From the NCBI RefSeq assembly GCF_009914755.1, contig NC_060934.1: DNA of 64,000 nucleotides. One strand, 5' to 3'. The position numbers and the translations under genes were made by a program. Below the pieces are notes generated by a model. It saw only the letters and a program-made list of their open reading frames with translations, made no database searches and was not told where the DNA came from. The DNA is from the human T2T-CHM13v2.0 reference genome, Homo sapiens. The first letter of the stretch is position 1; each line of letters starts with the position of its first letter. Shown piece after piece: positions 1 through 64,000 of the stretch.

Positions 1-798
1 ATTTATTTGGATCTCCTTTTATTTCTCCCAGTAAAATATCTGGTTACAATAACTGGTTACAAAAATTAGTTGATTATAAACTATTATGAAAATGTATTTT
101 TGAAATCAAGGTCTGTATTTCCTCTTAAGAAGCAATAGACTAGAACTGCCTCAGAATAGAGGGAGGCCAAAATATGTGGGGGCTGCATGAAGTTGTGCCT
201 TTGCTCATAGAACTTTTAAAGAGGAAAAGTTTTTAATTTTGATTAATTCCAATTCATTAATTTCTTTCTTTTATAGTTTATGCCTTTTGTGTTATTCATT
301 CTTACAATAAATGGTATCCTCCTCCCTCAAACTCATAATATCATTTTATATCACCTTAACAAGAGATTACAGATATGTTCAACAATGACTGTCATTCACC
401 AACTTTGTTTTCATTAAAAATTCAATGAAAAGATTACATATGAGTAAGATATATATATATAGCATGTTAGTATTATTTTAGGCTTTCTTTAAAAAAAACA
501 TCATTAAAAAGTGATCACAGACTTCCACTATTTTAAAAGTTATAACCTATGTCAATAAGGTTTACTTTTAAAATTCAATGTGATGTTTGGGCATCTCTAA
601 CTGAGGCTATTGTAAAAGGTGATAATGTTCAGATGGGTGAGGAAGAATGGAAACTTCTGATGCAGCAGGTGGGTGGATGACAGCCTCTCAAGTGGAGGGA
701 TAGGGCACCACATCCATAAGAAGAGGGGGGATAAGAAGAACGGCATATAAAATCATGGAACTTGAGGGTAGAAGGGGATCTTTAAAAGTCACTCAGTC

Positions 799-1591
<793 letters not shown>

Positions 1592-2212
1592 TAAAACTAG
1601 AAAATAGTGTTCCTGTGGGCCAACACAGATTCACCGGCACTCACCCTGGTTAATGAAGTGTGGGCTAGATTTCAGTCTTCCCTTATCCCCTTGGCTATGT
1701 GTATTTATGTAGTTGCACAAAAGCCAAACAAGTGGTCTTTCCATAAGCCAAAGAGAAATCTAGAAACCAGAATTCCTAACTCAGTTGATTTGAGAGTGAG
1801 GTGATGAGAGTCAGCACAGTTTAAACCCAGAGGTTTCAACAGAAAATAACTTTTCCAGCAATCAGGTAGAGATCAGAGTGGATAAGACTTGGTGGTGGCA
1901 TCACAGGATAGAAATCAAGGCACTGTTGATGCAAGATAAGAGTGGAATACAGAAGATGAAATGGAGAACTCTATCTCCAGGGGTCACATTTTGTTGGAGT
2001 AACTGAAAGGCTAAAGAACAATGACAAGGGGCAGCTGGGAAACTGTCAGCATCTTAGCCCTCATGAAACTATGCTTTGTCTCTGTATTTCTTTTCCAAAG
2101 TTCCCTCCTGCTGAAAGGATATGTTTGAGCTGAGACATGGTGGAGGTGAATGTGTGTTGCAGAGACTGAGAATTGGCCTTTGGTGGGAAAACTAAAGAAA
2201 AACCTCCATTTG

Positions 2213-2345
2213 GAATTGCTTGAACCCAGTGGGTGGAGGTTGCAGTGAGCCAAGATCGCACCACTGCACTACAGCCTGGGCGACAGAGCAAGACTCCATC
2301 TCAAAAAAATAAAAAAAATAAAAAAAAAAAGAAGAAAAGAAAAAA
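2213..2345 (+). mobile_element. 5'-truncated Alu (part of right monomer)
   Basis: gaattgcttgaaccc...gactccatctc plus A tail; TSD aaaaacctccatttg. Confidence 0.9.
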
Positions 2346-3114
2346 CCTCCATTTGATTTTGATTTTGAATGATAGCAAAAAGGAATAAATTTGGCTTCCA
2401 CCAGACATGAAACAGGATATATCTTCTTAATTTATTCACTTAAGTCCAATGTTGTTTTTAAGGTCTGGACAAATAAACATACAACTTTGTATCAGTATAT
2501 TAGAAGTATGTTGTGTAAGATCAGGAAAGAACTTAAGGAAATGTGGAAAGCATTCAACCTCTAAATCAGCATATACATTGCTACTATTACTTTCCAAGGA
2601 AAAACAGAATTTAGGTTTTTTTTAAAAAACTTATGTAACCATTGATTATGACCTCAGGGACTTTGGAATAACTACAGAAGGGTCATCTAGGTTTTTTAAC
2701 TGTCATCAAAGCTTTGCAAATAGTTTAAAAAGACATTGAGGCAAATTTAGGGTATTTTACTTTATTACCAGAATTAACTCTATAACATATGACTTTTCAA
2801 ATTAAAACTATCCTAATGTAAACTCTTTGCAATTTTAAGAATTAGAATTTCAATTATTGAATTACTGAAAAGTTCATTTGGTTTTCTTAAAGTCTGGCCG
2901 TTAACCCCAATCTCGCAAGATGGCACTTTACAATACAGATTCTGTGGTTAAAAATGTTTGAGAAACACTGGATACTCTTGTGAGGGAACATGAAACACAT
3001 TAGCCCATTAAAAGCTCTGCAGTAAGGGAAATTTTTAAAACTTTAACCAAGAGAGTTTCCCAAAGTTATGTGGCTATAGTATGCCTTCTTAAAGTAAAAT
3101 TTTCATTTATTGAC

Positions 3115-3640
3115 CATTGTTCTAGTTATAGATTGCTGCTTACTAAACATTCCTAAAATTTAGTGGCTTAAATGAACAGCAATCTTTTTTTTTAGTTCAT
3201 GAATCGGCAATTTGGGCGGGGCTCAGTAAGAATGCTTGTTTCTTCTCCACATGGTGTCAGCTCACGTAGCTTTACTCAGGGATGGATGATGAACTTCAGT
3301 ATGGTTCACTCATATGGCTGGCAAGTTGACATTGACTGTCAGCTGGGAGTTCAACCAGGACTGAGGGCACAGGTCTCTCCATGCGGATGTCTCCATGGGT
3401 TGTTTGGGCTTCCTCAGGGCACGGTGGTGGGGTCTAAGAGTGAGTGTTGCAAGTGATGGAAAGTTGAAACAGCTAATGTTTTAAGGCCTGAGTCTGGAAA
3501 CGGGCACAATATTACTTCTGTTGTATTATATTGGTTAAGCAGCCACGGATCCAAGATGCAAGAGGAAGGGACATTGATCCCTAACTCTTAGTGGGAGGAG
3601 TTTCACAGAATGTAGGGGTTGTATGTTAAAATCATACGCA
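3115..3640 (-). mobile_element. MaLR LTR (MLT1-like)
   Basis: ttgctgc...cctaaaatttagtggcttaaa...caatttgggc motifs typical of reverse MLT1 LTRs; boundaries approximate. Confidence 0.6.
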
Positions 3641-3796
3641 CAGGAAAATGCACAGATCACAAGTGCAGAAGCTTTTGACACAATAAACTCACCCATGCAC
3701 TCAGTATCCAGAAGACCTCCCCTTAGGTCTTCCTCCAGGCATCACCCCCTCATAGGTAACCAATATCTTGACCTACAATACTAAAGATTAGCACAG

Positions 3797-3942
3797 CCTC
3801 AGCTGGATAATTCTTTGTGCTGTCCTGCACATTGCAGAATGTTTAGCAGCATCCCTCATCTTTACCCACCAGATACCAGCAGCATCCCCTCCCCTAGTTG
3901 TGACAAAAAAAAAATGTTTCCAGAAATTGCCAAATATCACTG
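3797..3942 (-). mobile_element. MER20 (hAT) fragment
   Basis: ggataattctttg...gtttagcagcatccct...gttgtgaca...ttgccaaat resembles reverse MER20. Confidence 0.75.
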
Positions 3943-3947
3943 GATTA

Positions 3948-4014
3948 GAACCTGCACATTTTGCACATGTACCCTAAAACTTAAAGTATAATAATAATAA
4001 TAAAATAAAATAAA
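3948..4014 (+). mobile_element. Very short L1PA 3' end
   Basis: aacctgcacattttgcacatgtaccctaaaacttaaagtataataataa. Confidence 0.85.
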
Positions 4015-6112
4015 TCTATTTGTCTAAATCCCACTTAGTCATTTAAAGTTCCAAGAGATTTTTTCGTCTGTTTTGATTTTGACTGATTCCTCAGTCCCTA
4101 GAATACTGCCTGACATATACGAGAAAACTGATGACTATCTGTTGAACAAATGAGAGAATGAAAGATACCAATTCTAAATAGTTATTTAAAGAGTCAGCTC
4201 TAAAATATATACTTTTTTTATTCTACCAAACCCGCAATCGCAAATCATTTGGTTCATTTTTGTTAGAAATGATCATTTTATGACAACATTGATATAAAAT
4301 ACAAGAATATATTTGCCTCTAACAGGAATCTATATTGGTTAATTTCCTCCTGTAGCAACATGAAATATGAGTCATGGAAATAGAAAAGATTAGGATTTAC
4401 CAGACAAATAGGCAGTGTCTCATGACAGTGTTAATAATGTAATAAGCCTCAAATTGTGGTTTGTAATGGTCATGACAGCTTTGTGAAAAAGGAATGCATA
4501 GTAACAAAAAGTTTTCATTAAAAACCTAGGAGAGGTACTAGGTCCTGAAAGATTAGAAGGGGGAAGGAGGAAATGTATAAGACAGTAGTAGGGACTTGAG
4601 TAGTTATTTCTTTACAGGGGAAACTGAAAATTTCTTTTGCAAAATAGCCTCTGATATTACTCTGAAAAAAAATCTCCACTGTCTCCCCCATTGCCTGTGG
4701 CAAGCATTTCCTATCTTACCAGGTAAATTTCTTAAGGCTTACCCCAAGAACAGTGTTCAGTGGAAATAGTGTTCTCCATGAATTTTGATGGATACTGTAT
4801 GTCCTTCTTTTTGAAATTCCTAACTGCACTTATTTGCTCTTCATTCACCATTATGTCAGAAAAATGAACACAATCACCATATAATGCCACTAAAATTAGG
4901 GGCACAATAAAAATCGAATTTTACAACTGCAAAGGTTCTTAGAGATCACATGGTCATTTTGATGAAGCAAACTACTACACATTTATAGTAACTTACCTTA
5001 GGAATTACCCCATTGCCTAGGTCATTCTGAATTGTTTCATCTCCTTGAAGACACCTCTGTTAAACATGAAATTCCTGTGTAAGACACAAAGTGCAGAGAA
5101 GTTAGTGACTTGCCCAATGTCACAGGGTTAACAAGAGGACAAATAATTTGGAGCTAATGATCAAAATGATCATATCCAAAATATGTCTCATGAAACAAAG
5201 AACAAATGTAATACATAAAAGTAGGGGGCAATGGGGTAGCACAGAGGCTTTTATCAAGCCCAAAGTGTCGGTTGCCAGATGATGCTGTGGTTGGGTTACT
5301 CTCATTTAGTCAGTGTCTGAGTGAAACACATTTAATATTGACCATTCAAATACTTAAAGTTCAAAAGATGTTAGGGAGTCTAGATTTTTAAACTGGAATT
5401 GGAGTACCACTTGTAAAAGAAGGATGTCTATCTAGTTTTTATTTTCTAATTTCCCAAGATTTGGATGCATTAAGCCTTCTCATCGCACTGCCAAATGTTT
5501 ATGATTCATTTTAGCAGAAGTTACTAGGGATGAGGAGAAGGTGGGAGTATGTGTGTGTAACAGTTCTGTATGACGCAGAAAGAGAAATGAATTAGAAGGG
5601 AGGATATTTTTCGATTCCTTTTATGAAATAAAAAAGAGCTTAAATCAGGTGACTTGTTTACTTTTTCTTGTTTTCAAAATAGAAAAAAGAGAGACCCAAA
5701 ACCTGATTTGGAATTTTCTGAATGACACACAATTCTATTTCAGGAGAATAATTGTCATAATCACAGGTTAGTTACCTTCTTAAAATATCTAAAAAATTCC
5801 TTTCTAAAAATATAACTCCACAGGGACAGAAAACTGTATTTACGTCACAGAATACTTGTATATCAAAGGAATTTGCTACTTCCATCTAATCTACACAATA
5901 GCATTTAAAGAACTAACTAGTAAATTTATTGTCTAAATAAGGAAGGGGAAAGGAATTGACATGTAATTTCTTTCACTAGGTGTAAAGTTTTATCATTTTC
6001 ATTTATTCATTCAACAATAATGTATGGAATAGGAAGACACTGGGCTAGATGTAGGAGGTACAAGGATGAGCATGACTGTCCCTGCCCTCTAAATGCTTTC
6101 CGTCTAGGAGAA

Positions 6113-6358
6113 ACATACACAGCCTCCCATACATATGCAGATATATACACGCTCACATACAAACACATTCACACATACCCATACACACATATTCGTACAC
6201 ATACACACGTTCACACAATATGTACATGCATGCTCACACATGCATACACCCTCAGTACTATACACTCACACATATACACACATATGTATTAACATATGAA
6301 CACATATATACATATATATCCACATATACACACTCACATGCATACATACATACATACG
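6113..6358. repeat. Degenerate (CA/TA)n low-complexity tract
   Basis: Mostly alternating purine-pyrimidine acatacac/catatac units. Confidence 0.9.
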
Positions 6359-6714
6359 TGGGAGCTGAGCTGACAAAGTGGAGACAGTGAGTAGAATGTT
6401 TTCAATTTAGAGGAAGGAGAAAGACATAGCATTGGCAACGATCCTGTGAGACGACTATGGCAAAATCTCAAGGAGGCTAAGTAGACCGTCTTAGTGGAGT
6501 TGTTAAATACTGGAGAGTTAGGTTTTCCGAGATCTGGATTCAAGTGAAAATCTGCCATTACTACCCGTGAGGCCATAACCAAGTTACATAACTCACTGCC
6601 TTAGTTTCCTCTCTTTTACATAGGGATTATCATAGTACCTATTTCATGAGGTTGCCATGAGGTTTAAATGAGATGATGCATGTAAACCACTAAGCACAAT
6701 GTACTAAATTTCCA

Positions 6715-6983
6715 TTTATTTATTTATTTATTTAGAGATAGGGTCTCTGTGTTGTCCAAGCTGGAGTGCAGTGGTGCTATCATAGCCCGCTGCAGCCTCA
6801 AACTCCTGGCCTCAAGCTCCCGAGTAGCTGGTGCATAACATCACACCCAGCTAATTTTATTTTTGTAGAGACGAGGTCTTGCCATATTGCCCAGGCTGGT
6901 CTTAAACTCCCGGCCTCAAACGATCCTCCTGCCTAGGCCACCCAAAGTGCTTGGATTACAGGTATGAGCCACCGTGCCCAGCC
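6715..6983 (-). mobile_element. Alu (AluJ-type)
   Basis: (ttta)n tail, reverse Alu, TSD taaatttcca. Confidence 0.9.
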
Positions 6984-7607
6984 TAAATTTCCAGTTTGTG
7001 ATGATATCCTTATTATTACCAGAGAAGATTATTTACCAGGTAAATTGTGAAGATAGTATTCCTCTCACCAAGCTGCTTAGTGAGAAAATATTAAACTATT
7101 TTTAAGGTGGGTAGAGCCAAAAATTATGTATTAAATGAATTTATTTGCATACCAAAGTATAATCCAAAAAAATTTTTTAAAAAATGAATACATGATCGCT
7201 GCTTCATCTTTACTTTTAAAGTTCTAAAAATTCAGGAAAGCCAAATTATCATTTATAAATAACACAAACATCTACATGTCATGGCCTTCACTGGGAATAT
7301 CTGATCTGACTAAATGACATCACACCCAGTGTTACTAAGTAATTTCTGTGGCTATAACTTCATGGTGAAAATATATAAGCTATTATTAACTCTGTGATCA
7401 TTTCATCAAAGTATGTTAGACTTGCTCATGTCATTTATAGAATACTGACAAACATTATTTGATATTATTCGTTGATATGATTAGGCAATTCATAAAATAA
7501 GAAATAAAAGTGGCCAATATACAAATGGAAAAGTATTACATCATTAATAATCAGATAATTCTAAATTAAGATAAGTTATTTTGGGGCTATTAGCTTGGTA
7601 AAGATTA

Positions 7608-8294
<687 letters not shown>

Positions 8295-8659
8295 ACCAAT
8301 CTTTTTAGAGGCCAGTTAGGCAATACAGAGCAAAAACATTTTTAATATGATCTTTGACTCATCAATTCCACTTCTTGAATTGTGTCTTCAGGGAATATAA
8401 TCAGACAAATACACAAAGATGCTTGTATATGCACACTAACTGTGGAATTGTTTATGATGACAAAAAAATTGGAAACTACCTAGATGCCTGTCATGCCTGT
8501 CAATACAGAAATGCTTAAATAAATTATGGTATAGTTAGACACTAGAACTCTGTGCAGCTATTAAAAAAGGATTAGACAGATCTATTTGGGATGGCTTGGA
8601 AAGATGTCAACGATCTGTATTGGATGATGCCAGTTTTATATCTTAACAGATATACATGT

Positions 8660-8947
8660 GGCCAGGTGCAGTGGCTAACACCTGTAATCCCAGCACTTCG
8701 GGAGGCCGAGGTGGGCAGAATACTTGAGGTCAGGAGTTTAGGGCCAGCCTGGCCAACATGGCAAAACCCTGTCTCTACTAAAAATACAAAAAATTAGCCG
8801 GGCTTGGTGGTGTGCGCCTGTGATCCCAGCTACTCAAGAGGCTGAGGAGGAGAATTGCTTGAACCCAGGTGGTGGAGGTTGCAGTGAGCCGAGATCACAC
8901 CACTGCACTCCAGCCTTGGCGACAGACGGAAACTTCATCTTAAAAAA
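8660..8947 (+). mobile_element. Alu (AluS-type) followed by a (TA)n/(CA)n microsatellite to ~9010
   Basis: Full dimer; tail replaced by TA/CA repeats. Confidence 0.9.
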
Positions 8948-9274
8948 TATATATATATATATATTTTTATATATATATATATATACACACATACACATAC
9001 ATACACACAGAAAAAAACATATATAGGCCTAACTTTTTCAAAGTAGCTTTATTGAGGTATAATTTACAAAGCATATAATTCACCCATTCTAAGTGTAAAA
9101 TCATCACCATAATCTAGTTATAAAACCCTTTTTTATTGTCCCCCAAAATTCTCTCATGCTCATGGGCTTAACTTTTTTTATTTGGCCATGTATTATGTTA
9201 TTAAAAGGAAAAGCTTTTACAAGAGGCTCATTTCCATTTCTTTTTTTCATAATATATGAAAAAATTTATGATAA

Positions 9275-9582
<308 letters not shown>

Positions 9583-9903
9583 TATTTCTATTTCTTAATG
9601 GTGTCAGAACTTTATCTTTGCTTTGCTAGTGACTTTTTAAAAACCACTTATTGAATTATGATTGACATACAATAAGCTGCTCATACTTAATGTATATAAC
9701 TAGATGAGCTGGGTGATAACTGTACATCACCACTGCCTATTACATAAACATATCCATCATCACAGGCTTAACTTTTAACAGTGGTTAGGTCGAGGGTAAC
9801 TATGAGCAGGGGGGAAGGAAGGAGGACAGAACTATAGACAGCTTCCTAGTTTATAATTTCTGTATTATTTGAATTATTTACAACAAAAATATACTATCTT
9901 TCA

Positions 9904-10195
9904 TTTTTATTTTTTCTTCGAGACAAGTTCTAGCTCTGTTGCCCAGGCTGACGTGCAGTGGCACAAACATGGCTCACTGCAGCCTCATCCTCTTGGGCCC
10001 AAGTGATCCTCCTGCCTCAGCCTCCCCAGTAGCTGAGACCACAGGTGAGTGCCACCATGCCCAGCTAATTTTTCTGTTTTTAATTTTTGGTAGATGTGAT
10101 CTCGCCATGTTGCCCAGTCTGGTCTCAAATTCCTGGGCTCAAGAAATCCTCCCACCTCAGCCTGGGATTATAGGTGTGAGCCACCCCACCCAGCC
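9904..10195 (-). mobile_element. Alu (AluJ-type)
   Basis: Diverged reverse dimer. Confidence 0.88.
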
Positions 10196-10703
10196 AGTAA
10201 TACACTATCTTTTAATTGACAAAATAGTAAAGTCTTTTCTATTTTGAAAAGAACAAAATAAGGAAACAGACATATACCCATTGACCGAAATCTACTTTTG
10301 GCAATTTATCCTAAGGAAATAATCAAATATCTGGAAAAAGATTTGTGTACAAAGATATTTATCCGTATTTTATTAAAAACAGAGGAATTATAATCTAAAT
10401 ATCTCATAATGGAAGAGAACAATTATTAATTGTATTGAAATATGCGAAGTGCAGGATGCAAACCTTTTTATGTAATACAACCTCAACCATGTTGAAAAAA
10501 GTTAATGCACAACCAAAAAAATCCTGTTTTGAAATATAAGTTCTTATCAATGGTTGTGTCTGGATAGTAGAATTATAGTACTTTTAATTTAATTTTATTT
10601 TTTAAGCATTTCATTTTCTCCATAAATGATAATAATTACAAATAATTATAGTATTGTTTTCACAGGTCTATACATTTGTCAAAACATATAAAAGTGCACA
10701 CTT

Positions 10704-10800
10704 GCAGCAAACCACCATGGCACGTGTATACCTATGTAACAAACCTGCACGTTCTGCACGTGTATCCCAGAACTTAAAGTATAATTTTAAAAAAAAGCAA
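10704..10800 (+). mobile_element. L1PA 3' end fragment
   Basis: gcagcaaaccaccatggcacgtgtatacctatgtaacaaacctgcacgttctgcac...cccagaacttaaagtataa plus A tail. Confidence 0.88.
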
Positions 10801-11372
10801 ACAAGTACTAGCAAAAAAACCAAATGCACACTTTAAATATGTACAGTTTATTGTATATCAATATATTGCAATAACACTTAAAAAAATAGAAGGATCTCAA
10901 GGAATTGAATCATCTTAAGCGTCTTACTGGAAGGGGGTTTTTGCTATGCCATTTTGGGGCTGAAGGGCAAAATGACTGGGGGGGCAGACATTATATAAAT
11001 AGCAATATATACATACATTGTCTCTGCTCCAGATACCGCCATTCATTCATTCATTCACCAGATCTGCCTTCCTATTATATGCCAGGAATGTTGCCGGGTA
11101 CTTGGATATCTTGATGAACAACAAACCACTGGCCTGAAAGAGCTCCCGTCTGGTGGAGGAGGGGAAGGTAGGTCACCACCTGACGGATTCCAGCCAACGC
11201 CCACACTGCCCCACCAGGGAGTGCTGCCCAAGGGGGCTGGAGGCAGATCAGGAAGTGGGGGCCTTAGCTGAGGTGGAGTCACCAAGAGTGACACCAGGTT
11301 TACAGTTGTGGAGGTGGCCAGAAGTTAGTTTTACCCTCAAGGGAGTGTCGCAGTCATCAGTTGAGAAGTGGG

Positions 11373-11702
<330 letters not shown>

Positions 11703-12199
11703 TTAAACAGTTTTTATGTATCTGTGTCTATCTTGCCTGCACACTTAAAACAACAAGAGTAAGAACTAAGATTGAGCGTTTACGGGTGCAGGGGCCGCGC
11801 AAAGGGCTTCCATCTATTGCCTCATTCACAACCTTCTGGTAGGGACTATTAGGATCTTCATTTTACGGCGAGGAAACCGAGGCTCGGAGAGGTCACCTGC
11901 CCAAGGTCACAGATCTCTCTCTCCAAAGCTCAAGCTCACAACCACCACACAAACTCCCCTCTCACTGTACCTGGGGCCCGTCTGAGAGCGAAAAAGTCCG
12001 CTTTCAGGTCCCAACCCTAACAGGTCCGGCTTTCACTCCACAGTTTTTCCCAGATCCAGAATGGAGACAACATCCGCTAGCACAATCAACAGGGTCGTCC
12101 CACGGGGGCCGCTCCATCAAGGCCGTGGACTGACAGGATTTGGGGCTTGGAGGGCAAATGAGAAACAATCGTCAGGGACCGAAGAACAAATGCGTCCAT

Positions 12200-13237
<1,038 letters not shown>

Positions 13238-14172
13238 TGACTGTTACGGTTCGATGCAACTTTACTTGGCTGATCATCCAAGGAGTAGCTAAGAAGTCGG
13301 GTTTACGGTGGAACAAAATGGGGCCTGGATGGAGTTTAAAGAGCGATTGGAAAGGGAGACAGGGTTATAAAGTCTACTCTTTCAAACTTCAAAGGAAATG
13401 AGAGTGTTCTTTAATTTATAGGAGGGGTCTGGTTGTGCCCTTCAAGTATTTTAGAATGAGAAACTCATTGCACTTTGCAGTGGATTTGTCTACTGACTGC
13501 ATTCGCGTGCATGCTTGTACTCCAACAGTTCTGTTTTTAGGGTCCAGTATATATATTTGGTTGTATCTAGAGCTAATACAGAACTAGTTGGGATCAAAGT
13601 GATTGCTACTTGCAGTCTCTTCTTGAGTTAGTTGCTTGACAACATACTATAAAATAGAATGGAATTTCTGACAAAATTTCCAAAAAACCTTCATGTGGTA
13701 CTAGTTTTAAATATATTTATGGTAAGCATTGACTAGAAGTCAGTATCAGCGCTTAAGCAATTAAAAACACACACGCATGTATTTATTTCAATAGAAAGAG
13801 GCTTGGCGTTTCAACCTGAAGGCATTAATGTTAACTATTTAATATCTCCTAAGGAACATATGAATGATGTCATTGGAGTATTTTCATCCTGAAGGGCGAA
13901 TTTTTTATGAGACAGCGTTTAGGGGAAGGACCCACAGGGTTGCCTAGAAGTGAAAACGTAAGAAAATAACTTATGTTTATACAGGACTTTGAAGTTTTTA
14001 AGTACTTTCAAATAATTTGGCCCCCACAAAAATCTTGTGAGGTAGGCAGGTCAGTATTAGTATCCACATTTCACAGATGAAGATATTGAAATTGTTCACA
14101 GTCACATGAGTCTCAGCCTAGACTTGAACTCAGGTCTTCTGAGCCCATATTTAGTATTGTTTTTTATTTTAA

Positions 14173-14519
<347 letters not shown>

Positions 14520-16046
14520 TAAGCACCATTACAGTTCTGCCTCTGCCCTGCCTCAAATGCATCTTGTCAAAACCCCAGTCCTCATTCTTTATCCAGGCTA
14601 AAATATCTACTCCTCTCTGTGTGCTTTCAGAACACGTTGTTCACATGGCTATTATAGCACTTGTCACTTATTACAATTAATATGTTTATGTTTCTATAAT
14701 AAAATTAAGGGCCAAAATTATGATACATATTTGGGTTCATTCACTGCCTTAGCGTATAGTGATGTGTCTGTTTATTTGTTGAAATGAAAGAATGTGTTTT
14801 GTCTGCATATGAATGCTGTCGTGGAAGCTATCATAGGCTGTGGAAGTTGGCAAAATAAGCTTTGTTATTTGTGTGGAGGGTAGAGTATGGGCTTCAGCAA
14901 GAGCTTCATAAGATGCAAGGCTTCATTGTAGTGGGAAGATCACTCCTGGGAATCAAGAGTTGTGTTTTAGTGCTGGCTGTCACAAACCAGCGTTGTAATC
15001 CTGGACAAAACACTTAACTTCTCTGGACCTCCGTTTTCTTAGCCATAATATTAACTTTCTTAGGAGTTTAGATTCTTTCACCCATTAAAGTTCTGTGAGT
15101 ATGTAATTAGCCTGGAAAGGCAAAAATAAATGCTCAAGGCACCTAGAATCTTGTAGTTAGAAGGTGGTAGGTGATTATGGGCAGTTTTCATGGTGTAAAT
15201 AAGTTTTATCGAATATAAACAGCTTAGTAGTAAGAGCACTGGCTCTGGAGTTGGAATATAACTTAGCTCTCTCACTCAATAGCAGCATATGACCTTGAGC
15301 AAGTTTCTTATTTGTCCTATGCCTAACTTTGCTCATCCATAAGACATCCTCAGTGTGAGGATTGAAGAAGATAATATAAGGCACATGGAAAGGGCTCAGT
15401 AAATGGTAGAAATTACTGTTATTACATTTAGAGCTCATAGATGCAAACTTTGGGATGAGATAGGGAAAGGAACCAAGAAGATAATAAACCATTTTGTTGG
15501 TTTCTAATGGCATGGGCAGACTGTGTGGAGATACTAAAGCCCTGTGTTATTCTTTCATGACACTTTCTGCAAAATGTGATCTATCTTCCTGTACTGAGAC
15601 ATTAATTGAAAAATTTCTGAAGAACAAGAGTCTTATTTCATGTAGTTATTTGAGCACTATAAAATTGTGTCAAGGAGAATTTCTGTGATCTTGATGACTG
15701 TATTTTAGTATGATATTTGAAGAGCACGGGCTGGCACTATTTTTTCTTTTTTCATTTCACTACTCTCTGCTTCTAAGGAGTAGGGTATGAGTTTTTTAAA
15801 AAATAAAATTTGAAATTAAAACTTATCTGTCTTCTTATGGCCTCTTTTTTCTAAAAGTTTTTGTTTTTCAAGATTCCATAGAAATTGAGGATTTATAAAC
15901 TTCCTTATATTTGGAAGAAAAAGCTGTGGAACCTTAACATAGTACGTAGTAGTATGTAGTAGAAAACTGTTTATAAACTTGATTCTAACTATCATTTGCT
16001 TACAGAAATTAGTAACTGTTACAAAGATTATATTGTAAATAGAGAT

Positions 16047-16272
16047 GAGGTTGAGTATCCCATTTCCCAAATGCTTGGGACCAGAAGTGTTTTGGATTTT
16101 GGAATTTTTTGGATTTTGGAATATTTGCATTATACTTAGTTATTGAACATCTGAAATTGAAAATGCTCTAGTGATCATTTCCTTTGAACATCATGTCATG
16201 TTAGCACTCAGAAAGTTTCAGATTTTGGAGCATTTCAGATTAGATTTTCAGATTTGGGATGTGTAACCTATA
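16047..16272. mobile_element. Tigger4a/MER46-like DNA transposon MITE
   Basis: aggttgagtatccc...ttttggattttgga...gggatgtgtaacct terminal inverted ends. Confidence 0.75.
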
Positions 16273-16441
16273 GGTAATCATGTTGTGTATTTAGTCTGAG
16301 TCATTCTTCCATCGTGTACTTGTTGTATTCCTTCCACTCAGTCCAGCACTGTACACATTTAACAGTTACTTCCTTGCCTGAAAAAGCTTCACTACTTTAA
16401 ATTTATTTTCTCTTTTAAAAATAGTATTATTTGACATATAA

Positions 16442-16846
<405 letters not shown>

Positions 16847-17029
16847 TGACATAAGATTATGAATTGAATTGCATTTCTAGAAAGCTATTTTATCTATTAA
16901 ACCAGTTGAAACTAAACTCTTGGCTGTGTGCTGGATGAAAGTAGTTTTTATATGACAACTGATGGCTGTGTGCCTTTTAAAAAATAGTAAAATATATAAT
17001 CTTTGTATTAAAAAGTATGGAAACATATA

Positions 17030-18850
<1,821 letters not shown>

Positions 18851-19565
18851 TTTTATCTCTGTTTAGGTCTTTTTTACTATCTTAATAATGAGTTACAGTT
18901 TTTTTCCCTAGAAGTGGGAACACAAACTACTTCAAGGATGTTTTAAATACTTTGTTTTTCCTGTTAGAATTTCCTCCTTGTTTTTGTTGTGTACAACCTT
19001 TAGTAGCCTTCTGAGAAAGGATCCATGGAAAACATATTTTTTAAGAACTTGCCTGTCTAAATATGTCTTTATTATAAGGTCACAACTTAATATATATAAT
19101 TCTAGTTCAAAAGTAAGTTTTTAAAGAATTTTTAAGATTTAGAATTTGTTAGTTTTGAAGACTTTCTTCCATTCATTATCTTTTGGCTGCAAGAGTTGCT
19201 GTTGAATGTCTGATGCCATTTGGCTTCCTGGATCCTTTGCCATCTTTTTCTCTTAATAGCCTTTAGGATTTTCTTTTATCCTCTGTTCGTGGTGATGTAC
19301 TTTGATATAGGTCTTTTCTTCTTCTTTCGTTTTGCTGTGCTCTTGGTTAGTCCTTTCAATCCAAAGACTTATGTCCTTCAGTTCTGTGACATTTTCTTGT
19401 ATTATTTATTTGACAGCCTCCACCCACCACTTCCCCCAATAATGACTCTTGCCATGGTCTTAAGATTCTTCATGTCCCTAAATTCAGGGGACACTTACCA
19501 TCTTACTTGACCTGTCATTACCATTTGAGATACTTGGCCATTCTTTCCTTTAAAAAGTTCATCTT

Positions 19566-20235
<670 letters not shown>

Positions 20236-21063
20236 CGTCTTTTGGCTTTTAAGTCACCATACTCTTGATTTTCCTTCCACCTCTGTGTCTGTTCGTCACA
20301 CTCCTTTGCTGGTTCTTCCTCTTTCTGACTTTAAGGTGTGGGAATTCCACAGGGCTTGGGTATAGGCCACCTTCTCCTTTTCTTAAGAGAACCGGTCTTC
20401 TCACATGGCTTCAATTACCATCTAAGTGCAATTTCTATCTTTACCCTAAGACCTCCCTTTTGAACTCCAGATCCACACATCCAACTGTCTATTAGAGATT
20501 TCTGCTTGGATGTCTCACAGATACCTTAAACTGCAAGTCCAAAACATGAACTAATTCAGCTCATGATGTCAGTCACAAATTTGCTCCTTCTGTCTTCCCA
20601 CTCAGTAATTACCACTTCCATCTACCAGTTGCATAGGCCAGAGACCTAGAGGTCATTTTTAACACCTGTTGCTGCCTTCCCCGCCAAACCTAATTAAACA
20701 CCAAGGCCTGTTAATTCTACCTACTAAATATTTCTCAAAAATACTTCTTTCTTTCTTCACTGTCATTTCACTAGTCAAAGCTGCTATCATCTCTTACTCA
20801 GACTACTGCAGTCTTATTGGTATGTTTTTGGGCTTCATATAATCATTTACATGATTCTTTTAATCCTGTAATCATTTAATATATTCCTTTGTGTTGGGCT
20901 TCTTTTGCCAAACATTATATGAATGAGTTTCATCCATGTTGTTGCATGTAGTAGTAATTTGATCTTTTTCTTTGCTTTATGGTATTTTATGAAATATTAT
21001 AGTTTATCCATTCTGTAGTATTTGGATTGTTTTCACTTTTTGTATGTTAAAAATATGATTCAC

Positions 21064-21180
21064 GGCCCGGTGCAGGGGCTCACGCCTGTAATCCCAGCAC
21101 TTTGGGATGCCAAGGTGGGAGGGTCACTTGAGCCCAGGAGTTCAAGACCAGCCTGGGCAACATAGGGAGACCCCATCTTT
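21064..21180 (+). mobile_element. FLAM / Alu left monomer
   Basis: ggcccggtgcaggggctcacgcc...gagaccccatct; outer TSD aaaata(t/c)gattca at ~21050 and ~21499. Confidence 0.85.
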
Positions 21181-21189
21181 ATTTGTTTT

Positions 21190-21473
21190 ATTATTATTAT
21201 TTTTTCTTGAGACAGAGTCTCACCTCTGTCATCCAGGCTGGAGTGCAGTGGCGCGATCAACTCCCCGGGCTCAGGTGATCCTCCCACCCCAGCCTCCCAA
21301 GTAGCTGGGACTGTAGGCACCTGCTACCATGCCCAGCTAATTTTTATATTTTTTGTAGAGACGGGATTTTGCCATGTTGCCCAGGCTGGTCTCAAATTCT
21401 TAGGCTCAAGTGATCTGCCCACCTCGGCCTCCCAAATTGCTAAGATTACAGGTGTGAGCCACCATGTCCAGCC
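21190..21473 (-). mobile_element. AluJ nested in the tail of the FLAM
   Basis: Reverse dimer lying between the FLAM body and its downstream TSD. Confidence 0.88.
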
Positions 21474-22161
21474 TTAAATTTTTTAAATTAAAAACCAAAA
21501 AATACGATTCATGAATATTCTTGTGCATTTTGGTGCACATGTGCCATTATTTCTGTTGGATATATACCGGGAAGGAATTTTCTGGGTCATAGGTTATACA
21601 TATCTTCCAAAGCGGTTGTACCAATTTACACTCCCATCAGTAGGGTATGGGAGTTTTCCCAGTTGCTCTGTGTCTTCACTTACACTTGGTATTGTTATTA
21701 ATATTATCTTTAATGTTTTTTGTTAGCCATTCTGTTGAGTATAAGTGGTTTTATTTACATTTTCCTGATGACTAATGAAGTTGAGTGCCTTTTTATATGC
21801 TTATTCAATATTTGGGTATCTTTTTTTGGTGGAATTCCTGGTTATTTGCCCAATTAAAAAAAAAAAGCTCTATTTTGAGGTATAATTTATGTACCACAAA
21901 ATTCACCCATATAATTTTGTGAGTTTTAGTAAATCTGTATAGTTTTGCAGCCATTACTACAATCCAGCTTTGGAAGCTTTCTGTCACCCCCAGAAAGTTC
22001 TCATGTGCCTATTTTGCAGTCTGTCTCTATTCCCACACCAAGCTCAAGATAGCCCTTACTTGCTTTCGGAATGGCTCTGTAATTTTGCCTTTTCTAGAAT
22101 TTTTTAATAAGTGGAAACATACAATATGTATTCTTAATATGTATGGCTTTTTGCACTTAGC

Positions 22162-22340
22162 ACAGGGTTTCTCAGTGTTGGCACTACAGCCGTTTTGGAC
22201 AGGATAATCCTTTTTTGTGGAGGGCTGTCCTATGCACTGTAGGATGCATCCCTGACCCTACCCCTTTGTGACAACCTAAAATACTTCCAGACATTGCCAA
22301 ATGTCTCCTGGATGGCAAAATCAGCACCACTGGTTGAGTG
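22162..22340 (-). mobile_element. MER20 (hAT)
   Basis: cagggtttctca...ggcact...ttgtgacaacc...ccagacattgccaaatgtc. Confidence 0.78.
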
Positions 22341-22599
22341 TAATTTTTCAGGATTCATCTGTGTTATTCATTTGTCTATTAAAATTTTTGGTTATTTATA
22401 TTTTCCTTAATGATTTGTAGGATATGAGGTCCTTTTTCCACAATGTAGATTGCTTTTCATTTATTTAATTCTTTTTCCTGATCCATAGAGGTATTTTTAA
22501 ATTAGAAAATAAATTTATTAGAAAACAAAGGTTGAAAATAAACAGAATGAACAAACTCTATTTTTGCTTGCCCCAAAATCTCAATAAAAACTGTTATCT

Positions 22600-22897
22600 G
22601 GCCAGGTGCAGTGACTCATGCCTGTAATCCCAGCACTTTATAAGTTTGAGGCAGTAGGATTGCTTGAGCCCAGGAATTCAAGAACAGCCTGGGCAACATA
22701 GCGAGACCCCATGTCTACGGAAAGTAGTAAAAAAACTTAGCTGGGCATGATGGCACTCACCTGTGGTCACAGCTGCTGGAGAGGCTGAAGTGGGAGGATC
22801 CCTTGAACTTGGTGGAGGCTGCAGTGAGCTGTGATTGTGCCACTGCACTCCAGCCTTGGTGACAGAGCAAGACCTCGTCTCAAACAACAACAGCAAA
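22600..22897 (+). mobile_element. Alu (AluJ-type)
   Basis: Diverged dimer; TSD act(g/a)ttatct. Confidence 0.88.
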
Positions 22898-24274
22898 CAA
22901 CTATTATCTCTTAAAATTTTAATATTTTTTCATATAAGTTCTGCATTTCCTTGTTAAATTTTTGCCTTGATAGTTTATCTTTCCAGCTACTATTTTGAAT
23001 GGGATAGTTCTTCCATTATGTTTTGCAATTATTGTTTGGATATAAGAAAGCTATTAATTACTATTCTATAATATCTTAACCTTATTGAGTGCTCTTATTG
23101 TTTATTTTCCCCTCAACATTGAAGTTTTTCAATCCTATAAAAATGTTGATATGTAAAAAAAGTTGTATAGAGAACATACACATATCAACTACCTAGATTC
23201 TACGGCTGTTCATATTTTGCTATACTGACTTTATTACACACGTCTATCCATCCATTCATCCATTTATCCATTCATTATCTGTTTCTCTTTTTCATTTTCT
23301 TAAGGATTTTCTCTTCTTTCAAGTATTTGTACCTTTGTTTTTTTCACTTGTCTAATTATGTTGATTAATCCTTCCTGAACAATTCTAAATAATTCGACAT
23401 TGGAAATGTTAGTAATTTAGTGAATTATTTTATAATATATTTTCTGGCACAATTTTAAAGTTTTAAACTTTCCTTCTTAGTTTTCTGTTTTCTACCAGAA
23501 AGTTATTGTTTATGTGCTGACATAGACTTCTAGATAAAGTGGCATATTACTTTATTCCCATGTTTCTTATTTGTAAATCTGTATTTAAATTCACACAGAT
23601 CTTTAACATAACTCTGTAACAGAAGCAGTTAATTCTTATTTTGCCAGTGTCTCTATGTCAAGGTACACTTCTGCTTGAATATAAGATGCTATTGCTGTTA
23701 CTGTATGAAATGTTGCCTTTTTATTATAAAAATCTGTCACTTTTATGTACCAAAATGAGAACTGAGATGGTTTTGAAATTTCAGAAAAAATTTTAACAAA
23801 AGAACTAATCGATTCAGTGAATATATATTTTTTTTCCTTAAAGAGCAATCATTTTCAGAAGTAGTTTTTAAGTGATAATCTCATCTCAAGATAATGGGAA
23901 GAAAAATGTCAAGACCAGGGCATTTATTTTATATCCCTGTGTTTCTTACTAACGTGTTTTTTATCTGTAAGGATATAACTACTGAATGTACATATGGAGT
24001 ATAAAAACAATATTTTATTGTTCTTTTAATTTATAAGATGATCAACTTTTCCAATTTACCAGCTTATCAGCTCACATTTCTTCCTATAAATCAATGCTGA
24101 AATATTAGTTAATTTGAGTGCTTTCTTTAGAAAGGGAAGGTATTTGAATCATCCCTCCTTCCATCCCTTCCTCCTTTCTTGGAAAGTGTGAGCAAAGTTA
24201 ATAAATTTCATTTCTCTTTGTATGTTGTCATTTTAGCATCTCAATTTTAAAGAAATGTACTGGAAATCAAGATA

Positions 24275-24590
24275 TTTTATTTTTTAATTTTAATTTTAAT
24301 ATTTTTTTGAGACAGGGTCTCACTCTGTCGCCCAGGCAGGAGTGCAGTGCCGCGATCTTGGCTCACTGCAACCTCCGCTTCCCACGTTCAAGTGATTCTC
24401 ATGCCTCAGCCTCTGGAGTAGCTGGGATTACAGGCGCCCGCCACCACACCCAGCTAATTTTTGTATTTTTTAGTAGAGATGGGGTTTCGCCTTGTTGGCC
24501 AGGCTGGTCCCCAACTCCTGGGCTTAAGCTATCCGCCTGCCTTGGCCTCCCAAAGTGCTGGGATTATAGGCGTGAGCCACTGTATCCAGC
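24275..24590 (-). mobile_element. Alu (AluS/J-type)
   Basis: Reverse dimer; TSD aagatattttattttt. Confidence 0.9.
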
Positions 24591-24859
24591 CAAGATATTT
24601 TATTTTTGCTTGTAAAGCATGTTTTATTTCCAGTTGGTATGTTGTATGGCATGAGCTTTATAAAGTCTCTTAAAATTTTAAAGATCTGTGATATGGCTTA
24701 TTCACATTTAAAGATAAAGTAATATTACATAATTTATTTCAGAGTATCCTGCCAAAGTTTTATAAAGAATGGCCAAGAAACTAGCATACCATATCTGATT
24801 TTGGATCTTTAAATTAACCTTGATAGAATCTTTTTTCTGGCCTGCTTTTTTTTGGTCTG

Positions 24860-27385
24860 TGCCCTGATGGATGTGAAGTAATATCGTCCCTGATTACTAA
24901 TGAGGTTGAGCTCATTTTCATATGTTTATTGGCCATTTGGATTTCCTGTTCTCTGAAGTGATTGTTAAAGTCTTTTGGGCTCTCTTTCTTTTTCTTATTG
25001 ATTTATGGGGGTCATTATACATTTTGGATACTTATCCTTTGTCCGTTATATATGAGGCACATATTTTCTTTTGCATTGTGGTTTATCTTTTCACTCTCTT
25101 TAGGATTTTCTTTTTTTGTGTAGACATTTTAAGTTTTAATATAGTCCAATTTATTAACTTTTCCCTACATGGCTAATGTTTTTGTCTTAAGAAATTCTTT
25201 CCTAACCAAGATGGTGAAGATATCCTGCTGTGTTATCTTTGTAAAGTTTTATGGTATTGCCTTCTACATTAGGTGTGTAATTAAACTGGTGTTGATTTTT
25301 GCTTATAGAGTGAGGTAAGGACCGAATTTTATTTTTTCTATGTAGATACCCAGTTGTCCCAGCACCATGTACTTTAAAGACCGTCCTTTTCTTACTGCTT
25401 TGCAATGCTTCCATCATATAATGGATGTCCGTACGCACATAGTATATTTCCATGACATTCTCTTAGGTTAAATTTTTAGGAGAATTGTTAGAGCAAAACA
25501 AATGATTATTTATTAATGCTTATTTTGAAATTACAAAATTTGTGCACATTTATTTTTCAATTTTTTAATTGTAGTAAAATACACATAAAATTTACTGTCT
25601 TGACTATTTTTTATATCCTGTGAAGATTCACCATCGTCATGATTTTTAAATGTCTAGTTCAGTGGTATTAAATACATTCGTAATGTGCAACTGTCACCAC
25701 TGTCTGTCCATCATGCCTCTTATCTTTTAAAATGAAACTCTACCGTGTTAAACAGTAACTTCCTATTTCTTCCTTCCTCCTGCCCTAGGCAACTGTTCTT
25801 CTACTTTTTGATACCATGATTTTGACTATCCTAAGTACCTCATTAAATGGAATCATACAGTATTTATCATTTTGTGACTTAGTTCCTTTAGCGTAATGAG
25901 CCTTAAGGTTCATCCATGTCATAGCATATGTTAGAATTTCCTTCCTTTTTAAGGCTGAATAATATTTGTGGTATGTATATACACATTTTGCTTATCCACT
26001 CATCTATTGATGTCACTTGGATTGCTTGCATGTTTTAGCTGTTGTGTATTTAGCTACGAACGTGGGTGTACAAGTATCTCTTTGAGACCCTGCTTTCAGT
26101 TTTTTAGGGTATATACCCAGGAGTGGGATTCCTGGATCTTGTAGGAATCTATTTTTAATTTTTTGGGGGAACTGCCATATTGTTTTCTGTAGCTGTACCA
26201 ATTTTACATTTCCATCGATTTGTGCACAAGAGTTCTAATTTCTCCACATCTTTACCTATACTTGTTCTTTTCATTCTTTTTTAAAGTAATAGTCATCCTA
26301 GTGGGTGTAAGGTGGTACTTATATAGTTTTGACTTATATATCTCTAATATTAGTGACGTTGAACATCTTTTCATGTGCTTATTGGCCATTTGTATATCTT
26401 CCTGGGAGAAATACCTGTTCGGCTCCTTTGCCTATTTTTGAATTGGGCTAGTTGTGGGTTTTTTTTGTTGTTGTTGTTGTTGTTGTTGAGTTTTAGGAGT
26501 TGTCTGTATATTCTGGATATTAATCCTCATCAGATACATGATTTGTAAATATTTTCTGTCACTTTATAGGTTGCCATTTTACTGTAATATTGTCTTTTAA
26601 AATGTATAACATTTTACAATTTTCATCAAGTCCAGTTCCGTGTTTTCTTTTGTTGCCTGTGCTTTAGTGTCATATCTCAGAATTCATTGTCAAGTCCAGT
26701 ATCATAAAGCTTTTGCCTCATGCTGTCTTCTGAGAGTTTTATAGTTTTAGGTCTTACATTTAGGTTTTTCTTTGGTCCATTTTGAGTTAATTTTTGTTTA
26801 TGGTGTTAGGTAAGGGTCCAACTTCACTGTTTCACATGTGGATATTCAGATTTCCCAGTACCATTTTTTGAAAAGACTGTCCTTTTCTCATTGACTGGTC
26901 TTGGAACCCTTGCCAAAAATCATTAGACCATATATATGCCAGTTTTTTTTTTTCTGGTCTCTATTCCATTGGTTTATATTTCAGGACTGCACTGTTTTGA
27001 TTACTGTAGCTTCGTAGTAAGTTTGAAATCAGGAAGTGTGAGTCTTCAAGCTTTGTTCTTTTTCAAGATTATTTTGGCTATTCAGGGTCCATTGAGATTC
27101 CATGTGAATTTTGGGATAGGGTTTTCTATTACTGCAAAAAATGTCATTGAGATTTTGATAGGGATTGCATTGAATCTGTAGATTGCTTTGGGTAGTATTG
27201 ACATTTTAACAATATTAGGCCTCCAATATATGAACATGGGATGTGTTTTTATTTATGTCTTTGATTTCTTCCAGCATTGATTTTTTAGTTTTCATTGTAC
27301 AAGTCTTTCATCTCCTTGGTTAAGTTAATTCCCAAGTGTTTTATTCTCTTTGATGCTATCGTAAATGGGATTGTTTTCCTTACTA
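24860..27385 (-). mobile_element. L1M (L1MB-like) 3' portions
   Basis: Long reverse L1 3'UTR and ORF2-end similarity; ORF 26013..26201 (-) ...DPGIPLLGIYPKKLK... is L1 ORF2 C-terminal-like. Confidence 0.8.
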
Positions 27386-27881
27386 TTTAAAAGTCTTTAT
27401 TTTTCTTGAATTAATTTCCAGACGTGGTACATTTTTTGTCTTATTTTAAAATATATTTTTGAAATTGTCTTTTTGTGTTCTGTTTTTCATCTTTTCCAAC
27501 TATGCAATCTATGCACATTTCCTCAGCTTCTTTATTACACAGTTGTGTTTGTTTCTGCATATTCATGCTGCTCAGAGTCAATAAGTCCTTGCAATAAGCA
27601 GGAAAACTGTGTGATCTGAGAATTGGTAAAACATTTTGGAAACTGCAGACTTAGCCAAATTTAACTTATTACTGACACCATTTTGTTGCTATATTTTGAC
27701 TGACCAGTGACTAAATTTTGAATACCTAACCAGAACAATATAAATAAAATAGAGTTTGGGAATGTGAAGAAAATATAAGGAGAATATAAAGTATATTTCT
27801 TTCTCTTTTGCAGATTTCAGGAAATGACATAATCCTTGGAATTTCTGTAATATTTTACAGAAATTACAGAAAGAATATGTA

Positions 27882-28436
27882 CAGTCGATCCTCATTATTT
27901 GCAGATTTTGTATTTGTGAATTTGCCTACTTGTTAAAGTTTACTTGTAGTCCTAAAATCTATACTTGCGGCACTTACTTGGTTATTTGTGTGTATGCGCA
28001 AAGCTGCAAAAAAATTTGACTCCTCTAGCAAGCACATTCCCAGCTAAACTTGAACAAGGTGACACTGCCTTGATTTCACCTCTCATGAAGAGATGACCAG
28101 AGGACGGAGACAGCAGAGGGCAGTGTAGTGAAGTGCAAGAAGGTCTGGCTGTGGGGGCCAGTTGGATAGGGTTTGAATCCCAAGTCTGACATCTGTTTTT
28201 GGGATGGCCTTCCGCAAGTCACTTAACACTTATACACCTCATTTCTCTTTTGTAAAATAAAGAAAGGAGAATCTCCCTGGATGAATTGTTTTCAGGATTT
28301 AAGAATATAATAATCTATGTGAGGGGTGTGTGTATGTGCATGGTTTTCCCTATGAACAATGTTTCAGTAGTCGCTAATTCAGTGCTTGCAGTGATTTTAT
28401 AAAACATAACTACCACAAATAATGAGAATTAACTCT
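27882..28436. mobile_element. MER6/MER6A-like Tigger-family element
   Basis: Starts cagtcgatcctcattattt and ends aataatgagaattaact (degenerate TIRs); internal gaatttgcctact and ttcccagct...gaacaagg. Confidence 0.7.
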
Positions 28437-28715
28437 GTGTGTTTGCTAAATGATGATGAATGATTTTATTCTTTTTTAATATTGATACTTGTTCCTACCA
28501 AAATCTTAGCAGGACTGAAAAGATCACCATAATTTGCATGTAATTTAAAACAGATAACAGTATGAACAGTCTAAAAGTATATGCTTCCTTCAGTGCGGTT
28601 TCCTCTCTCTTCACTTAATAGCTTTTTGGAACTTTGGATATTTATTACCCAAACGTTTACTCTACTCTGTACCTTAGCTCTCCCATCTGTGTTGCTCATA
28701 GGTTTTGAAGGATTA

Positions 28716-29401
28716 TGCCAGTTCTTAATCTCAGTTCCAAATACGCCCTTCTATGCTTTGTGATGCTGGTTCAAAGACTGCAGATCACATTTCTGCCTTG
28801 CTAGCAGCTCATTTCTGTTTCAAAAGTATAGGGCACTAGAGGGAGGCTGCAAGGAGAAGGAGGAAGAAATGACTTACACCTTTGTCTTGTTTCCTGTGAA
28901 CTTCCTGTCTGCTTGTTACTTTGACCATCACCCTTGTAGAGGTTTTTTTTTTTTTGCTCCAGCATCAGCAGTTTCTTTCTGTAGCAGCTGTTGAATACAG
29001 TTTGTAGTTTTTCCAACACTCACAGAACTAACCTCATCATAACCCTTCATAACACCAGCACCAGTTGGCTGGTACCCTGTTCCTCAAAAGTTTGGGTCGC
29101 AGTCTCACAGGACCCCTCTTCAGAGACAACAGCACCAGCTGAGCAGCACTCTGTCCTCAGAGGTCCGTCTGAGTTTCAGCTCTGTGGAACCCTTCCTCCA
29201 AGCTTCTGAATTTTAATAATTCCAATCTTTTCCCTTTGTTCCCATAGTCCTAGGGGTGGTAGCTTTTGCCTGTAGTTGTTACCTCCCTGATCCTTTGTAT
29301 TATTTTTTCAGTTAGCAACAGAGTTAGTCATTGTTTTTATTAAATTTCTCTATTAAAATAATCAATGTGATTTTCCTCCTGTCTGGACCCTAACTGATAC
29401 A
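28716..29401 (+). mobile_element. ERVL solo LTR (LTR33/LTR41-like)
   Basis: tctcagttccaaa...gctttgtgatgctgg...cactagagggag; ends ggaccctaactgataca. Confidence 0.6.
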
Positions 29402-29691
29402 AGGATTAAATAAGTTACTAAATGGAAAGTGCAGAGAACAGTGCCTCTTCTAATAGCACGATGGATATTACTATATACGATAACATACTTGAAATAATTT
29501 GAGATTTTTCTTACTGATTTCTTTGCAAAATACTAATATTTCCAATTTATATAGGTAAAAACATTAAAATAATCATTGAATTTTATTGATATTAATATGC
29601 TCAAATATCACCTCGGTTAGACCTAACTTAACTACCCTATTTAAGTTGTAAACTCTGGCCTGTGTGCTCTCATACCCCATTTCCTCATCTT

Positions 29692-29987
29692 ATTTTATGT
29701 TTTTTGAGACAGAGTCTCAGTCTGTCAACCATGCTGGAGCGCAATGGTGCAATCTTGGCTCACTGCAACCTCTCCCTCCTGGGTTCAAGTGATTCTTGTG
29801 CCTGAGCCTCCTGAGTAGCTGGGATTACAGGCGTGCACCACCACACCGTGCTAATTTTTGTATTTTTTGGTAGAGACAGTATTTCGCCATTTGTCCATGC
29901 TGGTCTCGAACTCTTGGGCCCAAGTGATCTGCCCACCTTGTCCTTCCAAAGTGCTGGGATTCCAGGCATGAGCCACCGCGCTCAGCC
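29692..29987 (-). mobile_element. Alu (AluS/J-type)
   Basis: Reverse dimer. Confidence 0.9.
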
Positions 29988-30246
29988 TTCTCATCTTTCT
30001 TATTAGTTTACTTTTTCCCACAGTACTAATTGCTAATATACTGATTTATTTGTTGACTGTCCACTCCCCAAAATTGTAAGTACCCCAGCACAGAGAGATT
30101 TTGCATATTTGCACATTGTCAGCATCTAGAACAGTAACCTAACATATAGAAGGCACTCAGTAAGTATTTGTTGGAAGAATGAATGGATTTCAGCAGATCA
30201 ACTCTTTTGGTCAAGATTTGACCAAGATTTTTAATAGATTTTTATG

Positions 30247-30565
30247 CAGTAGTTCCCCCTTATCCGAGGTTTCACTTTCCATGGTTTTATTTACCTGCAG
30301 TCTGAAAATAGGTGAGTACAGTACAGTAAGATGTATTGAGAGACATCATTCACATAATTTTTATGATAGTATATTGTTACAATTGTTCTATTTTATTATT
30401 ATTGTTGTTAGTCTCTTACCGTGCCTAATTTATAAATTAAACTTTATCATAAGTATGTATGCAAGGAAAAAACATAGTATACATAGGGTTTAGTACTATC
30501 CAAGGTTTCCAGCATCCTCTGGGGGTCTTGGGATGTATTCCCTGGGGATAGAGGGGACGGCTGTA
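30247..30565. mobile_element. MER44A-like (Tigger7) MITE
   Basis: TIRs cagtagttcccccttatcc ... ggatagaggggacggctg(ta). Confidence 0.78.
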
Positions 30566-31362
30566 TTACGTTTCTTTTCTAGAGCACATTTCGCTGGGGT
30601 GTTGTTTGTCTTTGTGTTTTCTGCAGCTTGGACCAGTGCCTTGTAGTGGATGTTCATGAACATTTTGAGTTGTTCGTGAACAATTTGAGTTGTTTAGTTT
30701 TTACATTTTATGGTTAAATGTTCTTACACACTGGACAATTAGGCTCTTCTTCTTTTGGTGGGGGGAAGAATACCTCAGCCTTGAGATGAAATCAACCAGA
30801 TTGATAGAATCAGTCCCAGTGATTATTTTTTCTTTTTATTCCTTGTTTTTTAGATTCCTTTTGTATTTATCTTACATATTTTTTGTTTGTTTGTTTGTTT
30901 GCCTTTGATTGACTAACACCTCTGTGGGACTGAAATCATCTCTGTTTTCTGTGCTGGTCTTTCAGTTTCCAGCTAAAAATTTTATTAAAATATATTCTTC
31001 ACTATGAAATACTATATAATGTTAGAAAATGTAAAAATATAGAAAGAAAATAAATGAAGATTTAAAAATTATTCCTGTACTCACCACCCAGGGAATACCT
31101 TCTGTTCAAACAAGAGTAATATGAGGGTGTAATTTTTTTAGAATATGAAACCAGTATGGAACTTTCAGACAACTTATGTTTCCCAGTATCCCTCATTTGT
31201 TTATGTAATGTGGCCATGCTCTACTGATGATTCATGAAAATAAAAACAGTGATTTTAGGTGATCATGACTGATATTTGAAATCTTTTTATCAACAGAAGT
31301 TATATTTTTAAATTAAGATTGGGATTTGTTATTCCATTTTTGTTTTTAACATTTGTTTAGTT

Positions 31363-32272
<910 letters not shown>

Positions 32273-33143
32273 TTAGATATTAGGTAGATAAGCTCTTTTT
32301 TAAAAATACTTTATGTCCCAGTTATATTAGTGTAGAGAATAGTGTCACACACTTGTAAATATTTATTTCAGTTTTGTTTTTTTAAAGTTTTTTAGAACTA
32401 GATCCTGATGAGTAATCATGTTATTTTCAAGCAATAATTTGAGGCACTATTCTTTTAATGTAACTTTTATTATTTATATTAAACCAAATGATATCATTGT
32501 TGGTATAATCAATATATGACAGAATTTGTTACTGTGAGGAATTTTAGAGGTTATCTAGTGTGAGTTATTTTTCTTCCTTCATGCCAGCCCATTCACAAGT
32601 ATAAAAGATACATCTTTAAAATCTCCAGGACATCAGTCAATTAATTTTAGTGGCTGCGTCATTTTTCATTGTAGAACTGTACTGCATGATTTAAGCAGGT
32701 TCCTGTTAAGTGACATTTAGGCTGATTCACTTTTTCACTATTGCAAATGGTGCTTTGATGAGTATTTTTGTATGTGCATGAATTTTATTTTATGAAATTA
32801 TCTCCTGATAAATTCTTAAAAGTGAGATTTAGACATTTATTTATTGAAACATTTATTAACTTTAAAAAATTTAGTATCTGTTTTTAATGTAATAAGTGGA
32901 GTTTTGCTGAAGTGATGTTAATATACATCATAGTGAAATGTCTTATAAAAACAACCTAGTTAGCATTTTAAGATCTGATTCCTAACGTTAAAAATGATCC
33001 TAGTATCTACTACATATTTGGAAACCTTTCATTTATAATAAATGATGGTGAGAAGTTAACCAAAGAAGGAAAACGAGAAAGTTAAAGTACTAAGAACAAG
33101 GAAAAATGACCAAATGATAGAAATATGGGGAGACTGGAAAGGG

Positions 33144-33641
33144 TATAGAGGAGGCAAAACTTTGCCTCCACCCTCTTAGCGTCCCTGCTGGGCCCGAGAA
33201 TTAAACTGACACAAGATAGAGTAGAGGAGAAAAGCATAGACATTTAATATAAGTTTTATGTGACATGGGAGCCCTCAAAAGAAAATGAAGTCATAGAGAA
33301 ATGGCAAAACCTACATGCTTTTGTGTTAGGTTGAAAGAAGAGAGGCGATTGTAGAAAAGTAGATATGTTATATGGGGAGGCTAAAGGAAGATGTTTAATT
33401 TAACAAGGTCTGTTTGTACACAATTCTCTTGACTGTGACTCCCTATCAAAGAATGTTTCTTTTCTCCTGGGATAGAGAAGACGTCTTTTACAGGAACATT
33501 TTCATCTCCTAGTTTCAGGAAGAAAAGGTGGAAGATTAGAATGCCCTTCTTGCATCTGCTATTTTTCAAGTGCCTTTCAAACTCAAAGTGATCCTTATGT
33601 CAGAGTGGCATGTTTGAAGTGGTGTATTCTGCCACCCTTCA
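33144..33641 (-). mobile_element. ERV1 solo LTR (MER34-like)
   Basis: Reverse complement begins TGAAGGGTGGCAGAATACACCAC...CATGCCACTCTGACATAAGGAT; near-TSD aggg/cggg. Confidence 0.65.
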
Positions 33642-33651
33642 CGGGTAATGA

Positions 33652-33839
33652 TTATGCCTAGTGTTCCATTAACGGAACGCTAAGCTTGTGGGGGTTATTT
33701 ATATCCTACTGCCCAAGGTAATTGCCAAGGTCTGATTTTTCACAAAAAAATTTGCAACCTCTAGCATAAATGGGTTAATTTCACACACAAAAATTTGCAA
33801 CCTCCGGCATAAATGGGTTTCAACCTCCAGCAGAAAGGG
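33652..33839. mobile_element. MER85 (non-autonomous piggyBac, PGBD3-derived) with a reiterated end
   Basis: ttatgcctagtgttccattaacggaacgctaagc...ttatttatatcctactgc...ccaaggtctgatt...gcataaatggg followed by TTAA; end motif repeated at ~33780-33817 and again, degenerate, at 33821-33839. Confidence 0.85.
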
Positions 33840-34302
33840 CTTTGGAAACAGACCTGGATTTAAATTCTGTTTCTGCTTCTTACTAGCTACATGACCTGGG
33901 AAAGCCTTTTAACCCCTCAAAGCTCATTTATATCCTCCTTTAAAGTAGAGGTAATAATATATCATGGGGTTGTTGTGAAGATTAAATAGTAATAGTAATT
34001 ACAGCTAACATTTTTGAATCCTTCTATATATGCCAGATAGTATATTAAATGTTTATATGTGGTTTTTTTTTTTACTTGGCAGATATATGTTATCTTAATT
34101 CTCATGAACTTGTGAGATGTAGATAATTTTTACTGATGAGGAGACTAAAAGAGGGATTTTGTAAATTGCCCCAAGCAACACAGCTAATAAGTGGCAAAAC
34201 CAGAATTTAAATCCAGCAGTCTGACCCACCAGAGGCTGTGATTTGAAATGCTGTCCCCTATGTATATGAAGCCCTTAGCACAGTGCATAGCCATAGCATG
34301 CA

Positions 34303-34416
34303 TTAATTCATATTTATGTTTAGGCTGTCTTTTATAAATAGTGTGTCAAGAGAATGAGAAGACAAGCCACAGACTGAGAAAATATTTGCAAGACACATAT
34401 TTGATAAAGGAAAGTT
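34303..34416 (+). repeat. Inverted repeat, left arm (114 bp)
   Basis: Reverse complement of 35740-35853 with 2 mismatches. Confidence 0.95.
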
Positions 34417-34652
34417 ATCCAGAATATGCAAATAACTCCTAAAACTTAACAATTAGAAAATGAACAGCCCAGTTAAAAAATGGTCAAAAGATTTGAACAG
34501 ACATCTCACCAAAGATTTGACAAATAAGTATATGAAAAGATGCTCGACATCATATGTCATCAGGGAATTGTAAATTGAAAAGATACAAGTACTACTATGT
34601 AGCTGTTAGACTGGTGAAACCCATGCTTGCTGGCAACCCCAAATGCTGGTGA

Positions 34653-35037
<385 letters not shown>

Positions 35038-35739
35038 AACAATTTGGCAGTTTCTTAAAAAACTAAACATACTCTTACGATATGATCCAGCAGTTGTACT
35101 CCTTGTTTATTACCCAAATGAGTTGAAAAACATGTCTACACAGAAACCCGCACATACATGTTTATAGAAGCTTTATCCATAATTGCCAAAACTTGGAAAC
35201 AACCAACATATCCTTAAGTAAGTCAATGGATAAACTGTGGTATAACTAGACAATAGAATATTATTCAGTGCTAAAAAGAAATGAGTTATTAAGCCATGAA
35301 AACATTAAGGAACTGTAAATACATATTACTAAGTGAAAGAAGCTAAACAGAAAGGTCTATACATACTCTGATTCCAAGTATATGACATTCCAGAAAAAGC
35401 AAAAGCAAAACTATGGATGCAGTAAAAAGATCAGTGGTTGCCAGGGGTTGGAGGAAGGAGGGGATGAGTAGGCAGAGCACAGAGGATTTTTAGGGCAGTG
35501 AAACTATTCTGTATGATATTATAACGAGGGCTACATGTCATTATACATTTGTTGAAACCCATAGATGCAAGAGCAAACTGTAATGTAAACTTTGGACTTG
35601 GGTGATAATGATGTGTTAATGTAGGTTCATCATAGCAACAGATGTATCACTCTGGTGTGCAGTGTTGATGGGGGGGTGGTTATGCATGGAGCACGAGGGA
35701 ACTTTCTGTACTTTCCACGCAATTTTGCTGTGAACCTAA

Positions 35740-35853
35740 AACTTTCCTTTATCAAATATGTGTCTTGCAAATATTTTCTCAGTCTGTGGCTTGTCTTCTC
35801 ATTCTCTTGACACACTATTTTTAAAAGACAGCCTAAACGTAAATATGAATTAA
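35740..35853 (-). repeat. Inverted repeat, right arm (114 bp)
   Basis: Reverse complement of 34303-34416 with 2 mismatches. Confidence 0.95.
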
Positions 35854-35929
35854 ATATGAATTAAAACTTAAAATCTATTAAAATAATAAAAAATTAGAAA
35901 ATGATGCATTTGAAATGTGACACTTCTGA

Positions 35930-36124
<195 letters not shown>

Positions 36125-37410
36125 TGATCTAAAGGAGTAGCCAAAATGAGTTAATTGTCCTAAAGAGATGTTTATGAATTATTAAAACCTATTTTATGTC
36201 TTATCTCTTCTATTTAGTTACTTGTGTCACTTGAATGAGAGTTGATCTGCTGATAAGAGAGTAATAACAAAGTTATTCTCAGCTTCAACAGATGTTCAGA
36301 TTTATGTTTCAGATTGTACAGTTTCATCATGATTGTTTGACATTGGATCCAGGTGGAAAAATTTGGTTAAGAATAATAAATTTCCTAAAATATGAAATTA
36401 GATGTCCTTGTTTATAATTTAAATTTAATCATTTAAAAGTTTTAAAAGTTTCTCTTAGAAATTGTTTATAATTTTTTATCCTAAACTTTTTGTAAATCTT
36501 GTAATAAACTGTAAAATACTAGAAATGTTAAATATTTATCGTATTATCAGGTTCAACTTTAGTGCATGATGTGATGGCTAAAGCTGTATGTATAAATTTT
36601 ATTCATTTTCAGAAAATATTAAGGTACAAGTAGATATAGAAATAAAACTTTCATATTCATTATAATAATCTGTCAATCACTTGTTCTGTACCAACATTAG
36701 TTTAATCAAGAGGACTTTTTAAAATGCAGCTTCAGTCTTTCTTCCTGAAGGAAGAAGCAAAGTTTTATGAGAGAGAAGAGTAAGTAGTATAAGGAATACC
36801 TGACTGGATGCCTAAAGGTCTATATTTTTTTATCCCAGTGCTGCCACTTACGGAACTTGGATAAGTCAGTTAACTTTTATGAGTCTGTTTACTCATCTGT
36901 AGGATGAGTAATGATCTACCTCCCAAATTATTTTCTGAATAATGTAATGAATTTGAAAACAATTTCTAATTGGCAAGCACTTGTAAAAAAAAATAAAGCA
37001 TTATGCTGAGGGAAAAAAGGCAGGAAGCTACCTAATTAGTTAAAAATATGTTATTTTTTAAAATTATAGTTATTATTAATGTGGTGTTTTCTGAAATTAT
37101 TGTTCAGGGCTGTCGCAGAATGTTTCCAAAGATTATAATGCAAATGAACCCATAGACTAGTTAATAAACAGATAAGACCTTTACTTGGGACTATTGCACA
37201 ATAAAAATTTAGACAACTGTGAGGGGAAGTTTAGTGGGAGACATAAATGTTAATTAATCAAATAATCACAATAAATATAAAATTACAACTGTGGTAAGGG
37301 TTAAGAAGGAAAGGTACATGGTGTTATGTCTTACCAGGGAAGTCAAGATAAGCACCTATCAGCAGGTAATAATTGAGCTCGGATCTGAAGCTTTTGTGGG
37401 TATTTCTTCT

Positions 37411-37441
<31 letters not shown>

Positions 37442-37879
37442 CTAAAAGAAGTCTCTGTATAAATATTTTCAGGATTTATTCCTATTTAATACAGTTTAAA
37501 AAAACAAATGTATATTTGTTCACTTAAAGCACAAGTTGCCTTAAAAATATAAGTAATAAAATCTTTCATTGGTGACCAAATAGCTGTGCAGTACAATACC
37601 AAATGAAAAAGTTCTGTACCTGGTAGTTGTAGAGAAGCAGGGACAGTAAACATGGCAATTAACAAAAATGCCCATGCTTTCACAGTGGGCTTTATCAAAT
37701 GCATATTGTTTGAGATTTGTAACTCTTTTGACAAAATCTTCGTTTAGTATATCGTTTCCATAACCAGATTATTTGATAGCTATTTCTTTATCTTTTTTGC
37801 TAAGCTGAAGAAAAAATACTGAAACTCAAAACTCCATGTAGTTTTAGACACACGCTTTTTTTTTTTTTTTTGCATGCAG

Positions 37880-37928
37880 ATCCTCATTGAATTTTGTGCA
37901 GGTGGAGCAGTAGATGCTGTGATGCTTG
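37880..37928 (+). CDS. SLK: SLK exon 3: kinase hinge ILIEFCAGGAVDAVML
   Basis: poly-T then tgcatgcag|ATC...CTTG|gtaaat; 49 nt; keeps frame with exons 2 and 4. Confidence 0.96.
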
Positions 37929-38146
37929 GTAAATACCTTTTTGTTCTTTCTGTTCATATCTTAAATTATACTTGATAAGATGAAAGAATTTCAACCATAT
38001 ATAAATATATTCAAATATGTAAGTATCGAGTAAAGTTGTAAATACCTTTTTGTTCTTTCTGTTCATATCTTAAATTATACTTGATAAGATGAAAGAATTT
38101 CAACCATATATAAATATATTCAAATATGTAAGTATCGAGTAAAGTT
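37929..38146 (+). repeat. Perfect 109-bp x2 tandem duplication
   Basis: 37929-38037 is identical to 38038-38146 (gtaaataccttt...gagtaaagtt). Confidence 0.96.
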
Positions 38147-38340
38147 CAGTAAGTTAACTCAAGTATGTTTTTATATTCTTGGATAATTATAGTAAAATTC
38201 TAAAATGAAATGTTGAGTGTGTCAAGAATGTGATCTTTGTAGATATAGTTCTTTTAAAATAAATTCCCTGCATATGATCTTTGACAGTGATGATATATAC
38301 AGAAAGGTATATAGCCTGCTAATATGTTTTCACTGTATAA

Positions 38341-38538
<198 letters not shown>

Positions 38539-39287
38539 TAAATAAAACATTAGAATTTTTACTCTGAAATTTCCATCTTTATGTATGTGACTTAATGTGG
38601 TTTTATTACTACTTAAATATGTGAAACATGGAGAACTAACTCCATGCTGGTTTTTAAAAAACACTTTTTTAGGTAAATACTCATTTTTCTATAATTTCTA
38701 AATATCAGCACCTAATTGAATGCTTTAAAAAGAAGATAAGAAAGAATGAATTTTTATTTTCAAAAAGGCATGCTTTTTAAAGACCAATTTCAAGTTTGTA
38801 CCCTTAAATTTTTGTACGTAGACTTAATACTTGTAAATGTTTTATGTTTAGAATATAATATAGTATGTAAAACTGCTAACTCAGTTTTTTCTTTATTTCC
38901 AAAGTTCATGTCTAGTGAGTTTTTCCCCATGTTTAGTTTTATATTCTATTTTATTGATATGGTACGTTGACTAAACTAACAAAGTAATCTTAGTTCTGAA
39001 GAGAATACCTAAACGTAAGGACTAGAATTTTTAATTTTACTCTTTATACTGAGGGAAGAAATGTTACCTTCATAAGAAGAATTAGATGTAGGTCTTATGA
39101 AAGTTATAGCGCTCTTTACCCAAGATAGGAATTATTTAAAAAGTCTAGAGATGAAGTCCAAATTTGTATATTTTGGAAGGCTATTCAAAGGACAAAATAT
39201 ATTCAGAAGTCAAGTTGATACCAGTGACTATAGTCATTTCACTTTACTTTGTCAAGACATTTAAACAGATGGTGTACTAAATTTTAT

Positions 39288-39553
39288 TCTTTTTAATTTT
39301 TTTTTAACGGAGTCTTGCTCTGTTGCTTAGGCTGGAGTGCAGTGATGTGATCATAGTTTACTGCAGCCTTGAACCCCTGGGCTCCAGGGATCCTTCCACC
39401 TTATCCTCCCTAGTAGCTGGAACTGCAGGCATGCACCACCATGCCTGGCGAATTTTTAAAAATTTTTTTGTAGAGATGAGGTCTTGCTCTGTTGACCAGA
39501 CTGGTCTTGAATTCCTGGGTGCAAGTGATTCTTCTGCCTTGGGCCTCCTGAAG
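39288..39553 (-). mobile_element. Alu (AluJ-type, truncated)
   Basis: Diverged reverse Alu. Confidence 0.85.
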
Positions 39554-40793
39554 TGAATTTTAACCTTTTGATTGTGAAAAATTACAGATATAGAAAACCA
39601 CACCAGAAATTGTGTAGCTTAAGTTTAGTACTTTGTAGACATAGCTTTGTAATCACTACCTAGATCAAAAAGTAGAACTTTGACAGGCATCCCAGAAGCT
39701 CTTCCGTATGCCCATCTCAGCCACTGCCCTTCTCTTCTCCACATTTTATCCTGACTTTTATATTATTTCCTTCCTTGTGTTTCTTTATGGCTTAGTCACC
39801 CAGTATTCATCTCTAGATGTTAGGGTTTAAACTTGCTCATATAAAACTTGGGTTTTTAAAGTCTCTTAACTTACAGGCCTTCCCCCATTCCTTTCTTTTC
39901 TTTATATTATGGCATGTGTAATGGGGGATGAGGGCAATATCACCCACATGGGTGCAAAAATTAGTTCTTTAGGGCCAAAAAAAAACCTTATGCATTACAA
40001 TGGTTTGTGACCTTCCAAAGGCCCCAGTACATGAAGAGATATAACACTGTATCTATGGCATTAAAATTTTATGGGAGGAGGGATGATGTGAAAAAAATGT
40101 TTAAAATGACTCCTTAGAGGGGCTAGTAATGAAACACTGATCCATGGAACCTGGGCTGTTTGGCCTGTTGTGTTTCCCTCAAACTGCATTTTGCTATTGC
40201 ATACTCCTGATGATTGAAGTTCCTTTCTGTATTTCCTTCAGTTTGGCAGATGAATCCAAAGGCTTGATCAGTCTCAAGCCTGATCCTTTGGCAAGACTTA
40301 CAGGTGGTTTTGCATTCTTTCATTGGGAGGCACACCGTGTCTGCTTTGTGCCCTTTTTTGATGTTGCATCTATTGAGGCTTAATGCCTACACCTCTGTCT
40401 TTTGGGGTTGCAAAACGAATTCCATTATTTTGTTTTCATTATTTTCGATAATGATTTTGATATAAACACCAATTATTTCATTATTTTCATTCATTATAAA
40501 ATTAGTAATGAAGATAATGACTTGGCTGTCTCTTATCCTCAATTGATGACCAGTGTTTTAAAAAATATTGTTAGTTCATGGATTTAATTTTATTTGGTTG
40601 GTTTCAAATCCATTGCAGTTTTTATTCTTATTGAAGCTCATGTTGTTCCATCTTTAGTCAGTGGGGTCTTCCTCGTGTCTGCTTGTTGGTCTTCTTGACA
40701 GCACTAGTAATCTTTGATAGCTTACTTGACAGTTCTGAGATGTTTCAGGCTCATCTGTGTATTTCCTGTGTCAGACCTGTAATTAACCATTTC

Positions 40794-41114
40794 TTTTTTC
40801 TTTTCTTTCTTTTCTTTTTTTTTTTTTTTTTTTTTTGAGTCAAAGTCTTGCTCTGTTGCCCAGGTTGGAGTGCAGTGGCTGATCTCAGCTCACTGCAACC
40901 CCCACCTCCTGGGTTCAAGGGATTCTTGTGCCTCAGCCTCCTGAGTAGCTAGGATTACAGGCATGTACCACCATGCCCAGCTAATTTTTGTTTTTTAGTA
41001 GAGATGGGGTTTCACCATGTTGACCGGGCTGGTCTGGAACTCCTGGCCAGAAGTGATCTGCCCACTTCAGCCTCCCAAAGTGCTGGAATTACAGGTGTGA
41101 GCCACTGCACCCAG
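40794..41114 (-). mobile_element. Alu (AluS/J-type)
   Basis: Reverse dimer; TSD tgtaatta(a/g)ccatttctt. Confidence 0.9.
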
Positions 41115-41757
41115 TGTAATTAGCCATTTCTTTAAGAAGCCCTGGTTTCTTTTAGTAGAATATAGTATTTCAAGACCACAGTCTGGTGTAAGAGATGCTT
41201 GCAGTTTTCTATATTGGCCATTGTTCTAGGACTTTTCAAAGGACAGAGCTAGAACCCTCATGAGTTCATATATATTTCCTATTCAAATTCAGGATAAAGG
41301 TTTTTAAAATCTAACCTCTGTAATAAATGTGCATCTCCTTTCTTCTATGTTGAGAGTTCTGGTTCTCAAGGACATTGATAGGTTTAGGATACCTCATAAT
41401 TCATTTTAACCCTCATTTCTATATTTAATGCTCACCACCACTCCTTATGTTGATGTGTCTTTGGTGATGTTGGTTATCTGAAGCTCAGCTTTTGGTAGAT
41501 TCCTCTGAAAGGGCTCTCTGAATTCTTACATAGTGATAACAGTTGTACCCTTATAGTTGAAGGTTAGTTTTGCTGGATAACAAATCCTTGGCACAAATTT
41601 CTTTCCTTCAGCATCTGAAATATGTTACTCTGTTTTCTTCAGTCATGAAGTGTTGTTGTTGAAAAGTCTGATAATCTGAATTTCTTCATTGTAAGTCATG
41701 TGCTCTTTTTGCTTAGATGCTAAAAGTTTTTTTTTTTTTTTAAGACCAGTAGTTTGA

Positions 41758-42084
<327 letters not shown>

Positions 42085-42291
42085 CTTCTAATAAATATTA
42101 TGCTCGTACAATATTCGAGTGCTTTCTTCCCCGCCCCCGACAGGAAAGTTTTCTGGAGTTATAGATCTGAGCATTTGTTTGTTCCCTTGCATTGACTTGC
42201 TTCTTTAGAGACTTTTAGTATTTGTTTGTTGGATCTTTGCCTGTTGTCCATGTTTGTAACTTTTTCTCAAGTCCTTTTTTAGCTTGCTTTC

Positions 42292-43022
42292 TTTTTTATC
42301 GTAGGAAAATATATACAACATAAAATTTACCTTTTTGATCATTTTTAAGTGTACATTTCTGTGGTATTAAGTACATTCCCATTATTATACAACCATTACC
42401 ATCACCTATCTCCATACCTCTTTTCATCTTGCAGCAGTTAAAGTCTATACCCATTAAACAGTTAGTCCCCATTTTCCACTCCTCCCAGCTTCTGGCAACC
42501 ACCATTCTGCTTTCAGTTTCTATGATTTTGACCACTCTAGGTATATACGTATGTGGAATCATACAACATTTGTCCTTTTGTGACTGGCGTATTTTACTTA
42601 CCATAACGTTCTCAAGGTTCATCCACGTTGTAGCGTATTTCAAGTCTTCCCCTTTTAAGATTGAATAATATGCCATTGTATGTATATAACACATTTTGTT
42701 TATCCGTTCATCCATCAGTGGGCACTTGGGTTGCTTTCACTTTTTGGCTATTGTGAATAATACTGCTATGAATGTTGGTGTACAAATGTCTGTCCTACTC
42801 CCTGCTTTTAATTCTTTTGAGTATGCACCCAGAAGTGGAATTGCTGAATCATATGGTAATTCTATGTTTAATTTTTTTGAGGGACCACCATGCTGTTCTC
42901 CATAGCAACTGCACCATTTTACATTTCTAACGGAAATGTACAAGGCTTCCAGTTTCTCCGCATGCTTGTCAACACTTTTTTTTTTTCTATGCTACATCCA
43001 TCCTACTGGGTGTGAAGCGGTA
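42292..43022 (-). mobile_element. L1M 3' end
   Basis: ORFs 42296..42715 (-) and 42737..42943 (-) are L1 ORF2 C-terminal/3'UTR-like ([24 protein letters not shown]). Confidence 0.85.
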
Positions 43023-44279
43023 ATGGGTATGAATTTGTTGTATTATTTGCTCTTGCTTTCCCTAGGTTAGCCTTTGTTTCTAAAGTTTTTCTTTTTTATT
43101 TTAAATTTTTTCTGGAGCTCTGTCGCCTTTCAGAATTTTTCTAATTCTGACTTACATGGCTCTTTTATGTTTTTCATCATTTTTAAAAGTGTCCTAGCTT
43201 ATTTTGAAATAGGATGTTACAGTTTTGATCAATTTTGGGGGCATTTTTTTTGTAAATATATTGAAATTTTATTTGAATATAGGGACATACTTGTGTAAAA
43301 TAATGTGTACCTTATCAATATACTGAAGGTTTAGGAATTGTAAAATAATATTTAGTTAGTTGACAATTAAAATATTTGTAATTTCTGTTTAATTTACAAA
43401 TACTTCCAGAGAACCTTCCATTTCTGCAACACAGATATATAGAACAATCTTATCCCCAAGAACCATATAATAGATAAAAGTAATTCAGGCAGAATTGCAT
43501 GACCTTTAAGAGTTCTACAACAAAAACAACAAAGGTTAGAATTGTGAATATGGCTAATAATAGCTACCATTTATTGAGTGTATACTCTGTGGTAGGCATG
43601 AGCATCAAATACTGAATTTTTGGTACTTATTCAACTTTGAGAATTGTCGCATCAAATGTGAAACTTAAAAATTCGTGCATTTATAGCATGAGGTGAATTA
43701 TGCAGCAATAGCAGTTTTATGTTGCTGTTAATGTTGTGTGAACTCCAGGCTGAAAAGGTGGGATTAACAACTGAAAAAGCTATAATGTTACTGTTCTGTA
43801 TAATTTAAATCAGAAAACATAAGGTTCCCAATTTTTTCTTGACAATATAATTTTATGAGGAATTTAGCAAGACATACACTGTCCTAAAGGTTGCTTTAGT
43901 ATAATTTCTATTTTTCACACTATAGAAAAAATGTTAATGACTCTTAGTTTAATTGTGCCACATATCACTAGTTGGCATTTATTTTGAAGTGGATAGACTG
44001 GTCTGCTTTTAGAGTTACCATTTTTTATTTTCAATTTTGAAGGATTTGTCATCTGAAGATAAGGTGGTATTAAATGTATTGATAATGGGATCTTTAGCAG
44101 GTTTTTTTGGGAGATGGTAGAAAGAGATGGTCAAGATTAAGATGGGAGAGACATCTTTTTCTTTCTGTTTAACTTACTTTTTATAATAAGATTAGCCTTA
44201 TTAAAGACTTAAAATGCTTTTTCTCCCCATTGAATACAATGAACAATGCTTAAAAGTTCTCATTAATGCTTTTGTGTGA

Positions 44280-44387
<108 letters not shown>

Positions 44388-44486
44388 TAGTATTAGTCAT
44401 GTCAGCAGTTATAATTACTCATGAATTTTTGTCCACATAATTGATTATACCATGTGTTTTGCAATCACTGTTCTTAAACATGTTAA

Positions 44487-44705
<219 letters not shown>

Positions 44706-45255
44706 TAAAAATATTCTTAAAAAAGCTTAATAAGAAACAAATGATACTAGGAAGCAGAACTTGATGTTATATTCTCACAATTTTCCAAGAGTATTTAAAA
44801 TTGGATACATGGTTCGAAGACTATATGAATTAGAAAAGTGATTTTTGGTATATTTCTCTTAAAGACCATTAAAACTCTTCGAGCTCACTTTTCCCATATA
44901 TCTGAAAATATGAATGATTTGAGTTTTGCATGAGAAAGGTATTTTCTGTACTATGAGGAAGTGAGGTATATAGATTGATCTATATTTGTGAAATTTATTA
45001 GAAATTTTGTGCTTTTTGGCATACTTGTGAGTATATGGCTGTCTCAGTGATTATGTACCTACTTACATATATGTCTAACATGTATTTACAGATGAATAAG
45101 TTTTACAAAATCTTAATAGTCTCATTAACTAGTTATTTAAATGTTGAATTAATACTATTACATACATAATGAAACTTAAGCATAACTTATCAAAGAGTTT
45201 TGTTTAATTTGATTAACAAGAAAGTAAAATAGAATGTTGTTAAAATTTATTTTAA

Positions 45256-45363
<108 letters not shown>

Positions 45364-45994
45364 TAATATAATTATTTTAACATCTAAGAATGTAATTTCA
45401 TATTCAGTGTGCTTTCTTTCCACTTAAATTTCCCTGTGGAGAGTCAAAATGGCAGTAGTTAACATTTGCTTTACAAAATAAATGCTGCTGTTACCATCAG
45501 GCATTTAGCTTAAACGTTATTCCTCCTGTGCTTTTTTGATTCAGTTTAATTATGTTCTTTTCATTTTGGTAGTTATTTCCATTATGTCTCTCCAGTTACT
45601 AGAAAGCAAGCTCCTTGGGGACAGGGGCCGTGAACTAATTAATTAAAAAATGTCTTACACTGAGGGTAAATAGTAAATATTGTTGACTTAAAAAAATGTT
45701 GTTAAAGCGATTGGGTAAATTTAATTTTGCTTTATAGAAGGACTACTTGTAATATATTAATTAAAAATTGTCAATTTTATAGGTGGGCAAATAAAATGAC
45801 AAATCTTGAGGCAATTACTGTTAGGTTATTATGTAACTCCATCATAGTGTTTTAGGTTGACCTATTTATCTGGGGGAATAAAGCAGGAAAAAATTGCTTT
45901 GTTGTGTGCAGCAAGTATACCCCTGGAACACACTTTCTATTATTATTTTGTTACCCCCACACTTGAAGCCCTTAGTCTGCGACAGACACTGTTA

Positions 45995-46508
<514 letters not shown>

Positions 46509-46782
46509 TCAATTAAAATTTTTTATTACGAAGTTTTCAAACACACAGAAAGTACATGTACCTACTACCCAGATATAACAATTCTTATCATTTTTGATAA
46601 ATTTGCTTCAGATTCTTAAAAATGTACAGATCCAGTTGCAGGTAGTCCCTGCTTTTGCTCAAGCCCTCTCCCCTCTTTCTTTCTCAGATGTAGCATTATC
46701 TGAAGTTTTCTGTCATTTTCCTGCCCACATGTTCATATTTTTTACCACATAAGAATGTGTGTTGTGTGTGTTTGAAACTTAG

Positions 46783-46968
<186 letters not shown>

Positions 46969-47075
46969 TAGGAAAGAAATTTCATTTAGTGAATAGAGTT
47001 CGGTTTTGAGGTGTAGTTGCTCCTGTATCTAAGGATTGATGGGTGGCAACGCAAAACCTTTAAATTTAGACCTGA

Positions 47076-47402
<327 letters not shown>

Positions 47403-47558
47403 CATTTTTGTTATATTTCTTATGAGAAGAATTGTTAATTCTTTAAATTCAGCAACATTTACTGAATAAAGATCTGAAATCACTGTAGGTCTGTAAACAT
47501 TGTTTTGGTCACTCTAAGGTCATGTTTTAACACTAAAAATACATTAAATCTTTTTTAG

Positions 47559-48914
47559 CCAATACCTGCAAGTAAGCGTGCATCTTCTGACCTTAGTATC
47601 GCCAGCTCTGAAGAAGATAAACTTTCACAAAATGCTTGTATTTTGGAGTCTGTCTCAGAAAAAACAGAACGTAGTAACTCTGAAGATAAACTCAACAGCA
47701 AAATTCTTAATGAAAAACCCACCACTGATGAACCTGAAAAGGCTGTGGAGGATATTAATGAACATATTACCGATGCTCAGTTAGAAGCAATGACTGAACT
47801 CCATGACAGAACAGCAGTAATCAAGGAGAATGAAAGAGAGAAGAGGCCCAAGCTTGAAAATCTGCCTGACACAGAAGACCAAGAAACTGTGGACATTAAT
47901 TCAGTCAGTGAAGGAAAAGAGAATAATATAATGATAACCTTAGAAACAAATATTGAACATAATCTAAAATCTGAGGAAGAAAAGGATCAGGAAAAGCAAC
48001 AGATGTTTGAAAATAAGCTTATAAAATCTGAAGAAATTAAAGATACTATTTTGCAAACAGTAGATTTAGTTTCTCAAGAGACTGGAGAAAAAGAGGCAAA
48101 TATTCAGGCAGTTGATAGTGAAGTTGGGCTTACAAAGGAAGACACCCAAGAGAAATTGGGGGAAGACGACAAAACTCAAAAAGATGTGATCAGCAATACA
48201 AGTGATGTGATAGGAACATGTGAGGCAGCAGATGTGGCTCAGAAAGTGGATGAAGACAGTGCTGAGGATACGCAGAGTAATGATGGGAAAGAAGTGGTCG
48301 AAGTAGGCCAGAAATTAATTAATAAGCCCATGGTGGGTCCTGAGGCTGGTGGTACTAAGGAAGTTCCTATTAAAGAAATAGTTGAAATGAATGAAATAGA
48401 AGAAGGTAAAAATAAGGAACAAGCAATAAACAGTTCAGAGAACATAATGGACATCAATGAGGAACCAGGAACAACTGAAGGTGAAGAAATCACTGAGTCA
48501 AGTAGCACTGAAGAAATGGAGGTCAGAAGTGTGGTGGCTGATACTGACCAAAAGGCTTTAGGAAGTGAAGTTCAGGATGCTTCTAAAGTCACTACTCAGA
48601 TAGATAAAGAGAAAAAAGAAATTCCAGTGTCAATTAAAAAAGAGCCTGAAGTTACTGTAGTTTCACAGCCCACTGAACCTCAGCCTGTTCTAATACCCAG
48701 TATTAATATCAACTCTGACAGTGGAGAAAATAAAGAAGAAATAGGTTCTTTATCAAAAACTGAAACTATTCTGCCACCAGAATCTGAGAATCCAAAGGAA
48801 AATGATAATGATTCAGGCACTGGTTCCACTGCTGATACTAGCAGTATTGACTTGAATTTATCCATCTCTAGCTTTCTAAGTAAAACTAAAGACAGTGGAT
48901 CGATATCTTTACAA
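47559..48914 (+). CDS. SLK: SLK exon 9 (aa 332-783): large acidic, probably disordered linker
   Basis: ttttttag|CCAATA...TTACAA|gtaagt; 1356 nt open frame overlapping the 455-aa ORF 47643..49010; phase 0-0. Confidence 0.96.
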
Positions 48915-50947
48915 GTAAGTGTACATGAGTCATTGTTTGGGTTTTCCTTTGCCATTTTCTCAATTCAGAGTTTATGTGAAATTGATGTCTTGAAAATAAA
49001 ACAGCATTAAATTAATGTAGTATTAACAATATAAATTCTTACAGCCTATGAAAGCAATTAAAAAGAACTAAGGAGATTGTGGATCTAATCTTTAAATTTT
49101 GTGGTAGGATCTACCTATTTTTGCAGACCTGATGCAGATAAACAGTGTAATATGGTTGCTTGGTGTGATTAGGTTCCTTTATTGGACATATCTAGATGCA
49201 ACATTAGCAAGAATCAACAATGTATGAGAGAATTAGAAATTGAAAGAATGATGTCTTTTTAAGCACATTTAGGGTGTAAACAATCCTTGATTTACCATTG
49301 GCCCATACAGTCACAGACATTGCTACTGCCATGAGAACCATTGTGGGGAAAACAAAACAAACACTAAAGCCCAGAACACTTGGAGCTTTGAGTGTAATTC
49401 TCAAATTTTAGTGTGCTTAGGAGTTACTAGCGGCTATGTAGAAGTCTGGAGTGGGTCCCAAGGATCACTATTTGTAAAAAAAAAAGATCCCACAGAGTTC
49501 TGATGCAGGTGATCCATGGGCTGCCCCTTGGAAAATACTTCCTAGACCCTCTGGGTTGATAGTAGCAGAAGAGAAGACAGAAAAGCAGGAACAACCTAAG
49601 AAAACTGACATAGATGGATCTCTAGGGCATGAGTGATTAGTCTGCCTATCTGCCCCAAATTCCTAGGATTTTCTTACATGTATTCCTAGGATTTTCTTCT
49701 TTTTTCAGTTTACTTTCTTTCACTGACTGAAATAACCACCACTCTGAAATTCATTCACTGACTTAATAGCCTCTTTTAAAAATGCAAATAACTTGTATAA
49801 GAATGAAGAAGATATTAATTATTGAACTTTTAGTAGGAGCTGAAGAAATGTGAAGTTTGGAGGTTAAGGTGTAGATAGGTGTATTTTTTGGAGTCTGCCA
49901 ACTTTAGATTTTAGAGGAATCCTGGGTAGGGTACCATAGTCCTGGACTTTGGAAGAAGAGCATGAGGATCCTGGAAGCTTGGAGAAGAGAACAGTAAGAG
50001 GAGAGGATGCAGAAAGGTGATTGGAAGGTGCCAAAGAGAAACTGTTTAAAATTTGGATGCATTTTGAGTTTAGCATTTTCACATTCCATTTTTGCTTCCT
50101 CTGCCTTCTAACCCTTTCTTCCATATCAACACCCAGTAAGTATCTGCCCTGAACACTTAGTTTACCAAAATGTATTTGTAGGAGTCTTATATGTCTGTTA
50201 TTTCTGTTTGCATTTAAATGTTTTTGGATACCAGTTGAGGAATGAAGAGTTTAGTCTTAATAAAGAATTTTAGGTCATAGCTAGCAGCCAAATCTGGTAC
50301 TTTTGGGTGCAGCAGAGGCACTGTCTTTCTAGTAACCCTAAAATCATACATATATCTCTGGCCCTGAGATGGAGGGAGGGGCTGTCGATATTATTGTTAC
50401 TGATTAAGTAGATTTTGATCCCCAGTGCTGGCAGTGTTTAAAAATTACCTGAGAGCTTTTTCAAAAAAAAGAGATTTCCAGCTACCCTCAGACCTGTCAA
50501 TTTAGTTTTTTTTTAAGAGATGAGCCCCACAAATTCATTTTTAATTGTTTTGTCAGTGAAAAAGCAGAGGTATCTGAGAAACTACAAATTGAAAAGATGA
50601 AAAAAAAGGATAACATGTAAAGTTCTACTGATTAGCTATGTGAACTGCTCATCACTTATGCCTAATTATAATGTGTCATAAAAGCTATACATGAAGATGA
50701 TCAAAATGCATACTTTGAAAAAATTTGATTTCATCTGTAAAGACGTGTAAGTCAGATGACGTTTAAGGTGTTATAACTGGTTCCACAGATGAGTCTATTG
50801 CTTTATATTTATACTTTCTATGTGTAGTCTGCATGGCTGTTCAGTTGTTTTGTTTTAAAAAAGAAAGAAATGTTTAAGGAAGAAGAAAATGTTTTCTACC
50901 TCCAGTATTCCTTGTACAAAGCCTAACTAAAATAAAATCTCACTCAG

Positions 50948-51078
50948 GAAACAAGAAGACAAAAGAAAACATTGAAGAAAACACGCAAATTTATTGTTGA
51001 TGGTGTAGAAGTGAGTGTAACAACATCAAAGATAGTTACAGATAGTGATTCCAAAACTGAAGAATTGCGGTTTCTTAG
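50948..51078 (+). CDS. SLK: SLK exon 10: [25 protein letters not shown], start of the conserved C-terminal region shared with STK10/LOK
   Basis: ctcactcag|GAAACA...CTTAG|gtgagt; 131 nt. Confidence 0.95.
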
Positions 51079-51298
51079 GTGAGTAGAGAAACAACGTAAT
51101 TAAAACTGGTTTGTGACTTCTTTTCAGTCTCTGAAAAGTCAGAAGAATAGAGAAACAAGGGTAAATTATTGGCTAATTTTTTTTTATTCTTTTACTACCG
51201 TTCCACTCGAAAGAAAATTTTTAAAGCTTTAAAAAAAAACGTATTTCAGAAGTGTAATTTTTGCTGTCTTCTCTATCATTACCATTAAATTTTATCAG

Positions 51299-51422
51299 AC
51301 GTCAGGAACTTCGGGAATTAAGATTTCTTCAGAAAGAAGAGCAAAGAGCCCAACAACAGCTCAATAGCAAACTACAGCAACAACGAGAACAAATTTTCCG
51401 GCGCTTTGAGCAGGAAATGATG
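51299..51422 (+). CDS. SLK: SLK exon 11: coiled coil [21 protein letters not shown]...
   Basis: tttatcag|ACGT...ATGATG|gtaaag; 124 nt; lies within ORF 51261..51512. Confidence 0.96.
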
Positions 51423-52708
51423 GTAAAGTCTGATTGTTATACCATTTTATATCATTTTGTGTTAATAATGACATTTACTGCATTAAAAACAGACAAACAA
51501 AAAAGGTTGTAGAACTTGTTCTCTGATTGCCAGATTTCTCTAGCTTTGTGATTTATTTCTGGCATTTTTACCCTTTTGGTGTTCTGGATGCCTTTTATTG
51601 ATTTATTCTTTTTTCTTGAAAGGATTTTCTATCCCAGTCTACCTTAAGCTGGTTTATGGTGTGATGGGTTGTTTTTTCTCTCATGAAAACTTATGAAGCC
51701 AGTAAACAAAGTTCCTAGATTTGCCTATTGCTGGGTAATTTTTCAGTGCTCTAATTCGATCTTTCAGATTTGGAATCCAAGATTTTAAGCCAGTTTAGAG
51801 CAATTGCCTTCAAACCTAGCTGAGCAGTAGGACTCCTCAGGGGCTTTTTAAAAATGTGCTTTATTCTCTGGCTTCTACAGTTAAGCCTCCACATCTCTAT
51901 TTCCTGCTGCTAGAGGAAATAGTGCTGACTAGTCCTGGGTAGCTGTCACTGAGTCCTTCAGTTTTTGCCTTGTGTCCAAAGTTGGAAAAGGAATTAGTAA
52001 TGTAATATAAAATTTTTGTAATTTATGTTGACTATCTGCCTTAATGTAGGTTAGAAAAAGTATCATTTGAAATGTTACAGTACTCATGTTTTGAATATAG
52101 TCCTTGTGTTGACTTGTAATTTTAATTGATAAAGATTGTTTTGTGTGAACTGTGGATTGTTGATTACATGAGTTGGATCATAACAGATTTCCTAAGAAAA
52201 TAGTGAACTTTTGTTCTCATTGAGTATTTTTATAGTACTTATATTGTTTTCCAAAACCTTATAAAATCTGTATTTCTCCCCCATCATACTTTCTAAAATG
52301 TTTTACTTTTCAATTTTTTTAAAAAGAAAACATCCATTACAAATAAGTAACTATACCTGTATTCAAAAACAGTGTTACTGAGTGTTATATAAACAGGAGT
52401 CTTGTTGCAAGAGTAGATTTATAATTCCAAAAGATCTGTTCCAATAGAATAAGGTGTTTATTTTAAGAATCTTAATGTGGAAGATTGAATCTGAAAATGA
52501 CAATCTTATTATTAAATAATGGCGATATTATTAATAATATTATTTTATTAAAGTAGACCTCAAATAAGCTCTTTGATTTATCAAAAATTTTATTGGATAA
52601 ATATTGAAATTTTTCTGATTTGCCTTACTACTTCACAACAATTAGCTATTCTTCTGGATAATCTAAAAACTTTGAACATTCTACTAGTATAATAGAAAAC
52701 AAATTTTG

Positions 52709-53471
<763 letters not shown>

Positions 53472-53561
53472 CTAGTTATGTTCTCTTAGGAAACATCTTT
53501 ACTATAAGGTATTAATATGGGTGATGGAAAAGTTATCATCTTGAGCTATATTGTTTTACAG

Positions 53562-53741
53562 AGTAAAAAGCGACAATATGACCAGGAAATTGAGAATCTA
53601 GAAAAACAGCAGAAACAGACTATCGAACGCCTGGAACAAGAGCACACAAATCGCTTGCGAGATGAAGCCAAACGCATCAAAGGAGAACAAGAGAAAGAGT
53701 TGTCCAAATTTCAGAATATGCTGAAGAACCGAAAGAAGGAG
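53562..53741 (+). CDS. SLK: SLK exon 12: coiled coil SKKRQYDQEIENLEKQQKQTIERLEQEHT...KNRKKE
   Basis: ttttacag|AGT...GAG|gtaagt; 180 nt, phase 0-0. Confidence 0.96.
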
Positions 53742-55981
53742 GTAAGTGTAAACTACTGTTTTTAATTACTAAAGCTTTTTTTTTTAAAAAATTGTTTTAA
53801 GACTATCTAAGGATTTAGGAATACTAATAATACTTGAGAGTTAAATAGCACCTATTCATTCTTTCATTCGGTCTTCTCAACAGTCATATAGAGTTGTAAT
53901 AAGGTCAATCATTATTCCCATTTTACTGCCAAGAAAACTGGAGTAAGAGAGGTTTTAGTGACCTGTTTAAGTTCACCTCAAGAGAGGTTTTAATGACCTG
54001 TTCACAGACTACCCCTAAATATCCAGCTAAACCTTGAATCAAGTCTTCAAATTGAGTTTAATCCATCTTAAGGTCTACCATTGTCCTTAATGCAACACAT
54101 TTAAGTCCTTATATAAAAGTATTTTTTAGAAAACTTACTATGTTGTGTTTGCCAGTGGCAGCAGTGATTCATTTTATTATTTATAAGTTATTTTTCATCT
54201 TTAATTCATACTTTTAACGATTTTGTTTGTTGATTAGCTTTATTGCCTTTCATGGGTATTGTGCCAAACAAAAGCTGAATAACCTGAAATTTGACATGCT
54301 ATCTATAACTCATCAAATTGTGAGGTACTTCGAAGAACTAGAAGTGGAACATATCTGTAAAGTCATTTGATGAGAATGAGTTTTTTCATTGTTTCCTGAA
54401 ACTGTTTCATATTGTTATAGAATCTGTTTGCAGTATAAAAGATTGTCATTGCTTCAGAAGGAAGATTTACTTATTATATTAGCATCTTTTTTTGTCCCAA
54501 ATTAAAACTAAAAGAGCTTTACATGTAGGTAATTTTCAGAGATAATTTTATAATTTATTAACATCTTCAGTATAGGAAGACGATTTGCCTTTTCATGATA
54601 TAAAAGACACCAGAGACAATGATTGTGATCAATTTTATTAGGGTTGGAACAAACAGAAACCTCAGCCAAACTAATAAATGCATTTTCACTTTTGTTACAC
54701 ATCTCAAATACCCAGATTCATTGACTTTAACATTTAAATTGAGAAGAAAATTGAATGTCATACTGCTGAATCTTAAGGATTTGCTTTAAAAAGGGTAGAG
54801 TCAAACATTAATAAATACAGTGATTTTATGATTTCTTTAGATAAAGATGAATGAAATGGTATGTGATTTTATTTGATGTGGCTTCCATTTCTAAAAATCA
54901 CTATTTTATTACTATTTCTGATGTTTTATGTAGAATTGCTGTATATACTGTGAGGTATGACATTACTGGGGCTACATGTTAATTTTCTCTCAAGTAGTTT
55001 TTGAGATATTCTTTATCTCAGTGAAATTTAAAAAATTTTACAGATAAATATATGGTTTAATCCTAAATATAAAAGTCTCAGTTATTGTTTTTGTTTGGGG
55101 GTAGGAGAGTTTCAGCCACGAACATGTTTGAGATCGTGATATGCATATTTTAAATAATTACATTATGTATTTTTTTTTCCTTATTGCTAAACTTCTTGCA
55201 TTTGGGGAGTCTCTTCCTTTTAATGGTGATTTGGTTTCATGAGGGATTACTGATGGGAAATTTTAAATACACGATGTTAAATCAAAATCAGTCTCTTTCA
55301 CGGACCATCAATAGCATGTGGTGATTTGGAATCTGGTTTCTTTTGGTGCTTCTACTTGTAAACACATGATTGTTTTTCATAGTTGGATTACAGATCTATT
55401 GTTAGATGGAATATACTTCTAGTATTTTGAAATGATTAAAAGAAGGAGCTCTAAAATGTACTTCATTCTGTATTTTATCTGCTATAATAAATCATAGCTT
55501 ACTAAACTTACTTTTAAGAGTGCTTATATTACCAATTTTTAAGTTGACAGGCTTAGCTTAACTTGTCAGCAAAGGGGAATATTCTAATCCTATTCAAGAT
55601 CATCAGATACATTCATTTTTACCACACCGTGTATAAAATGGTGTGTTTATGAAAAAACTTAGTATCCATTTATTTCTCCTTTGTGTATTCTAAGACTTGC
55701 TTTCCTTTTTTGTTTTTGGCCTCATTAAGTAGATTTTATTTAGCATTATTTCTTTAGTATGATCAAGCCAATTATGAAATTTTGCACTTTTATAAATGGC
55801 ATTAGCTTTCCTTATGTTCAATATTTCCAACTATGTCAATAGATACGTTTATAATTTTATGATCTTTCAACAAGGTCAGTTGAGTTTATCACCTGTAGTT
55901 CAGCATCAGTGCTGCAAGTAATTCTTCGCTGGTTGTCTTCGGACCTTTAAGAAAGAGAATGATACATAGGGTTATTAAGCA

Positions 55982-56200
55982 ACTAATTAACCTTTGTGTG
56001 GTGTAATGTCCCTTTCTGCACTGAGATTATGCATGTTCTCTTCTTTCATTCTTTTTCACCAGACTAACACCTATGCTAATGCATGTTGAAAGGAACTTTT
56101 TAACAACTTTAATATTTGACTTGTAGCTTATCTGCTCTCATAAATGCTTGCTGTGGAGAAAGTATCATTTCCCCACCTCCTGCATGCTTATACACTGTAG
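55982..56200 (+). promoter_or_regulatory. Intronic splicing-regulatory cluster upstream of exon 13 (RBFOX TGCATG x3, QKI ACTAAY x2)
   Basis: TGCATG at 56030, 56080 and 56181; ACTAAT at 55982; ACTAAC at 56063 with a CTAAT half-site at 56076. Confidence 0.75.
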
Positions 56201-56293
56201 GTTATAAATGAAGTGGAGAAAGCACCCAAAGAGCTGAGAAAAGAGCTCATGAAACGCAGGAAAGAGGAGCTTGCACAAAGCCAGCATGCTCAG
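56201..56293 (+). CDS. SLK: SLK exon 13: known 93-nt alternative cassette exon (long vs short isoform), VINEVEKAPKELRKELMKRRKEELAQSQHAQ
   Basis: ctgtag|GTTATA...GCTCAG|gtaaca; 31 codons, phase 0-0, so it can be skipped in frame. Confidence 0.94.
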
Positions 56294-56943
56294 GTAACAG
56301 CAGCAGCTTAATGCTACTAAAACCAGAAAGCACCATTTTCTCACAGCTTGATAAACCATGGTTGAAAGGGTAAATTTTAAGTGTTATTATTATATGATGT
56401 TGACTTCTCCCCATTCAAAAACTCCTGGAATCTTCTTTATTTAATACTAAATTCCTACTAATGGTGACATTTAAGTTGCTAATATGAAGTTAAGTGGAAT
56501 GTTTGGAAAGTTGACTCCAGATGAAATAAACAAGTATATGAATGTATAATCCACTGTTATCTGATTTTAATCTTGATGGGAGCTTATAGTTTTAAGTAGT
56601 AATGCCAATGTTTGTTAGAAAACTTTTAGGACATAAAAATAGAGGATGGTATATAAGCTTTGTGCTTACAAAAAGTATGCCCATTAAAACGCTATTATTT
56701 CTATAAAGTGCAGTTAGAAGAAAAATAGCAAATGGTAACTTTAAATGGTAGTTCAAACATGTATTGCTTTTAAGCTTGACAACATAAGCAACTTTAAAAC
56801 TGGATTTTAAATATTAAGTACCTTGTTTTTCTTTTTGGTTCACAATCCAGCAGTTAAACAAATAGACTATTTTTACCTATATAGAGTTTAAAGCAACCCA
56901 ATCTAGGTTATGATAAAGTTAAGCCTTGTCATAAGATGGGTGA

Positions 56944-57243
<300 letters not shown>

Positions 57244-57834
57244 TTGGTGAATTCTTTACGAAGTGAGATAAATTAGTATTTGTAACAGAATTTTCTAGAA
57301 TTATCTCACATGACAAGTCTTTCATATGAAGGAAGATGAATCTTCTGATTAAATTTATGCTAAGCCTGGAGGCAAGGATAAATGAGCTCAATTTTCCATT
57401 ACATAAGTCAGTGAAAGGAAGAAGAGATGTGGATCGTGTATTTAATCGATCCTTTGAATTATCTTTTTAATTTGTTGTTTTATGTGATTTAACAAGTGGT
57501 TCCCAGACTTGTGGATTTTATAGACCCATAAAAAGAAACATAGAAACAATAAAAACCACTGGGGACCATGACATGGGCTGCCATTAAAAAAATTTTTTTT
57601 TAAATTTTGCTAAGTAAAGATATTTTAAAACTGCCATTTACTTGTCACCATCATTTCAAAGGAGAGAATATTTTTAACACCATGAAAAATAAGGAAAATA
57701 TAATCTTAGAATTTAAAAATTAAATAAAACTAGCTTGTCTGAATAAATTTAGTTTGCTTTTGTTTTTTTCTTGCTATGAGCCATTGAAACATTTTTTCTT
57801 GGCCTGGTGTGGGTATTCCTAGTTTAAGGTGGTT

Positions 57835-58090
57835 AATAGCAAACGCAGCATTTACTATATGTCAGGCATTGTTCTAAATGCTTTATGTGTATGAACTTAT
57901 TTAATCTGAGTTAATTATCCTTGAGGTAGTCTTATTACCCCCAGTTTACAGTTGAGGGAACTCAAGCACAGGAAGGCTGAGTGACCCTCCCAAGGTCACA
58001 CACCTGGGTAGTGGTAGAGCCAGGATTCTCATCCAGATAAGTTTGGGTACATGTTTCACACACTGATTCGCTGCACCATGCTGCCTCTCA
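57835..58090 (-). mobile_element. MIR
   Basis: tttacagttgagggaactcaagcacag...cccaaggtcacac core. Confidence 0.75.
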
Positions 58091-58622
58091 TATTTAAGCT
58101 ACCTACTTGTGCTGCAACTTAAACTCTCGTCAGCTTGACTCAGTGGTTCTTGGCCATGTCTTGTTACCAAGTGAAGAGGAAGTCCTTGCTGGCCACACAT
58201 GTACTTTTGGTTAATTTGGATTTCAAACCAGATTAGAATAATATGGTTTTTGCCTTATAAAGGAATATAGATTTTTATTAATTCCAAAAGGCCATGTATC
58301 AAATTCTAAAGTCAAAACTGAGAATTAATGTTGAATGAATTAGGTAATACTATGTTTTAATAAGACTTTGTTGGTGATTTTTCATATAATTTTGGTAACA
58401 GGCCAGTATTTTCTGAGTAGAGCTGAAAGTAATCATAAATTCCTTCAGTAAATCTAATGAGGAATTTAGTAATCTAACAAATATTAAAAGTATTTCTATC
58501 TACTGCTTTAAGCGAAGGTACAAAAGCTTTATAACTTTACAGTCTATTTCAAACTTTTTTTGAGAATTCATAAGTAATGGTCATACAGTCATGGAGCTAG
58601 AACATATTTGATCATTTAAGTC

Positions 58623-58851
58623 CAGTGGTTTTCAAACTATACTAACAGGAATTTTGACTTTGAAAGAAGCAACTATGGGAGTCCCTAAGACGGCAAGAAC
58701 TCTGGGCTGTGAGCCCCTGCTTCTGCTTCAACTCAAGCAACACCACTTTTGCTGTGGTTTATAAACTGGGATTTTTGGGGGTGAATTTTAAAAAAGGGGG
58801 TTCTACTAGCTTAAAAAACAACAGCAACACACTAGAGTTTGGAAACCACTG
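58623..58851. mobile_element. hAT-type MITE inserted next to or within a MIR
   Basis: TIRs cagtggttttcaaact / agtttggaaaccactg. Confidence 0.7.
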
Positions 58852-59016
58852 ATCTAGTTCAAATCCTTCATTTTACAGATGAGAAAGAGGTCCATCTGTT
58901 AAGTGACTTGTTCCAGGCCTCAAGAAACTCAACATTTGTATAATTATTCTTTTCGTTTACAAAAAGTCATTCAGATATATTCTCACCTGGGAGGTGCATT
59001 CTATTCTGATCCACAG

Positions 59017-59088
59017 GGTGTTGCTCAGATCATGATTCAGTCTTTTCAGTTGTCATCTTGTGCAGTCTTCAACGCCCAAATGCAGGAC
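59017..59088 (+). CDS. SLK: Candidate additional SLK cassette exon (72 nt, GVAQIMIQSFQLSSCAVFNAQMQD)
   Basis: ctattctgatccacag|GGT...GAC|gtaagt; 24 codons, no stop, phase 0-0 matching exons 12, 13 and 14; lies in non-repeat sequence between two MIRs. Expression is not shown by the sequence. Confidence 0.6.
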
Positions 59089-61418
59089 GTAAGTCCCACG
59101 TGCCTGTGGGAGGATGGCTTCTCCTGTTTTACCTGCCTTTTCACATGTGCCTTTTCATTGTTGGCTTCATTTGCCAAAATCTAGATGATTGATACATGAT
59201 AATGTTTGTAATGACAATAATAGTGATAACCTGACTTTAGACTTCAGTATTCTTCAGAGTTTTCACATTTGGTTCTCATTGCCACCACCCTAATATAGGG
59301 ATGGAGTCATATAACCATTTTACAGATGAAGAAATTGAGGCACAGAAGACTGTGATCTGCCTCAAGTCACATAAGAGATTAACGGTAGAGCTGGAACTAG
59401 AGCACTTTTAACACGGTGTTCTGTCTACCCCGCCACAAATTCTAATTTGGGATTTTCATGTTTCTCAAGAAAATAAAATACCCTCTCAATAGTATAAGCT
59501 TTGCACATGTGAGAAATTGAATGCTGTGATTAGATTTTTATTTTCGTGTGAAGTGACATTTTGATTGCATATATGTTTATGTAGATGTTTTAATTATGGA
59601 TATGGTCAGAAAAGCCATGTTAAAAGTAGTGATTTTCATTCCGTTTAACTCTATTTTCCATTTATTCAAGTAGTCAATAATGAATAGTGAGTTTCTATTC
59701 TCCTTATTGTAGTTTTAAGTTAAGTTGGAAATTCCAAGCTGTATTCTTTCTTGCAGTTTCTATAGGGAAATAACTAGCTCATTTAACACTGTAATTTTTG
59801 TTTGTGACGTCTGATATATACAACAGGAGTAGATAGAATACAGCTTGATTTCAACCCCTCCTTTTTCCTCTCCTGAAATTAGACTTGTTTTTTATTATTG
59901 GCAGCTGTTTGACTTTTTACTGTTTTCTAAGAGAGTAAGTAAAACATTGATTTTTAAAAGGAGAGGGAGAAATTATGAATTACGATCACTTTTCTGATCA
60001 TTACCATTTTTAGCCTTTGTTTTCATTTAAAATGATCAAATTCTATACAAATAGCCCAATATATCATAACCCTTTCTTACAGTTTTCTAGACCCCAAAGT
60101 TATATTTTTAATGTTTATAGTTATCTGATTAATATGATAAAATTGTTTATCCACATTTAAACTTGTACTTTTAAAGGGCACTCATTTTACAATTTATGTG
60201 TTTACTTTAAAAAATGATTTTTGGCCTTAATAATTTGGGTTCTTTTGTTGTTGTCTTTTATTTGTTAATCCAAGTGATTAAGTTCATCTTTTTTTTTTTA
60301 AGGTGTGTTTGTGTAATCTATTTGAAATGTGAGTGCTCTTTTCATACCTGAAAGTAATTTCTAATTATAAATTCCATGTGAATGTTATTGTATTTGGCTT
60401 TTGAAGTTAGGGAATTTAGTGAATGTGTAATAACATTAACATTTTGTTTGTTTTGAGGTAATGAAATATATTGATTAGTGTGTAAGGGACCTTTTCAGAT
60501 AATTTTTAGCTTTAATATAAAAAATCCTTTATACAGTGTCCGACTACATAGTCATCCAGATTCTGCTTAATTTTTCAAGTCTACAGCTCTGTAAGGCAGC
60601 TGGGTTCTTTGCTAACTCTAATTGTTAGGACTTGTATACACTGGACTTATATCTGCCTATCTTCACTTTTACCTGTTGATCCCTATCTTACTTCTGGAGC
60701 CACACAGTGCTAGTTCTGCCTGCTTCAGTATATAAACAGTCATAGCTCCTCTTTACCCTTTAGGAGTTAGCTGCTTTAAGGAACACTTCTCTAGTTCTTT
60801 CAGGCAGTCATTGTGAGGCATGGTTTCTGAACCCTTTATTCCCAGCTTTGAGTTTTCTGTGGTTTACTTTTGAACTTTTAAAAATGTGATACTAAGGGAA
60901 GGGACCCACTACTCTTTATGTGGACTGAGACCAAGACTGTTGATACTTGGGACCAATTGAGTGGAAGCTCCTTGAAGGCAGAACTCTCTTTCATTAATTT
61001 TAGTAACCTTCTAAGTAGTATAGTGTCCACCATTTACTAAGTGCTTAATAAAGGTTTTCTTTGAATTGAACTTACTGTGTTTAATTTAGACATAAATACA
61101 GTAATATGAACAAAAATTGCATAGATGAGAAATTACATTTACTGTTTTAGTGGCACTGGCTTATATTTACCTTTTTTATTTTCCCATAAGTATTTATTCA
61201 CCCCATCCTTTACTTTTGTGTTTGATTTTTTTGTGCCTAAATGTAAGATTTATATTTATGCTAGTTAATTTAGACCCATTGTTTCTGTCTACACAGATTT
61301 TTTTTTTAATCCTGTATGTAAACCAATGATAAAAATGTTGAACAAAAGAAAACCCTTTGATATTTTTGCAGGTTATGTTGTTTATTGAACAAGTTTGTAT
61401 ATAGAAATTTTACAGTTG

Positions 61419-61746
<328 letters not shown>

Positions 61747-62836
61747 TTAATTTTGTTACAAATAGTAGGAAAAAGAAAAGCTTGAACAACTTTGTTATAA
61801 CTACTTAAAAGATAGGCTTGGAGATTTTGCATCTCTTAATTAAAACTCAGAAGCCCTTATATTCTAGATAGTTGAATTTAAATATTCATTGAAAATTTTT
61901 TCAATGATAATTTTCTTAATGATAAAGTTTTACAGGTGACTGTAGCCAAGTTGGTAATTGCATTTTATAGAGGCATTCATTAGTCTTTTCTTTCTCTACT
62001 ATATATGTATTTATGCTAAAATGCAAATGATGATGCAGATGAAACAGCAGCATTTACAACACCAAATTAGTTCACTCTCTGACATGAACTGTGTCACCTC
62101 CAGAGATTCAGGATGGTAGCAAGCCAACCATCCTGAGGAGTGGAGTGAGACTCTCTGTGCATTTGAGGAGCTGCCTGGCAGTGATCCAGACCTCATCAGA
62201 CTCTGAGGCCTCAAGAATAGTTCCAAAATGCATCTTAGGTTTTGATGTTCTCGAGGATGTGCAAGAGGGGGGATTGCAAGTGAAATTCTGCTTCAATTTT
62301 AAATTCTAAATCCACACAAAAATTGATTGAATAGTCCATGAGCCAATCACCACCTGCTGTAACTGCCAAGAGAGGGATGGACAGATCCAAATTTACATTT
62401 CTTTAATTTGGATGCTGTTCCTTTTCTTCTGTAAATGTATGATTCTAGCAGAAAGACCATAAGTCACTTTAACATTTCCTTTTTTTGCACAATAATTGAA
62501 GGATGTTTTTCTAAAGCAGAAATTTGGCATTCGGGTAGATAGTATGTACTCAATAAATATTTGTTGAATGAATTAGTGAATCCGAAACATGTTTATAGAA
62601 TTCTGTGATTATACAAATTTTCTTGATAGATTTATAGTATGTAACTCACTTTCCTATCTCCAGTTTGCATTTCTCTAGCAATGCATTCTCATTAATTTCT
62701 CAAACTATTGTTCTTCTTTTTAGGCACATGCTGTAGATACAGAAACTATCTTCTTCTGTTAGGATAGCCATGATATTTCTTCCTAAAATTCTTCCTCTTT
62801 AGTTCCCCAAATTCTGATATCTGTTTTACCTATTAG

Positions 62837-63204
<368 letters not shown>

Positions 63205-63542
63205 TAGTGGAATGAGTAATCAGTTTTAGAAGCTGCAAATTTACCATTCTCTCAAAGATGCTAGTGTAATAGGGCACTTTAATTATGAGTGGGCTATATG
63301 CTTATTCTGTATGTATCCTTCTTAGTGAGTTGAGAATATTATGTATTCTAATGCTTTTTTCTTAGACTGAATTGGGTGACTAAATACATTTGTACTATAT
63401 AATTTTAGTGATTTTAAAATCCAGCTAACTTTGCAAACTTGGTTTGGAAATCTTGTTAACCACTAATATATACAGCCATATAGATAAATGGATGTTTAGT
63501 TCATTAGATACTTATTAACTGACAATTAACTGTTTTTAATAG

Positions 63543-63672
63543 GAACAAGAGTTTGTTCAGAAACAACAGCAAGAATTAGATGGCTCTCTGAAAAAGATCA
63601 TCCAGCAGCAGAAGGCAGAGTTAGCTAATATTGAGAGAGAGTGCCTGAATAACAAGCAACAGCTCATGAGAG
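63543..63672 (+). CDS. SLK: SLK exon 14: EQEFVQKQQQELDGSLKKIIQQQKAELANIERECLNNKQQLMR; gene continues beyond the window
   Basis: ttttaatag|GAACAA...AGAG|gtaatt; 130 nt. Confidence 0.96.
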
Positions 63673-64000
63673 GTAATTTTTTTAAAATTAAGAAATACTG
63701 CAAAATGTAGAATTCCTTATGACAGTAGAAGTGAATGTAAACATATAACCCTTAAAATTTCTTCTTGCCCTGATGATGCTGGAAATATATCTGAATAATT
63801 TTGTGTACTCATTATGCCTTATAGTTGTTAGTATACCTAATGGTCGTGTGTTAGAATGGGATTTAAAGTACTTATCTTCCCTAACAAATTAGCTTAGATT
63901 TTTTTTTCTTTCTTATTAAGATGATTAAATAGGATTTTGGTGTTCGGAGTAGGACATTCTCTGTTTATACGACATTAGAACAGTCTGGAAAGAGGTAATA

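What the first reader, a model, noticed from the sequence alone, without database searches (positions are those of the whole stretch)
59017..59088. Candidate hidden second cassette exon in the SLK coiled-coil region (72 nt, in frame)
Seen: in the intron between exons 13 and 14 there is an acceptor (gtgcattctattctgatccacag, with branch-like tctcac/ctgat upstream), exactly 24 stop-free codons (GVAQIMIQSFQLSSCAVFNAQMQD) and a donor with a perfect intronic consensus (GAC|gtaagt). It is phase 0-0, like exon 13, so 12-X-14 and 12-13-X-14 would both stay in frame. It sits in an island of unique sequence between two MIRs. An internal acceptor (tcttttcag|, 59049) would give a shorter in-frame 39-nt version. 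Established: human SLK is normally described as two isoforms, with or without exon 13. Inference: a third, probably tissue-restricted isoform could put an almost uncharged hydrophobic segment at the position where exon 13 puts a highly charged helix, possibly mutually exclusive with it, changing dimerisation or partner/membrane binding. I have an unverified recollection of a very similar peptide in predicted fish SLK isoforms; this needs testing and is not a search result.
Basis: partly seen in the sequence, partly recalled or inferred. Interest (0 to 1): 0.85.

Follow-up and report, generated by a model that had tools for sequence, protein, structure and literature searches.

The report
Ancient conserved alternative SLK exon
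The 72-base stretch is a real alternative coding exon of the SLK kinase gene, kept almost unchanged from fish to humans; databases already hold it, but no SLK paper I found mentions it.

Summary
Window 59017-59088 (+) has an AG acceptor, 24 stop-free codons and a GAC|gtaagt donor, in phase 0-0 between SLK exons 13 and 14.

Sequence signals alone do not separate it from chance. About 20 equally scored acceptor-donor pairs occur per strand in the window.

Conservation settles it. A search with the peptide and short flanks listed 120 proteins, and all 120 carry the 24-residue segment, always at the exon 12/13 to exon 14 junction of SLK. They come from teleosts, sturgeons, frogs, a turtle, birds and mammals. 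Seventeen of the 24 positions are invariant in 115 aligned sequences. Human-teleost identity is 88%, against 49% for exon 13.

One listed protein is a human partial protein, "STE20 like kinase, partial", made of exon 13 + X + exon 14 exactly. The exon is therefore real but already in public annotation.

It is not mutually exclusive with exon 13: 78 models are 12-X-14 and 30 are 12-13-X-14. No model uses the proposed 39-nt version.

None of the SLK papers I searched or read mentions it. Its tissue and function are unknown. AlphaFold2 models place it at the start of the second long helix of the first PKK domain.

The parts
59017..59088 (+). Exon X: a 72-nt, phase 0-0 alternative coding cassette exon of SLK that encodes GVAQIMIQSFQLSSCAVFNAQMQD.
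   Evidence: Searches give the sequence, translation and phase. In some searches all 120 listed SLK proteins carry the orthologous 24 residues. The human partial protein P0123 contains the peptide identically. In one search, 17 of 24 columns are invariant in 115 sequences.
58994..59016 (+). 3' splice site region, gtgcattctattctgatccacag. The pyrimidine tract is interrupted by purines and ends in cag.
   Evidence: The crude PWM score is 5.12, and only 2 of 13 real SLK acceptors in the window score higher. Read in frame, the last two codons give Pro-Gln. The same PQ precedes X in two unspliced read-through ORFs of other species (P0240, P0241) and in the fish 10-residue extension ...SPPQ. This fits a conserved ccacag acceptor, which is an inference.
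59089..59094 (+). 5' splice site, GAC|gtaagt.
   Evidence: The PWM score is 3.39, and 7 of 14 real SLK donors score higher. Read in frame, gtaagtcc gives Val-Ser-Pro, and VSP follows X in both unspliced ORFs P0240 and P0241.
58980..58986 (+). Possible branch point, ttctcac, with its A 31 nt upstream of the AG.
   Evidence: Seen only. This is an inference from the yUnAy consensus as I recall it and was not tested.
53562..53741 (+). SLK exon 12, constitutive. It ends ...KNRKKE in phase 0 and is the upstream partner in 12-X-14 models.
   Evidence: In one search, 78 of 120 models join exon 12 directly to X.
56201..56293 (+). SLK exon 13, the known 93-nt cassette that encodes 31 charged residues. 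It is the upstream partner in 12-13-X-14 models and in the human partial protein.
   Evidence: BLASTP finds no similarity between exon 13 and X at E <= 100.
63543..63672 (+). SLK exon 14, the downstream partner, starting EQEFVQKQQQ.
   Evidence: X is followed directly by the exon-14 sequence in 119 of 120 listed models. The exception, P0122, repeats X.
58836..58910 (.). Upstream dispersed-repeat fragment.
   Evidence: One search finds 2 further matches on other chromosomes, at 81% and 95% identity. The family was not determined.
59303..59371 (.). Downstream dispersed-repeat fragment.
   Evidence: One search finds 16 further matches on many chromosomes. The family was not determined.

Best explanation
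Window 59017-59088 is a genuine, very old alternative cassette exon of SLK, called X here. It lies in the intron between exon 13 and exon 14, is spliced in phase 0-0, and adds 24 almost uncharged residues inside the first PKK (Polo kinase kinase, PF12474) helical domain of the C-terminal regulatory half.

It is combined freely with the known exon 13. Together with the two textbook forms 12-14 and 12-13-14, this gives four possible proteins.

Shown:
- The sequence features.
- Presence of the same peptide at the same junction in annotated SLK proteins of teleosts, sturgeons, frogs, a turtle, birds and five mammals, including a human partial model.
- Near-invariance of the peptide.

Inferred:
- The exon dates at least to the common ancestor of ray-finned fishes and tetrapods.
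- Purifying selection acts on the encoded peptide.
- In human it is used at low level or in a restricted cell type.

Inferred mechanism, with lower confidence. In AlphaFold2 models the exon 12/14 junction is the break between two very long helices. Exon 13 supplies the break through its Ala-Pro. When exon 13 is absent, the break falls on KKKE-G at the exon 12/X junction. X forms the first turns of the second helix. Including X therefore replaces or extends a highly charged helix start with an uncharged segment that is conserved on all faces. This most likely creates a specific protein-protein or intramolecular (autoinhibitory) contact rather than a mere spacer.
For: Sequence and phase.

Breadth of conservation:
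- In one search a 44-aa query (10 aa of exon 13 + X + 10 aa of exon 14, taken from stored protein P0019) gave 179 proteins at E <= 10 among 375 candidates, of which 120 were listed.
- All 120 contain X.
- The architectures are 78 as 12-X-14, 30 as 12-13-X-14, 5 as 12-(10 aa)-X-14, 2 as 12-13-(10 aa)-X-14 and 5 odd or partial.
- X shows only 10 sequence variants, and three of them cover 113 of the 120 proteins.

Depth of conservation:
- Seventeen of 24 columns are invariant and 5 more are at least 90% conserved in 115 aligned sequences.
- The four best 24-residue windows of 485 in the whole protein alignment all lie over X and its junction with exon 14.
- Identity of human to 23 teleosts is 88% for X, 86% for exon 12, 79% for exon 14 and 49% for exon 13.

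Mammals:
- The frame is intact in human (window and P0123), marmoset P0167, goat P0130, camel P0013 and desman P0019, at 22-23 of 24 identical residues.
- Two unnamed unspliced ORFs align with the human intron. In P0240, X is 23/24 identical while the aligned flanks are 5/9 and 11/22. P0241 does not discriminate: X is 22/24 and the flanks are 30/38 and 5/6.

Human annotation: P0123 equals exon 13 + X + exon 14 exactly.

Structure:
- In the camel 12-13-X-14 model, helix 633-753 is followed by a break at 754-755 and then helix 756-912. X occupies 778-801 and is helical, at pLDDT about 75-81.
- In the sparrow 12-X-14 model, helix 627-736 is followed by a break at 737-741 and then helix 742-875. 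X occupies 741-764, with pLDDT rising from 58 to 88.
- The Pfam PKK match is interrupted at X.
Against: - I saw no reads, cDNAs or junction counts. Every protein is an annotation model, and some come from ab initio pipelines.
- The 120 proteins were retrieved by similarity to X, so the measured conservation is ascertained. A further 59 hits were not listed.
- In the search with exon 12, only 2 of the 109 listed proteins that span the junction had X. None of the 30 rows whose source includes 'lgn' did (my count from the table).
- The passages I read in two SLK splicing papers speak of two isoforms (10.1101/2022.10.28.514146; PMC9132324).
- In the passages I read of PMC2041973, a tissue RT-PCR panel is described with two products.
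- Within mammals X is slightly less conserved than its neighbours: 92% against 100% for exons 12-14 in camel and desman.
- The hub table shows only 1 of 4 human RefSeq transcripts, and that one lacks X.
- The structural models have low overall confidence (mean pLDDT 54-55). I did not inspect how the helices pack.
Confidence: 0.8

Rival explanations
1. The exon works in fishes, amphibians and birds but is nearly silent in human and other mammals. On this reading the human partial model reflects rare or noisy splicing, and the sequence is drifting slowly or is held for another reason.
For: - Within mammals X varies at positions 2, 5 and 8, while exons 12-14 are 100% identical in camel and desman.
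- Only 5 of the 120 listed cluster representatives are named mammals.
- Only 2 of 109 junction-spanning proteins in the exon-12 search had X.
- The SLK papers I read describe two isoforms.
Against: - The frame and both splice-site dinucleotides are intact in every mammalian sequence seen.
- In P0240 X is 23/24 identical while the flanks are about 50%.
- The mammalian substitutions are conservative: V/I, I/V/A and Q/H.
- Clustering at 90% identity can hide mammalian isoforms inside clusters whose representative lacks X.
Confidence: 0.15
2. The conservation reflects a non-coding function of the DNA or RNA, such as an intronic splicing regulator of exon 13 or an enhancer. On this reading, inclusion as an exon is incidental.
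For: - Conservation on all faces of the helix (17 of 24 invariant, including many polar residues) is unusual for a coiled-coil spacer.
- Highly conserved alternative exons often also carry constraints at the RNA level. This is general knowledge as I recall it and was not tested here.
Against: - Dozens of independent annotations splice X at exactly the same boundaries and in frame.
- The amino-acid changes seen are conservative.
- In P0240 conservation drops outside the exon, apart from the splice-site codons.
- No Rfam family matches the region.
Confidence: 0.05
3. X is a chance intronic pseudoexon: good splice-site look-alikes around an accidental open frame.
For: - There are 23 (+) and 20 (-) acceptor-donor pairs in the window with scores at least as good. 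The - strand also yields 2 in-frame stop-free pairs.
- The open frame extends well beyond the exon, to 93 codons.
Against: The same 24 residues sit at the same SLK junction from teleosts to mammals. Chance cannot produce this.
Confidence: 0.01

Closest known systems
SLK exon 13 cassette (SLK-L / SLK-S isoforms)
   Same: Both are phase 0-0 in-frame cassettes inserted after exon 12 in the first PKK/coiled-coil domain, and both are optional. Both lie at or just after the break between the two long helices in the AlphaFold2 models.
   Different: - Exon 13 encodes 31 highly charged residues. X encodes 24 residues whose only charge is the final Asp.
- Human-teleost identity is 49% for exon 13 and 88% for X.
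- The two exons share no sequence similarity.
- Exon 13 is studied in many papers. No paper I found mentions X.
Existing database models that contain X: human partial protein P0123, and NCBI 'isoform X1-X5' and UniRef SLK models of fishes, frogs, birds, marmoset and goat
   Same: They hold the identical exon at identical boundaries. P0123 matches the window's exons 13, X and 14 letter for letter.
   Different: They are annotation records only. The transcript chosen in the hub's RefSeq table lacks X, and I could not see the other 3 of the 4 human RefSeq transcripts or any supporting reads.
STK10 (LOK), the paralogue of SLK
   Same: It has the same domain layout. The human genome holds an exon-13 equivalent (VKNEVEKLPRQQRK..., E 7.6e-7) and an exon-14 equivalent (E 7e-10).
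   Different: No X-like peptide is found in the intron of about 3.4 kb between them. The best match is 16 bits at E >= 0.33.
Intronic pseudoexons (decoy splice-site pairs)
   Same: By splice-site scores and frame alone, X cannot be told from about 20 decoy pairs per strand in the window.
   Different: Decoys are not conserved. X is nearly invariant across bony vertebrates.

Membership tests
Functional alternative coding cassette exon | Canonical AG acceptor and GT donor at both ends. | tested here: met
   One search shows cag|G at the acceptor and GAC|gtaagt at the donor. Both scores fall within the range of the real SLK exons.
Functional alternative coding cassette exon | Length is a multiple of three and the frame set by the flanking exons has no stop. 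| tested here: met
   The exon is 72 nt and the flanking phase is 0-0.
Functional alternative coding cassette exon | Exon sequence, frame and boundaries are conserved across species. | tested here: met
   All 120 listed proteins carry X at the same junction. Seventeen of 24 columns are invariant. Human-teleost identity is 88%. The set was retrieved by similarity to X, so it is ascertained.
Functional alternative coding cassette exon | Transcript evidence: junction reads or cDNA. | tested here: inconclusive
   Annotated models exist, namely human P0123 and many 'isoform X' models. No reads could be inspected. The only two short hits, P0240 and P0241, are unspliced read-through ORFs.
Functional alternative coding cassette exon | Protein evidence: the peptide is detected. 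| not testable with these tools
   X has no Lys or Arg. The tryptic peptide would therefore be 32 residues in 12-X-14 or 41 residues in 13-X-14, derived from the sequences. Peptides this long are hard to detect.
Mutually exclusive exon pair (exon 13 / X) | Exactly one of the two exons is included, never both and never neither. | tested here: not met
   In one search, 32 of 120 models have both. In one search, 78 of 109 junction-spanning proteins have neither.
Mutually exclusive exon pair (exon 13 / X) | The two exons are homologous, from a tandem duplication, and of similar length. | tested here: not met
   No BLASTP alignment is found at E <= 100, and the exons are 31 and 24 residues long.
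Chance pseudoexon | No conservation beyond the neutral intron level. | tested here: not met
Exonised transposable element | The exon lies within a repeat copy. | tested here: not met
   Window 58930-59230 matches only itself in the own genome. The dispersed matches begin outside it. The tool warns that such counts are lower bounds.

The most novel reading that the evidence does not exclude
X-containing SLK is an ancestral, functionally distinct form of the kinase. Its invariant uncharged helix would be a dedicated docking or autoinhibitory surface. In humans it would be made in a restricted cell type that SLK studies have not sampled. All published SLK-L/SLK-S work would then describe only two of four proteins, and variants in X or its splice sites would be unscreened candidates in SLK-linked disease.
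Probability: 0.35. Interest if true: 0.6.

Novelty: already known. Interest (0 to 1): 0.45.

Why it matters
[quoted passage not shown] It has been linked to cancer, EMT, stem-cell state and liver disease (papers listed).

A second optional exon lies at the same junction and is better conserved than exon 13 itself. The switch may therefore have up to four states. Primers, junction counts and isoform constructs that assume two products can then mislabel or miss X-containing transcripts.

The peptide is among the most conserved parts of the protein in the sequences examined, yet it has no described function. That makes it a cheap target for RT-PCR, long-read mining and interaction tests.

For genome scanning, the case shows that splice-site and frame signals alone gave chance-level support. 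A single protein search was what settled the question.

Tried and rejected
- **Splice-site scoring.** I used a PWM built from consensus frequencies I recalled, calibrated on the 14 real SLK exons. It cannot separate X from decoys.
- **Rfam scan of intron 13.** It found only Alu-derived SRP and miRNA-like matches below gathering score and one weak snoRNA match at 57922-57992. Nothing lies at X.
- **Regulatory motif scan within 300 nt of X.** There is no GCATG, ACTAAY or GU-rich motif. YCAY occurs 11 times downstream against 5.3 per 300 nt in the intron. This is too weak to name a regulator.
- **Crude heptad-register scoring of four isoform types.** Scores were below threshold nearly everywhere, so it was uninformative. 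I note only as arithmetic that 31 and 24 both leave a remainder of 3 on division by 7.
- **ESM Atlas search with the 24 residues.** Top scores were 0.89-0.90 with about 100 of 256 shared features, which is chance level.
- **Search for an X-like exon in human STK10.** None was found.
- **Short-protein search (24-77 aa) for spliced fragments.** It returned only two unspliced ORFs.
- **Literature.**
  - The peptide string QSFQLSSC occurs in 0 papers.
  - 'SLK' + 'novel exon' + 'STE20-like' gave 0 papers.
  - 'slk' + 'vastdb' + 'conserved' + 'cassette exon' + 'muscle' gave 0 papers.
  - 'SLK' + 'mutually exclusive exons' + 'coiled-coil' gave 5 papers.
  - 'Slk' + 'neuron-specific' + 'alternative exon' + 'STE20-like kinase' gave 22 papers.
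  - 'SLK' + 'STE20-like kinase' + 'three isoforms' gave 6 papers.
  - Nothing in the listings concerned X. Supplementary tables of splicing atlases were not searched and may list the exon.
- **No complex-prediction job was sent**, because I make no binding claim that a pass would change.

Full report
**Observation.** Window 59017-59088 (+) reads ...tctattctgatccacag|GGTGTTGCTCAG...ATGCAGGAC|gtaagt. It translates to GVAQIMIQSFQLSSCAVFNAQMQD with no stop. Joining the annotated coding exons shows that exon 12 (53562-53741) ends in phase 0, exon 13 (56201-56293) is phase 0-0 and exon 14 (63543-63672) starts in phase 0. Inclusion of the 72 nt therefore keeps the frame with or without exon 13.

Two details need adding. 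The open frame is not confined to the exon: it runs 93 codons from stop to stop, 58903-59181. The stretch 58930-59230 matches only itself in the own genome, while both flanks contain pieces with dispersed matches elsewhere. These are 58836-58910 with 2 matches and 59303-59371 with 16 matches. The repeat family was not determined.

**Is it more than chance on sequence alone? No.** I scored sites with a crude position weight matrix whose frequencies I recalled from the splice-site consensus, and judged it against the window's own 14 SLK exons.
- The candidate acceptor scores 5.12, and 2 of 13 real acceptors are higher.
- The candidate donor scores 3.39, and 7 of 14 real donors are higher.
- At or above both scores the + strand has 23 acceptor-donor pairs 30-300 nt apart, and the - strand has 20.
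- After requiring a multiple of three and no stop, 1 pair remains on + (the candidate) and 2 overlapping pairs remain on -.

A reader scanning 64 kb should expect to find one such object by chance.

**What settles it.** The protein database behind search for homologous proteins holds vertebrate proteins. A search with exon 12 listed 120 SLK proteins.
- 109 of them span the exon 12/14 junction.
- 78 have no insert and 27 have exon 13.
- 2 have odd inserts.
- 2 have exon 13 followed by a 24-residue segment 22/24 identical to the human candidate. These are P0013, named a Camelus ferus SLK isoform, and P0019, from Galemys pyrenaicus.

The bare 24-aa peptide was below the tool's minimum. I therefore searched with a 44-residue stretch of P0019, made of 10 aa of exon 13, X and 10 aa of exon 14. 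This gave 179 proteins at E <= 10 among 375 candidates, with 120 listed.

All 120 carry X. By the names their sources give, they include:
- many teleosts;
- two sturgeons;
- frogs (Rhinophrynus, Pelobates, Engystomops, Bufo);
- a turtle (Eretmochelys);
- birds (Corvus, Passer, Taeniopygia, Phaethornis and others);
- mammals (Callithrix, Capra, camel and desman), plus a human record.

The human record, P0123 ('STE20 like kinase, partial [Homo sapiens]', 98 aa), is exon 13 + X + exon 14 of this window letter for letter.

**Architecture.**
- 78 models are 12-X-14.
- 30 are 12-13-X-14.
- 5 are 12-(10 aa)-X-14 and 2 are 12-13-(10 aa)-X-14. The extra 10 residues are [G/D]ECAVCSPPQ, in some fishes.
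- 5 are odd or partial.

X is followed directly by exon 14 in 119 of 120. X and exon 13 are therefore independent cassettes and not a mutually exclusive pair. They share no sequence similarity. No model shows the shorter 39-nt form.

**Conservation.**
- X has only ten sequence variants in the 120 proteins. Three of them account for 113.
- In an alignment of 115 of the proteins, 17 of 24 X columns are invariant and 5 more are at least 90% conserved. I dropped 5 proteins before aligning: the four odd models P0122, P0177, P0180 and P0191, and the 98-aa human fragment P0123.
- The four most conserved 24-residue windows of 485 in the whole protein all lie over X and its junction with exon 14.
- Against 23 teleost 12-13-X-14 proteins, human identity is 88% for X, 86% for exon 12, 79% for exon 14 and 49% for exon 13.

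Caveat: these proteins were found by similarity to X, and 59 hits were not listed. The figures describe lineages where X is recognisable. They say nothing about lineages that may have lost it.

**Mammals.**
- X is 22-23 of 24 identical to human in marmoset, goat, camel and desman. The changes are conservative (V/I, I/V/A and Q/H).
- A search among short proteins found only two unnamed ORFs. Both read straight through intron-X-intron.
- In one of them, P0240, X is 23/24 identical while the aligned flanks are 5/9 and 11/22. The residues that correspond to the splice sites are kept (PQ before X, VSP after it).
- The other, P0241, is close to human throughout and does not discriminate.
- X is a little less conserved within mammals than exons 12-14, which are 100% identical in camel and desman. 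That would fit weaker use in mammals.

**Where it sits and how it may work.** Pfam places X inside the first PKK domain (PF12474). The match to the profile stops at X in P0013 and resumes around it in P0123.

Two AlphaFold2 models were built with the 115-sequence alignment. Their overall confidence is low because of the long disordered middle of the protein (mean pLDDT 54.8 and 54.1). Confidence in the C-terminal helices is high.
- In the camel 12-13-X-14 protein, a helix spans 633-753, breaks at 754-755 (the Ala-Pro of exon 13), and a second helix spans 756-912. X (778-801) is helical at pLDDT about 75-81, and exon 14 is above 90.
- In the sparrow 12-X-14 protein, the first helix spans 627-736. 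The break is at 737-741 (KKKE-G, the exon 12/X junction). The second helix starts at residue 742, the second residue of X. pLDDT rises from 58 to 88 across X.

In both models the alternative region lies at the turn between two very long helices, and X forms the start of the second. I did not inspect coordinates or PAE, so whether the helices pack as a hairpin is not shown.

My inference is that X swaps or extends a highly charged helix start with an uncharged one that is conserved on every face. This suggests a specific contact surface, either with another protein or intramolecular, rather than a spacer.

X has no Lys or Arg. Its tryptic peptide would be 32 residues (12-X-14) or 41 residues (13-X-14), which would make it easy to miss in proteomics. 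This is derived from the sequences.

**Paralogue.** In the human genome, STK10 has recognisable equivalents of exon 13 and exon 14. Nothing resembling X lies in the intron of about 3.4 kb between them.

**Literature.** I read passages, not whole texts, of four papers.
[quoted passage not shown] - PMC2041973 describes included and skipped products in a tissue RT-PCR panel.
- PMC12139437 uses the two RefSeq forms.

None mentions a further exon. The string QSFQLSSC occurs in 0 papers. Five other searches found nothing about X. Supplementary tables were not searched and may list it.

**Other checks.**
- No Rfam family matches the region.
- No clear regulator motif lies within 300 nt.
- A heptad score was uninformative.
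- The ESM Atlas search was uninformative.

**Verdict.** The feature is real: an ancient alternative coding exon of SLK under strong constraint. The claims of novelty, of mutual exclusivity with exon 13 and of a 39-nt variant are not supported.

The exon is already in public annotation, including a human partial model, so I rate it 'already known'. What remains open, and untouched in the papers searched, is where it is used in humans and what the invariant peptide does.

Noticed in passing
Proteins P0188-P0190, P0192, P0195, P0197 and P0201; human counterpart at window 58990-59016: Seven of the 120 listed models (all fishes by the names) carry 10 extra residues, [G/D]ECAVCSPPQ, directly before X. 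This looks like an upstream alternative acceptor or a 30-nt micro-exon. The human in-frame upstream reading is GGAFYSDPQ and shares only the final PQ of the acceptor.
   Followed up: partly
L010 3458-3541 (-) and L005 1501-1629 (-), which is G000 contig C5 near 172.60 Mb: Human STK10 has clear equivalents of SLK exon 13 (VKNEVEKLPRQQRK..., E 7.6e-7) and exon 14 (E 7e-10). No X-like sequence lies in the intron between them. X is either specific to SLK or lost from STK10.
   Followed up: yes
Protein P0122 (a sturgeon record flagged UNVERIFIED_CONTAM by its source): This model contains exon 13 twice and X twice in tandem. It is probably an assembly or annotation duplication.
   Followed up: no
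Window 56938-57243 (-), 61421-61703 (+) and 62879-63161 (-): Intron 13 holds three Alu-type elements. They give Metazoa_SRP matches of 39-56 bits, below the gathering score of 70. mir-1268, mir-3135 and mir-1285 look-alikes lie inside them, all below gathering score.
   Followed up: no
Window 58903-59181 (+): The frame of X stays open for 93 codons across both splice sites. Unspliced contigs of other species therefore yield predicted 'proteins' (P0240, P0241) that are intron read-through and not isoforms.
   Followed up: yes
Window 59089-59388 (+): YCAY tetramers are about twice as frequent in the 300 nt downstream of X as in intron 13 overall: 11 against 5.3 per 300 nt. This is a weak hint of NOVA-type regulation. 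Its conservation was not tested.
   Followed up: no
Window 51580-51783 on the reverse-complement sequence as numbered: The - strand, used as a null, gave two overlapping in-frame stop-free pairs with scores at least as good as X. This shows how readily such pseudoexons arise.
   Followed up: no
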